From Bispira polyomma (taxonomy: Eukaryota): a stretch of 64,000 nucleotides of DNA. This document shows, piece after piece, positions 1 through 64,000 of this stretch (its first letter is position 1; each line of letters begins with the position of its first letter). The stretch is from assembly GCA_965649765.1 (NCBI GenBank), contig OZ287757.1, positions 33,852,001 to 33,916,000 of the forward strand, given 5' to 3'. A model generated the notes under the pieces. The model was not told where the DNA came from. It saw only the letters and a list, made by a program, of their open reading frames with translations, and did no database searches. The translations under genes were made by a program, and so were the position numbers.

Positions 1-179
1 TGGAGGAAACACTGCATACAGTTGATCAAGATTCTGCACAGAAACCAGCGGCCCACAGTAAGGAACTACCACCTTTCCCACATAGGCATTGACAGGAGTC
101 GAACTCACGCCGTCTAGAGGTGAGAGACCAGTGATTGTAAAGCGCAATGCTTGCCAACCACTTGGCCACTGCGGCCCCC
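1..179 (-). mobile_element. SINE family 1, runs off the window edge
   Basis: High identity to 15764-15940. Confidence 0.88.
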
Positions 180-3100
180 AAGTGTACCCAGTTTACGTTA
201 TAGCATAATTAGATCACTCTGGTTATATATAAGAATTAAGGAATTTAAAGAACAGGACACAAGACCACATAATCCATATAAAATATAATTAAGGGTTTTT
301 CCTTTGCAGCCATTTCCGAAAAAAAAAATAATATACAAATTTGCAGTAACACAATGTTTTAATTTAGAGATTTCTCAAACTTAAATTGCTGTATAGTCCA
401 GTGTAGTGTCAGGAACAGCCTTTACAATTAATCTACACATATTTTCTAATTTCTAATTTTTTTGTCGTGTTGTGTAGTCGGCCGTCTATAAAGGCCTTTA
501 AACCAGAACCTCTAATCTTCAATTAAACTTTTATTATACAAATATTCTCTTTTATGATCTCAGTTTCATACTCTTAAATTTCTATTCATAGATACATTTT
601 TATATACAAAAAAACTCTATTATGATGAAGATTCTATTATCAAAAATATATTGTTAGTCTCCAATGGAGTTTGGATAATAGAGGTTATATCGTTATTATA
701 TGACATAGTAGACTAGGCATAAAGTAGCACTGATCATCATGAACAAAATCACATAAAAACTTAGTTCAGTAAAACCTGCGCAAAAACAGTAGATTTTAGT
801 TTTACCCTAAATAAACATACCAGCATTTTAAAATTGTGTTGTATTTTTTCATTTTTAATGCACTTTTTATTGATGCTAGGCATCTTCTAAAGCGCAACAA
901 CAGAATTAGTTAACCAAGGCAGCAGTCCAAAAAACGTAGCCAAGGTTGTAAGGTAGGATGTAGGGGTGTAAGTGAGTTAGGTCATACGAGATAGGTTTTA
1001 GTTTTGATAAGACAAGATGCAGGAGTTTCATCCCAAAATTTCTCAATGTTGACTTTTCTGAAGTTACATTATTTGATTAGATAAGGTCTTTGTTATCGTG
1101 ACAGAGGTTTAGGCAAAGTAAGATGGGCAAAAGTGACAAGATAATCTTAAATCAGTGTAAAAACTTAAATAAACGTGGCAATAAGTTTCTACGGGAAAAA
1201 CTTTAAAAAAAAAACTTTATTACCATCAAAATGATTGTCAAAAATAATTGTTTTTTATCTTTGCCCAACCCGGATCATTATTTGATAAAAGAAATATATG
1301 ATATCTTGTACAAATTCCTGTGGTCAAATAACCAGACAGAATCAATCGGAAAATATTATCGCTCGACCACCTATCCAGGGGATTGAAGATGGTACATATA
1401 GAATATTTAATGACATCTCTGAAATGTACTTGGATTAGGTTATTAGGAGAAGACAAGGCACCTTGGGTATGTATAAAATTTATGATGTATGTCAAATATT
1501 AAATGTGATGTCGTGCTATATGAAATTTGTAATACATATCTGATGTCATATATATTGTGGATGAAATGATACGTATTGCAAAAATTTAAATTAAAAAAAA
1601 AAAGATGGTCTGAGACCCCGTCGGTGACCTAGACAGCATGTTGTATCATATTGGACATTCACTCATGGCTTCACTCATCTCCCCCCCGCGCCCCACACCC
1701 TAAACCTCAGCTGATCTTTAAATATATGCCCCTTTTCACATGTTAGCTGAAAATCAAACATAGCCTCTCATAGCCTGAGTAAATAACATAATATTTACTT
1801 CTATTATATTTATTATTAAAGTATAACTCAAACAATATACGGACATTTTTTTAAAGAATTTTTTTAAAAGCTCTTTTTCAACTCACCTCAGAACATGAGT
1901 ATCTTCATTCTATCCATTTGGAGAAATAAATTTAAAAAAAATACAATTCACATTTTTTTAGCCGATATTACATCCAAATTAACAAACATTAGAGTAAGGA
2001 ACCTAAAAGTTGCCAAAGTATCTGAAATTCACCAACCCTAAAATTTAGGCCAAATCTATAAAAACTTACGAGAAATAACTGAAATTTAGGTAACTAAGCA
2101 AAAATAGTCACAAAAATTTCAGTTTTAGCAAATATTACCCACAATTCCACCCAAAACCCAAGATTTTCTTGGTGGCGAATTTCAGATACAATGGCAAACT
2201 TTTTAGATTCGTTATCCTAACACCCTGCTGTCCATAATATTTCTATAATTCACCATAATTCACTGGAATACCATCCAAATTAACCCAAAAAAGAACAACC
2301 GAGAAGATGATCTTTCGTGCGTGTGTGTGTTACCATCTTGTATGTTTTTGTAATAAGAGATCAATTAATAACTTCATTTTTTAGCTCCAGTGTATTTTTC
2401 TGCCTGAGGCACCAGTTTGATCATCATTCATACAGAGATACATATACTTGTGTAATACTAAATCTCTCTTAGAAAAAAACTACCATGTATCAATAAAAAC
2501 ACAAACCGGCATAATAAACCATAGTTAAAGAAACTTATTTTCACACATCTATATTTACACCACAATAACCTAAAAGTTTATTTGTACTGACACATTTTTC
2601 CATGATTTTGTACTTCATAACAAGTCAAATTGCATAATTCAACATGCATTTTTATACTAGTAATTTAATATAAATTATGTAACATATATGAAGATTTAAC
2701 TATTTTGACTGGTGTGCTCTCAGATCACACAGTACAATTTATCCATGCTAACCTTTTCAGAGAGATGTGTAATATGTAGATATGCGTACAGAGTGAGTTA
2801 CGGAAGGCTTCTTTAGTTAGGCTGTGTATCTACACCCCGATATCTTATTAGCCTTGCTGAAGGCTCAAATTTGACAGAAAACTACACTTATTTTATAAAG
2901 TAAATAAAAGTGAAGAGTACAGTAAATCAAAAATATATATTTACTTCTATTACCGTATATTTATTATTAAATTATAACTCAAACAATATACAGACATTTA
3001 TTTGAAGAATTTTATTGTAACAGAAAATATTACCCACATTTCTACCAAAAAACATTTTTCTAGGTGGCAAATTTTATTCAGACTCTATTAAGGGAAGTAG

Positions 3101-3250
3101 AGCCTCAAGTCAGACTACACCAATATGTCCAATCAATCAATCAATATACTCCACAGAGACACTGGTAGATTTCCTCTCCCCTCTGTATACTCTCTAACCC
3201 TCTGTGCCAGGATCTAATCAAATCCCCCTTTTACCATGTATTGCTAAACT

Positions 3251-3616
3251 CACACACTGAACAATAGCAGCCAAATTTGTACTTGTGTTATAAAAGGTCT
3301 GAGGTTTAAGGTGGCATTAAATTGAGACAGCAGGGTCAATTAAAGTATCACAGACTGAACAATAGCCAAATTTGTATTATAAAGGTCTTTGAGGTTAAGG
3401 TGGCCTCAAATTGAGACAACAGGGTTAAGTAAACTATCACAAAACGAACAATAGTCAAATTTGTATTAGGAAAGGTCTGAGGTTAAGGTGGCCTTAAATT
3501 AAAACAGCAGGGTTAAGTAAAGTATCACATACTGAACAATAGCCAAATTTATATTCATGAAAGGTCTGAGGTTAAGGGTGGCCTTAAATTGAGACAACAG
3601 GGTAAAGTTAAGTATC
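3251..3616. repeat. Tandem repeat, about 88-bp unit x4
   Basis: CTGAACAATAGCCAAATTTGTA...AAAGGTCTGAGGTTAAGGTGGCCTTAAATTGAGACAGCAGGG...AAGTAT repeated. Confidence 0.9.
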
Positions 3617-4739
3617 AAAGAAGTTGTGAACTAGAGTTCGGTTGGAACATACACTTGAACCCCATTAAGTACAACCCCAAAGTTTCCAGGAAAAATAGCT
3701 CTTCATAAGCAGGATTTGCACTTAATAGGGTCAATTTTAAAAGAAAATGCTTCTGTGGAACTACCCATTTTTCTCCACATAAGAGGAAATTCTAATTAAC
3801 AGAGTACTACTGAATTTGACTGTATTTTACTTACAGGCAACAATTGTACAACAATAATATTAAGCTCTTAATTATATATTAATATATTATTATTAGGATT
3901 CAAACAATTTTGAAAACGTCCTGAATTGGTAAATGGAAGTTTGAACTGCATTAAAAAAGATTTTCAATGTAACTTAAGCTAGTATTACCAGAAGCCAGTG
4001 TAAATAGAATTTCTCTATGGCGAGCATACATTTATTTCTAGGTTCAAATAGTCTTAAAAACTAGTTACAAATTATAATTGGGTATTAGTAAAAGTTGAGG
4101 TCATAACTTGAACAAAACCTGTCATTTTTTGATTTTCCCAATCTAATATTTTCTTGGTGTTTTATATAGAAATGCTTCTTCTATTTTAAGAATATTTTAG
4201 AATCTGAACAACACCTGGCTCATCATAAAAAACTAAATAATTTAAATTTCCACATGCTACAATTTTTACAACCATTGGACACAACTGATTAAAATTGAGA
4301 AACTAGACTGCAAACTTTACACATTTTTCGCATTTCTGAAGACAAGAAAGAGTCACATTAACACATACACATTGTGTTTTTTGGATACTGTATTTAAAGT
4401 ACAGAAAAAAAGAGGGGAAAAGGTTATGAGAAAAACAGTATTTCTGTTTTTCTTGTACCATCAGCCTTAAGTTATTACAAAAATTTAATAAACACGTGTC
4501 ATACCTTATACGTAATCAAATCACAATCCATCACTCCTCAAATGGTGTTTTAAACACATCGTTTGTATTTACATCATCTTCATGTTGGCCACATTTTGCA
4601 GCCCAAGAAAATTGGTTGAATATGTTAGAAAAGTGAAATAAAAATGATTTATTACTTAAAAGAAATAATTTAATAATGTGGCCCCCTTCTATTATTTCAA
4701 AGTGTAGGGATGTGTAGATTGGCACATACATTTTGGGGA

Positions 4740-4975
4740 GATTTGTGTTTAATGTAGCTTACAATACATTAATTGTATATTGGTCATATCACAACGGGCA
4801 GTTTTAGTGCTGGAAGAGAAACCAGTGTATACTAGTTGGTCAAGAATCTACACTGTAAACTGGTAACCATCGGCAAGTAACTGCCAACTTTCCAACTTAA
4901 AGCCCTGTCTGAGATTCGAACATAGACCTTAGAGGTGGGAGGCGAGTGTATTAGCACTGAGCCACCGAGACCTCC
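4740..4975 (-). mobile_element. Older tRNA-headed SINE (family 2); related copies at about 7530-7725(+), 36580-36825(-), 61250-61440(-)
   Basis: B-box GATTCGAA, CACTGAGCCACC head and central ACTAGTTGGTCAAG...GGCAAGTAACTGCCAACTTTCC segment shared among copies. Confidence 0.7.
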
Positions 4976-5026
4976 CATTGGGACATAGACACCAGGGATT
5001 CTATGAGATAGTTTGAATTACTCTTA

Positions 5027-5365
5027 GCCTAGGCTTCCTTTCAGCAAATTTTTATCGGCTGTTGTCGGCCAAATTTATTGCTCACTATTTGATATTAGGA
5101 ACTGCTTCCTTTCAACATATTTTCCTCAGATCAAATGTTGGCAGATGTCTGTTCCACCATCAGATGTTATCGGTCAGGCAGCAAAAAACTCAAGTCGATC
5201 CAAATTTTGAACAAAAATTGAGAGAAAAAAAACGCAAAAATATTTCTCACACCATTTTATATAGTTCATATCAGATAATAGAAAGCGCTACATCGGCTGC
5301 CATCGGATCAGATCGGACACATTTAAGTCTGCTGACGTCGGTTTCTGCTGAAAGGAAGCTTAGGC
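5027..5365. mobile_element. PIF/Harbinger-like MITE
   Basis: TIR GCCTAGGCTTCCTTTCAGCA / TGCTGAAAGGAAGCTTAGGC; TSD TTA. Confidence 0.85.
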
Positions 5366-6117
5366 TTAGAGTATCTCTCCACAACAATGTATCTACATTT
5401 ACATTAGAGTATGCACTTGTAGAGTAAGGAATCTAATACTCCAGACACAAGAGTGTGTAGGATTTATACAGTAAAAAAAGGTAGAGTGAGGAATCGAAAA
5501 TTCGCCACTACATATAAAATTCGCAACCTAGTAAATCTTGTGTTTTGGTAGAATTGTGGGTAATATTTGCTGAAATAGAGATTTTAGTGACTATTTTGCC
5601 TCACTTACCTAAATTTATTTTTCACCCAGTTTTTATTGTTTTCGCTTAAATTTTAGGGGTAGCGAATTTTAGATACAGTGGCGGATTTTACATTTCTTAC
5701 TCTAACCAGGGAAGAAGGGCTGAATGTAAAGTCTGAAGCTGGTTTTTATTTCACAGATTATCATAGCCTTCTCTTAATTTCCCACTTTCCAAATATCCAA
5801 TAATCATGTAGCTTAACTTGCAAGGTTGACTTTTTCCAGATAAAACCGGAAACAACTGGATTAAACTGGAAAGGATTATATAAGGGTAACTGAATAGAAG
5901 CTGATTATTACATGACAAAGCAAACAATAAATACAACTGGAAAGGTATATTAGACTTATTAAATGGAAACCGAGTTATATTTAATAATGTATTAAGAACA
6001 AAAACTTAAAAGCTATATCCTTGTACATAATAAAAAACCACATACTTGGGAATGGAAAAGGACAGCTAGAGACTTAATGCATTATTAAGAGTACAAGGTA
6101 TTCTGGTATTATATGTA

Positions 6118-6293
6118 CAGTTGAACCCCTTTAAGTGGAACCTCAAGGGACTAGGAATAATACCTCTACTTAAGCAGGATTTCCACTTAACAGGGTAGGT
6201 TTTAATGGAAAAGTCCTTTGTGGGACTTCAAATGTATCTCCACATAATAGGGAAGAGTGACTTAACAGAGTTCTACTTGAAGGGGTTCGACTG
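6118..6293. mobile_element. Tc1/mariner-type MITE family B; also about 3652-3822, 51891-52226, 58350-58513
   Basis: TA|CAGTTGAACCCCTTTAAGT...ACTTGAAGGGGTTCGACTG|TA. Confidence 0.85.
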
Positions 6294-7734
6294 TATATTT
6301 GATTAGTTTGTTAGCTTGAGAAAAATGACAAATACAATACCCCTTTAAGTCCACAGTGAATTTTCAAGCCAGCAATTTTAATTATACAATTGCTCACCTA
6401 AATATCCTTTAAAGTGCTAATGTATAGCTTTGGTTGATTTTTTTGTTGCTCCATAGTGCCGACAGAAAATCTTTGGCGAAGTTCCAAAGAGTAATTTCTG
6501 TGACTTTTTGTGGTGCTCCGTAATGTAGTGAAAATCACTAGAAAAGTATTAATGTATAATTTGAGGCACTTTTTTCAACCTTCATAGTGCTGGCTTGAAA
6601 AATTCCGTGGAACAGGAAAATCACGCTTTGGCCCTTCGGCAACCACTTTTAGTCTGCACTACAGAGCAACCCTGAAACATGGTCCAAAACTACACCTCAG
6701 CATTTTAACAATGATTTTCAACTGACACTATAAAGGATATCATAATGTGCTATGTGCTCCAATACAAGCTGTATTCTTGCTCTGGTATTAGTAGCAGAGG
6801 TCTAATTCTGGCTAAGAATAATGCAGATACTTGTATATGGGTACAGCAAACCTCCAATAGTAAACACCTCTGAATAGTGAACAGCTTCATACAAATGAAC
6901 CCCTTGTGCTGGTTCAATACCAGTGACCAATATACAGTTCCTCCAGAAAACACCTTTATTTATGCTGAACACTTTGGTTGGCCCCATGTGCATTATATGG
7001 ATAGTTCTACTATATGTTATGCTAAATCAAATGTGTATATTTAAAATTCTCTCAAAACAAATTATAGGCTTTTCTAACAAACTTCAGCCTTATATGCAAG
7101 GCTAACATTGTTCCAATCAGTTGTGACAACTGAGAATGAATACACGAGATTGAGAAGGCATTTTGTAATAACAAAATGGAAGCCAGGGCCTTTGGTTTTG
7201 TATGACCTCACTGAATTGAAATGTGCTGAACAGTTTCATAAATCTCTTGGCTACTGAAAACCTGTGGCTAAGATTCAAGCTCCACTTTTATCAAATCTAA
7301 GGTCGCTCTATTTTTGACTAGTGGCCGGAGTTCAGAAACATCTGACTGCATATTTGAATTCAGTGATGAAAGCTCTTCTAATGGTTACAAGTATAGGTTA
7401 TTTCTGTACAGGTGCACTTACATGCAACCATCATTTGACACTTGTGCCAGAGTTTGAGCTTGAAATTCTATGTAGTATTCAAAACCTAACCCTGTATGCT
7501 TTATATTATCTACTCTCTCATACGTGAAGAGGGGCTGCGGTGGTCTAGTGGTTAGAAGCACCTGCTTCATAATCACTGATCTCTCACCAATGTGGGTTTG
7601 AATGTTGTTCATTCCTTCATGTGAGCAAGTTTGTCAGCAACTTGCTGTAGGTTGGTGGTTTACAGTGGCTTTAGCACTGGTTTCTTCCAGCATTGAATGT
7701 AGCCGTCGTGAAAGGACCTAATGTAATGTGATTG

Positions 7735-8040
7735 TAATGTAATTAGACTTTTATCACGTTTAATCTCCCCGTACCAAAGGGGACTCTAAGGCGCACCAGC
7801 ACAAAAGACAGTAATCTAATTTCCAAAAGCATGGGACAGAAAAAGGTCAGCACCACAGAGCGCAGCGGGGATGATTGAGACTAAGGTGAGTATGCTTTAG
7901 TGTACAAGTGTTTTTCTAAAACAGGCTAGTGAGGGGGAAGCACGAATCACATCAGGAAGAGCATTCCAAACAATAGGAGCATCAAATGCAAAGCTGTGAC
8001 CAAACTGTTTAACTGACTTTTGATGACTCTCCATAACCAT
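7735..8040 (-). mobile_element. L2-like LINE 3' end fragment, same family as the 21800-22070 end
   Basis: Reverse complement of the tail (TAATCTCCCC...ACTCTAAGGCGCA) and of the FDAPIVWNALPD coding segment. Confidence 0.8.
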
Positions 8041-8240
8041 GACGGGGTGCATTACTACAACCTTTTGATGTCAAAGTAATAGCACCAACTTTGAAGGTTA
8101 AAACTTAACGGGCATTGTGCATCCAGAATTTTGAGAATCACCGAATAAGAAAATATGAACTTACTTTGACAACTAGTTCTCAACAGTCTAAACATGGACC
8201 TCTATTTATGGTCAAGGGTTCACTGGGTGCATGCGATGCC

Positions 8241-9134
8241 TTAAAGGGTGGTTCCACTATCAGGATTTAGTCCCCGACCTTCCCGACTTTGTGATCGATA
8301 ACAGGAAAAGCAGCGAAACGTATACGTAGGGGGTCAAAAACGGGGTGGTCGGTAAGGTCGGGAGAAAAGTTAAGCATGCTTAACTTTTTTGAAAATGGTT
8401 CCGATTTGTGTCCCCGACCTCCAAAAACGTATAGGTCGGCTTCGGCGAATAAGTTTGATACTATTGGTGATACGTTCGGCGAATAAGTTTGATACTATTG
8501 GTGATACGTTCTGTCTGATAGGTCACTCCAGGCCTGTCCTAACACTGGCCCGTCAAAATGTATTGGTTGGGGGCGAAACGGGGTGGTCTGGAAGAATTTA
8601 AGTATGAAGACGCATATAATAAGCCCATTTTGTCAGTCTCGATAACGGAAATCAGTTTAAAAGTTGTTTACCTTTGCGACATCAAACCCACTTTCAGTGC
8701 AGTTCATGCACACGAACGATGACATTTTTTGGTGTTACTTGCAACAAACTTTCATCAAAAATGAGGTCTAAACAGGTATTATTTCTTTTATTTCAGTTAC
8801 AATAACCTCATTTTGTCATCTATATTTTACCATAAATGTCCCGACTGACTTTTTATATGTTCAATGCTTATGGTCAGGGATATGAATCGGTCAGATCCTA
8901 TTGGCCATACGTTCGATCCTAGGGCGATACGTTAGATCCTATCACCAGTAAGTTCGATACTATATAGGTTCACGTAAAATCGGGGTCAGCGTCTTGTTCA
9001 ATCAGGAAGGTCGCCCCACATTTTAATTTTAACGCCCAAAAATTGATTTTATTGATTTTTTCGCCCCGACCTTCCCGACTTTAAAATTGGGGCCCCTGTC
9101 CCGATCTAACTTTAGAGTGAAATCGCACTTTAGG
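8241..9134. mobile_element. Non-autonomous DNA transposon (Kolobok-like TTAA/AGG end) with CCCGAC subterminal repeats
   Basis: Left TTAA AGGGTGGTTCCACT versus right AGTGAAATCGCACTTTAGG (degenerate inverse); CCCCGACCTTCCCGACTTT at about 8272 and 9065; exact 34-bp direct repeat in 8441-8508. Confidence 0.6.
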
Positions 9135-10165
9135 AGCAAAGCGCGCCCCCTTATTTTGCATACAATGGTCAATTTATATTGCAATAAATCTAAATGTGTA
9201 TCTTTTCAACATACAGTCCTTAAATATTTGGTACTTAATTATTATAAAAACAGCGTACAGGCGTCTTCAAAATTTGACATCTGAATGGTCAGACATGCAT
9301 GCACACAAAAAATTTCCAGTCATTTTTTGTATTGACTGAAGTGACAAGTGGACCTTTCCCCAGAATTCAAAGCAGACATGAACAGTGCCGACATAAATTT
9401 GGAACTGTACAAATATTTATGGAAGGGATGTCTGCCTAACTAGCCAAGTATGTGACCCAATAGATGAGAATACATATTCATTAATACGAGGTAAACAAAT
9501 ACAGGATGAAGAGCAATTGTGCCTAAAGCAACATGTTGCAATAACCAACCTCTCAGAGATCTGCTGGATCACATGTTATTTGGGATGGTGTTGTTCGAGA
9601 ATACTGTAGTAGTAACTGCAATCAATTCAAAGCACTGTACAAGTTGGAAATTAATTCAAAGCACAGTACAAGTTGGAAATTTTAGCTAGAATAAAAACAT
9701 TTCACATCACTAATTTAGAATTTTCTAAAAAGTTCAGTCTTGGTCAATTTTTAGTTAATAACTAAATACAAATTTAAAGTTAGGGAATAAATATATATAA
9801 ATGTTCAGCTCACTCCCTAAAATTTCTTTTGACTTAAAAATTCCCCACTAATACAGTATTATGCATTATTTATAGGCTTGCTGGCAAGCCCTACTATTGT
9901 TAAAACACTGTATGACTGTATTTACACAGTTCCCATTCTGTGTTAAAGGTGTCAGCAATAGCTTTTTTGTTTTATTCCAAAACTAAAGGCAAACATTAAT
10001 TTCAGGGACAGATTCAGTCTAAAAACCATAAAAACCCTCATGGAAGGACCTTGCACAAGGTCTACCTCATTTACAGAGGTGATACAAATAAAACAACGGT
10101 GTGATTTGACAACTTTTATTTCATATCTTTCCCCTGATTTGTGTTCACAATATATACATACATAC

Positions 10166-10192
10166 CTTAAGCCTGACACCCCGGGTTTTGTA
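10166..10192 (-). other. Orphan 27-nt internal exon candidate
   Basis: TTTTTTATTCCGTTTTGTTGTCCTAG|TACAAAACCCGGGGTGTCAGGCTTAAG|GTATGT; YKTRGVRLK in phase 0 or TKPGVSGL in phase 2. Confidence 0.45.
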
Positions 10193-11204
10193 CTAGGACA
10201 ACAAAACGGAATAAAAAACATTTTTAACCAAAAGAAGAGACAATAGAGTTCTGGTTATATTATCATCATATTCAATGTAAATTACATTAGGTTAACCTTC
10301 CTATTATGAAAACAAGGGACACAAAGGTCACAGAACCTCTATTATCTGAACATGTTGGTAGAGCATGATTTTGTTCAGATAATAGAAGTTTTGACAATAG
10401 AAGGTCTATTGTACCTATTATCCAAACATTTGATTTGATTGACCCACTTTTACCCTGGAAAAGTAATATTGGCAATTGTTTTGATACTGAAACACTTTTT
10501 TTTTTTGGGGGGGGGGGGGGTGAATCTTCTATGATCCAACTATTTCCACTTCACACACTAAATGACCTACAGATAGATTGTTCCTAAAATGTGCGTTGAG
10601 CTTTTAAAATGTTGTTTATTCCTGACAATATTAACAGTCCTGCCCACATTTGTCACACATTCTGTGTTAAAACATTCCAAGGTAAAACCCTCACTGATGA
10701 GATAGTTTACTCAAGCGTCATTAACAAAACACTATGGAACCCTCTATATATCATCATCCACACGTCCATGACACATGAATATATTCTACTTTTTACATAA
10801 AAACACCCAAGGATTTATAACCCTTTCGACCCCAATGTTGTTGGCAAGCAGTCGAGACACCCCAGAAATACGAGTTTTACTTTTCCTTCAGTTCCTCGCA
10901 AATTCTTAGTTTTTTTTAAATTGAATTTGGATATTTAACGTCCATTCTAGTACCTGTTTAGGTTATATTGGGACGGGTAGTTGGAAATGGCAAATTTTTA
11001 GTACAGCAGACTTTTTGGGCTGAAAATAATTATACGCAAGGCCGTTATTTAATGCCTGAAGTCGTTTGTAGTGTGTGTTTTTAGTGATTGTGTAAAAATT
11101 GTGATTCAGTTCCAAGCAACAGTTTTCTCTTGGGGCCCAAAGGGTTAAAGGAGTCATTACAACACAATATTATACGATAATATCAAGCTGAAATTATAAG
11201 AATA

Positions 11205-11401
11205 CAGTAGAACCTCTATTATCCAAAACTTCCTAGTTTTTCTGAAATATTCAAAGTGATAAACAAATCCTTCACCTTCCCTAATTCCTATCTTTCTCTT
11301 GTTTTATACAAACTTGCCTCTTTTTCTATATTTTATTGACCTTCTATCATAATATATCTTTCTCTCTCCCAACACGTGTTCAGATAATAGAGGTTCTACT
11401 G
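11205..11401. mobile_element. Tc1/mariner(pogo)-type MITE family A, representative copy; many whole or partial copies across the window
   Basis: TIR CAGTAGAACCTCTATTATC...GATAATAGAGGTTCTACTG with TA flanks; other copies at about 13260-13465, 27200-27412, 28257-28435, 29610-29808, 37227-37400, 56211-56397, 56813-57033, 58864-59112, 60051-60243. Confidence 0.88.
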
Positions 11402-11559
11402 TAGTTGCATTTTTTGATGGTTTAGCAAAGGTGACAAGCATTTTCAAAGTACATTTTTGTGTCTATACAAGTTGATATATATAAGAATCAACACTGGGAA
11501 TGCAGGTTTAGCTACTCTTTAAGCAGCTTAAGCTGTGGATTGACTAAAACTAAAAACGC

Positions 11560-12404
11560 TCGACCACAGCTTTATTTTTGATGACAAATGACTTAAATAC
11601 AACTAAAACTTAACTCTACTAATGTACTTGGCCAATATAAAATAAGTTACCGTTAACTTGTGTTTTCAATTTCAGCATAGTATATATAGACCAGAATGCA
11701 ACTTTATATTTAAATTTAATAATTTTACCCACAAATTACCAAAAGCACTGTAATTAAGTTTAACTCCACCTGTATTATTTTCACTGCTGTGGTAAAAAAA
11801 TCTTTATCAACTCCAGCGTAATAAATTCCATAAATGCATTAATTACCAACCAGATTTAAAATTACAAAGAATTAAAACATTTTTTTACACCATAATTACT
11901 CTGCACACAATCTATACATATTTTAGCATTAAGAATTCTCACCAAAAAATATCACATCACATTCTCCTATTTTCAAGATATTCCATACAAAAGACACAAG
12001 CTTTCAACTGAAACATGTTTTACACAATATATATCAAATCATTTACACCACAAAATAAGCAACACATAAATTAGGTGACACATATTTCTAAACTATAAAA
12101 AAAAAGAAAAACAGTAATGATATTAGGAAAAATTTAAAATATAAATTGTAAAAAAAAACACCACATTTTTAAATTTTTTTAGTAGAATGCAATGAATGGA
12201 CACAACACAGAGACACAAATAAATGTATTTTGTTAAGGCCATTTTGTTACGTTGCCATAACAACACATATCCCAAACAATCTGCTCCCACTGACGTGTTG
12301 TGGTTTCCAGTCGCCACCGGTAGTAGGACTACGTTAGGTGGCAACCTTCATAGTCGTCATAGGAATAGATTTGTTGTCGTAGATGTTACCACGGAAACTG
12401 TAAC
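11560..12404 (-). other. SELENOT: SELENOT exon 6, non-coding 3' UTR exon carrying the SECIS; 3' end uncertain
   Basis: Acceptor TATTTTGTGCAG|GTTAC at 12404; SECIS follows within about 45 nt; AATAAA on the minus strand at 11576-11571 is a candidate poly(A) signal. Confidence 0.8.
12286..12362 (-). promoter_or_regulatory. SECIS element (type II) of SELENOT
   Basis: mRNA reads AUGAA-GGUUGCCACC-U-AA-C-GUAGU-CCU-ACUAC-C-GGUGGCGACU-GGAA: 5' AUGA / 3' GGAA non-Watson-Crick core, 10-bp helix II (12346-12337 with 12318-12309), unpaired AA, apical mini-stem, and lower helix UGACG/CGUCA. Confidence 0.92.
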
Positions 12405-12407
12405 CTG

Positions 12408-12778
12408 CACAAAATAGGTGAAAAATTTTTTTTTTTACTTTGATACAACAAGCTTCAGTCAGTGTCTACAGTGAGTGTTTACATGAACTTTAAAGATGAG
12501 TCACAGTTGAGCCACATGATGTAGAACTCATACCTGAATTTCCCTCTTAGCTGAAGAAAAAGAAGACAAACAACTCCATCCTGCCCCCCCCCACACAAAA
12601 TAGGTGAAAAATTTTTTTTTTTACTTTGATACAACAAGCTTCAGTCAGTGTCTACAGTGAGTGTTTACATGAACTTTAAAGATGACTCACAGTTGAGCCA
12701 CATGATGTAGAACTCATACCTGAATTTCCCTCTTAGCTGAAGAAAAAGAAGACAAACAACTCCATCCTCTCCCCCCCC
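12408..12778. repeat. Near-perfect tandem duplication, about 186 bp x2, in SELENOT intron 5
   Basis: CACAAAATAGGTGAAAAATTTT... starts at 12408 and 12594; only about 2-3 differences. Confidence 0.93.
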
Positions 12779-13135
12779 TCCCTCCTACTGTAAATATATT
12801 GGTCATTCTGTGGAACTTTTTTTTTCTGCTCTACCCAATTTAATTAATTTACAATGTGTATAGATTAGATATCGGTGCCCAAGACCCAAAACTATATAAG
12901 AAATATTGCGGATATCACTAAACAACTTACCCAACTAAGTCTACTCTTATCTAGTACTTTTTGGGCTGCTTAATCTTTACTCTAAGAGAAATCAAAGCGT
13001 CATAACATCCTAATCATAGCTTTCCCAGGCAATATTTGATTGTAAAAGAGACATAAACATGGTGATAATCGATCAATTAGCCACATACCTTAGGCCCACA
13101 CAGAACACATGGTAGAAGGACTTGGTCGTTTGGTA

Positions 13136-13236
13136 TTAGGTGTTGATGCTCATTTTCATATTGTTTTCTACGATCTGGAAAAACTCCTGGGCCGTAGGGA
13201 TCCGTCCTATCTCCAACTTGGACCACACAGGAACAT
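13136..13236 (-). CDS. SELENOT: SELENOT exon 5, coding part (exon continues as 3' UTR to 13089)
   Basis: TCCTCCTTAG|AT GTT CCT GTG TGG TCC AAG; DVPVWSKLEIGRIPTAQEFFQIVENNMKMSINT*; donor AAG|GTATGT at 13088. Overlaps the end of ORF-track entry 13136..13351. Confidence 0.96.
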
Positions 13237-16200
13237 CTAAGGAGGACGGGCATAGCGTAAAATATAGTGAAACTACTATTATCAGAACTATTATATTAGC
13301 CAAAATATTCAATTTTATGAACACAGTATTTCCCAAATTTATGTTTTCCAATTTTATTTTTTATTAATTTAATACAGAAATGTCCTTTTTTTTTTAACGA
13401 ACCTTCTATTATCTAAACAAAATCTCGCGTTCTGAACATGTCCGGATAATATAGGTTCTTCTATAGTAATGCTTTATCTGGGGTGGACATACCCTAAACT
13501 CTATTACGAGGGAGTTTAGGGTATGAAGAATAATTAGTTATTATACAGTGTATTTAGTTGGGGATTTAACGTCGCTTTCAACAGCTTAACTCATGTCACA
13601 ACGGCCAGATTCAATGGTGGAATAATTGAATATTTTTGAATTGGGATATTTAATGTCGATTCTAGTACCTGTTTAGGTTATATTGGGATGGGTAGTTGGA
13701 AACGCTGGAGAAAACACAGCAAACAGTGGCTCAAGGTTCTCCACTGAAACCAGTGGCCCACAGTAAGTAACTACCATCTTTCCCACATAGGCATCAACGG
13801 GAGTCGAACCCACGCCAGCCAATCCCATACGTGAGAGACCAGTGATTGTGAAATGCAATTCTTGCTAACCACTAGGCCACCGCAGCCCCCCAATAGTGGA
13901 AGAAACCAGGGCTAAACCACTGTAAACCACCAATCTGCGGCAAGTACAGTAGACTTTGTATAATTAGAACCAGTCAAATGTAAGTATAGGTGGAACCATT
14001 CTTGAGGTTCCAACATCAGCATCAACATCATGTATTTTTGTAGGTAATAATGGAAGTTTGCTATAACTAGAACCAAATCCTGTGGATATTAGAGGTTCTA
14101 GTCATACAGAGTCTACTGTAATTGACTTATTTAGTTGGAATTTACACCTTTTTCAACAGTAAAAGGGTCTATTTGTATAATAGAAAGGTTTATAACACAA
14201 AAGAAGCATTTTTTTGTATATAACAGTAGAAAAACAAAAAACATTTGGAAGAGTGAAAATGAGTTTATCAATTGACTCCTACACCCGTCAAATCCAAGTT
14301 ATTGTAATTGAAATACAAAAGTAAAGCCTAAGTCCCAGGCTGGTTTGCATGGTGTGAAATTATAAAATTAGAAATACGGGCAAAGGTTAAAATTTCTTCT
14401 AAAAATTTAGAGGCAAATATATTTAATCCACATGCAATTTGCATCTTGCGTCACCTTTGATTTAGGACTCTGATAGTAAACATATATTTCACATGCGAAG
14501 GAATAAATTAATTTTAAATATTGAAAGCAAAGAAATGCTTCTTTTTGTGATTATTAGAAGCCTATATACATATTAAGGAAGCAATTTGCTTCTTGCTTCC
14601 CTTTATTTTCGGACCCTCATATGGATCTGATATTGGAATACATTTACAGTCACAACCCAAGACTTAACTAGAAAGGTTCATCTTCTTCTCTAACCACAGA
14701 TTATAAAGTTTCATAATTACAAATGTTTTTTTTATTTTTTCTCTTAAACCAAAGATAGTAAATGTGTACTATTTGAAAATGTTATTGTAATTGGAATGTT
14801 TGTAAGTAGAATACAGTTTACGTAATAAAATGCAGCCACTTACCGTTAAATGAAATCTCAAAAGCTCCTGTAGAGAGGAGCTGGCCTTCTATAGCGTTGC
14901 TAAGGAAAAATATCATCATACAGGCATAAATCTGAAACAGTGCAACAGAAGCAATGTGTTTACTGAGGAACAAAACATCAACAAATAGGGAGTAGATCTG
15001 AAATACATGCAGTTCAAGAATGAAACAATAAGTTGTCTAATTACTATATGCTTGTTTGTGAAAGGAGAGGTGTTACTAACGCTTGTTTTGGCGCTCACAA
15101 AATACAGAAAAAGTTTTTTTATTGTTTACACAATTAAATAAAACACCCTTTTACTAATAACAACACGATGTTGTACTTTAAGGTTTTGATGCAAGTTGTC
15201 CAAAATAATTCTTTAGTCAAACTTGGAAAGTCTTCTGTTTTTCCAACCAAATTGTGGTCACAGTTATTGAATTTAGTGTTTTTGGTCTATTTTGACAGCT
15301 TTAAAACATAAGGAAGTTTTTTTGTCATTATTGACAGAGATATTTGATTTAACTACTAATAAAATTTATTTTTTTCTGGGGTTATTTTGTACCACCTTAA
15401 CACATTTACAATCAATCACATATAACCCCCCCCCCCCTCTCCCCTATTCTTTTGTGTGTTTGTCAATTTACACTAAAGTTTGAGTTACACAATGCTACAG
15501 TAGGTATGAGCGATAATAAGAAATCTTAAACACCAATAATATAAAGCTTATAAGACACAGTGTAAGGAAAAAGTACTTACTTTGTTTTCCACGGCCCAGG
15601 TATACACACCCGGTGTCCCCAGATTCAACATTGTGAAGGGATTCTGTCCACTAATTATCATAACTATTAAAACTAATTTTGCTATACCTGAAAAAAAAAC
15701 AGAAATATACAAACTTTACAAATAGGTAACTACTAAGTGATTGGAACGGGTAGTTGGAAACACTGGAGGAAACACTGCATACAGTTGATCAAGGTTCTGC
15801 ACTGAAACCAGCGGCCCACAGTAAGGAACTACCACCTTTCCCACATAGGCATCGACGGGATTCGAACTCACGCCGCCTAGAGGTGAGAGACCAGTGATTG
15901 TGAAGCGCAATGCTTGCTAACCACTAGGCCACCGCGGCCCCATCAAAGCCACAGTACGTTAGGTTCTATGATACAATATTGGGTGTTACAATATCACAAA
16001 ATCCCCAAAACAAAGCCGGATTTCTGTGGCTAACTTACATGTTGGGAGTACTTCCTGTACAACAGTTTACATATGATGTGTAAACCTTCTAATTTCATGT
16101 ATTTTGAGTCAAGAAAGAAACTTGTTTTCTCACCTAAAAACTGAGACATATACTGATTGACCATTGGTGGAGGGAAGTTGTCTCCTTCAACACGCAGGTC

Positions 16201-18751
16201 AGGATATTTTTGGTGGATTGCGCGTGAAAACTGCTCAAACGCATTCCGGTACCCTCAGGAGTAGCTGGAACAAAGAAAATTGTACTTATTTGTATTTACT
16301 TTCAAATTGATATTAATTTCTCTGCCTGTGTTTGTTATTCAATGATTGACCTATTAGGGACAGAATATTTGGTCTAACAGTACCCTTATATTTTAGTAAA
16401 CGAATTTGTCTAGTAAATTGCTTAGAGAGCACCAAGAAGCAGCAGGACATTTAACTGTCTTTGACTTGGCAAGAATCGCCAGCACATATACAAGAGGTTT
16501 CGATTTGGGGACCTGATTCCTAACATTTCACTTGTAAGTCGGGTGGTCCATGAATCGTAAGCAAATGGTTAGAACTCGGGTCCCACTAAAAAGTTCAAAT
16601 TCGGGTCCTCGCCAATATCAAATTGGCTAATTTTGCATAAAATTCTCCCTTTGTCGCCATACACGTACTTTCGATATATACATCAGTCACAGACATAATA
16701 AAAAACAAGGTCGGCAGATTTATTAAATACCCCAACAAATAGAAGAGCTCAGAACACTGTCCTCATTAACATAATATATCTATCATGTAACTGCCGTGAC
16801 ATATACTGGCCAGTGATTGCTCCATTAAACAATATTTAAATAAGCAGCTCATGGAAATTTACAAAAGCGGCTTTATTTTATTAAATACCCCAGTAATTAG
16901 CAGAACGCTTTCCTCACTAACATAATGTATCTATCACGTAACTGACAAAAGCGGCTTTATTTTCTTAAATACCCCAACAAAATTTCTAATTTTTTTTTAA
17001 TTACTTAAAACCTGAATCTTAACACTTTACTTGGAAATTGGGGACCCAATTTGTGACAATTTTGTAAGAATTCAGTGACCCAATTTCTAACCACTTTGAA
17101 CATAATTACCTTATATCTACAATTGATAAAACTCCCTGAAAATAGAAGTTGTCTTTTGTTAGTGTACTTGACGTTGAATCTGCAGATTTCACAATTAAAG
17201 GGATGAAATAGATTTCACAGTTAAAGGGATGAAATTTACTGAAGCATTAATAAATAGGGGGCTGTGACTTAAAAGTTATTTTAAACGATGTGATTAGGCA
17301 TCGGGTGACAGGCGCCAAAGAAATTATTAGACGTCGGGTCCCCGAAGTTCAAGTATTTAATATACGTTGGGTCCCATTATTTCTATGAAGTAATTTATTG
17401 AAGTTATAACTTATATAATCCAAATGTATAAATTATAAGAATTGTTTGTTGTTAAATAATATTTTAACATCTATAGATTAAAATACAGCTCCAATTTTCG
17501 CCTAAAACGATCTGTGAAATAAGCCCATTAAGAAAATGTTAAACTCCCGAATCTACGACATACAAGGCTATATATCAATATAGGCGCACAGGTATAAAGT
17601 AATATATGTTACCGATTACTGCCGAATCAATGGTCAGAATCAGTAAAATATCCTTACTTGCAAGTAGGTGCTTTAGGGTGCTCACAACAATGACAAATTG
17701 CCTTATTTGCATCCAATTCTTTTATTGTCGCTCATTTACACATGCTTCACTTCCCCATTAATATCATAATTGAAATAATAGAACTTCACAGAAGTCCCTA
17801 AAAAAGGCTATATTCATCTTGTGTTCAAACAAAAAATATTGTAAGGTACTAAAACAACCATATATCGTTGGGTATATTTGATTTGAGGGTCTTGTAAATT
17901 CGAAATTTCTGTTTTTCTTCAATAACCAAATGTGTTTTATATATTTTACTTATTTATCTTCTATTTTAACATCTCTAGATTTAAATACAGTTTCAATTTT
18001 TGCCAAGAACGATCTTTTTCAATGTGAAATAAGCCCATAAAGAAATGGTTAAAACTTGCAAATCTACGAGACACAAGGCTATATATCCCTTATATGTGCA
18101 CAGCTTTGCTAAAAAAAAAGGTGACCTGATGCCAATTTAATACTTGCACATCAGGGACCCGATGCTTATTCCCTTGCTATTTTCAATGCTGCGACAAAAT
18201 TTAAAACTTCAATCTACGGTATCGTGACTTAAAGCCCATATAGAACTGGAGATTTCTAAAAACAGAAAAAAAAAACTTATTTGTTTGAAAAATTTTCAAA
18301 AAGTTTTTAGAATTTCTAGCTCTATGTGGGCTCGTGCCACGGCTATAAGACAGCAGACTGACGTTAGCCGCGATAACCACGTCTACTGGGAATGAATTAC
18401 GATCAGAATCGTGTGCAATTGTAAAAATTACAGTTGTAATGAAAAATAAAATGATCTCGCTCTTCTATCGTACCTTCATATTTCTGCCATGGGTATTAAA
18501 TAACTATTTACTATTAGCCTAGCATATGGACGATATGACCGCATTAAATTAGGAGACATCCGCATGTGACGAAGGATTTCGACTTACCAGTATAGGAATT
18601 TTAAAGAAGGCCCTGCAAATGTTGATAATCGGGCCTCCGGAATATTTTTCGTAGATTTTTGTGCTTCAACTGGCTTCGTAAAATCCCTGAATGAAAGAAA
18701 ACAAACGGCGACAAATAAGCCTATAACAGCCAATTGCGACGTTTCAGCCAT
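13136..18751 (-). CDS. SELENOT: Selenoprotein T (thioredoxin-like Rdx family, CxxU), spliced CDS of 5 exons, 591 nt / 196 aa
   Basis: Exons of 164+131+107+88+101 nt join in frame at GT-AG junctions: MAETSQLAVIGLFVAVCFLSFRDFTKPVEAQKSTKNIPEARLSTFAGPSLKFLYCYSUGYRNAFEQFSRAIHQKYPDLRVEGDNFPPPMVNQYMSQFLGIAKLVLIVMIISGQNPFTMLNLGTPGVYTWAVENKIYACMMIFFLSNAIEGQLLSTGAFEISFNDVPVWSKLEIGRIPTAQEFFQIVENNMKMSINT*. Recognisable SelT motifs: CxSUGY, YPDxxxEGxN, ENKxYACMM, STGAFEI, NDVPVWSKLE. Confidence 0.97.
13623..13890 (-). mobile_element. SINE family 1 inserted into an older SINE (SELENOT intron 4)
   Basis: TSD CAAT(G/A)GTGGAA at 13612-13622 and 13891-13901; host SINE at about 13555-13945. Confidence 0.85.
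14844..14931 (-). CDS. SELENOT: SELENOT exon 4
   Basis: CTGTTTCAG|ATT TAT GCC TGT...TTT AAC G|GTAAGT; IYACMMIFFLSNAIEGQLLSTGAFEISFN. Confidence 0.97.
15581..15687 (-). CDS. SELENOT: SELENOT exon 3 (hydrophobic membrane-associated segment)
   Basis: TTTTTTCAG|GT ATA GCA AAA...GAA AAC AAA|GTAAGT; IAKLVLIVMIISGQNPF...WAVENK. Confidence 0.96.
15740..15940 (-). mobile_element. SINE family 1 (3' tail lost), SELENOT intron 2
   Basis: High identity to the 47480-47680 copy. Confidence 0.88.
16134..16264 (-). CDS. SELENOT: SELENOT exon 2, contains the Sec (UGA) codon at 16257-16255
   Basis: Acceptor TTTGTTCCAG|C TAC TCC TGA GGG TAC; reads (C)YSUGYRNAFEQFSRAIHQKYPDLRVEGDNFPPP...; donor AG|GTGAGA. Confidence 0.97.
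16215..16247 (-). promoter_or_regulatory. SRE-like (Sec redefinition element) coding-region hairpin 3' of the UGA
   Basis: After UGA plus a 7-nt spacer (GGGUACC), GGAAUGCGUUUGAG-CAGUU-UUCACGCGCAAUCC pairs at 12 of 14 positions (2 G-U) with a 5-nt loop. Confidence 0.6.
16500..18172. mobile_element. One or two decayed foldback-type DNA elements in SELENOT intron 1
   Basis: CGGGTCCC motifs near 16578, 16602, 17335, 17369 and inverse GGGACCC at about 17041, 18154; internal duplications 17460-17590/17965-18100 and 16720-16800/16875-16945. Confidence 0.45.
18588..18751 (-). CDS. SELENOT: SELENOT exon 1 (start codon, signal-peptide-like hydrophobic N-terminus)
   Basis: AAAAATGGCT start context; MAETSQLAVIGLFVAVCFLSF...GPSLKFLY+TG; donor TG|GTAAGT at 18587, phase 2. 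Confidence 0.93.
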
Positions 18752-18775
18752 TTTTATGGCTTCCCGGAAGTTTCA
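18746..18775 (-). promoter_or_regulatory. SELENOT TSS/start region with ETS (CCGGAAGT) and YY1-like (AAAATGGC) motifs
   Basis: CCGGAAGT at 18764-18771 (overlapping TTCCCGGAA); GCCATTTT at 18747-18754 overlapping the ATG; CpG locally retained, as in TATA-less housekeeping promoters. Confidence 0.5.
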
Positions 18776-19529
18776 CATATGTACACCAACCGGAGAAAAA
18801 AAAATTGTAACCGTTCGTGTCTAATTAAAACATTGCGAGCCATCTGTAAATAAATGGGTTAATAAGAATATTTTAACCTATAGTTAGCTTACCAAGACAG
18901 TTGATGTAAATTAAATAGGGCCATTGTACATGGTTTTGTGAATCATGATGGACAAAAATAGTGATAGCTGAGACATAAAAATTTTAAAAATTATCCTTGG
19001 ATTTCTATACATCAGCTATTATAATACTAGATTTGGCTTTGTATGATGTGTACATCACATACAATAAATTTAATATGTTTTTAAAAACATGATGTTTAGC
19101 CTGACTGAGAAATTTCACAACTTGAAAGTGCACTTAAACTTCCATGTTGGCCTCCAGTGAATTGTTTGGCGGGTAAATTATCTAAATAAAGAAAACAAGA
19201 AAACTTAACAAAATCCAAATTAGAGGTAGTACTCTTAGGGCAATGATTAAACTTGAAGGGATAATCACCCACTTACTGGTTAAACCCATACATCACGACC
19301 GCAGAAAAACATACAGCTCTGAAAATATGCATTCCCAATCTAGGGAACCTCAATCATGATAAAATTTTATTTTGAAGTTGAAATACACAACCAAAAATAT
19401 TAGGAGCCAAGAATCATGAGAAGGAAAGTAGTAAGAGGAGGACCATGGAATGTCAATATTATATTAATCAGGAAGGCGTTATAGAAATAAAAGGGCATAT
19501 AGAATAGAGTTTTTGAAATTACATGAGAC

Positions 19530-19860
19530 AAGAAGCTGAATGCAAGAACTATAGGCCAGTGTCTGGATTGAGCTGTCACTGAACAAATGATGGAGCACCT
19601 AAGTGCCAATGGACTGAGAAATTCAAACCAATCGATCTAGAAGTGTGGTCATTCCAAAAAAAAAAGAGCTATATTTTCTTTAAAGAGTGATATACACATT
19701 TCTTTTTCTAAAGGAGAACCCACAGCACTAGTGCTGCTTCATCTGTCAAATACCTTTGTTACAATTGATCACAGCACACTTTTTGACTGTTTGTCATTAT
19801 GGTTTGGTTTACAAGGCACTGTCTTGAAATGGTTTACATCATATCTCTCAGATTGATGAA
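19530..19860 (+). mobile_element. Decayed LINE RT fragment
   Basis: Degenerate RPVSGLS / QS.KCGHS / TALVLLHLS..F.TIDHSTL / LKWFTSYLS motifs. Confidence 0.7.
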
Positions 19861-19869
19861 CATTTATGA

Positions 19870-22070
19870 TTTAAGAGCAATATGTACACATGATTTGGGT
19901 GACGTTTTTGATAGGCAAGCGCCATTTGTATCTAGACTGACAAAAAAAGATTCTGCACATTGGTTGTCTGATTCTTATCGACATGCAAAGAACTTGGCAA
20001 ATAAGCTAAGAATCCACTGAACAGAAGTTGGCTTTGTCGCCAAATTGCTCGGTGCAATATACTTGTAAACAAGGATAAGTCAGACTAGTACAATAAACTG
20101 ATCTCAGACAATAGTCACAAGAAAGTTATGGCATGAGCTGCGCATGACCCTGAATATGGTTTCCAAAGTGACAGTTCCATCCCACAAATCTGATAAGTCA
20201 TTAGCTGACCAGTTTGCTTCTTTTTTTTGCAGACAAAATTAGCAAAATTAGAGATACTTTCGTTTTTTTTTCAGCACTAAAATGATGTTCCTCTTCTTTC
20301 TTATCCTCCAGAAATTATTGCCTTTACTAAAGTCTCTGAAGATGCTGTTGATAAAATCAATTGTAACTCGGCTACAAAATCCTGTATGTTGAACCCATTA
20401 CCAACATCTCTCATCAAGGAATTGTGTGATATACTACTCCCATCTATTACAAAGTTGGTTAACTGCCCACTTATTAAGGGACATGTACCTGATGTTTTCA
20501 AAACTGCTGTGGTTACTCCTTTTATTAAGAAGGCTTCTCTTTAAGCTGATGATCTAAAGAACTATCGCCCTGTATTTAATCTTATATTCATATGAAAACT
20601 GGTTGAATGTGTGGCTGCTAAGCAACTATTAGGTCATATCAATGACCACGACTTGGACAACCCACACCAGTCTGCATATAAACAGGTCATTCAACTAAGA
20701 CAACTCTTCTGTCCATAAAAAAAATAAAGTTCATTTTACCTTGTTAAGAGACGAACCTACTGCCTTGATGTTGCTCAACCACTCTGCTGCCTTTGATTCC
20801 ATTGATCATTCCACTCTTCTCAGTTGTCTTCAGACTTGGTTAGGAGTTGGGGGGCTTGGTTCTTAAATGGTTCATGAACTTCCTACTTAACTGAGCGTTA
20901 TCAGTCGATAAAAATTGGTTCTACTTTGTCTGAGATTTGTAAACTCTTGTTTGGTGTTCCCCATGGTTCTGTTTTGGGCCCTTTGTTGTTTTCATTGTAC
21001 ACTGCTCCTCTCAGTTTGGTGATTGGAAAATATAAAGGTATTAAATTTCATTTTTATGCAGATGACACCCAAGTTTATGTGAACTTATGCCAGAAGAATA
21101 CATCTGGTGCCTTTAAACAGGTGAATATGTACCTTGGTGGTGTCAAAGAGTGGATGTTAACTAGTAAACTTAAATTAAATACTGACAAGACTGAGTTTAT
21201 ACTTTTAGGTTTAAAAAGACAGAGGAAGAAGTTGAAAGCATGTTTCCCAATTGATATCCTGGGTGGCCCCTTCTGCCCACCTCATTCAGGTAAGAACGTG
21301 GGCGTGTGGTTCGACTCTGATTTTCCTTTTCTAAACATGTTCGGAGTGTCTGCAAAAGTTGTTTTGTGCAACTCTGAGACTTCAGACGTGTTAGGCGGTT
21401 TCTTACTCATGATGCTTTTATACTTGTGGCCTATGCTTTTGTCAGTGGTCGGTTGGATTACTGTAAGTCACTTTTTAGGAGCCCCTCCAAGTTCAATCTA
21501 CGCAAATTACACTGTATTCAAAATAGTGCAGCTAGAATTGTGTCAAACACCGGTCAATACAACAGTGTAACTCCTGTTCTTAAAAAATTACATTGGCTTC
21601 CTGTTGAACAGCACTCACTGTTTAAAACTGCCACACTTGTTTATAAATTTCTTCACACTGGTTTTCCTAAGTGTTTTGCCTTATATCTATCCTCTTACAG
21701 TAGTTCTTACAATTCCAGGCACAGTCAGAGTGGTGGTAATTTCCTTGTCGTTCCAAAGTTTTACCCGTCTGCTCAAAAGTCAGTTGAACAGTTTGGTTAT
21801 AGCTTTGACGCTCCCATTGTTTGGAATGCTCTTCCTGATGGGATTTGTGCATTCCCCTCTCTAATCTCTTTTAGAAATCAGCTTAAAACTCACCTATACA
21901 CCAAGACACACCCACCCTAGTCTTAATCATCCCCTAGTGTTCTATGTTCCCAACCTTTTTTCTGTCCCTTGATATTAAAATTAGATCACTGTCTTGGTGC
22001 TGTTGCGCCTTAGAGTCGCCTTTGTAAAGGGGAGATTAAGCGCTATAAAAGTCAAATTACAATTACAATC
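19870..22070 (+). mobile_element. 5'-truncated, frameshifted L2/CR1-clade non-LTR retrotransposon (RT ORF2 relic with 3' tail)
   Basis: ORFs 20926-21570 (GVPHGSVLGPLLFSLY, FYADDTQVY, LKLNTDKTE) and 21426-21920 (RLDYC, IQNSAARIV, TPVLKKLHWLPV, LKTHLY); 3' end GCGCCTTAGAG...AAGCGCTATAAAAG followed by an (ATTACA)n tail. Confidence 0.92.
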
Positions 22071-22074
22071 GATT

Positions 22075-22940
22075 CCAGACAGTTAAAATAGTTTCTGCTC
22101 TGTCAGACTTGCTTAAGTTATCAGTTTTGGGTACAATTCTAATATCCTTTTACACAGCACCCCTCAGTCGTGTCATTGACAAGTACAAATCAATCAGGTA
22201 TATAATTTCTATGCTGACGATACGCAATTTTTAATCATTTATCAAATACAAATGCAATTTCTGCATGTAATAGCCTTAAATTCTGTCTTGACGACGTTCA
22301 CAAATGGATCCAAGTCACAAAGTGAGAGTTTAGCTGATGATTTTGAAGTCAATATTCTGAGAAACATGTTGCACCCTGCTGATACTTCCGGAAAACTGGT
22401 TGTCACTTTGTCTCATTTTTCATTGGCTAAACATGTGCAATCGGTTTGTAGGGCTTGTTTTATCCAGTTGACAGATCTGAGACAAGTGAGAGGGTACCTG
22501 TCTACCTGCACTGCAACCATAGTGGCATATGCCCTGTTCAGGAGTTGCCTTGATCACTGTAACTCTCTTTCCATAGGTTGCGCTGGTACTATATAGTTGA
22601 CTCGGATAATAATAAGGAAGTCCAAGTTTACTCACATTACTCCTGTTTTTAAAACCCTCCACTTGGTGCCTATTGAGTATAGATCAATATTTAAAACTGC
22701 AACCTTAGTCTACAAATATCTCAATTCAGGTCTTCGTCGATATTTTTGATGCTTTCTTAAGTGTACAATCAGTTCAAAGGTCAAAAAGACATTTTAACAA
22801 TAGTTTCTTATATGATTCTCCTATGCGGAATGATGTACTTCATGATACTTGTATTTCTTCCTCACTTGCCTGTTTTTGAAAAAGCTCAAAACCTACCTAT
22901 TTAGCAAGGCCATAGGCCAAGCACCATAGCCTAGTTACTT
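22075..22940 (+). mobile_element. Second, older L2/CR1-type LINE 3' fragment
   Basis: FYADDTQ at about 22208, HVQSVCRACFIQL, HITPVFKTLHLVP, LKTYLFSKA. Confidence 0.8.
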
Positions 22941-23825
22941 AGGACCCCTGTACGTCTAATAGCCATATGAAATTGTCAAAATGAATTTCTGTCACATGTG
23001 CCTTAGAATCTGCTAGCACAGAAATAATAGCTCAAGCATGGAAGATGTGGCTATGTTATTGAAGGAAGCAGAGTACTAACTGGTTGTGAACCCAGAAATT
23101 TAAGAAATGCTCAAAATTATTAATGTCCAATTTTGAGCATTTTTTCACATTTGGAGGTCATTTGAATTTGCTATGGAGGTCTACTAAACAATAAATTACT
23201 ATAATATGCTAGCCCTTGAGCATGGATATTTGTGTTTAGGTCTAATTTGTAGCTATGAGGCCTTATATCCTGCTTATTATTGGTTCTGTAGGTTTTAAAA
23301 GTAAGAACCACTTTTGTAGAAAATCATAGTCTGGGAATCTTTTAACATGTCAAGTTTAACTTTGGACCCCTCCTTCCTGATCAAATGAGGTTGTCAGTAC
23401 TCATAGGCCCTTATATGCTTATCATTGGGTTCTTTAGGGTTGAATGTGTAAACTAGTAAAAAATCGTGGGCTTAGAATTTTTTTTTAGCAGTTCAGATTT
23501 TACCTTGACCACTTCTCACAGGTTGCCTCACATGTCTCCACACATGTCTGAGTTTCAATGCCTACAGGCTCTTTTTCACTCTTATTATTGATGGAATTAA
23601 TTAATATTTGGTATGTAGGTGTATTTAATGATGAAGGTAATCACTATTTAAATTGGACCTTTGGACTGAGTCACAAGGTCGTTTAGAATAAAGATAAACT
23701 GTGAAAATTCGTGATATTTATACTTTCTTTGCAAGTTACCCCCGTTACTGATTTACTTGCAATTTCTTCTTTAAGCACTCACAATATGCCCTTAAGGCCG
23801 AGCATGCAACAACTTTAGCAACCTG

Positions 23826-24240
23826 GGGCGGTATTCACTAAAGGTCTTAACTTAGTCTTAACTTAGTCTTAACTTTAAGATTTTTGTCTTAACTTTTGAT
23901 AAAAAAAGTTAAGACTTTTGTCTTAGTCTTAGCGGTATTCACAAAAGATCTTAACTTAGTCTTAAATGTGGTCTTAACTTTAAGACTGACAGGAAGCAGT
24001 CTTAAATATTTAAGACTTGTCTTAAATATGGCTGCAAGACACATTTTGGTTAGTGGTTATTCAAAATCTCGTGAGATTATGATGCTTAAGACTAAGATTA
24101 TCTATGACAAAAGTCTTAGCTAATACTTGCTTTGTGAATACCAATTTAAGACAATTCTTAGCTAAGACAAAATTCTTAGATTTAAGACTAGGCTAAGCTT
24201 AAGATAAGACTAAGACTAAGACCTTTTGTGAATACCGCCC
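23826..24240. mobile_element. PIF/Harbinger-like MITE with internal TTAAGAC/GTCTTAA repeats
   Basis: TIR GGGCGGTATTCAC(T/A)AAAGGTCTTA; 3-bp TSD CTG at 23823-23825 and 24241-24243. Confidence 0.88.
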
Positions 24241-27200
24241 CTGATGCCAAAGTTTCCAAATAATCTGTTGAGAATTAGGTGTTTTTGTGAAATAAGTTGT
24301 TCAGCTATCTCGGGGGTGTCCTACAACATGGAAAAGTTTGACGACCCTGTCCATTGACAGACAAGTGTATTCGTTAAAGCCATGTCCTTTGGCCAGCAGC
24401 TGACCATATAAAATATTTTTTGTATAGCCCATCTCAACACATCGGAATAAAATCTATTTGGTACACTGCATTTGACATAAAGAATTTTTTTTTTACATTT
24501 GGGATGTAATCGATTGTTGCAAGTATTTTCCCTCATTATAGTGGAATTGCTCTCCATTGGTGGCAAAGGGGGTACAAGATTAATAAGCCCGTAACTGACA
24601 AACTGTTGAAAATTTATTTGATAAAGTAAGTTGTTCGGCTGCTGTTTTGGTCTGCTACCTCTTTGCAAAGTTTGAATGTTCTACTGGTGTATGTAACATA
24701 CTTAAATAAGAAAGTAGTCTGTAACTGACAAACTATTAGAAATTAGGTGCTTTTGTAACACAAGTTGGTTAGCTTCTCTTTGTGATGCTACAACATGGCA
24801 CAGTGTAAGGTCTTGGTGTAGCGAGTGCTTATAATGAGTAGCTAGCCAGTAACTCACAAATTTTTGGGAATGGTTGCTTTAGATGTGTTATAACCCTAAT
24901 ATTTTGACTGGTAAAGGGGAGGTTTTTTACACAATTAATGATATACCTAACCTAGAGATATGTCGCATCGTTGTTGTTGTCTTGCCCAAGAATAGACCTG
25001 CATCTGAATGTGTTCTTTCAGTAATATTACCTTGGTTTATTTCAGTAAAAGTTTTTCATAAGTAATAATAGCAGGCCAAGAGAGGTGCAGTACTAGAGAA
25101 CATGTTGCTTTAATTTTCACACTGAATATACCATTTTCTTGAAAGGTATTGAGATATTCCAAGCATGTGTACTTTATTAAGAGTAATGTGTGTCATACAG
25201 AATTTTAAAGAACTATATTTTACAATTATAGTTATTTTAAGTCAAATTCACTTTTATGTAGATAAATATCTCTAATTTTTCTATGGAATTGACTTTTAAA
25301 ATTTTACCGGTTCAGTGAAAATGCTGCTCAAGTAGAGATATTTCAACTGATCCCTCAAGGTTTGACTTTAAGGGAATCATAGTGATATTGGGTACTATCC
25401 AGATAGTGTTCCCACTCTTTTTGAAATACCTTTACGAACACATAATATTTGAATTACTGGTGACCAACTCTGAGTTTGCGTAAAATACAAAGCACATTAA
25501 AACAGCATGATAATTATTCACTTGATTTTATTTGTCTTTGCATTCCATCAATAGCACCATTTTATTATTATTACTATTATTAGCATTATACGTATTATTG
25601 TAATAAGTGAACAGTATTTTTTAAACAATCCTTTACTAGAGGTTTTTTGGAGTAATCTTATTCATTGAAATTGCATGTTAAGAAAAAAAAACTTTGTATA
25701 AATGTTGTCACTTTATGAACAAAATGATAGAAATATTTGTGATTACAGCATCAACACAAAACTGTGATTGTAAAAAGTTTAAACGTTCATGTACTTGATA
25801 CTGATGGAAAACCACTACGTTGTATCTATAATACTACCATAAACATCCATATTATGATGTGGTACTATGAGTATTTTTCTACAACATGATCAGATGTACA
25901 ATTAACACAATATATCAGTTGTCATGACATGACAAAGACAACACATATGCTTCAAAATATACTGTATTCTAAATTAATCCCTGACTAGAACAAACTGTCC
26001 CACTGGAAATGTTACATATATAAAACCAAACATTCCAATGGCAAATAAATTAGTTTTAAAAATTTCAGTTAGCTTTACTGTGACTCTTCTTACGCATGAA
26101 GAAGCCTTCCTGTTTGTTTAACTACACATAAAGTATGAGTAACTGAAATAAACTCATAAACTGAGTCAAAAATATTCCCCCCTTCTTATAATTGCTATAA
26201 ACCATGTTTACAAATAAATAGATCTATATATATACCACATATTTACAATATATCAAACATATCAACAACATATGCACAATTTATTAGTTGTACAAACTTT
26301 ATATCGTCATATTATTGCTATTTAAATACACATATGTTAATATTAATAATACTCTATAGCATATTGATAATACACAGATTATTATTAATAATAATATTAA
26401 GATTATTGCACACCATTAATAATGCACTACCTACAGAACGTTGATATAGCAATGATAAATCACCAACACTTTTTTTATTCACTAGAAAAATATATATATT
26501 TAAGAGAACACAAACCAAAAACTGATGCTATATATACTACTATATGGAACACTACATAGCAAATATCTTTGCCTTAGCTGTAACGCTTTGCACTAGCAAT
26601 GACAGAATTGGCAAAATAAGGCTAATATAACTTACTATAGATAATGAACAAATGTTAGATAAAAACACGGATTGCTGTCTTCTCAGTTATCAATCATTTC
26701 AGAGGTTAATATATATCTTGTTCACCTCATAATGGTATTTAAATAAGTAACTAAAACAGAGTTTACTACAAAAAATACTTCCATTTGATATGCTTATTAC
26801 AACTTACGAAAATATCCCCATTTTCAACAAAAGGTTTTCACCTTTAATTAATAAACTGAAATGATGATATATAGCGTTATTTTTTGTGTATGTGTTATAC
26901 CAGCTGCTTTATATTTTGCAGCAAAACGATTCTGCAAAATAGATGCTACTTATCTGCATCCTAATTACTTTTCATATAGAATGACGACCAATCAGCTAGT
27001 TTAAACCCAATGTAATTAAAGTTAAATGCAAAAGCAGAGTCCAGGAGAGACTAAATATGTTATAATAGCATGTATTAATATTATTATTTAAAGTTTCACA
27101 TCACGTATTTTCATTGAATGAAAACTAACGTTGATTATGTTATTTTACAAGCAAATAAAAACTTAGTTTTAAGAATCTTTTAGAGCAAGAACTATGGTAC

Positions 27201-28897
27201 AATAGAACCTCTATTATCTGATAACATATTTGGGAGAGAAAAAAATTTTGTTTCGATACTAGAAGTTTTATAGAATAAAAATATCATTTCAGCATTAAAC
27301 AATAGAATAAATGTAAATTTGGTCAAGTGAAACTGTGTTTATAATATAGAATATTTGGATGGATAATTAAAATTTAGATTAAAAAAGTTTGGATAATAGA
27401 GGGTCTATTGTGTAGATGTAAAAAGGAAAGATATATACATGTACTATACTTCTTCACAAATAAATTTAAACTTCATATGCTGTCCAATATAGAGGTATGA
27501 TCTCTACATATATAGAATGAACATAGAAAAAAGCACAATGGATGTAAAATTATGAGTCAATGAGATACAGCATACGTGTGAACAATATCGATATTGCTTG
27601 AGTTTCGACTTGAGGTAGAATCCGCAACAAGCTATAAGTCATATACGAGTACATTCTGATGCCGCACTTCAGATAGTGACGTATATATATCAGGGCATTA
27701 TCAAACCTATTGTAAGCTGAGTACCTCAAAGTCACCTCAACTTTCTGCACCCTATTTACAATAGATTTATTGCCGCACACTAATAAATGAGGCCTCTCTT
27801 GTTGTAACGTTTATTGTTTTGACCATATTGATGAAACATCAAGTCGTTTATTTTGTCATCCTCTTGTCAGTTTAGAATTTTGGTCTTTTGATGTCCAAAA
27901 CATTTAGTTTTTGAGTCAATTTCTATTTGACTAAATATTAGATACACATGTATTCCTATATGCTAACTTGTGACTAAAAATATTTTTTTCAATGACTTTT
28001 TGTTTTCAGAACAAATTACTCTTCTGATGTGTTTGTACAATAGAGGTACAATTTAGCCTATCTTTAACGTTTTGGCATTTCCAATTTAAGGGCAGTTCAG
28101 TAGTAGTATAAATAGGAGTGTTTTTGTACATTTGTACACACATTTTTATACCCAGTCTCATTCCCTCATTTACAGAATCTCACAGAACTCGACCCGCTTC
28201 GATATCACAAATTTATAACTTTAATAGACAAAAAGTTGTCTTGGGAGGATGTTATACAGTAGAGCCTCTTTTATCTGAACATGTTGGAGAGCATTTTGGA
28301 TAACAGAAGGTTTATAAAATAGAAGAGTCATATTAGTACCAAACAATTGAGGAAAACATCAATTTGGGAGAGCGAAAATGAGTTCATTAAATTGAATATT
28401 TGGACAACAGAAGTTTGGATAATAGAGGTTCTTCTCTATCACAATTAACTTCTAGAAGGAAAGCGGGTTTAAATGATTGAGATGTTATTAAGCCACATTA
28501 ATATACCACAGCAGACTCTGTATAAGTAGAACCAGTATATACCCTAAACTCCCTCGTAATAGCCCATGCTTTCATAAGAGCCCATCCCTAGTTTTCTATA
28601 AATACTGTTAAAATTTTGAATGAAAAAACCACATTTTCTTTAGAGCCCATCCCCTACCTTTCCTTAAGTTCAAGTTAAAAGCCCGTGGGCTATTACAAGG
28701 GAGTTTAGGGTATAAGCCAAATTGATGCATACCTGGAACAAAATTTTATGGTCCCAGTATTTCAAAATGGTAAACTAGGTAAAAATACAAATCAGACACA
28801 TCAGACAGACAACAAAATCCTGTAGATACTGAAAATTTGACTTTTACAGAGTTCACTTTACATGTGCACTGTGTGGGCTTTACGAAGTCAATATTTT

Positions 28898-29367
28898 GAC
28901 CACTCAGTGAGTGATAATATCTGTCTTTATAACATTAGTATTTCATAATGAAACTATATCTATTTTTTGTGTGCACATCATATATGGAGCACATAAATTA
29001 ACATATTAACCACTGAGTGATAATATGTGTGTTGTTTTACACAAGTCTCTCATAACAGAACTACCTTTTTGTCCATATTGTATGGAAGATACAAATTACC
29101 ATATTAACCACTGACTGAGTGATAATATGTGTGTTATTTAACACTAGTCTCTTATAACGGAACTACTTTTTGTCCACATTGTATAGAGCCCACAGATTTA
29201 ATATATTAACCACTGAGTGAGTGATAATATGTGTGTTGTTTTACCCAAGTCTCTCATAACGGAACTACTTTTTGTCCACATTGTATAGAGCATACAAGTC
29301 AAAATATTGGTCACTGACTGAGTGATAATCTAGTCCTCTCAAAACAGCGCTATTTTCTTTTGTTCAC
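28898..29367. repeat. Tandem repeat, about 100-110-bp unit x4.5
   Basis: CACTGAGTGATAATATGTG...TCTCATAACGGAACTACTTTTTGTCCAC units start at about 28900, 29011, 29109, 29211, 29312. Confidence 0.88.
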
Positions 29368-29484
29368 TTAGAATGCCAAATCATCCACTGCCATTGCCGA
29401 TGAATTATTTTCTTCCACACATTTGTTTGTCAGGTACTGGGCTGTCGTTTTCTCTAGAAAGTCTTGCGAAATTGACTGCGAAAC
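29368..29484 (-). CDS. Candidate terminal coding exon of an unidentified large minus-strand gene
   Basis: Strong acceptor TATTTTATTTCTATTTTACAG|GTTTCG, raised GC. Phase 0 reads VSQSISQDFLEKTTAQYLTNKCVEENNSSAMAVDDLAF*; phase 1 reads (G)FAVNFARLSRENDSPVPDKQMCGRK*. Followed by long AT-rich UTR-like sequence. Confidence 0.55.
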   Translation of the reverse strand, partial: VSQSISQDFLEKTTAQYLTNKCVEENNSSAMAVDDLAF

Positions 29485-29934
29485 CTGTAAAATAGAAATA
29501 AAATACATGTACTTATGTTTTATTAAATATCACCAGAACTTACAGTACTTTTATATGCAGATATTGAAAACTAGAAAAAAAGAGGTAAAAGAATCATATG
29601 AAAACATAAAACAGCAAAACCTAAATTATCCAAACTTCTATTATCTGAATATTAAATTTTAGGAACACACGTTCACTCTCCCAAATTTACATTTTCCCAT
29701 TGTTATCTTATACTAAAATGCCCCTTCTATTTTATGAACCTTCCTAGTATCCGAACAAAATCTTGCTATCTCCCAACATGTCCAGATAGTAGTATAGAGG
29801 TTTTTGTGTACAATAAGTGGTAAGCGTCTTCAAATGTCTTTCTTATAAATATCTTAACCGTAAAATTGAGCAATAATCAACCTGTTCCGCAGGGTTGATC
29901 ACAACATATGTATTGTATTTTACATTTTGAAGGG

Positions 29935-30990
29935 ACTTATTGATGTGAGACATCTTCTAAAGCGCAACAAAAGAATCAATTAACCAATCGAGAAGTCGAA
30001 AAACATAAGGAATGATGTGGGAATGTACATGGAGGGAATAAGGTGGGGAGTAGTTTGACGAGAAAGGTTTTAAGTTTTGTACAAAACCCAGAAACTGTTT
30101 CTGGTGATCCAAGCTCAACTGAGAGACTATTTCATAACATAGGGACCGCAATTGACAAAGCTCTAGATCCAGCCCTCTTGGTAGGTTTTACTGAAGGAAA
30201 CAGAAAGTCTATTTCATCTCTCAAGGTTGCTGAAAGGAAAGACGAGTAGCAAGTTAGGGGGCTGCGGTGGCCTAGTGATTAGCAAGCATTGCGCTTCACA
30301 ATCACTGGTCTCTCACTTCTGGGCAGCGTGAGTTCGAATCCTGTCGATGCCTATGTGGGAAAGGTGGTAGTTCCTTACTGTGGGCCGCTGGTTTCAGTGC
30401 AGAACCTTGATCAACTGTATGCAGTGTTTCCTCCAGCGTTTCCAACTACCCGTCCTAATATAACCTAAACAGGTACTAGAGTGGACGCTAAATATCCAAA
30501 TTAAAAAAAAAAGAAATAAAAAAAAGCAAGTTAGGAGGGCTGTAGAGCGACAACAGTATTGCAAGTGGTGACATATGATGCAATATTAAGACCATACTAC
30601 ATATCCATGAATTTACACTTGAACAACATCAAAATTAAGTTGACACTTTATATATAAAAAGTTAATTACACTGCTGATTCAACCAATCAGTAAAAGATAT
30701 ACATGTATGTCTACATCTAATAGCATATAATCAGTAACAAAAGAAAAATCCCTCACTAAAGGTATATGAGCATATTTTTTTTATTGTTCTTTTTTTTTGC
30801 AAAAAAACCAAAGCGATTGTTGAGGAGGATGGAGTAAGCTGATTTGTGTGGGACAATTTGTACAATTTGTGATATGGAGTCTTCATTAGGCGTTGATTTG
30901 TCAGTTGATTGGTACATGGTCTTACAACACAGAAAGTATACAGGGACCAAGAGTTGTTTTTACCACCAAAAACACATCACAGCCTCAAAG
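29935..30990 (-). mobile_element. Decayed L2-like LINE 3' portion, interrupted by a SINE
   Basis: Tail CATCTTCTAAAGCGCAACAA shared with about 880-1010, 36343 and 47095-47235; LKTFLV-type C-terminus. Confidence 0.6.
30257..30524 (+). mobile_element. Young tRNA-headed SINE (family 1), full length with TSD
   Basis: GGGGCTGCGGTGGCCTAGTG (A box)...GAGTTCGAATCC (B box)...A-rich tail; TSD AGCAAGTTAGG at 30248-30258 and 30525-30535. Confidence 0.9.
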
Positions 30991-32148
30991 TCTTTACACA
31001 GTCGAAGTTTTTGTTTGGCAGATATAGATAGACAAGATACAGTGTTAAACCCCTTTTAGGGAGAACTCTGTTAAGTCGATTTATTTTATTATGTGGAGAG
31101 AAATTGGAAGTACAAATATAGAAGTGGCATGTTAGTATAAAATAATGGTAAACAATAAGTTTAGAAGAGTCAAATTGAGTTTGTAAAATCGAATATTTGG
31201 ATAATAGAGGGTTGGATAAAAATCATAACTCAAATGCGGATTATCCACCTAAATTATACAACTAAAAGATTACTAAAACAAGAAAAGTATGTGTAAAACT
31301 AGAATCAAAAGTCAAAGAGTTTTGAATGTTTCTGCGCATCATACAAAGGTAACAACATGCTCAGAACCTTTGTACATGTAAAACTAGAGTGACAAGTCAG
31401 AGATTTAACAAGTTGCTGGGCATCATATAAAGGTACAATATGCTGAGAAGCTTTGTCGTCTAGAACTTGTTCTGTGATGTGTGTACACAATAGCTTTCCA
31501 ACTGATTTGTTGTCCAAATGTTGGGAAAGATACGTATATCTGATTACACTGTCTCTATATTGGCAGATCAATAAGTTTGCACTTTTATAGACAGATCGGA
31601 TACAATTTCTGGCGACAGCCTTGAAACCATATGCCCAGGTTTCCATGTAGCAGGCTGACAACTGGCAGCTGATTGCCGGCTGCCAATTGTGTTTCAATAA
31701 AGCTGAATATAGCTGAATTATTAGAGCAAATGTACTTCTTTAAATGGCGGAAAGAATGTAGATTAAAATTGTCTTTTGTGGAAGCAAATTGTACACAAAT
31801 AAGACAAAATTATGGAATGATCGATAGTTTAATTACAGTTAGAAAGAAAGTGTTCATTATAGTTAGCAGAGCTGTCAAACACATTTGTAAAATTTTTAAG
31901 TGGAGTTAGTGACGTCAGATTGGTACCAGCAAACTGCATATATATTCTAACCGAGTTGATTTTACAGGCTAATTTTAGGAACCAAAGGCACTATGATAAT
32001 CAGCATTTAGACAAATCGTGTTAATTTTGTGTTCATATTAAACAGGTTTTATCAAGCGTCCAGCCAATGCCAATGTCCGAAAAAACAAACCAGGCAAGTA
32101 TGGACCGCTGGCCATTAGTCTTATTATAACGTATTTCCTGTATCTTAC

Positions 32149-32159
32149 ACCATTGCCAT
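32149..32159 (-). CDS. Candidate 11-nt microexon ATGGCAATGGT
   Basis: Branch point ACTAAC at 32225-32220, about 58-nt AG-free pyrimidine tract ending TTTTCTATTTTCCAG, donor GGT|GTAAGA. Confidence 0.55.
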
Positions 32160-32255
32160 CTGGAAAATAGAAAAGTTGGATACAGATAAAGATAAAATAT
32201 AACGAGTGATAGAACCGGTGTTAGTCCTCGTCTATATGGAAAATAGACACTTATA

Positions 32256-32441
32256 CAGTAAAAACTCTATTATCCGACCCTTTATTATCCGAATATTTGA
32301 TTTTACAAACGAAATTTCACTCTTCCAAACTTATTTTTTGCTATTGTTTTATACTAAAATGCCACTTCTATTTTACGGACCTTCTATTATCCAAACCAAT
32401 TCTAACTCTCCCAAGATGTCCGTAAAATAGAGGTTCTACTG
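32256..32441. mobile_element. MITE family A, young copy
   Basis: TA-flanked TIRs; near-identical to 61613-61782 and, in reverse, to 52233-52403. Confidence 0.9.
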
Positions 32442-35400
32442 TACTTCTACACATTGGTGGTATGTAAGTGAGGTGCTGGCTGCATAGGGATAATACGGTA
32501 CCACACATGAATTTAATTTTAAACTGCCATCCCTGCAGGTTTTTCGAAAACTTTATTAAACCCTTAGTTCTTTGCAGAAAAATAATATAAGAGATATTTT
32601 TTTTGTCAATAGAAAACCTATGTGTAGAAAGTTGTATCAATATAATCACAATGACAACTTGACACATGTCAATTTGCTGTCATTTCACAAAAGAATGCTT
32701 ATGATCTGAAAAATTTAATCTCTCCCAATACCTTTTATATTATAACACAAAAGGGAGTCCCAAGATAGTTATTGCTGTTACTTTGTTCAACCAGTAGGAT
32801 TTTTTTGGTTTTGAAATTTGTTCTCCTTTGAGAAAGTGTCGGATATGAAATACTGTACAAGTGGAAATTTTAGCGGACAGGAAATTTCAAAATTTTTGAG
32901 AAGTTTGATAGAAACTAATTTTCACTATTGGCAATGTTTAACTTAAATTATCGATACAAGCATCTAGAAGCATGGATTGAATCAGGTAGAAAATTTTATA
33001 AACATCGGATTTTTTTGTCAAAAGATAAAAATTAACTTTAAAATGTAGCTTGTTAAACACTCACATAATGTATTTAAACATAACAAAAGGGATCCAGGTA
33101 CTTTACCATATTGATCTGAACAAATGCCACAAGTTTAATTGCTTCACCATTGTTCATAAAACCAGTCATGTACACTGGCCCTTGTGTTGTTTGTAAACCA
33201 CAGAATTTAATATTATGTCACAGGAGTGTAAAAATAGGACACACAGACAGCTTATAGAAAGTTTACAAGTATTTATTCAAGCTCCTTAAAAGCTCTTTAC
33301 ATTAACAACACAGGGATAAGGAGATGTTAACTGAATACTTCTGAAGAAACCAAGCTCATATCAGATACAATGGTTAACATACACTAGCTAGTTTAGGAAT
33401 ATGAATAAAAAGTATAGAATACTTTGTTCAAGCAGAAATCCATTTTTTTTTCATAATTGAAATTTGCGTCAAACAATATTACGATCCGACCTGTATTATT
33501 GATGCCCATGTACCCTCGGCTACATTTTTATACTTTTTAATAATTGTATTTGTATTCGTAATCGGGAATACAACCCTCTGACAGAGGACTGAAACTTCCA
33601 GTTGGTCATCCAAAGAGGTTATATATCTGATTCCTGAAAACCCCAGGTTGGGCTCAAACCTAGGTCTTCTGCATTCAAGCGTGTTTAACCAGTAGACCAC
33701 AGTGACATATGTTTAATAACTTATTGTATTTACAGAGACTCTATTACCCAGTCTTATCAGCTAAGTGCAATTTCTTATCTTATCGATTAGATCTGCCATA
33801 TAGCCTAACCACAATAAGCTGCAAATCTGAAATCAGTTTAACCAGCAAAAAAAAAAAAAGAAAGAAAGTCCCCTAAAAATTTGATAACAAAATTCTCAGT
33901 GTGTGTTCCCAACCCCCCAAAAAAACTATTCTGACCTTGTTGATTTCATTTTGAGTCATCTGGATAAGTACTTAAGGGATATCACCTAAGTGATTAAGCA
34001 AGTTCCCTTTTTAAAGCTTTTTTTGTGTGTTTAGGAATCTATCCATAGTTTAAGGAAAAAAATTAACTTATCTTTAACTTATCAAATTTATGTTTTCCTA
34101 TTGTTTTGTACAAAAAACTCTCTAATGGTATAAATCTTCTATTATCCAAACACAGTCTTGCTCAGCCAGCATAGTCAGATAATGGAGCTTTCACTGTACA
34201 ACTTTAAACCTCTATTATCCAACCTCCCTAGGAGAGTGAACATCTATTTGGATAATACAATGTCCACAACATAGAGGAAATATTTGAGAATGAAAACAAA
34301 TATTCCAAATTGCAAATGTATGCTATTTTCCTTCATTATTAAAGGACATTTCTAAGTACAATGTACATGTAAACAGTCTAACCATTACAATTTATTAATA
34401 AGTTATTCTATTCTCTTAATTATTAGATTAATGTCAAAGGCTAACCTTAACTTAAGGACTTTTTTTGTTATCTCAAGCCCACATAGCTTGAGGTTATATA
34501 TTTTTAATCTGGTTAGTGCAATGCATGTCATGCTCACACAATTCATTCTATTAACTGTTGAGACCAGATTTTATATTTTTGGCATACATCATAAAAAAAG
34601 GTAATAGCCAAAATTCATGGGAACATAATTACATTATCTGATAAGCAATGTTACAAGCAGATAAGAGGGAGTCAGTAATATGACTTGGGTATAGGTATGT
34701 ACTTGTGTGAAAGTGTTTGATAGAAGTGTTATTATAGTTTATAATAGGGAGTAAATGTTGGGAGGTAAATCACAACACAAGGCTGCCACTTATTAGCAGG
34801 GGAATTGACTCTCTGTGTGTGTTTTTATACTGCTTTATCTCTCAGGACAGGTGTGAACAGCATGCAATAATACTAATGTAATACATTTTACATGGAAAAA
34901 TTGTTAATGTCAGAATTACATTTTTTTTCTTACAATTTCTGAATGATTTTATTGGTATTGTATATTTTATCATTGGCCATTTTATATTTACATGTACATG
35001 TCCAAGATAAATAAGATTTAGAATTTGACTGGGTTTTGACTGGGAATGAATTTTATTCAAATTTACTTAGGAAAAACTCAATTTAGTGTTATTTCTGACT
35101 ATGTCCCTCTTGAAATGCAGGAAAAATTCATCCTTACAAGTTTCAGAATACTATCAGATTGAGATAAGGCTCTAGATAACAGAATTTTAAATTATTATTC
35201 CAAAATTTTTAGTGGCTTTTGATGACAATATATACTAGTACTCAATGCAAGCCATGTCCCAAAGGAAATTTTTAAACCAACTAATTAATCCTTTTGACCT
35301 CAAGAGTAAACTATTACGGGATCGACTCCAAGAGTAAACTATTATGGGAAAGGTTAATCTAAAAATCTAATCTAATTGATTATGTAATGACGCTTAATTT

Positions 35401-38400
35401 TCGTACTAATGAATTCTAAGGAGCAACAACCGAAATCATTGCTCAGTAGTCATATTGCGGTGGATAGAAAAAAAGAGTCATCATCAGAGAGGGATTTAGT
35501 CTGTGATGGTAAGACTGTGTCAGGTAGGATAAGCTGCTTGATAAAGATAGGTGTAAACGAAGGGATCTTAACACATTAATTTGTGACATCATATTCCAGA
35601 TAAATCTTGAAAAGTAGAGCCTTTGCTGTAGAAACAGGCTGAGAGTTCATGCTATTTCCTCGGTTATTAGATCAATTTCTGACTACATCTAAAACCTTTA
35701 CTTTATGGAGTTTGAACAGTTTACTGTATTAAGTTATTATTATTCGCCTAATGTAATCAATAACTAGGCCCTAATTAAGCTTTCATGAAATAAGCAGAAG
35801 CATTTTCTATCATTACCAAATAGCGAAAAACTAAAATTTCAGCGAGAAGATATATAACACATGGAATCAGGTTATGAAATGAAATATTTGAAACTTCTAC
35901 GACTGTAGATTCTACCTGTATATCTTTTGCACAATTATGGTTTTCAGACTGATATATTTATCTTAATACAGACACACTTTGTACATATTTACACCCACTG
36001 TAGCACTATTTTCTTACTTCATCAGGTTTTGTAAAAGGGCAACTCATCAGAGTCAAGATGTACATGTATTGCTATATATATTTGATAATGTTCCACATGA
36101 CCTTTGAATATAATTTTTTTTTCTCCCGGAGAAAAAAATCATTTGGGAAGTTTCTAGTTGGCAATATTTGAGTTATTTATGTCAGGAGGTCGACTTATTC
36201 TGGCTGAACTTTCTTTTGTGATTACATGTATATATAATGATTAAATATTAAAAAGGCTCCGTGAACTGAATAACAGTAAATATTAGAAATTAGGCAATAT
36301 GATATGATATGGTAGATTCTTAAAGTGCCTAATTGATGCCAGGCATCTTCTAAAGGGCAACATCATTGACCGAGTTGTTAAAATCGTAGTCTGCTTCCAA
36401 TGCAATGTTCCGTCTATTATCTGAACATTTAATTTTTTGACTTTTCCACTCTCACAAATTGATGGTGTTCCTTTGGTTAAACTCTATTTTAAACCAGAAA
36501 TATTTGCAAATTTTACCACTCTTTAGAGTGTAGAAACGCTCAGGATTAACCTTTGTGGTCAAGGACCTCTAATCATTTAGTTCAGTTTTGGTGTACAATC
36601 GCTTACAACATGTCTTTCGTCATATCCCGATGGGAAGTTGTTTATTAGTGGGAGAAAATCAGAACCAGGTATATAGTTGGTCAAGGTTTTCTGCTCTGTG
36701 CCAGCCACCAGCCTTCAGCAAGTGTACAGCCAACATTCCCACTTACACACCCGAGCCAAGATTTGAACTCGTGACTATAGACCTGAAAAGGCGAGTTTGT
36801 TACCACTACACCACCATAAAGCTCCAAACTTCCAATCATGGTAGAAATTCTTGCTAATACTATCCCTGGTTTGGAATGGAAATAAGTCTTAAATGATATT
36901 GCTGTGAGATAAACCTGAGCCTTATATCAAGGCCATATCTTGTTATATTCTCCTGTCTACCTCTCCCCTGTATACAGGTCTCCTGTATAAACCCACATAG
37001 CTGCCAGATAAATCACATAAACTGCACATTTCCCCACCACTATATCACTCACTCAATACGTTCTAATAAACATGATAGATTTCTCACCATCTCTGATCTA
37101 ATCCCCACTGGTGAGTATATATATACCCACACATACACTCACATCTATATACACACATTCCAAGAAATAGATGTCTCTGGTTTACATACCTAGTTCCTCA
37201 CATCACAAAGACAAGATATATTATGCAGTAGAACCTCTATTATCCAAACATGTTGGGAGATCAAAAGATTTTGTTTGGTAATGATAGAACATTTCTATGT
37301 AAAACAATAGAAAATTGTTAATTTGGGAGAGTGGACATGACGAGGTCGTAAAATAGAATATTCGGATACTAGAAGTTTCACATAATAGAAGTTTCACTGT
37401 ATATCTAAAGTTAGCCTACTTTTCCATATAGCAGACTGCCAATTACCAACAGCTGGCAGTTGGTTCATGACAGCTGATTCTGGCGTTTCCATGTAGCCGA
37501 TTTCACCAGGGATTTTTCATGAGGTAAAGTAAGACTCTTGGATTGTCAGGATTTAGACACTTATATCAATTTATGGTGTTTACAAGCCGACAGTCGACCT
37601 ATTTTTTTCACTTCTAGTAAGGGAAAATAAATTTGCTAGTGTTGGAAAGACATTGAGATAAAAATACAGTAGAACCTCTATTATTTGAACTTGTTGAGAG
37701 AGCAAGATTGTGTGTACAGAAAATAGAAGTTTCATAATACATAAAGAGATACTTAGTATCATTAGTGCATACTTACAGAGAAAACGATTCCAGTACTCCA
37801 GTAAGGTGTGGTCGCTGGGATCCCCCCCTCCCACTTTTCCTGGCAGGTTGTCTACCAGAACCCTGTGGTTGTATTCTACCACACATAGCAGACTTTCTGG
37901 TGCCACTTATTAGTAGGTAGGTTGCAGGCAATAGTAGGTCATCGTGGATGAACAGTATGATGCCCAGTAGATGCTTTCTTGAGTAGATATCTGTTGTTTA
38001 GATGATATGTTGTGGTAGATTTTGAAGACAGCTAGGTTCTGCTATGTAGATGGCAGGTCATTGGTACGAAAATTATGGTACACAGTAGGTACTCTCATGG
38101 TATGTCTATTGTTAGTTGGTATTCTGCAGATTTTGAAGCGAGTTAGGTCATCCTAGGTGACAGGTCACTGGGCGAAAAAAAGGATGTACTCTTGCTAAGA
38201 TACCTGTTGTCACATAATAATAGCATGCTGTAGAGTTTTTGAAACCAGATATACTCCTTCCACATTGGTTGCAGGGGTGGTAGGATGCTGGACAGAGATG
38301 ATGGTGCCCTGTTGATACTGTCTTGATAAGATATCTGTTGGTGTTCGTTGGTTTTCGGAAGCCAGTTCGTTCTACTACACAATACGTGGCAGGTGGCTGG

Positions 38401-41400
38401 GTGAAGATATTATGGACACCTAGTACATATATAGTTTCTTGGGTAAATATCTCTAGTTGATAATATGGACATATTTTTTGGAACTTTTGCAAAAATTACG
38501 AGAGACTGTCTGCGTTTTAAATTTGAGCCTTGAGTAAGACTAACAGTCTTAGCCACAGACACACACATATTTATACATTTCTCTTTCTCAGCCACATATA
38601 ACACTAGTAGTATAGTAGTAATGGTCAGATAAGATGGACACAGGCTAGATATACTCTTTAGTGGCTATAGATCTCCAGTGTTGTCCAAGGAAACTCGGAA
38701 CTTCACAGGATCCTTTCTCTTAAGACCTCCCAAGCTGGGTTTTTTATATACCATCCCTCCCCTTCTCCCCACTCTCTCCACAGAATCCACTTCCCTTGGG
38801 AGTTTTTTGTGGTGGTGGTGGGTCCAGTCAGACTTCACTGATCACCTGAGTGTGGTATTTATCATTATAGGGGTCTGCCCACTCCCCCCCCCTTCTCCCC
38901 ACCCACCTCCCCACTCCTCCCACTGGTTCTGATTTCTGTCTCTTGTAATGTACATGGAAATATATCTCTGCCACCAATGTCTATATATTGAGCCGATTGA
39001 GAAACTTTCTGGTGAATTTGATTCTTTAGCAAGGCTACAAAGTTATAGAATTCCTAGTGTTCCTCTGGATATATATATTGACCACCTCTGTCACCTTGTA
39101 TTACCGAACAACGCACTGACACTGAAAATTTTCTCTCTTGTCTAGTATATATGGAAGTATGTCTGCCAACACTGTTTTTTATATAGAGAAAAAGTTGATT
39201 TGAAATTTTCTGACAAATGTAGACCTTTAGCAAGGCTAGAAGTTGCAGATTCCCTAGCCTTTCCACCTCAAAAATGTCCACGTGGATAGATTGACCATCT
39301 CAGCCATCCAAGGTTACCCCAATGCACTGATAGTGACACTCTCATTTTCCCTCTCTCTCCAACGGTTTTCACTGTGTAAAAACCTACAAATACACAAGAA
39401 CAAAACAAAGTATATAATACAAAGACAATGCAGTTACAATAGCATGTAAAATCAATAACTTGCCAAAGACTGTTTATTATCTTAAACTGATGCTTCATTG
39501 ACAGCAACACCTTTGACCATTATTCTCCAAATTTTAATGACTGATTTGATTTTTTTTTGTTGTGCCAGACAATCAAACAATAACAGTAACCATATGGACT
39601 ATGCATACTTTATCATTTAAGTGGCGGAGATTATGTATTATTGTATAGGTTAAGTATTTTTTTGGCAAAAAAAGACGTTACTCAGTTGTGTAATTACATT
39701 TTGCGAGTTTATCAAAATCAATGCTTTTTTCTCCAATTACAAAATATTAATATTTTATCAGGCACATATTGTTTTCATTCTAAAAAGAGGTGACGCCGTC
39801 AATTTGAAAATAATATGTTAAGCCTTCATGAATTGGTTGGAAGCAATTGACCCATCCAAACTGAGGGGAGTCAGGGTGCCTGAGTTTATATAGTTGCCAT
39901 ATCAACGTCAATGTATTTGACACTGTGTGTCTGTGTCTTTTTTAAAAAGACAACTCTTGTTTAGGATGCAGACAATATATATAACAATAACCATCTGGAT
40001 TTTATCGACATTTTTTTCTGAGCCGATTAATAATTTAAGTGGCTATGATGACATCGTATGTATTATGTACTCAGTTGTGTAATTAAATTAAGTCAGTTTA
40101 ATGACTTGACTTCTCAGCCACTCATTGACACAGCTGTACAAATATACAAATACTACCAAATAGTCGTCTCACTGACTAAAGTGACTCTTATCTAATAGAG
40201 AGTACGGAATTAAAAATTCGCCACTACTGTATCTGAAATTCGCCACCCCCCCACCCCCACCTCCACCCCCCCTAGAATTTAAGCCAAATCAATCATTAAA
40301 ACTGGGCGAAAATAACTGGAATTTAGGTAAGGAAGGCAAAATATCTAAAGTAATTTTAATTTTTTTATTTAAAAATGGGGAATCGAGCGTAGTGAAAACT
40401 AATTCCAGTAAAGTTACTAAAAAGTAAATAAGTAAAATTTGAAATCCGTATATATTTTTTCACTTCCACATGAAGTTTGTAGGTGATGTGTAACATGTCA
40501 AAAATGGAAGCAATAATATGAATAAGGCAACTTTGACAGAGAACAGTAATGTTCTCAGGGGTATATAAGTAAAACAACAAGAAAGGTTGCAATAGCTGGC
40601 GTTATATACAGATGTGATTGTATTGTCAGGTGAAGGTTAAAAGCATATCCTCTAACACATTTCCCCCAAAGACCACTTGGCCAACAGCTTGTCTCCTTGG
40701 TAACAACCCGTTTATTTATTTTTTCAGGCAAGTTGCCTGGTAAAGATGTACATATTTGTAGGAAAAGCCATGTATTTGCTTTCTGTAACAGCTCTGGTGA
40801 TTTTGGTTAAAACCTTGTATGAACAAGGAATAGTTGTGAACTAAAAATGGATTACATCATTAATGTTTAAAACTGATGTCTACTTAGAGAAAAAAATTTC
40901 ATTCTATTTATTCAAGACAAAAAGTTTAAGAATAAGAATCTTTTTGAATATACCATCCTTGATCAACAAAACTTAACACCAATACATATTATCGTATTTC
41001 ACCCTGGCAAAATTACTGAGGTCCCACTAAAATAAAAGGGTTTACTGCAAATTGCTTTATATAGTCACCTGGTCTATACACTACATGCTAATTATAGTAC
41101 CTTATATAGTTTCCTCTCTATAATGTGTAGCCATTTTGTCAGGAAACGCTCCTTTGTTGTTTGTTGGGGGGGGGGGGGGGGGGGGTTATTTTCGTCAATC
41201 ACTGGTCGTGATATTGAAAAATCTCAAACTTTGAACTTAAACTCAAATTGATGTCTCTCTATATCTCTGGCTGAAGGGAATACCGGTAAAATCTGAATGC
41301 ATCCTTGAATTCAGTGCTGAAAGCTCTATTAAAACGAATGGTCACATCTATAGGTTCTTTTCGATATACATGAATTCAAATTTAAAATTTAACAATTAAG

Positions 41401-43465
41401 TTGAGTTTTAATTCTAGTTTCTTCAAGAATACAGGTTTTAGAACATATTAGGGACTGCATTCTGGAAAAAAAAAAAACATTCAAGTTCAAACTCAGACTC
41501 AACCTAAGGGAAGGCTATGTTGAAGTCAAGTACATGGAAATAACCTACACTTGTAACCATTCATTTTAACAGAGCTTTCAGTGCTGAATTCAAATATACA
41601 GTCAGATTTGACTTTACTGTGATCAGAAATATGTGGACCTCAGAGCTTGAGCTTAAGTCTGAGAGCTTAATATGGTGCCTAGAACTTCTGGTATATTTTT
41701 GTCAACCAGGACATCTGGTCCAGACAAGGAGACGGCATGCGTCTTATAACCTAATCCCCTTTTAATCTAATCTCGGGGCCATTGTAGTAGATGGTTGGTT
41801 ACATCGTCAATAACTGGCTTTTACTCCATAGCCTTAAACCTCATGATAATGGAAGCGCCTTATCAATGATATTCAAACTCTGTTGTTTAAACTTGTTTCT
41901 ACATTACACATATTAGATTTTTTGTTTAATTGTAAAGTCAATATACAACCATGAAAGAAACGGGTCTAAAATATGCATATATTTACATATATATATATGT
42001 ATTTAAATACACATACCATTCAATAACATAGAGTTATTGAGGCCTTAAAAATCTTTAAATAATATAATGGGGATTGAAAATATTATTTTATACACTTCTG
42101 AAACTGGATTTCAGACATTAGGTCTAAGCCCTTTACATTGACTTCCAACTAATAACAGTTCACTTCTCCATTCACTGCGGATCCAATATCAAGCCCCATT
42201 GTACATTCTGAAACAGTGATTTTTTTTATTCTGGCTTTACAGTTAAAAAAGTCAATGTTTTAGTTTTAATTCAGGCTTTTACAATTAATCAGTCAGTTGA
42301 TGTGCTTTATTTACATTTCACCAGGTAAATCTCTGGGAAAGTTTAACGGCGGTGGTTAATGTTCTGTGCAGTTGAATAGGATATGAGCCCAAAGAATGGT
42401 TCAACAGTTCCCAGTGTGTAATTTACTTCTTGCACATGTTAAATTCAGTGAAGAGAACTTGAGTATTTACCATATAAAACACTATTCCATTGACTTTTTC
42501 AACTAATGACGCTTTTACAATGTGAAAAATTATGCTACAATATCTTTGGGACACTTATATTGTGCAATAAGACGTGTCATTAATTTTTAACATTCATCAT
42601 TTTATCAAATAGAAATAAAACAATACCATCTAAACCATTAGAAAATGTGACACATGTGGTTAAGATTTGGACAAATACAAAAAGAAATGATATGGGGGAC
42701 TCCTGATGATACATTAGTATGTCACCTTTATATGTATCACTACTGTACATGTATATGCACTGCAGTGTTATTTACCAGTTATGTTTATATATAGAGTAAG
42801 AAATCTAAAATTCGCCATGCAGAAAAATGTTGTGATTTCAGTAGAAATTGTGAGTAATAGTTGCTAAAATTGTGATTTTTGTGACTATTTTGCCCCTATT
42901 CACTCTACATTATAATTATTTTTTCGCCAGTTTTTATTGATTTCGCCAGTTTTTATTGATTTACTTTTTTTTAATTGTAGTTTATATTTTAGGATGTGGC
43001 AAATTTCAGAAAGAGTGGCAAATTTTAGATTCCTTACTCTAGTTTCAATTTTTATAAATTTAAATTGAGACAATGACAGTTACTGGTATGCTTTCCCCCA
43101 AAAAACGACGATTTTTTTGGAAGTTTAGTTGTACAACCAATTGAACTAGAACAAACAAGTGTTATTTTAAGCTGTCGAAAAAATGAACATGAAAATATGT
43201 AACCATTTTGGTGTTATTTTAGTTTCTCGGGGAAAATAATGTGCAACAACTATACAGGTTAACATATAAAAAACACAAAAATGACAGTGACTGATTTTAG
43301 GTGGTGCTTATATATTTAGTAGGGCCATTTTATGTATTATAGTATATTATGGATGTCTATATAGGGGCCTGTTTATAGATAACTTCTAATTTTTGACTAA
43401 GCTAAGTCTATACCCTGTATAAAGCATGAATAAAAACCATCAAACTTTTCTCTTGCAATGGTGTT

Positions 43466-44052
43466 GTAGCTGGCCGAATGCCGACCTTGGCAGTTTCGAA
43501 ACGGCCCATGGCGGTTTCGAAACGGCCACCTATTTTTCTTGGCTGTTTCGGGACCAAAATTGGTCCCGAAATGGCGTGGCCGTTTCAGGACCATAAAACC
43601 TCATTTAAATAGGACTTTTTGAATGTTTTTAATTTAATAAACATTAAATGTCTCCAATATTTGTTATAGTATAGGTGAGTCTTGTTGATTTGCTAATCTT
43701 CTAAATTCGATATTTTCAGATTTCCGTGATAAAGCAGATGTGTTTTATATTATTTACATACCAAAATAATACATTAATATGTCTTGATTAAAATACAATT
43801 TAAATTTTGGTCAAGGACAAAAGTTTCACCATGTAAAATAACTTGTGCAGCTGTATTCGTCATAAGATTCTAAAATTGTTATAAATAACAAAAAATGTGG
43901 AATTGAAATGAACTTATTATTATCATACTATTATTGTTATATACTCCTGTAGAAAGTCCTGAAACGGCCAAGCCATTTCACAACTTAGCAAATATCCCGA
44001 AACGGCCATGGCCATTTCGAAACGGCTAACGGTCGCAAAACGGCAAGTAACA
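43466..44052. mobile_element. Non-autonomous DNA element with GAAACGGCC subterminal repeats
   Basis: Imperfect TIR TGTAGCTGGCCGAATGCCGACC / GGTCGCAAAACGGCAAGTAACA; clustered (TTTC)GAAACGGCCA motifs at both ends. Confidence 0.65.
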
Positions 44053-44496
44053 GTATCAATAAATTTACGATGTAATCAGTGTTAGACCTTATACTTAATA
44101 TTCCTCTAACTGTGCATGCATTTGTATTTCCTATTCAAATCTATATTCATTTGCTAATTAACCTTTGCATGACTGCCCAAGGAGCCAAGTACAGCTAATC
44201 AGCTCTTAGTAAAATGTCAATCACCCTTACTAAAGTTCAGACAGATGTTAGCTGGGTCATTCCAAGCAAATATATGTATATCTATCTGTACCTGAGTGAA
44301 CCACAGAACTGGGATCAAACCCAGGTGATCAAAAGGTCCCTGGTTTGACTCTTGCTAATGTTGCAAGGTTTAATGGTGAGATTAACATCCTTGAACAAGA
44401 TATAAACATGCTGTTGCCTACTGATGACAACCCAGGCTGTGTTGTATGACTCCATCCCTTTTGTAGAATGAGAGTCTTCAGAGGATATGGTCCATG

Positions 44497-44709
44497 TAGA
44501 GTAAGGAATCTAAAATTGGCCACTGTATCTGAAATTGTCACCTAGAAAATGTTGTGTTTTTGGTAGAATTGTGGTTAATATTTGCTGAAATGGAGATTTT
44601 TGTAACTATTTTGCCTTGGTTACCCAAATTCCAGTTTTTATTGATTTAGCTTAAATTTTAGGGGTGACAAATTTCAGATACAGTGGCCAATTTTAGTTTC
44701 CTTACTCTA
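44497..44709. mobile_element. MITE family C; also about 1990-2220, 5482-5704, 40197-40345, 42792-43041, 48024-48235, 55405-55628
   Basis: TIR TAGAGTAAGGAATCTAAAATT(C/G)GCCA...TGGC(C/A)AATTTTAG(A/T)TTCCTTACTCTA. Confidence 0.85.
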
Positions 44710-44963
44710 TATCAATAGGGCGCGCTATATAGAGAGTCAAACCTGCCCTATATCAGAGACCACCACTATAAAGAGACCACCTCAGTGTAAAGACCACACT
44801 TTGATTTCCTAAGACTAATGTTTGATAATATTCAACCTCTATATATATAAAGACCACCTGTTAATAAAGACCACTTTTTGAGGATTTGTGTGGTTGGTCT
44901 TTATACACAAGTTTCACTTGTAAATGCTTCAAATAATAAACATTAATCAAAGACAGAAAGATC

Positions 44964-45193
44964 GGGGCTTGTATTCTAGAAATAAACTGTTGCTTAAACT
45001 TATACTCAATATAGGCTATGTAGAAATTATTGTGGCCATCCTAGTATATGAAAATAACCTGTACTTGTAACTATTTATTTTAATAGAGCTTTCAGCACTG
45101 AATTCAAATATGAAGTCAGATTTTAGATATGTCAAGATTTTTAGTTAAGTTGAGTATTAGTTTGAGTTGAGAATACGTTCTAGAATACGCCCC
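44964..45193. mobile_element. MITE family D (GGGC-GTATTCTAGAA TIR); further copies at about 7230-7500, 41190-41690, 45460-45950, 53860-54335
   Basis: GGGGCTTGTATTCTAGAA...TTCTAGAATACGCCCC; shared core TAACCTATACTTGTGACCATT...AGAGCTTTCAGCACTGAATTCAAA. Confidence 0.75.
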
Positions 45194-46072
45194 CATATGG
45201 AGACAGTTCATATATAGCAAAACAACTGACAAAGTGCTGTGCATGGAATTTAATAGGAGACTGGTGTGAGAAACGTAAGAAATTTACTCCTATCCTTTCA
45301 GAGTTAATCAAGCTTATCCCGCCAGACAAATCTAGATGTATAGTTTATTCACTGTTGTTGACAAAGGAGGGGAGAAGGGTGGGTGGGGGGGGGGGAGGGT
45401 TCCGTGTCAATGCCACATTTGTACTAAGCTGTCCAATAATTAAAGACAAGTGCACTCAGAAAACTCCAGTAATATCTGTATTGTCAACATAAACTCATGC
45501 TTAAACTGATGCTCAACTTAAATAAAGGCTATGTGGAAATCCTTGTACCATGGAAATAACCTATACTTATGACCATTCATTTTAACAGAGCTTTTAACCC
45601 TGAATTCAAATATGAAGTCAGATTTTATGTATTGTTTTATATATGTTTACTTTTGTCAGGGTTACAGAGTGAATCCAGACTTTTTAAGTTAAGTATGAGT
45701 TAAGGCTGAGTATATTTTCAAGAATACGGCCCTATTGTTGTCTGTATTTTCACTAATTTACAATGAAACTCAACCTTAAACTTAGAACTCATGCTCAAAC
45801 AAAGACCATATATTTGGAAGTCTTCATGTACAGAAATAACATAGACTTGTGACCCTTTCTGTTAATAGAACTTTGCAGCACTGAATTTTTAAAGACAATC
45901 GAAACCAGAGACAAGTGGCCATCATCTGTATGAGCTGCAGTCTTAGTTCAGCTTCTTGAGCTATTTGGGAGAATTTACAGCCATAGAATTAATAAATCTT
46001 CCTTCTGCGTAAAAAAAAGGTTCATATCCTGTTTCTTAGTGCTTTTTACTCTTTCACAAAGTGTCAACTCAC

Positions 46073-46075
46073 TAC
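46073..46075 (-). other. Candidate 3-nt microexon GTA (or recursive AG|GT splice site)
   Basis: TTGCTTTTCCAG|GTA|GTGAGT preceded by about 75 nt of AG-free, TGC/YGCY-rich sequence. Confidence 0.45.
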
Positions 46076-47427
46076 CTGGAAAAGCAATGGCACAAGCCAC
46101 AAGGCAAATGACACAAGCAATGACATGTAGCAAGGCATAATGTGTGTATTGTACTCACTCAAAAATAAGAATTTCTCAAAAAGAAAATATTCTATTGATA
46201 TTGTATTCAAAACTACTGCTCAATCGATCTTAAATCTTGGCTAAAGGATGTAATTTGAAACTGTAGTTAAGTAGTAAGTCTTAGCAACAGTAAAATTTTA
46301 GTAATTTACAACTTTCGCAGAACCTATTGTCAATACATTAAATATGGACTATTAATTTATTACTTCAAACCTAAATACAAATTTCCCAGGAATAAAAGTT
46401 CGCTCTCCAAGTTTATTAGCCATAAATAGCTCCTTGTATAGGTTTAATGAACTGGGACATAAAATATTAATAATTAATGTTACAAAGTACTCATTCTATC
46501 AGGTTTCTTTTTTTAATCATTTCTTTACACTAAATTAAATCTAAGCTTCCTGTAAATCATACACTAAGCAAACAAATGTATTTTTTTTGCCATGGACTAT
46601 AAGTCCTATTATCCAAGTACAGATATAATAGTATCAGTATATATTAAGGACATACAAGTTTACTCAAATATTTTTGCACTTGCAATAATGAAGCAGCTAC
46701 ATTTACTCAGTAAACAAAGAAATTTCACACCTCTAGGAAACAAAGACTGGGACATTTCATGCATCTAGGTTTGGCTAATTTAGGTATATATTAGTGGGGC
46801 ATTTAAGGGGCTGGTGTTTTTTTATGGTGAAATAAAAGAGGATCCCTTGTGATGTGATCTAATGGATGATCCTGGTGCCAAGGACATATTAAATGTTGTC
46901 AAATGAAAATGATGAATGATACATCAAGTAACACCAGGGTTACGCAGTGCTGTCCCAAATCATTGCATCCAAGGCCAGGTAATGTTGTTTCACTGTTTCG
47001 TTTACACCCTTTAAGCCTCCATTTTCTAAGCCATGCCATTTCTATGCCCTTTTTATTTTTACTTTTTATTTTTAACGTGCCTTATTGATGTGAGGCATCT
47101 TCTAAAGTGCAACAACAGAATCAGTTAACCAATAGAGAAGTCCAAAAACATAGCCACAGTTGTAAGGAAGGCTGTGGGGGTGTACAGGGAGGGAACTACA
47201 AGAGGTAAGCGAGTTTGAAGAGATGGGTTTTAAGCTTTCAACCTTTTATATTGCTGTGTTTCGATATACCCGACAGGTGATGGCTGGCGGGAGACATAAG
47301 CTTGATATTTTCCCTATCAGCTGCAAGAAATTAGTTGGCATTGTCTGTCGGTCTAGAAACACTTCAGGAAAAGCCATAGTTTTAAAAGATGAAATATTTC
47401 ATTGTCAACAATATCGGCCACAATAAT

Positions 47428-47680
47428 AATTTGAATTTGGATATTTAACGTCCACTCTAGCACCTTTTAGTAGGTTATATTGGGACGGGTAGTTGGAAAT
47501 GCTGGAGGAAACACTGCATACAGTTGGTCAAGGTTCTACAGAGAAACCAGCAGCCCACAGTAAGGAACTACCACCTTTCCCACATAGGCATCGACGGGAT
47601 TCGAACTCACGCCGCCCAGAGGTGAGAGACCAGTGATTCTGAAGCGCAATGGTTGCTAACCACTAGGCCACCGCAGCCCC
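47428..47680 (-). mobile_element. SINE family 1, full length with TSD
   Basis: Near-identical to the 30257 copy; TSD GCCACAATAAT at 47417-47427 and 47681-47691. Confidence 0.9.
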
Positions 47681-48814
47681 GCCACAATAATGACAAAGGA
47701 TCCAGTGATAGAAGGCCACCAAGTTTAAGTGGTCATCTGTATCTGTCTGCATCTATAGATTTCTAGAAATCTTTACCTATGCATGCACAGATTTGCCTTT
47801 TGTGTTCTATAATGAACGTCCCAGTTATTTCTAATAAGATACATGGCTGTAGGTCGACAAGTTGATATCATTCATCCACCCAATCCATCACATTTATAGG
47901 GATAGTTGTGGGTGAAATGAATCCGCAGTCACAATAAACATCAATCAAAATCATGTTTTCAGTCAAGGTAAAACAAAAACGCACTCTCCAATGAAAGAAA
48001 CATGAATTGGAAAATGCATAGATCTAGTAAGGAATCTAAAATTTGCCACCTAGAAAATGTCGTGTTTTGGTAGAATTGTGGGTAATATTTGCTGAAATAG
48101 AAGTTTTTGTGACTATATGTTCCTCTTACTCACCTAAATTCCAGTTATTTTTGCGCCAGGTTATATTATTGATTTGGCTTAAATTTTAGAGGGTGGCAAA
48201 TTACAGATACAGTGGCAAATTTTAGATTCCTTACTTAATCTATAACTCTCACAAACAGGACTGCCCAAGAATAACACTACTGCACAAGAGGAAATTGATG
48301 CCTGGAATTAAGTTTCACCATTGCTTATTTTTCATAAATTAACTTATTTTCATGTTTTAACAATGCTTTCAACAATTGAGTATTTATTATATCGAAACAG
48401 GGAGTTCATTACTGGTGGAGGAAAGATGCAGTGCAGGGGCAGTGTGACAAGGTTTTGTACACTGCAATTAAACCACCGGCTTTTAGCAAATATTATCGAT
48501 CTTTCATTATCTGAACAAAAGTTTACGCTACTAAAATATCTCCACCCCCCCCTCTCCCCGCCGCACTTCCAATTGTTGATCACATTTTTTTGAAGAGTTG
48601 TCAAGTTTACGTTTCGCCAAATACCAAATGATCAGCGCTAAACTGCAGTCACATGACAGAGTACAAAAATGAATATTTTGTTCTTGTGATCGATAATAGG
48701 AAATGATCGGTAATAGGAAGCTTGACAATATTTAGTTAACTGAGGAAGTTCTACTGAATGTTCTGTGTAAAGAATCTTGTTGAATAGATATTTAAATACA
48801 TGTACCTGTATATT

Positions 48815-49033
48815 ACTACACGGGCAGTCACAATAGTGTCCAGGTCACAATATTGGTCGACGTACATTTCAAAGTATAAAACATAGATTTCTCAAAAATA
48901 AAATATAGTATTCTGTAATTTAATTCATAGGCATAAAGTAGCACGTGTTTTCAATATTAATTTCCGTCAGTAAGTTCTTTAAAAACGCAACGGACACTAT
49001 TATGACCCGGATACTATTGTGACCCCCCGTAGT
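48815..49033. mobile_element. MITE with GTCACAATAGT subterminal repeats; related pieces at about 51944-52116 and 53075-53110
   Basis: ACTACACGGGCAGTCACAATAGTGTCCAGGTCACAATA / TATTATGACCCGGATACTATTGTGACCCCCCGTAGT. Confidence 0.7.
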
Positions 49034-50669
49034 CTAAACTAATAGATATATTTTGCTGTTTATATAAATCAACATGGACAACTTATACTGTTTTAGAAAT
49101 TGTAGCCTTTTTTATACTGGTTAACTATTAAATCAACATGTACCCATAATTCTGGTTACGTTTTTTTCTAGTTATTCCTACACGCACCCAAACCCTTAAT
49201 TTAATTCCAGTATATGTTTCTCATTTATTCCCCCAATTAATTGCACTTATGACCTTATAATTTGGGAGGTTATTTGGATTTCTTTGGCTTTTTACTGTAC
49301 AGGAAAAATACGAAAGCTTGTTAAAGATATTGCATCAAGTGAATCCACTACTTACTGTACAAAAAAGAACGACTGGTTCGCAAAGAGCCTATGTACAGTA
49401 TGTCATTATATGTATATATAAACATAAGCAACACAGTAATTGGCAATTGCTACTGGTAAAATATTTTAAGAGAATGTAAACTCACAAATGTAAGTCATTG
49501 TATTTACAGCCTATAGCTTTCACCCAGTAACTGTGGAAATTACGGTATAAACACAAGTGTCATTTTTCAATTAGGAACAAATTTCGCTGATGAGTTGGGA
49601 AAGGTGAAAATTAATTTTCAGTGAAAATTTGAATTCGTCTTAATGTTTTAAAATTAATTTAAGAGTCAAATCTAATTGTTGAATTTAAGGAGTTTAAGGA
49701 AAACCTATTACAATGTCAGCCATTGAAGTGATTTATTTGCACGAAAAGTTATTTCATATTTTTACTAAAAAAATGCAGTTTGTGGTTTCCACATCTGTTC
49801 TTCTGTAATCAGGATTTCGTAACAAATGATGTTGTTTTCTTTCATTTTTACACAATACTGTCAACTTTGTCGTGTGAGATAAATGTTAACAAATGTCTGT
49901 TCATTTCACAAAAGCAGCCAATATTCATTAAATTTTGTGTGAGCTAAATATATTCACACAGAAATAATTCTTACAGCGAAAATTTTACTGTTATATCTAA
50001 TTAGGTTTTTCCCGTCATTCATACACAACAAATTTGATGCTTTAATTTTTTTTTAAAGTTATAATTTCACTCATTTTATTATCTTTTGTTACTGAGCATA
50101 ATTTCCTGTTAATATCCGGACAAATAGTAATTTGATACATTACTTATGTTTCTGTTGTATTCAGTTTAATAGGGGAAAATAGAACTACACTGCACATATA
50201 TGTACATAGAAATCTATATGTTTGGACGAAGTGACTTGGTACATGCTCTATGCCTGTCCAAAGTATCCGCAAGTTTGGGGGGGGGGGGGGGGGGGGGGTA
50301 GGTTCATTGAAAAAACAATTAATTAAACATGGTGCCACAAGCTGATTATACATTTTCCTCACCTATTGTAAAACACACAACTATTAATATATAGATTGCT
50401 GATTATATACCATTCTCTTCTATATATAATCCTCAACTATTGTTATAAAACACACAGCCTAAGACACACAACAACTATTCACATGTTTTGTTGACATGTA
50501 TATTGCTGATTACACTTTAACCTCACCTATTGTTGTAAAAGATAGGAAGCCAAATACACACAGTTTTTACTAATACTAATCTCCCCCTCAATTTATTGAT
50601 GGCACACATCATGCTGATTACACTTTGCAGCATTGGAAATTGTAAAAAAAACTCCTAGAATTGTAATTG

Positions 50670-50769
50670 ATATTCGTAAGGTATGCATGTTTTAATTTAA
50701 TTTTAGTTGATTAAAATATTTTTAAATGAATATTCGTAAGGTATGCATGTTTTAATTTAATTTTAGTTG
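50670..50769. repeat. Exact 40-bp direct repeat at 60-bp spacing
   Basis: ATATTCGTAAGGTATGCATGTTTTAATTTAATTTTAGTTG twice. Confidence 0.9.
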
Positions 50770-51304
50770 TCAAACGTGTTCCGAGTTTACAGTGCTTTGG
50801 ACGATATTTGTACATGAAAAAACTACTGACCTATAGAATTCCACCAAGCACCTTACAAAGCTTTTTTATTCATATATAAAGGAACCAGTGCAATTCAAAC
50901 GATTTTAAGAACTCATTTTTGGTCTCATCCAAATTGATGTTTTCCTATTGTTTTATACTACGGTAAAACACACACTGTGTTTGTCTCATGAACCTTCGGT
51001 TATCTGAACAAAATCCTATTCTCCCCCACAGAAATTTGGATAAAAATAGAGGTTCTAAAACATTTCTGGTGCACCTGAGCTGGAAATAGCTAAGATCTGA
51101 AATGTCATCACACAAATAACCTGTATATCTTAAGAGAGGGGCAATAAAAAGCTAATATATATCGGGACACTAAGGAAACGCAGTTGTATTAACAGATGTA
51201 GCACTTCCAGGAAATTGTTCTTTGCTCTAAATAACAATTAAGTTGACTTAAAAACTTTTAACAGATCCTCAGCATTTTGTATATACAGTACTTACATACA
51301 CTAA

Positions 51305-51636
51305 GCCTACGCTTCCTTTCAACTTATTTTTCTCAGCCGATGTCGGCCAATTTTACCGGTCACTACATAATATAACCAAATGCTTCCTTTCATCATATTT
51401 GCAGCAGATCAGATCAGATGTCGGAAGACATCTGTTGGGCCAACATATTTTATCTGTAAGGGGAAAAATCGGGAGGACTGACCGATTTTCAAATAAAACA
51501 AAATAAAAAAAATTAAAATTTTTTTGCAAACAGACTACATATCTGATGAAAGGAAGCGCTACATCGGCCAACATCGGATCGGCTTGGACACACACAAATC
51601 GGCCGACGTCAGAATGTGCTGAAAGGAAGCCTAAGC
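51305..51636. mobile_element. Second copy of the 5027 PIF/Harbinger-like MITE family
   Basis: Same TIR and internal AGCGCTACATCGGC...CATCGGATC segment; TSD TAA. Confidence 0.85.
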
Positions 51637-52232
51637 TAAGAGCCTCTATCTACAATTTTTGATCACATGTTTACAGAGCAAGTATTTGATTGGATAATGG
51701 AAGAGGTTCATACAAATAGAAGAGGTAGACGTTATTATGAAACAAAAAAGATAATTTAAATTTTTTGTGGGGAGTGGAAATATTTTCATAAACTTGAATA
51801 TTGGGATAACAGATGGTTGGATATTAGAAGTTTTACATCCTTAACTTTTACAAAATCCTTACTTGTACACACCGCTATGGGTTAAATATACAGTTAAACC
51901 CATTAAAGTAGAACTCTGATAAGTCAAATTACTTAGTGACATATGGACGCTCATAATATCGGTCGGATTTTTAAAGAATTTAGCGACGGAAATTATTATT
52001 GAAAACTTCATGCCTACAAATTAAAGTATAGAATACATTTTAAAGAAATCTAAGTTTTAGACATCAAATTATGCGTTGAACAGTATTATGACCTGACCAG
52101 TATTATAAACGCCTGTGAAAGTAAAAATTTCTACTTAAACTTTACTCTGTTAAGTAGAATTCTTGTTTAGTAGAACACATTTTCATGGTCCTTCAAAGAT
52201 TTAACTTAATTAACATGGGTCCACTGTACATA

Positions 52233-52403
52233 CAGTAGAACCTCTATTATCTGACCATATTGGGAGAGTGAGAATTTGTTTGGATAATAGAAGGTCCATA
52301 AAATAGAAGGGGCATTTTAGTATAAAACAATAGCAAAAAATTAGTTTGGGAGAATGAAATTGAGTCCATAAAATCGAATAGTCGGATGATAGAGGTTCTA
52401 CTG
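52233..52403. mobile_element. MITE family A
   Basis: TA|CAGTAGAACCTCTATTATC...GATAGAGGTTCTACTG|TA. Confidence 0.9.
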
Positions 52404-53283
52404 TATATCTATAGTCCTATACCTATACAAGTTTTTGGGCAGACAGAAAGAACGGCCCGGTTATATGTATATACTTCTGTAGAAAAAAAAACCCCACCCC
52501 AGCTCTGTTTTGTGTAATACAATTGAATATGAAGTAGTCTGACAAAGGCAGGGCATGGTATGTTTTGTCTGTCATATCTCTGGAGAAATTAAGCCTGGCT
52601 TTACTGCTGTTCTTTTCTGACATAATTCCAAGGCCTCTTCTCCCAAAGAGCATAAGGGGTGTGGGGTGAGGGCTTTAGAACAAATATGTATGTGTATATT
52701 ATACTGTATAGTCTGTAATAATGGACACCCCCCCCCACACGCACTCTCTAAGTATAGGCCCACCCTCTCTGTAGAAATACAGTAAACAATTTTAAAACCC
52801 AACATACCACATTCTCATAACAGCCTGTCCCATACACTTCCTTAAAAGGGTGCATCACACTATTGCGACCTAAACTAACGATTCCAAGGCGAACTATGTG
52901 TTCTACAAACTGGAAAAGGTATGCACCAAATGGGCCTATTTTTTTTACTAAGTGTATCAACTCAACCCTACAGCAATGACACATTCGTGTTACGATTTCA
53001 CCAAACTAGTTTGAATTTAAACATTCTTAAGTTATATGGCTTCCAAATTACCTTATAAATGATGTAAGATAAAGTAGTATTATGACCTGACCAGTATTAT
53101 GAACGCCCGTCTATGCAACACCTACCAACTATGTCTGTTAGCAGGCAGTCGACACCCCCAAAAATATTATTTTTATTACTTTTGTTTCCTGCAATAGGAC
53201 ATTGTTAGTACATCAGACTCCATTATTGAATGTCAGAAGTAGGTCTGTGGTGTGTGTTTTAGTAACTTCAGCTATACCTCTTA

Positions 53284-53575
53284 GTGTATGTACACATGTA
53301 TGCGGCTCCCGACGCCAGACATCCGATTTGCGATTTTTTCTCTCATCATATTTTTTGTTTTTTTGTTCACATGTATCAGACTGCGAATTGGAACGCGCGA
53401 TCTGCGGCTACCGAATGCGAACTTTTCGCTCCAGGACCGAAAAAATTGGATGAGAATATAAAATCGCACTGTTTAAGGTGATAATTCAATAGTAAGGGGA
53501 GGGGGGGGGAGAGGGGGGACGTCGGAGGGGGGCCGTAAATTGCACTTCGCAAGCGGCATACATGTGTACATACAC
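53284..53575. mobile_element. MITE with 24-bp TIR and TTA TSD (PIF/Harbinger-like)
   Basis: TTA|GTGTATGTACACATGTATGCGGCT...AGCGGCATACATGTGTACATACAC|TTA. Confidence 0.85.
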
Positions 53576-55779
53576 TTACTTTCCAAGCAATAGTTTTCTG
53601 TTGGGGTCAAAATTTAAAAGACCTTTTTTACAGTCAGACACAGGAGTGGGGTTTTAGCTTTGTGATGGCGTGGCTCTATTAACAGTGTTACATCATCCTC
53701 TCTAAAGAGGTATACATATATATATAATGAACCCATCGACCATTAAAAGCAATTCCATTAATACCCAGCAGTGACCTTGACCTTATAGCAGATGATATAT
53801 AGCTATAGTGTGCTAGAATTGTACAGCCACCAGTGGCTGTTATTCTCCAAAGATCTGCGCTTTAATCTTAAACTTATCAAACTGATACTTATAACTCTGG
53901 AATCTCTCTATATAACTCTGGATGCAGTAAACATATCTAAAATCTAACTTCATCTTTGAATTCAGTGTTGAAAGCTCTATCAAAATGAATGGTCACAAGT
54001 ATAGGTTATTTCCGTGTTCATGTACAAGGATTTCCACATATTTCTATATTCGAGTTGAGTGTGAATTTAAGCACAAATATATTTCGAAAATACCAGGCAC
54101 CTCAAGCTCTCAACCCACAAACTTACAGTCAAAGCTGCTATAAAGTTCCCTATATATCTCTTGCTACAGTAAGGTTGAGTAAAATCTGATTGTATATTTG
54201 AATTCAGCACTAAACTCTGTATTAAAATGAATGGTCACAAGTATAGGTTTATTCCAAAAACAAGGAATTCAACATAATGAGTTATTTATGTTAGTTGAGT
54301 CTGAGATTCAGTTACTTTGAAGTATATACAGGCCCCACATGTAGACAGAGGATTACATGTTTGAATGTCAGAAATAGCCCAAAAAGTTAATTGAGTAAAA
54401 ACTATAGAAATAGGCAAGAAAGGGCTCATTATTATTGGCTCCCTCAAGGAAGTCATTTATTTTACCCATGTGTTAAGGTACTCAATATAGAGTGCATACC
54501 TATGCCAAAGAACCTAAGTGAAATATAATGCTTAGATCTGCCATACTATCAAAGACCCCCCTTGAAAAAGTACTGGATTGCATCTGGATCAGGATCCGCA
54601 TAAATATCGGAAATGGATATTGTTTGTTTCCAATTCACACCGGACAGAAAATCTGGCTGAATTATGTGAAATTTTAGGCGGCTTTGCAGGTGCTTGGTAG
54701 GGATCCGGATCCACCAAAAAGTATGAATAAAATCTGTGTAAATTTTTATATGCGGCGGATCCGGATCTGTCTTCTGTGTGAATGCCTAAACTGTTTTATT
54801 TGTGTCGAAATTATTGGGCAGTGTGAATGGACCTTTTCTCTAACACTTTCTCAGTTGCCAGCCATGAAATTTTTTTTTAAACATTTCAACATAGGCATTA
54901 GATAACACAAACAGAGACCCCCAAAATGTAGTACCCCACAACCTTGACAGCTTTTTGCTTTGCATTCATTATCACACACAACAGCACAGTGCCTTGATGG
55001 GATATATTTCCCTCTTAGTTAAAAAAAAATAATTATATAATCAGAAATTCCCCAAAGATGTAACACAATTCATCTTACTGCATTTTACACACCACCATAA
55101 TCTCCGTCATCCGCTGGCTGCGCGTTGCATTTTCTATCTCATTCTGAGCTTGTATCAACAAAGAACGAAGAAAAAGAGGAAGGGGGAGGGGGGGGAAGGG
55201 TTAGAAAAAATTGTCCTTGGATTAATTACCGAGTGCGGACTGAGAAAGCCTCTTACATCTTATAAGAGAGGGTTGAGGATGTTAAAAAAAAGAGATGGAA
55301 ATTGGATACTTAAAGGGAAGAACAGGCCTGGAGGGGGGATCATTTTATTTGGAAATGGGAAAGAAAAATGTAAAAGCCATGAAAAAGGGGCTTGGATGCA
55401 TTACAAAGTAAGGATCTACAATTTACCACAATACATCTGAAATTCGCCAACCTCAAAATTTAAGCAAAAAAACAATAAAAATTAGGCGAAATATAACTGG
55501 AATTTAGGTAAGTAAGGTAAAATATTCCCAAATATCTTAATTTCAGCAAATATTACTTCCACAAATACAACATTTTCTAGGTGGCAAATTTCAGATACCG
55601 TAACAAATTTTACATTTCTATTATTCTAGCTATAGTTGATAGAGAGACTTTAACAATAGTATATTTTAATAATTATGAGGGTTTGTTTGGTCAGTCATAT
55701 ACACTCTATCACACTTTAAGTTGAAACCTCAACTGACCGATAAAAATAAGTCTACTTAAGCAGGATTTCCACTCAACAG

Positions 55780-56030
55780 GATCCCTGTGGTTTAGTGGTT
55801 AGGGTGTTAAACAGGGTGTACCAGCCGCTAGTTTCATTTCGTGTAATAACATCCTCAGGCAAGATATGTGAACAGAAGTTTGCCTAGTGGCTCGGATGAC
55901 CACTTAAAATGGCGGTCCTATGTCTCTGAGTAATATCTCCAGTGGCAGATTAAAGATCCTTGGGGACGTTGATAAATGGTCATCCACAAGCACCTCAGCT
56001 CACATAAAAATAAATTGACTTACTAGAGTT
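55780..56030 (+). mobile_element. Divergent tRNA-headed SINE (third type)
   Basis: GTGGTTTAGTGGTTAGGG A-box head, TCCTCAGGCAAGAT...TTAAAATGGCGGTCCTATGTCT core. Confidence 0.5.
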
Positions 56031-58349
56031 CTTGTTAAATGTGTTTTGACTGAAGCAGTGTACAAGCTCCTAACACGTAACACAGCTTATTATAAATCCG
56101 AGATACACATTGCACTTCAGTACTGATAAAGTAAAACTGACCACTACAGTCCTAAACCCAAACTAAGATGCAACACTTAAATTTAGGGTTTAAAACCCTA
56201 TATTTGAGTACAGTAGGACCTCTATTATCCATACTTCTATTATCCAAATGTTTACCTCCATGAACTCATTCCCACTCTCTAAAATGTATACTTTTCTGGT
56301 GTTTTATACTATAATAGCTCTTCTATTATATGGACCTTCTATTATCCGAAAACAAAATCTAGCTTTCTCTCAAAATGTTTGGATAATAGAGGTTCTAATG
56401 TATATATATATATATATATATTCATCTACTGTATATATACTCAAATTTAAACATAATCCCAATAATAAAATATTAAAGAAAAATACATGTATCAATGCGG
56501 GATACACAATATCAGTTTAAGGCTGACTTTGAGCTTAACTTTGAGATTTTCTTCTATATCTTTGGGTGGTATATGTAATGGGAATTGATATGGCTGACAA
56601 TACACTAAAAAGGATGAGCTATTCAAAAGGCATTCCCCCAGTTATGACTAAAGTATGTAAATCAAACGTAGGAAACAAATGTCAGTGGGTCAGGCAACAA
56701 TTGCCTTGGTAAAGAAGAACGAGGCTTGTAATTCTGGTACACACTGAGGTTTGTCATGGAGTAATACAAATAAACTAGCAAATTCTGTGCAATAAAATAC
56801 AAAGAAACTTCTACAATAGAACCTCTATTATCCAAACTTCTATTATCCAAACCTCTATTATCCAAAACTAATCTATTATCCGAAAATATTTCATTTTTTT
56901 ATAAAGAAATTTCTACTCAAATTGGTATTTTCCCAGTGTTTTATACAGAAATACCTGTTCTATTTCACAAACCTTCTATTAGCAGAAACAAAATCTAACT
57001 CTCCTAACATGTATGGATAATAGAGATTCTACTGTTTAAATGGGAAAGTGGTCTTTATGGAAATGTGGTCCCATAATAAAAATGTTCATGAAGTTATTAA
57101 GTCCTATCCTCACAGTGGCAGGTCAAAGAATATTGGGGACTTGATGAACGAACATCCTCAAGCCTATCAGCGTGACTCACATGGGAAACAGATATTTCTA
57201 AATCAATGCAACCAATAAAATGGCCGTCGGCTGATCCTCAGAAAAAAATCATCTAGATGGAAACATCCACTAACAAAGGTTAATGCTGGACTTTAAATAA
57301 CGCATCTCTTGCTGTTAAAGGCATTCTATTCTATCTAAATCTCCCATCCCACTATAAAAGAGGGAACAATATACAAGCAGATGATATTTAAAAGCACCTA
57401 CAACATCATCACCACGGCAGGTAGTAGTAGTCAGTGGTGACACATAACCTTGACAACAGGATAATTAAATCAGTGACTATTTCAAATGTGCATTATTTAA
57501 GGGGAAGAAATCAATAAAATAGAAATGAAGGCCCATCTACCCATAATTTCTTTTTTCTCTTTTTTGTCACAAAACCCCACTTCAGAAACGGTTCCTCAAG
57601 CCATTATTTTCCTCTTCTAATGCAAATTACCTGTGCGTAGATATGTATGTATTTATCCGATAATCTGCAACTACTGAAAGATATCTATATATATGTACCT
57701 ACAAGAAATCATTATATAATATTCATTTTGTGGGGAAAACAATTAAATAAATTTATATCTCTAAATGTGCGGACAGAACCCAAAAACACTAACACAATTG
57801 TAGAGGAATCTGATACAAACTGTAGTATATTGTGCACTTTAAGTCAAAACTTAATCGCAGCAATATCATCAGCAAAAAGCCAAAAAAGGAAACAGTAGAA
57901 GGAGATTGTGAAGAGAAGACAGATGGATTTATAGTTGATGGATTGAGGGGTTTTATGTTAAGTGTAGTAAGAGGCCTGGATGATACAGTATTGATTGTCT
58001 ATAGATTTGTTATTAGGTATTAATCTAAGCATCAGCCAAAAAAAAATGATTGCACCTCTCCCGCCACACAGAACATGGAATCAAGGACATCAAATTAACC
58101 CCCTTGACAAAACACACTGGTGGTAGTGAGGGCGGCGTTGGGGCCTTAAAAGTTTTTTAAGACTACAGCATACAGCTTAAACTGGGAAATAAAACTCAAG
58201 CTTAGATTACTATTAAATGTATCAGAAAATATACAGTAGAACCTCTATTATCCAAATAAAATCTTGCTATCTCTTAAACCTGTTTAGACAATAGGACATG
58301 CATTAGGGCAAAATCAACCACAAAAGGTTTTGTTTGAGGCATTTTAGTA

Positions 58350-58513
58350 CAGTTGAACCCTATTAGGTCGAATCTGAAAAGTTGTTCTACTCAACAGGAA
58401 TTCTACTTAATAGGGTACATTTTAATTATAAATATAGCAATAGGACCTTTAAATTATTTCTACTCAACAGGTAATTCTACTTATCAGAGTTCTACTTAAA
58501 GGGGGTTTGACTG
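58350..58513. mobile_element. MITE B nested in a MITE A copy (about 58234-58575)
   Basis: TA TSD; removing it restores the MITE A internal sequence GGCATTTTAGTA|TAAAACAATAG seen intact at 52311-52333. Confidence 0.85.
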
Positions 58514-60287
58514 TATATAAAACAATAGACAAATATTCAGTGAATAATAAGCTTTGGATAATAGAGGTTCTACATGTATAAGGACTGGTGATAGATATTT
58601 TATGGTGAGTTCAAAATATGGAATTAACATTTAAAACCAATACGCTTGCTATAATATTGACATAAAAAGGCCTCAAATTTAAGTTGACAATAAGTTTGAG
58701 GTAAAAAGTTTTTTGGGTTCCCCAGAATAAATGTTCCCCAAAGACAAAAGGGAATGGTACAAATTAAATACAACCCCTTAAACAGTACAGGGGGCAAGTA
58801 TTTGTAGTTGTTTTAAACGTTCTCAGAGAGGAAAAACAATCAATCCATTAACTTTGATGAGATACAGTAAACCTTATATTATCTAATGTTTGGATAATAG
58901 AAGGTTCACTAAATAAAAGAGACATTTTAGTATGAATTAATAGAAAATGGTAAATGACTTTTTACTCTTCTAAATTTATAATTTCACTATTTCTTTATAC
59001 TAAAATGACTCTTTTATTTCATGAACCTTCTAATATCTGAACAAAATCTTGCTCTATTATTTCAAAACCTTCTGTTTTGTCCCAACATGTTCAGATAATA
59101 GAGGTCCTACAGTAATTTGTTATTACACTTACGTGTATTGTGTAAATGGACAAGAATGTTATTTAATTAACGCCCCTTAATTAATACACCTCAAAAACAC
59201 ACCATTTTGCCTCAAGGTCCAATACAAGAGATAAAATAGAGCTGATATTAACTTAAAACGAAAAAAATATGGTTGAACTAAAAAATTAAAATCATTTGAT
59301 GGCAATTTTTCATAGACATATATACCCTGGAACATACAAAAGTACCGAACAACCTTAAAAGCGGCTTTTTAGTATTTAGCTTTTTAATGTGATTTACTAT
59401 TCTCCATAAAACTGTCATAATGTGTTTGTTTAAAACTGTTTTTAAAAACAAATTTTACTGCATATACTCAGTGCTTATACAGCAAAATATGACAGTTTTA
59501 TATACCCAAAACTGGCCACGAAGGAGGGTATATCATTTTAATGTGTCTGTGACGATAAAACCGTTAGCTTGGAGGGACAGTTTTTATAGGAAGGGTTAAT
59601 GAAGGACCTTTTGCAGTTAACTGTATATAGTCCCCTATGTAGTTAAGAGGACCTGCTATGTCTGTTTTTTTATCAGGCACTGCCTGATATTGTTTTCACT
59701 CTGATAAGGGCAAGGTCATCTTTGAAAAGGGTGTCACCATCTTAGAAATAATATGTAAGGCCTTAATGGATTTTGTTGGAAATTTAATTTTATAAACACA
59801 ATTTCACTTTCTCCCAATTTAAGTTTTTCTATTGTTTTGTAGTAAAATGTCTCTTTCTATTGGATGAATCTGCTATTTGTTCAAAACATAAACCTGCTCT
59901 TCCGACATGTTTGGATAATAGAGGTTTACTGTACTTGTATATCACTGTAAAGAAGGCATATTTCTATAGAACTTTCACCATCCTTATCTGTCAAAAATCG
60001 GTCCTTGATCGATTTTTAATGGAGAAGTGCAATAATATATATATATATGTACACTGGAACCTCTATTATCAGAACTTCTATTATCGGGACTTCTATTATC
60101 AGAATATTCCATTTTATAAACTTAGTTTCACTCTCCCAAATTCAAATTTTCTCATTGTATTGTACAGCATTGCCAAGCTTTTATTTTCCGAACAAAATCT
60201 TCCTCTTCGAAAAATTGTTGGGATAATATTTGAGGTTTTACTGTATATAAGGAACAATTTTACGTATACGGATGATGCTTACGCATA

Positions 60288-60485
60288 TGTCACAGGCTAA
60301 ATTGAAATAGGCAAGATCCAAATTTTAATCCCGCCTAGGCAGATTCAAAATTTCAATTTGGTCTAGGTAGAATTTAAATCCGCCTAGGCGAGATTAAAAT
60401 TTTGATTATGCCTAGGCGAGATTAGAATTTTAATCTCGCCTAGGCGGTTTTAAAATCCGCCTGAATTTTAATTTGGCCTGTGACA
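60288..60485. mobile_element. MITE built from palindromic CGCCTAGGCG subrepeats
   Basis: TIR TGTCACAGGC(T/C)AAATT; about 5 internal 29-30-bp units containing (C)GCCTAGGC(G). Confidence 0.75.
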
Positions 60486-61612
60486 CACATATGGAAACAT
60501 ACCATTCGAAGAGTTCTAGTTTTAAAGGGGTTTAACTGTAGTAGAACACTAGAGGGACTTATTCTCTGTCTAATAACATTACAATTTAAGCAACAGACAA
60601 TGAATAAAGACCTTACATTTGTAAAAAGAGACATCAGTATGTATTTGGTATTCATAAGATTTAAATAGGATAATAACTTCCCATGTAAAAGTGATTTACT
60701 TAATTTGAAACGGATCCTGGAACATTTAAAAATATTGTCACGAAAACATATTGCTAAAGCCCTCTGAACAATTAGTTATATATTCCCCCCAAAAAAAACA
60801 AAAAATATTCTGAAACTGACCTACAAAACTCTATTATTAGATTAAATGCACCTATAGAAGAAAAATACTTGTATTTCAGAGAAAGTACAAAAACAAAACA
60901 TAAAAACAATTTACCCGATGCTATAAATGCAATAACAAGGAAAAATAGATTCTGCTATCTAGCAAAAGTGGAGTGATTCGTTGGAAATACTAAATATTAA
61001 GATGTTACCAAATCCTATCCAGGGGTAGATTTTTTTTATTTTTCAGAACTACAAAAAAATAGAAATGTAACTCAATCCACCATAATTTTACTATTTTTCT
61101 GCTGCTGTGACAAATACAGAAGAAATTCCACCCCCCACCTCACCCCCTTCTACAATGTATACCCCCCTCCCCTCTTGTTTGTAGCTGATAGCCTTGGTTA
61201 TGGCTTCAGTTCCCCATATCATAGTGTATGCCTTTATTTATTTATTTATTTTAGGTGCAACGTCATTTTCACCACAGGCATGTCATTTGTGGAGAAAATC
61301 AAACCACCAACCTTTAGCAAGTCTACTGGCAACTTTTTTCCCACATATATCACTAGGGATGAAATTCAAACCCATAATTGAAGAGGTGGGAAGCAACTGT
61401 GCGTTACCAACTTACCACTACTCCACGTATGCCTCCCACACCCCCTCTCTTATTAATCTATTTAGAATTTTAGTCCTACATTTAATTTATAAGGCACATC
61501 AAAACTAGGACATCCAGTAGAGAAAAAAACAAACTAACAAAAGGACAGAGGCAACAAACATAATCTCCTTGGCAAAAGTAATAATGAAATTCTAGCTGTC
61601 ATTATCTAAATA

Positions 61613-61782
61613 CAGTAGAACCTCTATTATCTGAATATTCAATTTTACGGACTCAATTTTACTCTTCGAAACTTATTTTTTGCTATGTTTTATAATAAAA
61701 TGCAATTTCTATTTTACGGACCTTCTATTATTCAAACAAATTCTCACTCTCCCGAGATGTCCGTAAAATAGAGGTTCTACTG
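61613..61782. mobile_element. MITE family A
   Basis: TA|CAGTAGAACCTCTATT...AATAGAGGTTCTACTG|TA. Confidence 0.9.
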
Positions 61783-62019
61783 TATCTGTGGTCCAAATTT
61801 GAACAAGATTTCTTCCTATTTGCCTATAAATTTGGCAGTTTTTGTGTAACCCAAATGAACAAACAAACCAATGGACACAGACAAAGAGATAATCTCCTAT
61901 GATGGAGGTAATACATGTAAAACCTGTGTTATCTGAACACACATTGGAAGAACAAAGATCTTGCTGGTATAATAGAAGGTTCATAAAATAGAAGAGACAT
62001 TTCTGTTATAAAACTTGTG

Positions 62020-62508
62020 TAACAATAAAATTTGGGAGAGTTGAAAATTAGTTCCTAAAATTTAATATTTAGATGAGAGAAGTTTGGATAATACAGGAGG
62101 TTGTTTTACTGTAACTTATCATAGTTAAGTGCAGTATCTATTTCTAATTATATATACTGTCCCACCATTTCTAAACAACTGATTTCTCTAATAAAACATA
62201 GGTTTAGGGAGCGTTAAAAATGATTTCATCAAATTTAATATTCAGATTGAGAGAAGTTTGGATAATGGAAGTTCTACTATAACTTTGGTGCAGTGTCTAT
62301 ATCAAAATATCAATGGTACCACCATCTCTAAACTAGTGATTTATCCAACAAAACATAAATTTGGGGAGCGTTGAAAATGAGTTCATAAAATTGAATATTC
62401 GCGGGACAGAAGTTTGGATAATGGGGGTGGTTCTACAGTCAACTTAAGTGTAGCATCTATATCTAAATATACATGGTCTGTCCCTCCATCTCTAAACTAC
62501 TGATTTTA
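62020..62508. repeat. Tandem triplication (about 160 bp) of a MITE-A right half plus flank
   Basis: GGGAG(A/C)GTT(G/A)AAAAT...GAAGTTTGGATAAT...GTGCAGT...CCATCTCTAAAC...TGATTT x3. Confidence 0.8.
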
Positions 62509-62814
62509 TATGCACAGTGTCCCTCCCTCCTATCTCCCCTACTACCCCCCCCCCCCCCGCTCCTCCCCTCAAGGAGATATCATAACTCCACTATTATTAC
62601 AGCCAATTTATTTCTTACTTAATGGAAACATGATACATTGACCAGAAACCATTTCATGAGGATTTACTTCCTCGCAGACAAAGCCCTTAAGGAACGTTCC
62701 GCTGTGAGTTTAAATCAAAGCAGCGGTTATTTAACCTTTAAAGCAGATACATATATGTCCTTTGACATCTCTAAGCTAGCCTTGCACCGGGTCTACAGTT
62801 AAATACAAATAACA

Positions 62815-63250
62815 CAATCTAATCTGATCAATTTTGTAATGGCGTTTAACCTCTGTACTATACTCCGCTACTAGGATTCTAAGACGCAACAACCAAAATG
62901 ATTGTTCAGTAGTCGTGATGTGGTGGACAAAAAAAAAAGTGTCATTACCAGAGAGGGAGTCGGTGATGGTAAGACCGTGTCAGGTAGGATCAGCTTTTTG
63001 ATAGAGATAGGTCTTAAGCTTACTTCTGAAGGTTAAAGGAGAAAGGAAGCATCTAATATCTTACAACATATAAGAAATTGTGATTGAAGTGAACTTTTGA
63101 TTGATGTGTGCGGCGATCAAAGGTAGGAACATTGAGGAACAATTTGTTAGGATTACCACGACTGGGGTATTGACTTGCTGAGAGTAAGGGGTGAGATGAT
63201 ATGGGCTGAGGTATTTTGTGAGACATGTTTTGACACATTTCCTTAATCAT
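62815..63250 (-). mobile_element. L2-like LINE 3' fragment; sister copy at about 35370-35560
   Basis: LKTYLYQKADPT C-terminus; the tail GTGATGGTAAGAC(C/T)GTGTCAGGTAGGAT occurs at both loci. Confidence 0.7.
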
Positions 63251-64000
63251 ACCTAGGCCTCATTTACACATACAGATGGCCATCCTGGATGTTTCAGCAA
63301 ATATTTCAGTTAAGTAAAGATTAGTATCGCCATCACAAATATTTTAAACTGTTCAAATATAGCATACTGCAATCCGTGGCGACTTAGTGGTGGGGGGGGG
63401 GGGCGTTAAATTGGGATTTGTTTGCAAACATTTATTTTTAAGAAAACTCTGTAATAGCTCATTGTGATTTGTTTCACCTTAGTGACAGCCCATCCTACTT
63501 AGTCTGTGTAAGTGATACATTGGCCACAGAATAGTGGCGGTGTTACCCTGAAGTATGTCAGCCTGGGGCATCAAAAATGAATATTCAAATGACAAAAGTT
63601 ACAGTCCCGCAAGCATCTTATATTTTCTTTTTGTAAATCGACCCTATTTATTGGTAATTCTGCCTAAGCGGAGATATTTCTGCTGGTCCCGTGAGGTTCT
63701 GTGTAAAGGGCTTTAAACTTACATCATAAAAAAAAGTTTAAGTGCAGATTTTGTAATAAACTTGTGCCTTAAGCCAGGCTAAGTATATAGACTTGATAGT
63801 CGCTATAATATCTGCTACTGCTGTTGTGGGCTCCCGTTTTTATGTAATGTCTGTGTGTAACTATATATCTCTTGCTTAGTTGCAGCGAATTTAATACACT
63901 GCAAGGGGGGCCCGCCCGGGGTAAAATACATAACAAAAAAACATTGGCTACTTGTTACAAAGCTGTTGTAAATCTTAAGGGTAGTTAATGTTTCTTTGAC

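What the first reader, a model, noticed from the sequence alone, without database searches (positions are those of the whole stretch)
12286..18751. Hidden selenoprotein T gene: UGA recoded as Sec, invisible to ORF calling
Seen: five GT-AG exons join into a 196-aa ORF with a single in-frame TGA in a C-Y-S-U motif (the Cys codon is split across intron 1), and a canonical type II SECIS lies in the 3' UTR. Established: SELENOT is an ER thioredoxin-like Rdx-family selenoprotein with CxxU. Inference: this organism uses Sec in SelT, and automated annotation would probably truncate or mis-splice the gene.
Basis: partly seen in the sequence, partly recalled or inferred. Interest (0 to 1): 0.8.

Follow-up and report, generated by a model that had tools for sequence, protein, structure and literature searches.

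The report
Ordinary invertebrate selenoprotein T gene

Summary
Confirmed, and ordinary. Five GT-AG coding exons on the minus strand (18751-13136) give 196 aa with one in-frame TGA (16257-16255, U58) in C-Y-S-U; the Cys codon is split by intron 1. All five exons match selenoprotein T (SELENOT) relatives, and 38 of 39 related transcripts have UGA at the same codon. A type II SECIS lies at 12351-12305: below Rfam's cut-off, but a model built only from other species' SelT SECIS elements ranks it first in the window (37 bits, next 16). The genome holds tRNA-Sec, SepSecS, SPS2, eEFSec and SBP2, and one SelT locus. Added here: a probable intron in the 3' UTR (13088-12405) that puts the SECIS in a sixth, non-coding exon; inside it a 186-bp tandem duplication, each copy with a 17-nt exon-like piece. 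No RNA run exists, so splicing and recoding are inferred. A conserved hairpin after the UGA was not supported. 'Invisible to ORF calling' is true but is the well-known problem of all selenoprotein genes. The scan noted another selenoprotein (SelJ) elsewhere in this genome; unchecked.

The parts
18588..18751 (-). Coding exon 1 (ATG at 18751; residues 1-54 and two bases of the Cys55 codon); hydrophobic N-terminal signal/anchor-like stretch at residues 7-21
   Evidence: Kyte-Doolittle 15-residue mean 2.79; profile match to SelT relatives, probability 97%
16134..16264 (-). Coding exon 2, holds Y-S-U-G-Y of the CxxU motif
   Evidence: TIGR02174, E 2.4e-6; probability 99%
16255..16257 (-). In-frame TGA, predicted selenocysteine U58
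   Evidence: UGA in 38 of 39 related transcripts, Cys in 1; no variant in DNA contigs
15581..15687 (-). Coding exon 3 (hydrophobic helix of the SelT-specific insertion)
14844..14931 (-). Coding exon 4 (second hydrophobic helix and the STGAFEI strand)
   Evidence: (hits of 72-91% identity)
13089..13236 (-). Exon 5: last coding part, stop TAA 13138-13136, then 47 nt of 3' UTR up to a predicted donor
   Evidence: Rdx, E 0.005; TIGR02174, E 2e-4
12405..13088 (-). Predicted 3'-UTR intron, 684 nt, GT-AG (inferred, no RNA)
   Evidence: splice sites score like those of the coding introns; genomic relatives L014 and L080-L083 have a donor 1-12 nt after the stop
12408..12778 (.). Tandem duplication, 2 x 185 nt at 98% identity, found only here in the genome, inside the predicted UTR intron
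   Evidence: about double depth in two DNA runs
12720..12736 (-). 17-nt exon-like piece (strong acceptor and donor), copy 1; use unproven
12534..12550 (-). 17-nt exon-like piece, copy 2; use unproven
12286..12404 (-). Predicted non-coding exon 6 (3' end unknown; nearest poly(A)-signal-like hexamers at 11720 and 11576)
12286..12366 (-). Type II SECIS: helix I, AUGA/GA core (12351-12347 with 12308-12305), 10-bp helix II, apical AA, 5-bp mini-helix

Best explanation
An intact, single-copy selenoprotein T (SELENOT) gene of an invertebrate animal. The pre-mRNA is spliced from five coding exons and most likely a sixth non-coding exon. SBP2 binds the SECIS in the 3' UTR and, with eEFSec and Sec-tRNA(Sec), makes the ribosome read UGA 58 as selenocysteine. 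The product is a 196-aa ER-membrane protein with a split Rdx/thioredoxin-like fold and a C-Y-S-U redox motif that acts as a thiol/selenol oxidoreductase. Shown: reading frame, family, conserved UGA, SECIS-shaped element, machinery genes. Inferred: splicing, recoding in this species, ER location and activity.
For: Frame. Family hits on exons 2 and 5 at the two ends of the CXXU_selWTH profile. About 63-64% identity summed over five exons to the closest transcripts L033 and L034 and 51% to a named insect SelT homologue. UGA at the same codon in 38 of 39 distinct spliced transcripts. Same intron positions in genomic relatives L079 and L084. SECIS model from 20 other SelT loci finds this element first. 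tRNA-Sec, SepSecS, SPS2 with its own UGA, eEFSec and SBP2 in the genome. One locus only.
Against: No RNA run for this organism: no junction, transcript or recoding was seen. The SECIS is under Rfam's cut-off and has U-A at the lower core pair, though L032, L052, L014 and L063 share that. SECISearch3 and Selenoprofiles could not be run.
Confidence: 0.95

Rival explanations
1. A pseudogene or truncated gene in which TGA is a true stop.
For: No expression data; the SECIS is weak for Rfam's model.
Against: 138 codons after the TGA stay open and conserved over four exons, it is the only SelT locus, the TGA sits exactly on the family's Sec codon, and a SECIS and the machinery are present.
Confidence: 0.02
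2. The gene is SELENOT but the 3' UTR is not spliced: the SECIS lies 786 nt after the stop in a long exon 5, and the duplicated piece is plain UTR.
For: Some related transcripts have their SECIS 250-875 nt after the stop; no RNA here.
Against: Good donor and acceptor; a donor just after the stop in five genomic relatives; the spliced distance of 102 nt falls in the 60-108 nt range of the transcripts most alike in protein.
Confidence: 0.15
3. Another Rdx-family selenoprotein (SelW, SelH, MIEN1/Rdx12) rather than SelT.
For: The Pfam and NCBIfam models that hit cover the whole Rdx group.
Against: Length of 196 aa, N-terminal hydrophobic stretch and the hydrophobic insertion (exons 3-4) that splits the Rdx domain; relatives that carry a specific name are called selenoprotein T or its homologue. 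A separate Rdx exon lies on another contig (L001).
Confidence: 0.01

Closest known systems
SELENOT / SelT of marine invertebrates (one copy each in Amphimedon, Trichoplax, Nematostella, Lottia, Capitella, Branchiostoma; PMC3473315)
   Same: Single copy, listed as a selenoprotein; C-Y-S-U-G-Y motif, length and intron positions match the invertebrate loci fetched here; AUGA_AA type SECIS.
   Different: Nothing of substance in the protein. The tandem duplication with two 17-nt exon-like pieces in the UTR intron was not seen in the four genomic relatives inspected.
Mammalian SELENOT (PMC9344019, PMC3177196)
   Same: CxxU motif in a thioredoxin-like fold, membrane-inserting hydrophobic segments, type 2 SECIS.
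   Different: Motif C-Y-S-U instead of C-V-S-U. ER location, OST contact and oxidoreductase activity are shown for mammals only, not here.
Insect Cys homologues (CG3887-like, e.g. P0115)
   Same: About 51% identity over the five exons, same architecture.
   Different: They have C-Y-S-C; this gene has TGA and a SECIS.

Membership tests
SELENOT (selenoprotein T) | Homology to SelT over the whole length | tested here: met
   Exon by exon; names. The joined protein was not searched.
SELENOT (selenoprotein T) | N-terminal CxxU motif with U encoded by in-frame UGA | tested here: met
SELENOT (selenoprotein T) | Rdx / thioredoxin-like fold split by a hydrophobic helical insertion | tested here: met
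   Profile positions 10-39 on exon 2 and 52-74 on exon 5. The fold itself was modelled on a homologue (P0115, pLDDT 82), whose best matches are SelW-like Rdx proteins (E about 3e-3, probability 1.0), not on this protein.
SELENOT (selenoprotein T) | ER membrane location and oxidoreductase activity | not testable with these tools
   Only hydrophobic segments seen
Eukaryotic selenoprotein gene | SECIS in the 3' UTR with AUGA...GA core, helix II and apical AA | tested here: met
   Rfam SECIS_1 matches all 64 positions but at 21.4 bits, under the 35-bit cut-off
Eukaryotic selenoprotein gene | SECIS is on the mature mRNA | tested here: inconclusive
   No RNA run; no AATAAA or ATTAAA between 12404 and 11720, but the stretch between the stop and 12404 was not scanned
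Eukaryotic selenoprotein gene | Sec machinery in the genome (tRNA-Sec, SepSecS, SPS2, eEFSec, SBP2, PSTK) | tested here: met
   PSTK was not sought, and the split genes were seen exon-wise only
Eukaryotic selenoprotein gene | Sec actually inserted at the UGA | not testable with these tools
   needs 75Se labelling, mass spectrometry or ribosome profiling
Type II SECIS | Apical bulge with AA plus a mini-helix and small loop | tested here: met
   5-bp mini-helix with a 3-nt loop (predicted)
Sec redefinition element (SRE) | Conserved stable hairpin just 3' of the UGA | tested here: not met
   z = -1.5, 14 of 200 shuffles fold as well; no consensus pair in 20 homologues

The most novel reading that the evidence does not exclude
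The 3' UTR is alternatively spliced to regulate the gene: including one or both duplicated 17-nt exon-like pieces would move the last exon junction from 47 to 64 or 81 nt past the stop codon, across the usual 50-55 nt threshold for nonsense-mediated decay, or an alternative last exon would drop the SECIS and so switch Sec insertion off.
Probability: 0.1. Interest if true: 0.4.

Novelty: new member of a known kind. Interest (0 to 1): 0.13.

Why it matters
It is a correct and useful annotation: without Sec-aware tools the gene would be cut at codon 58 or mis-spliced, as happened to several relatives in public databases. It shows that this animal uses selenocysteine, which is the norm for marine invertebrates. 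It does not surprise a specialist or open a standing question. Only the possible UTR micro-exons would add something, and they are unproven.

Tried and rejected
Rfam at its cut-off found nothing in the window. Word search with exon 2, PDB sequence search with exon 2 and the Atlas search gave nothing; the pieces are too short, so this says nothing. A genome-wide search with my SECIS model scored only 150 of 174,893 candidates and missed even this element: uninformative. The covariation counts are circular, since the elements were picked by a pairing scan; only the search of the window and of held-out loci is a test. An SRE hairpin was rejected. Assembly error at the TGA was rejected (same study as the assembly may be the source, so not independent). 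A model of a C-terminal fragment was poor and not used. A host gene on the same strand enclosing SELENOT was looked for with a crude splice-site scan and not found. The large representative search was not used, as the word search and family scans settled the family. The joined spliced protein was translated only inside a script to check the frame; it was not sent to any search, alignment or fold.

Full report
Observation. The gene lies on the minus strand of a 1.04-Gb, 75-contig animal-sized assembly. Exons 18751-18588, 16264-16134, 15687-15581, 14931-14844 and 13236 onward are bounded by GT-AG introns of 2323, 446, 649 and 1607 nt and join to 196 codons ending in TAA at 13138-13136. There is one in-frame TGA, at 16257-16255 (residue 58), in the context F-L-Y-C-Y-S-U-G-Y-R; the Cys55 codon is split by intron 1. 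Contigs from three DNA runs (two samples, one study, perhaps the source of the assembly) cover 15920-16478 without a difference, so the TGA is no assembly slip. No RNA run holds the region, so nothing below about transcripts of this species is observed.

Family. Searched exon by exon; the joined protein was not sent to any search. Exon 2 and exon 5 match the first and last parts of the SelT/SelW/SelH profile TIGR02174 (positions 10-39, E 2.4e-6; positions 52-74, E 2e-4), with exons 3 and 4 forming the hydrophobic insertion between them. Exon 4 found 15 proteins at 71-91% identity, and one of them led to 272 relatives; those with a specific name are called selenoprotein T or its homologue. Exons 1 and 2 match the profile of those relatives with probability 97% and 99%. 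Summed over the exons, identity is 63-64% to the closest transcripts (L033, L034) and 51% to a named insect Cys homologue (P0115). A model of that homologue has the strand-helix-strand, helical insertion, strand-strand-helix order and matches SelW-like Rdx structures best. The genome has only this SelT locus.

The UGA. Among 39 distinct spliced transcripts of related genes from metatranscriptomes and assemblies, 38 have UGA at the same codon and one has Cys. Genomic relatives L079 and L084 have introns at the same places, including the one that splits the Cys codon. In the databases the gene callers began these relatives after the UGA, and named entries skip or garble the Sec exon (P0077, P0090, P0125).

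The SECIS. A pattern scan gives one minus-strand hit in 64 kb, with AUGA at 12351. It folds into helix I, the core, a 10-bp helix II, apical AA and a 5-bp mini-helix, z = -3.6: type II as defined in PMC3177196, which also lists mammalian SelT as type 2 and says the outer core pairs vary. Rfam's SECIS_1 aligns over all 64 positions but at 21.4 bits, under its cut-off of 35. I therefore built a covariance model from 20 SelT SECIS candidates of other species, without the window. It ranks this element first in the window at 37.2 bits (E about 3e-7; next hit 16.4) and finds elements in nine held-out SelT transcripts at E below 2e-4. The less usual 3' core GGAA has parallels in L032 and L052, and GGAU is common in the set.

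Machinery. The genome has six tRNA-Sec matches over the Rfam cut-off, five called SeC(tca) by ARAGORN and all six with the TCA anticodon in sequence; an intronless SepSecS (E 3e-153); a selenophosphate synthetase with its own G-U-G-C-K motif; the eEFSec C-terminal domain; and an exon whose only PDB match is SBP2 (E 1e-12). PSTK was not sought.

A donor at 13088, 47 nt after the stop, and an acceptor at 12405 score like the coding splice sites. Five genomic relatives have a donor 1-12 nt after their stop, and in three of them a SECIS was found 0.4-1.2 kb further on. Splicing would bring the SECIS to 102 nt from the stop, in the 60-108 nt range of the most similar transcripts; unspliced it is 786 nt, which some more distant transcripts also reach. 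So a sixth, non-coding exon is likely (about 85%) but unproven. Inside this intron is a 2 x 185-nt tandem duplication at 98% identity, unique in the genome and about double in read depth. Each copy has a 17-nt piece between a strong acceptor and a donor, the only such short candidates at that score in the window. If used, they would put the last junction 64 or 81 nt past the stop, beyond the 50-55 nt NMD rule (own knowledge). Nothing shows that they are used.

Mechanism. Most likely the standard one (established knowledge, PMC3541580): SBP2 on the SECIS and eEFSec with Sec-tRNA(Sec) recode UGA 58; the protein enters the ER membrane and works as a CxxU oxidoreductase in protein folding and N-glycosylation as described for mammals (PMC9344019). 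The frame, family, conserved UGA, SECIS shape and machinery are shown; recoding, location and activity are inferred.

Verdict. A real, correctly read feature and a new member of a well-known family. One SelT selenoprotein gene is reported in each of six marine invertebrates from sponge to amphioxus (PMC3473315). Interest is low (0.13); the UTR micro-exon idea is the only part that could be new.

Noticed in passing
L002-L007 (G000 C2, C6, C12): Six tRNA-Sec copies over the Rfam cut-off, four of them within 35 kb on contig C6, plus a weaker seventh there; from memory most animals have one or a few.
   Followed up: partly
window 18779-18774 (-): An ATG directly followed by TGA lies 28 nt upstream of the start codon and in frame with it; it may be upstream of the transcription start (a CTTCCGG ETS-like motif follows).
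   Followed up: no
No partner exons found.
   Followed up: partly
window 13682-13889 and 15740-15941 (+): Two copies of a very high-copy short interspersed repeat in introns 2 and 4 (read depth 10^5-10^7).
   Followed up: no
window 20926-21920 (+): Decayed reverse-transcriptase (RVT_1) fragment, in two frames, about 2 kb upstream of the gene; looks like a LINE remnant.
   Followed up: partly
L001:1501-1581 (-) (G000 C8): Exon of a second Rdx-family gene, SelW- or MIEN1-like, not SelT.
   Followed up: partly
L027 (G000 C9:35507633-35508817): SepSecS appears as one uninterrupted 501-codon frame, i.e. without introns.
   Followed up: no
L029:1501-1563 (+), L028, L030: Further SECIS candidates elsewhere in the genome; L029 also scores 34 bits with the SelT-derived model. 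Their genes were not traced.
   Followed up: no

Follow-up and report, generated by a model that had tools for sequence, protein, structure and literature searches.

A candidate Sec redefinition element 3' of the SelT UGA codon in Bispira polyomma, and a tendency toward structure at the same position in Sec-type orthologs

A SelT gene of Bispira polyomma, contained in a 64,000-nt stretch of contig OZ287757.1 (assembly GCA_965649765.1) that was analysed as a whole and is called the window here, raises the question of whether a hairpin just 3' of its in-frame UGA is a Sec redefinition element (SRE). In an earlier note on this DNA, the hairpin was read from the sequence, and it was proposed that a two-part recoding system (SRE plus SECIS) may be conserved deep in bilaterians, with synonymous codons constrained by structure.

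The SelT gene, its hairpin and its SECIS-like element

The Sec-type SelT gene was found on the minus strand, on which all gene features given below lie, and was predicted to have five coding exons with AG/GT ends, 196 codons and a C-Y-S-U motif. Exon 1 (18588..18751) is a predicted open frame that begins with ATG at 18751; its last letters before a GT donor, TG, belong to the CxxU Cys codon that is split by the intron. Exon 2 (16134..16264) carries the Sec UGA and the hairpin, exon 3 (15581..15687) has AG/GT ends and maintains the frame, exon 4 (14844..14931) is a further predicted coding exon, and exon 5 (13089..13236) contains the end of the coding sequence (CDS), where TAA (13138-13136) is followed by 47 nt of 3'UTR up to a predicted donor. 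The in-frame TGA (16255..16257) stands opposite Cys or TGA in the aligned orthologs. Besides CxxU, the protein has an Rdx thioredoxin-like fold, an N-terminal hydrophobic segment and a central hydrophobic insert; exons 2 and 5 gave weak Pfam Rdx matches, the homologs carry the name SelT, and identity to the nearest loci among the matches listed is 62 to 65%. In a protein tree with weak support and an arbitrary root, the window SelT clustered with L085, L087, L008, L066 and others, and the neighboring group contained an oyster cluster, for which the bivalve group is named. Exon 2 had a single match in its own genome, SelT itself, and DNA contigs X1 and X2, which span 15920-16478, showed no letter differing from the window. 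All three sequencing runs behaved as genomic DNA, and no splicing was seen in them. A search of the same genome with the Rdx profile returned no match, which does not imply absence. Introns 2 and 4 hold SINE-like repeats (15740-15941 and 13635-13900) of very high copy number, with depth in the millions, and a retroelement fragment with reverse transcriptase similarity (RVT_1) lies upstream of SelT at 20878-21570 on the plus strand.

The hairpin described in the earlier note (12 of 14 pairs, a 5-nt loop and a 7-nt spacer within the SelT CDS) was reproduced at every coordinate. After the spacer (16248..16254), the 7 nt of which were read from the sequence, the candidate SRE hairpin (16215..16247) pairs nt 8-21 after the UGA with nt 27-40; the 14-nt 5' arm occupies 16247-16234, the loop 16233-16229 and the 14-nt 3' arm 16228-16215, and the two unpaired positions of the stem are A.A and U.C mismatches. 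The minimum free energy (MFE) was -11.9 kcal/mol, and when the whole predicted spliced CDS was folded, 11 pairs had probabilities of 0.97 to 1.0 and the closing G-U pair 0.71. If the first base after the UGA is nt 1, the numbers of two paired nucleotides add up to 48, which places third codon positions opposite one another (9-39, 12-36, 15-33, 18-30 and 21-27). As in known SREs, the hairpin is a coding-region element downstream of an in-frame Sec UGA, and its spacer falls within the range of about 2 to 10 nt at which such stems start. Exon 1 contains a second stable fold, of -14.8 kcal/mol and, in a 45-nt window, a z of about -3.3; after splicing it lies about 60 to 69 nt 5' of the UGA, and among the matches listed it is not common to the orthologs on average.

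A type II SECIS-like element (12296..12359) was recognized from its fold and from Rfam, with an AUGA/GA core, a 10-bp helix II, AA and an apical mini-stem. All of the type II motif features are present, and the match of Rfam SECIS_1 (RF00031) to 12359-12296 covers the full model length, but its score of 21.4 bits (E = 0.37) is below the gathering score of 35 bits; at the gathering threshold, Rfam gave no match anywhere in the window. SECIS_1 matches were found at 9 of 17 TGA loci and at none of the 3 Cys loci scanned, none of the 9 reaching 35 bits. The element's stability corresponds to a z of -2.2. After removal of a predicted 3'UTR intron (12405..13088; GT donor, pyrimidine-AG acceptor), the stop codon and the SECIS-like element would be 92 nt apart, and the corresponding distances in nine ortholog transcripts are 39 to 269 nt. 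By this gene model, the UGA and a 3'UTR SECIS-like element would belong to the same mRNA, as in genes with known SREs. A stop codon less than about 50 nt above the last junction escapes nonsense-mediated decay; the SelT stop, 47 nt above the predicted donor, is just inside this limit. The predicted intron also contains a 186-bp tandem duplicate (12778-12407) whose copies are identical at 182 of 186 positions; each copy has a micro-exon-like motif of pyrimidine-AG, 17 nt and GT, and one copy is skipped in a contig of run X3.

Stability of the hairpin and fate of its pairs among orthologs

The number of dinucleotide shuffles as stable as the native sequence was 1 of 200 for 33 nt (a window fitted post hoc), 5 of 200 for 45 nt and 11 of 200 for 60 nt. 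Against synonymous-codon nulls, 6 to 66 of 2,000 were as stable at 42 to 45 nt, 33 to 75 at 60 nt and 107 to 839 at 75 to 90 nt; z values for the hairpin window ranged from -2.0 to -3.6 at 42 to 45 nt and from about -1.6 to -2.5 at 60 nt (also given as -2.4 to -2.7 at 45 to 60 nt). When codons were shuffled within the gene, the post-UGA window ranked first of 15 (z = -2.37), with two other CDS windows nearly equal (-2.26 and -2.14). When stems could open anywhere in nt 7-13 and end anywhere up to nt 78, the best one was equalled in 39 of 100 nulls (z = -0.28), and 3.7% of the synonymous variants of the encoded peptide reached 12 of 14 pairs in the window register. The stability of the hairpin is thus modestly above chance, only in short windows, and the excess fades at 75 to 90 nt. 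The comparison of MFE with codon-shuffled controls, which the earlier note had suggested, leaned toward the hairpin at 42 to 60 nt and gave no significant excess at 75 to 90 nt or in the free-length best-stem search.

SelT orthologs were collected by a pattern scan of metagenome contigs (at least 115 loci); the pattern sets the reading frame and limits the amino acids at 11 codons, equally for Sec-type and Cys-type genes. Together with the window, at least 96 TGA loci and at least 20 Cys loci were obtained, and clustering at 90% identity gave 59 Sec and 14 Cys representatives among the matches listed. Group names are labels from an arbitrarily rooted tree, with named neighbors only for the bivalve, fish SELENOT2, rotifer, mite and insect groups; the loci include no vertebrate SELENOT1 DNA and no close relatives of the window species. 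Sec-type L012, L015, L060 and L019 were nested, with low support, among Cys-type rotifer- and mite-like sequences, and this nesting suggests that several independent Sec-to-Cys changes may have occurred.

Deep pair-level conservation of the window hairpin was considered and rejected, because there was no significant conservation or covariation and no RNAalifold consensus and because Cys genes match the small excess of the register. In counts that treat related sequences as independent, the pairs of the hairpin were formed at 62.3% in the 59 listed Sec-type sequences and at 61.7% after shuffling (125 of 500 shuffles as high), and in the 10 nearest listed sequences at 72.5% versus 70.0% (29 of 500); RNAalifold found no consensus pair in either set. 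The deep structural conservation that had been proposed for this hairpin is thus unsupported, and since its pairs lack significant conservation and covariation, part of what the earlier note had named as counting against the element was indeed observed. Measured against synonymous nulls among the matches listed, the window register reached z values of 2.9 (9 nearest relatives), 1.0 (49 other Sec genes) and 2.5 (14 Cys genes); because the Cys genes match the near-relative excess, the register is not Sec specific. Only one of the 58 other listed Sec-type representatives, L016, has 12 of 14 pairs in this register, and its cluster mate L065 has 11. Compared with the window stem, L016 carries double changes from U-A to G-C at 12-36 and from U-A to C-G at 18-30, with 24 of 33 bases identical; the null probability of its match is 0.02, uncorrected for 58 tries. 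Two fish SELENOT2-like loci form only 7 of 14 pairs in the window register. The human SELENOT stem, which we take to have a more distant 3' partner at about codons 18-21, would for this reason not be the window hairpin.

Structure after the UGA in Sec-type genes

The picture changes when position, and not a particular set of pairs, is compared. Over nt 1-60 after the UGA, the mean z of the listed Sec orthologs was -1.63, with 31 of 58 below -1.64, whereas in the Cys orthologs, a small (14 listed, 5 as transcripts) and AT-rich control, it was -0.06, with 1 of 14 below that value (Mann-Whitney P = 6e-5, related sequences being treated as independent). At offsets of 30, 45 and 60 nt, both listed groups had mean z values of about 0. 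With kinship again ignored, the difference persisted without the largest clade (38 listed Sec genes; mean z = -1.37; P = 0.0015) and in the 23 listed Sec genes whose GC3 is close to that of the Cys genes (mean z = -1.59; P = 0.0004). All seven hand-made Sec groups had a lower mean z just after the UGA than at nt 61-120 among the matches listed. In the listed full-length transcripts, shuffling codons within each gene put the post-UGA window at the top of about 15 windows in 17 of 43 Sec-type genes and in none of the 5 Cys-type genes. When pairing of nt 1-6 was prevented, 27 of the 58 listed Sec genes opened their first stable stem at nt 12, versus 9 expected. The 3' partners vary among these genes, the sum i+j being 64 and 61, 55, 50, 59, 77-82 or 48. 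Among the nine nearest listed relatives of the window gene, six have a significant stem of free length that opens at nt 8-13, and none has when the search is shifted by 45 nt; their fixed 60-nt mean z is only -0.27, and a strong stem is missing from three of the near relatives (L087, L066 and L007). In the best-stem test, the Sec-versus-Cys difference among the matches listed gave P values of 0.018 and, without the largest clade, 0.11. To judge from these alignments, structure at the post-UGA position tends to be conserved in Sec-type SelT, its pairs apparently being rebuilt lineage by lineage.

The largest clade has a stem of its own. In its 20 listed representatives (L006, L009, L014, L018, L022, L025 and 14 others), which we would guess to be crustacean plankton, nt 12-19 pair with nt 45-52 and nt 21-28 with nt 33-40; this two-helix stem is 88.1% paired, a value reached in 0 of 500 shuffles, and RNAalifold finds a consensus. 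Under synonymous nulls, 282 of 320 pairs are formed versus 211 expected, compared with 128 of 224 versus 127 in Cys genes. Codon choice follows the stem: all 20 sequences use TAT for Tyr at codon 9, versus 8 of 33 outside the stem, and Ile codon 12 is ATA in 11 of 12, versus 1 of 33 downstream. The synonymous constraint by structure that had been foreseen for the window hairpin thus finds its support in this clade. Moreover, pair 24-37 passes from G-C to A-U through two synonymous changes in three sequences on two branches. The outer helix is mildly enriched in the 38 other listed Sec genes (201 of 304 pairs versus 181), and the window SelT has 5 of its 8 pairs. On this comparative evidence, the clade stem is a better-supported candidate SRE than the window hairpin.

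Ten other Sec codons of the Bispira genome were examined, a deiodinase fragment with TGA (L132) being left out. The SPS2 gene (L120, G000:C4, nt 466 onward) has a stem that starts at nt 10-11 after TGA (z = -3.0); the GGGTGT directly after this TGA is the readthrough hexanucleotide described in the available text of PMC4561486. In four deiodinase-like genes, two of which are tandem paralogs, the post-UGA window ranked 1 of 25, 3 of 16, 1 of 14 and 1 of 21 in within-gene shuffles, with z values of -1.4, -0.4, -2.9 and -3.4 against a local-GC null. Indeed, in L128, L130 and L131 (G000:C7 and C3), the most overstructured 60-nt coding window is the one directly after the UGA, with a stem that begins at nt 12-13 in L130 and L131. 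Among the GPx genes, one forms a stem beginning at nt 28 (z = -3.7); the three other GPx genes and Sel15, three of these four being spliced by prediction, showed no post-UGA excess (z = 0.2 to 1.0). A SelP_N profile search of the genome gave no match, which does not imply absence, and both of its MsrA genes carry Cys. Excess structure is Sec linked and position specific across SelT orthologs, and it is also seen in SPS2 and deiodinase-like genes. Of the two-part system proposed in the earlier note, the Sec-type SelT gene, the SECIS-like element and a post-UGA excess in Sec and not in Cys orthologs were borne out, and conservation of the pairs of this hairpin was not.

Interpretation and comparison with known elements

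We consider it reasonably probable that the hairpin 7 nt after the SelT UGA is an SRE that works with the SECIS-like element and is conserved by position. Given the geometry of a downstream stem relative to the mRNA entry of a ribosome with UGA in its A site, and by analogy with SELENON and SELENOP, the SelT stem would stand at or just outside the entry. As in those two mRNAs, it may disfavor termination, and SBP2 and eEFSec would gain time to deliver Sec-tRNA. The orthologs suggest that selection may act on the opening of a stem about 7 to 13 nt after the UGA and not on particular pairs, so that the 5' arm (codons 3-7) would take different 3' partners in each lineage; the short 33-nt stem of the window gene would then be a lineage-specific version.

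It is rather unlikely, in our judgment, that the family trend is real but the window hairpin is a neutral chance fold favored by the peptide, with SECIS alone recoding the UGA. The nulls as good in the best-stem search (39 of 100), the share of synonymous variants that reach 12 of 14 pairs (3.7%), the window register without covariation and the three of nine near listed relatives that have no strong stem and presumably are still selenoproteins would all fit such a fold, but the hairpin window is the best of 15 in its gene, its site coincides with structure in the orthologs and in SPS2 and the deiodinase-like genes of Bispira, and L016 rebuilds the stem by two double changes. The data reveal selection on structure and not the direction of its effect; the stem might be selected and Sec linked but damp or tune recoding, or shield the mRNA from decay, without stimulating Sec insertion. 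A proximal stem-loop of SELENOS inhibits UGA recoding (PMC6844570, available text), and the SELENOP paper, in the part available, cautions that not all structures linked to a UGA need have one function (PMC5727441); nevertheless, both of the mutation-tested coding elements in the accounts available, the SELENON SRE and SELENOP SRE1, stimulate, and we regard a damping or shielding role as improbable. Finally, the stem is near the exon start, 17 nt below the acceptor, where it could serve exon 2 splicing or slow translation while the CxxU/C motif folds. This is very improbable, since the motif is also present in Cys-type orthologs, with an acceptor AG at the same site in the genomic ones, yet these have no excess, and since deiodinase-like genes without an intron near the UGA do have one.

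A broader proposal can be made, which we hold tentatively, at a little short of even chances: that SREs are not peculiar to a subset of vertebrate mRNAs, and that SelT mRNAs, and probably those of deiodinases, have required them at a defined position since ancient times in animals and some protists, with a stem that opens about 7 to 13 nt after the UGA, a 3' partner that is swapped repeatedly, and decay upon change from Sec to Cys. If this is true, covariation-based screens would miss most such elements. The changing base-pair register suggests that position outweighs shape, and the contrast between Sec and Cys across SelT orthologs is comparative evidence tying such stems to Sec decoding. The window SelT is suited to a clean test, because in its stem third codon positions face third codon positions.

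A coding hairpin in vertebrate SELENOT was predicted by EvoFold from an eight-way vertebrate alignment (Pedersen 2006, PMC1440920, available text), in agreement with the earlier note; its pairing begins 8 bases downstream of the UGA, and that of the window SelT begins after 7 nt. In the available text of the literature, including PMC3541580, PMC8704476, PMC9599142, PMC12936836, PMC5133445, PMC2248747 and PMC13134290, we found no invertebrate SelT SRE, no contrast between Sec and Cys for a SelT SRE and no deiodinase SRE. As far as the literature available goes, mutation-tested SREs are confined to a few vertebrate mRNAs, and the SelT element is still a prediction there. The alignments of Howard 2005 reportedly may include invertebrates, and the novelty of an invertebrate SelT SRE is therefore provisional.

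Among known systems, SELENOP SRE1 stimulates recoding in mutation tests, but SELENOP, unlike the window SelT, is a vertebrate multi-UGA mRNA with two SECIS elements (PMC5727441, available text). The SELENON (SEPN1) SRE resembles the window stem in being a coding stem-loop less than 10 nt 3' of a Sec UGA, combined with a 3'UTR SECIS (PMC1440920 and PMC8704476, in the parts available), and mutation results in the available text of the latter review agree with the earlier note that it stimulates UGA decoding; it is, however, conserved in its pairs and proven by mutation, whereas the SelT stem is predicted and not pair conserved. In SPS genes, including those of invertebrates, SRE or HRE stems start about 2 to 10 nt after the TGA and differ in sequence between lineages (Mariotti 2015, PMC4561486, available text). 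SPS is another gene family, and the main text and nine supplements of PMC4561486 contain neither SelT nor a SelT Cys contrast, but its stems, as described in the text available, are a precedent for position-conserved, lineage-specific structure of the kind seen in SelT. SREs are already known as a kind of element, and the window SelT hairpin is a candidate further case, alone modest and expected; the more interesting lead is the family-wide pattern of conserved position and swapped pairs.
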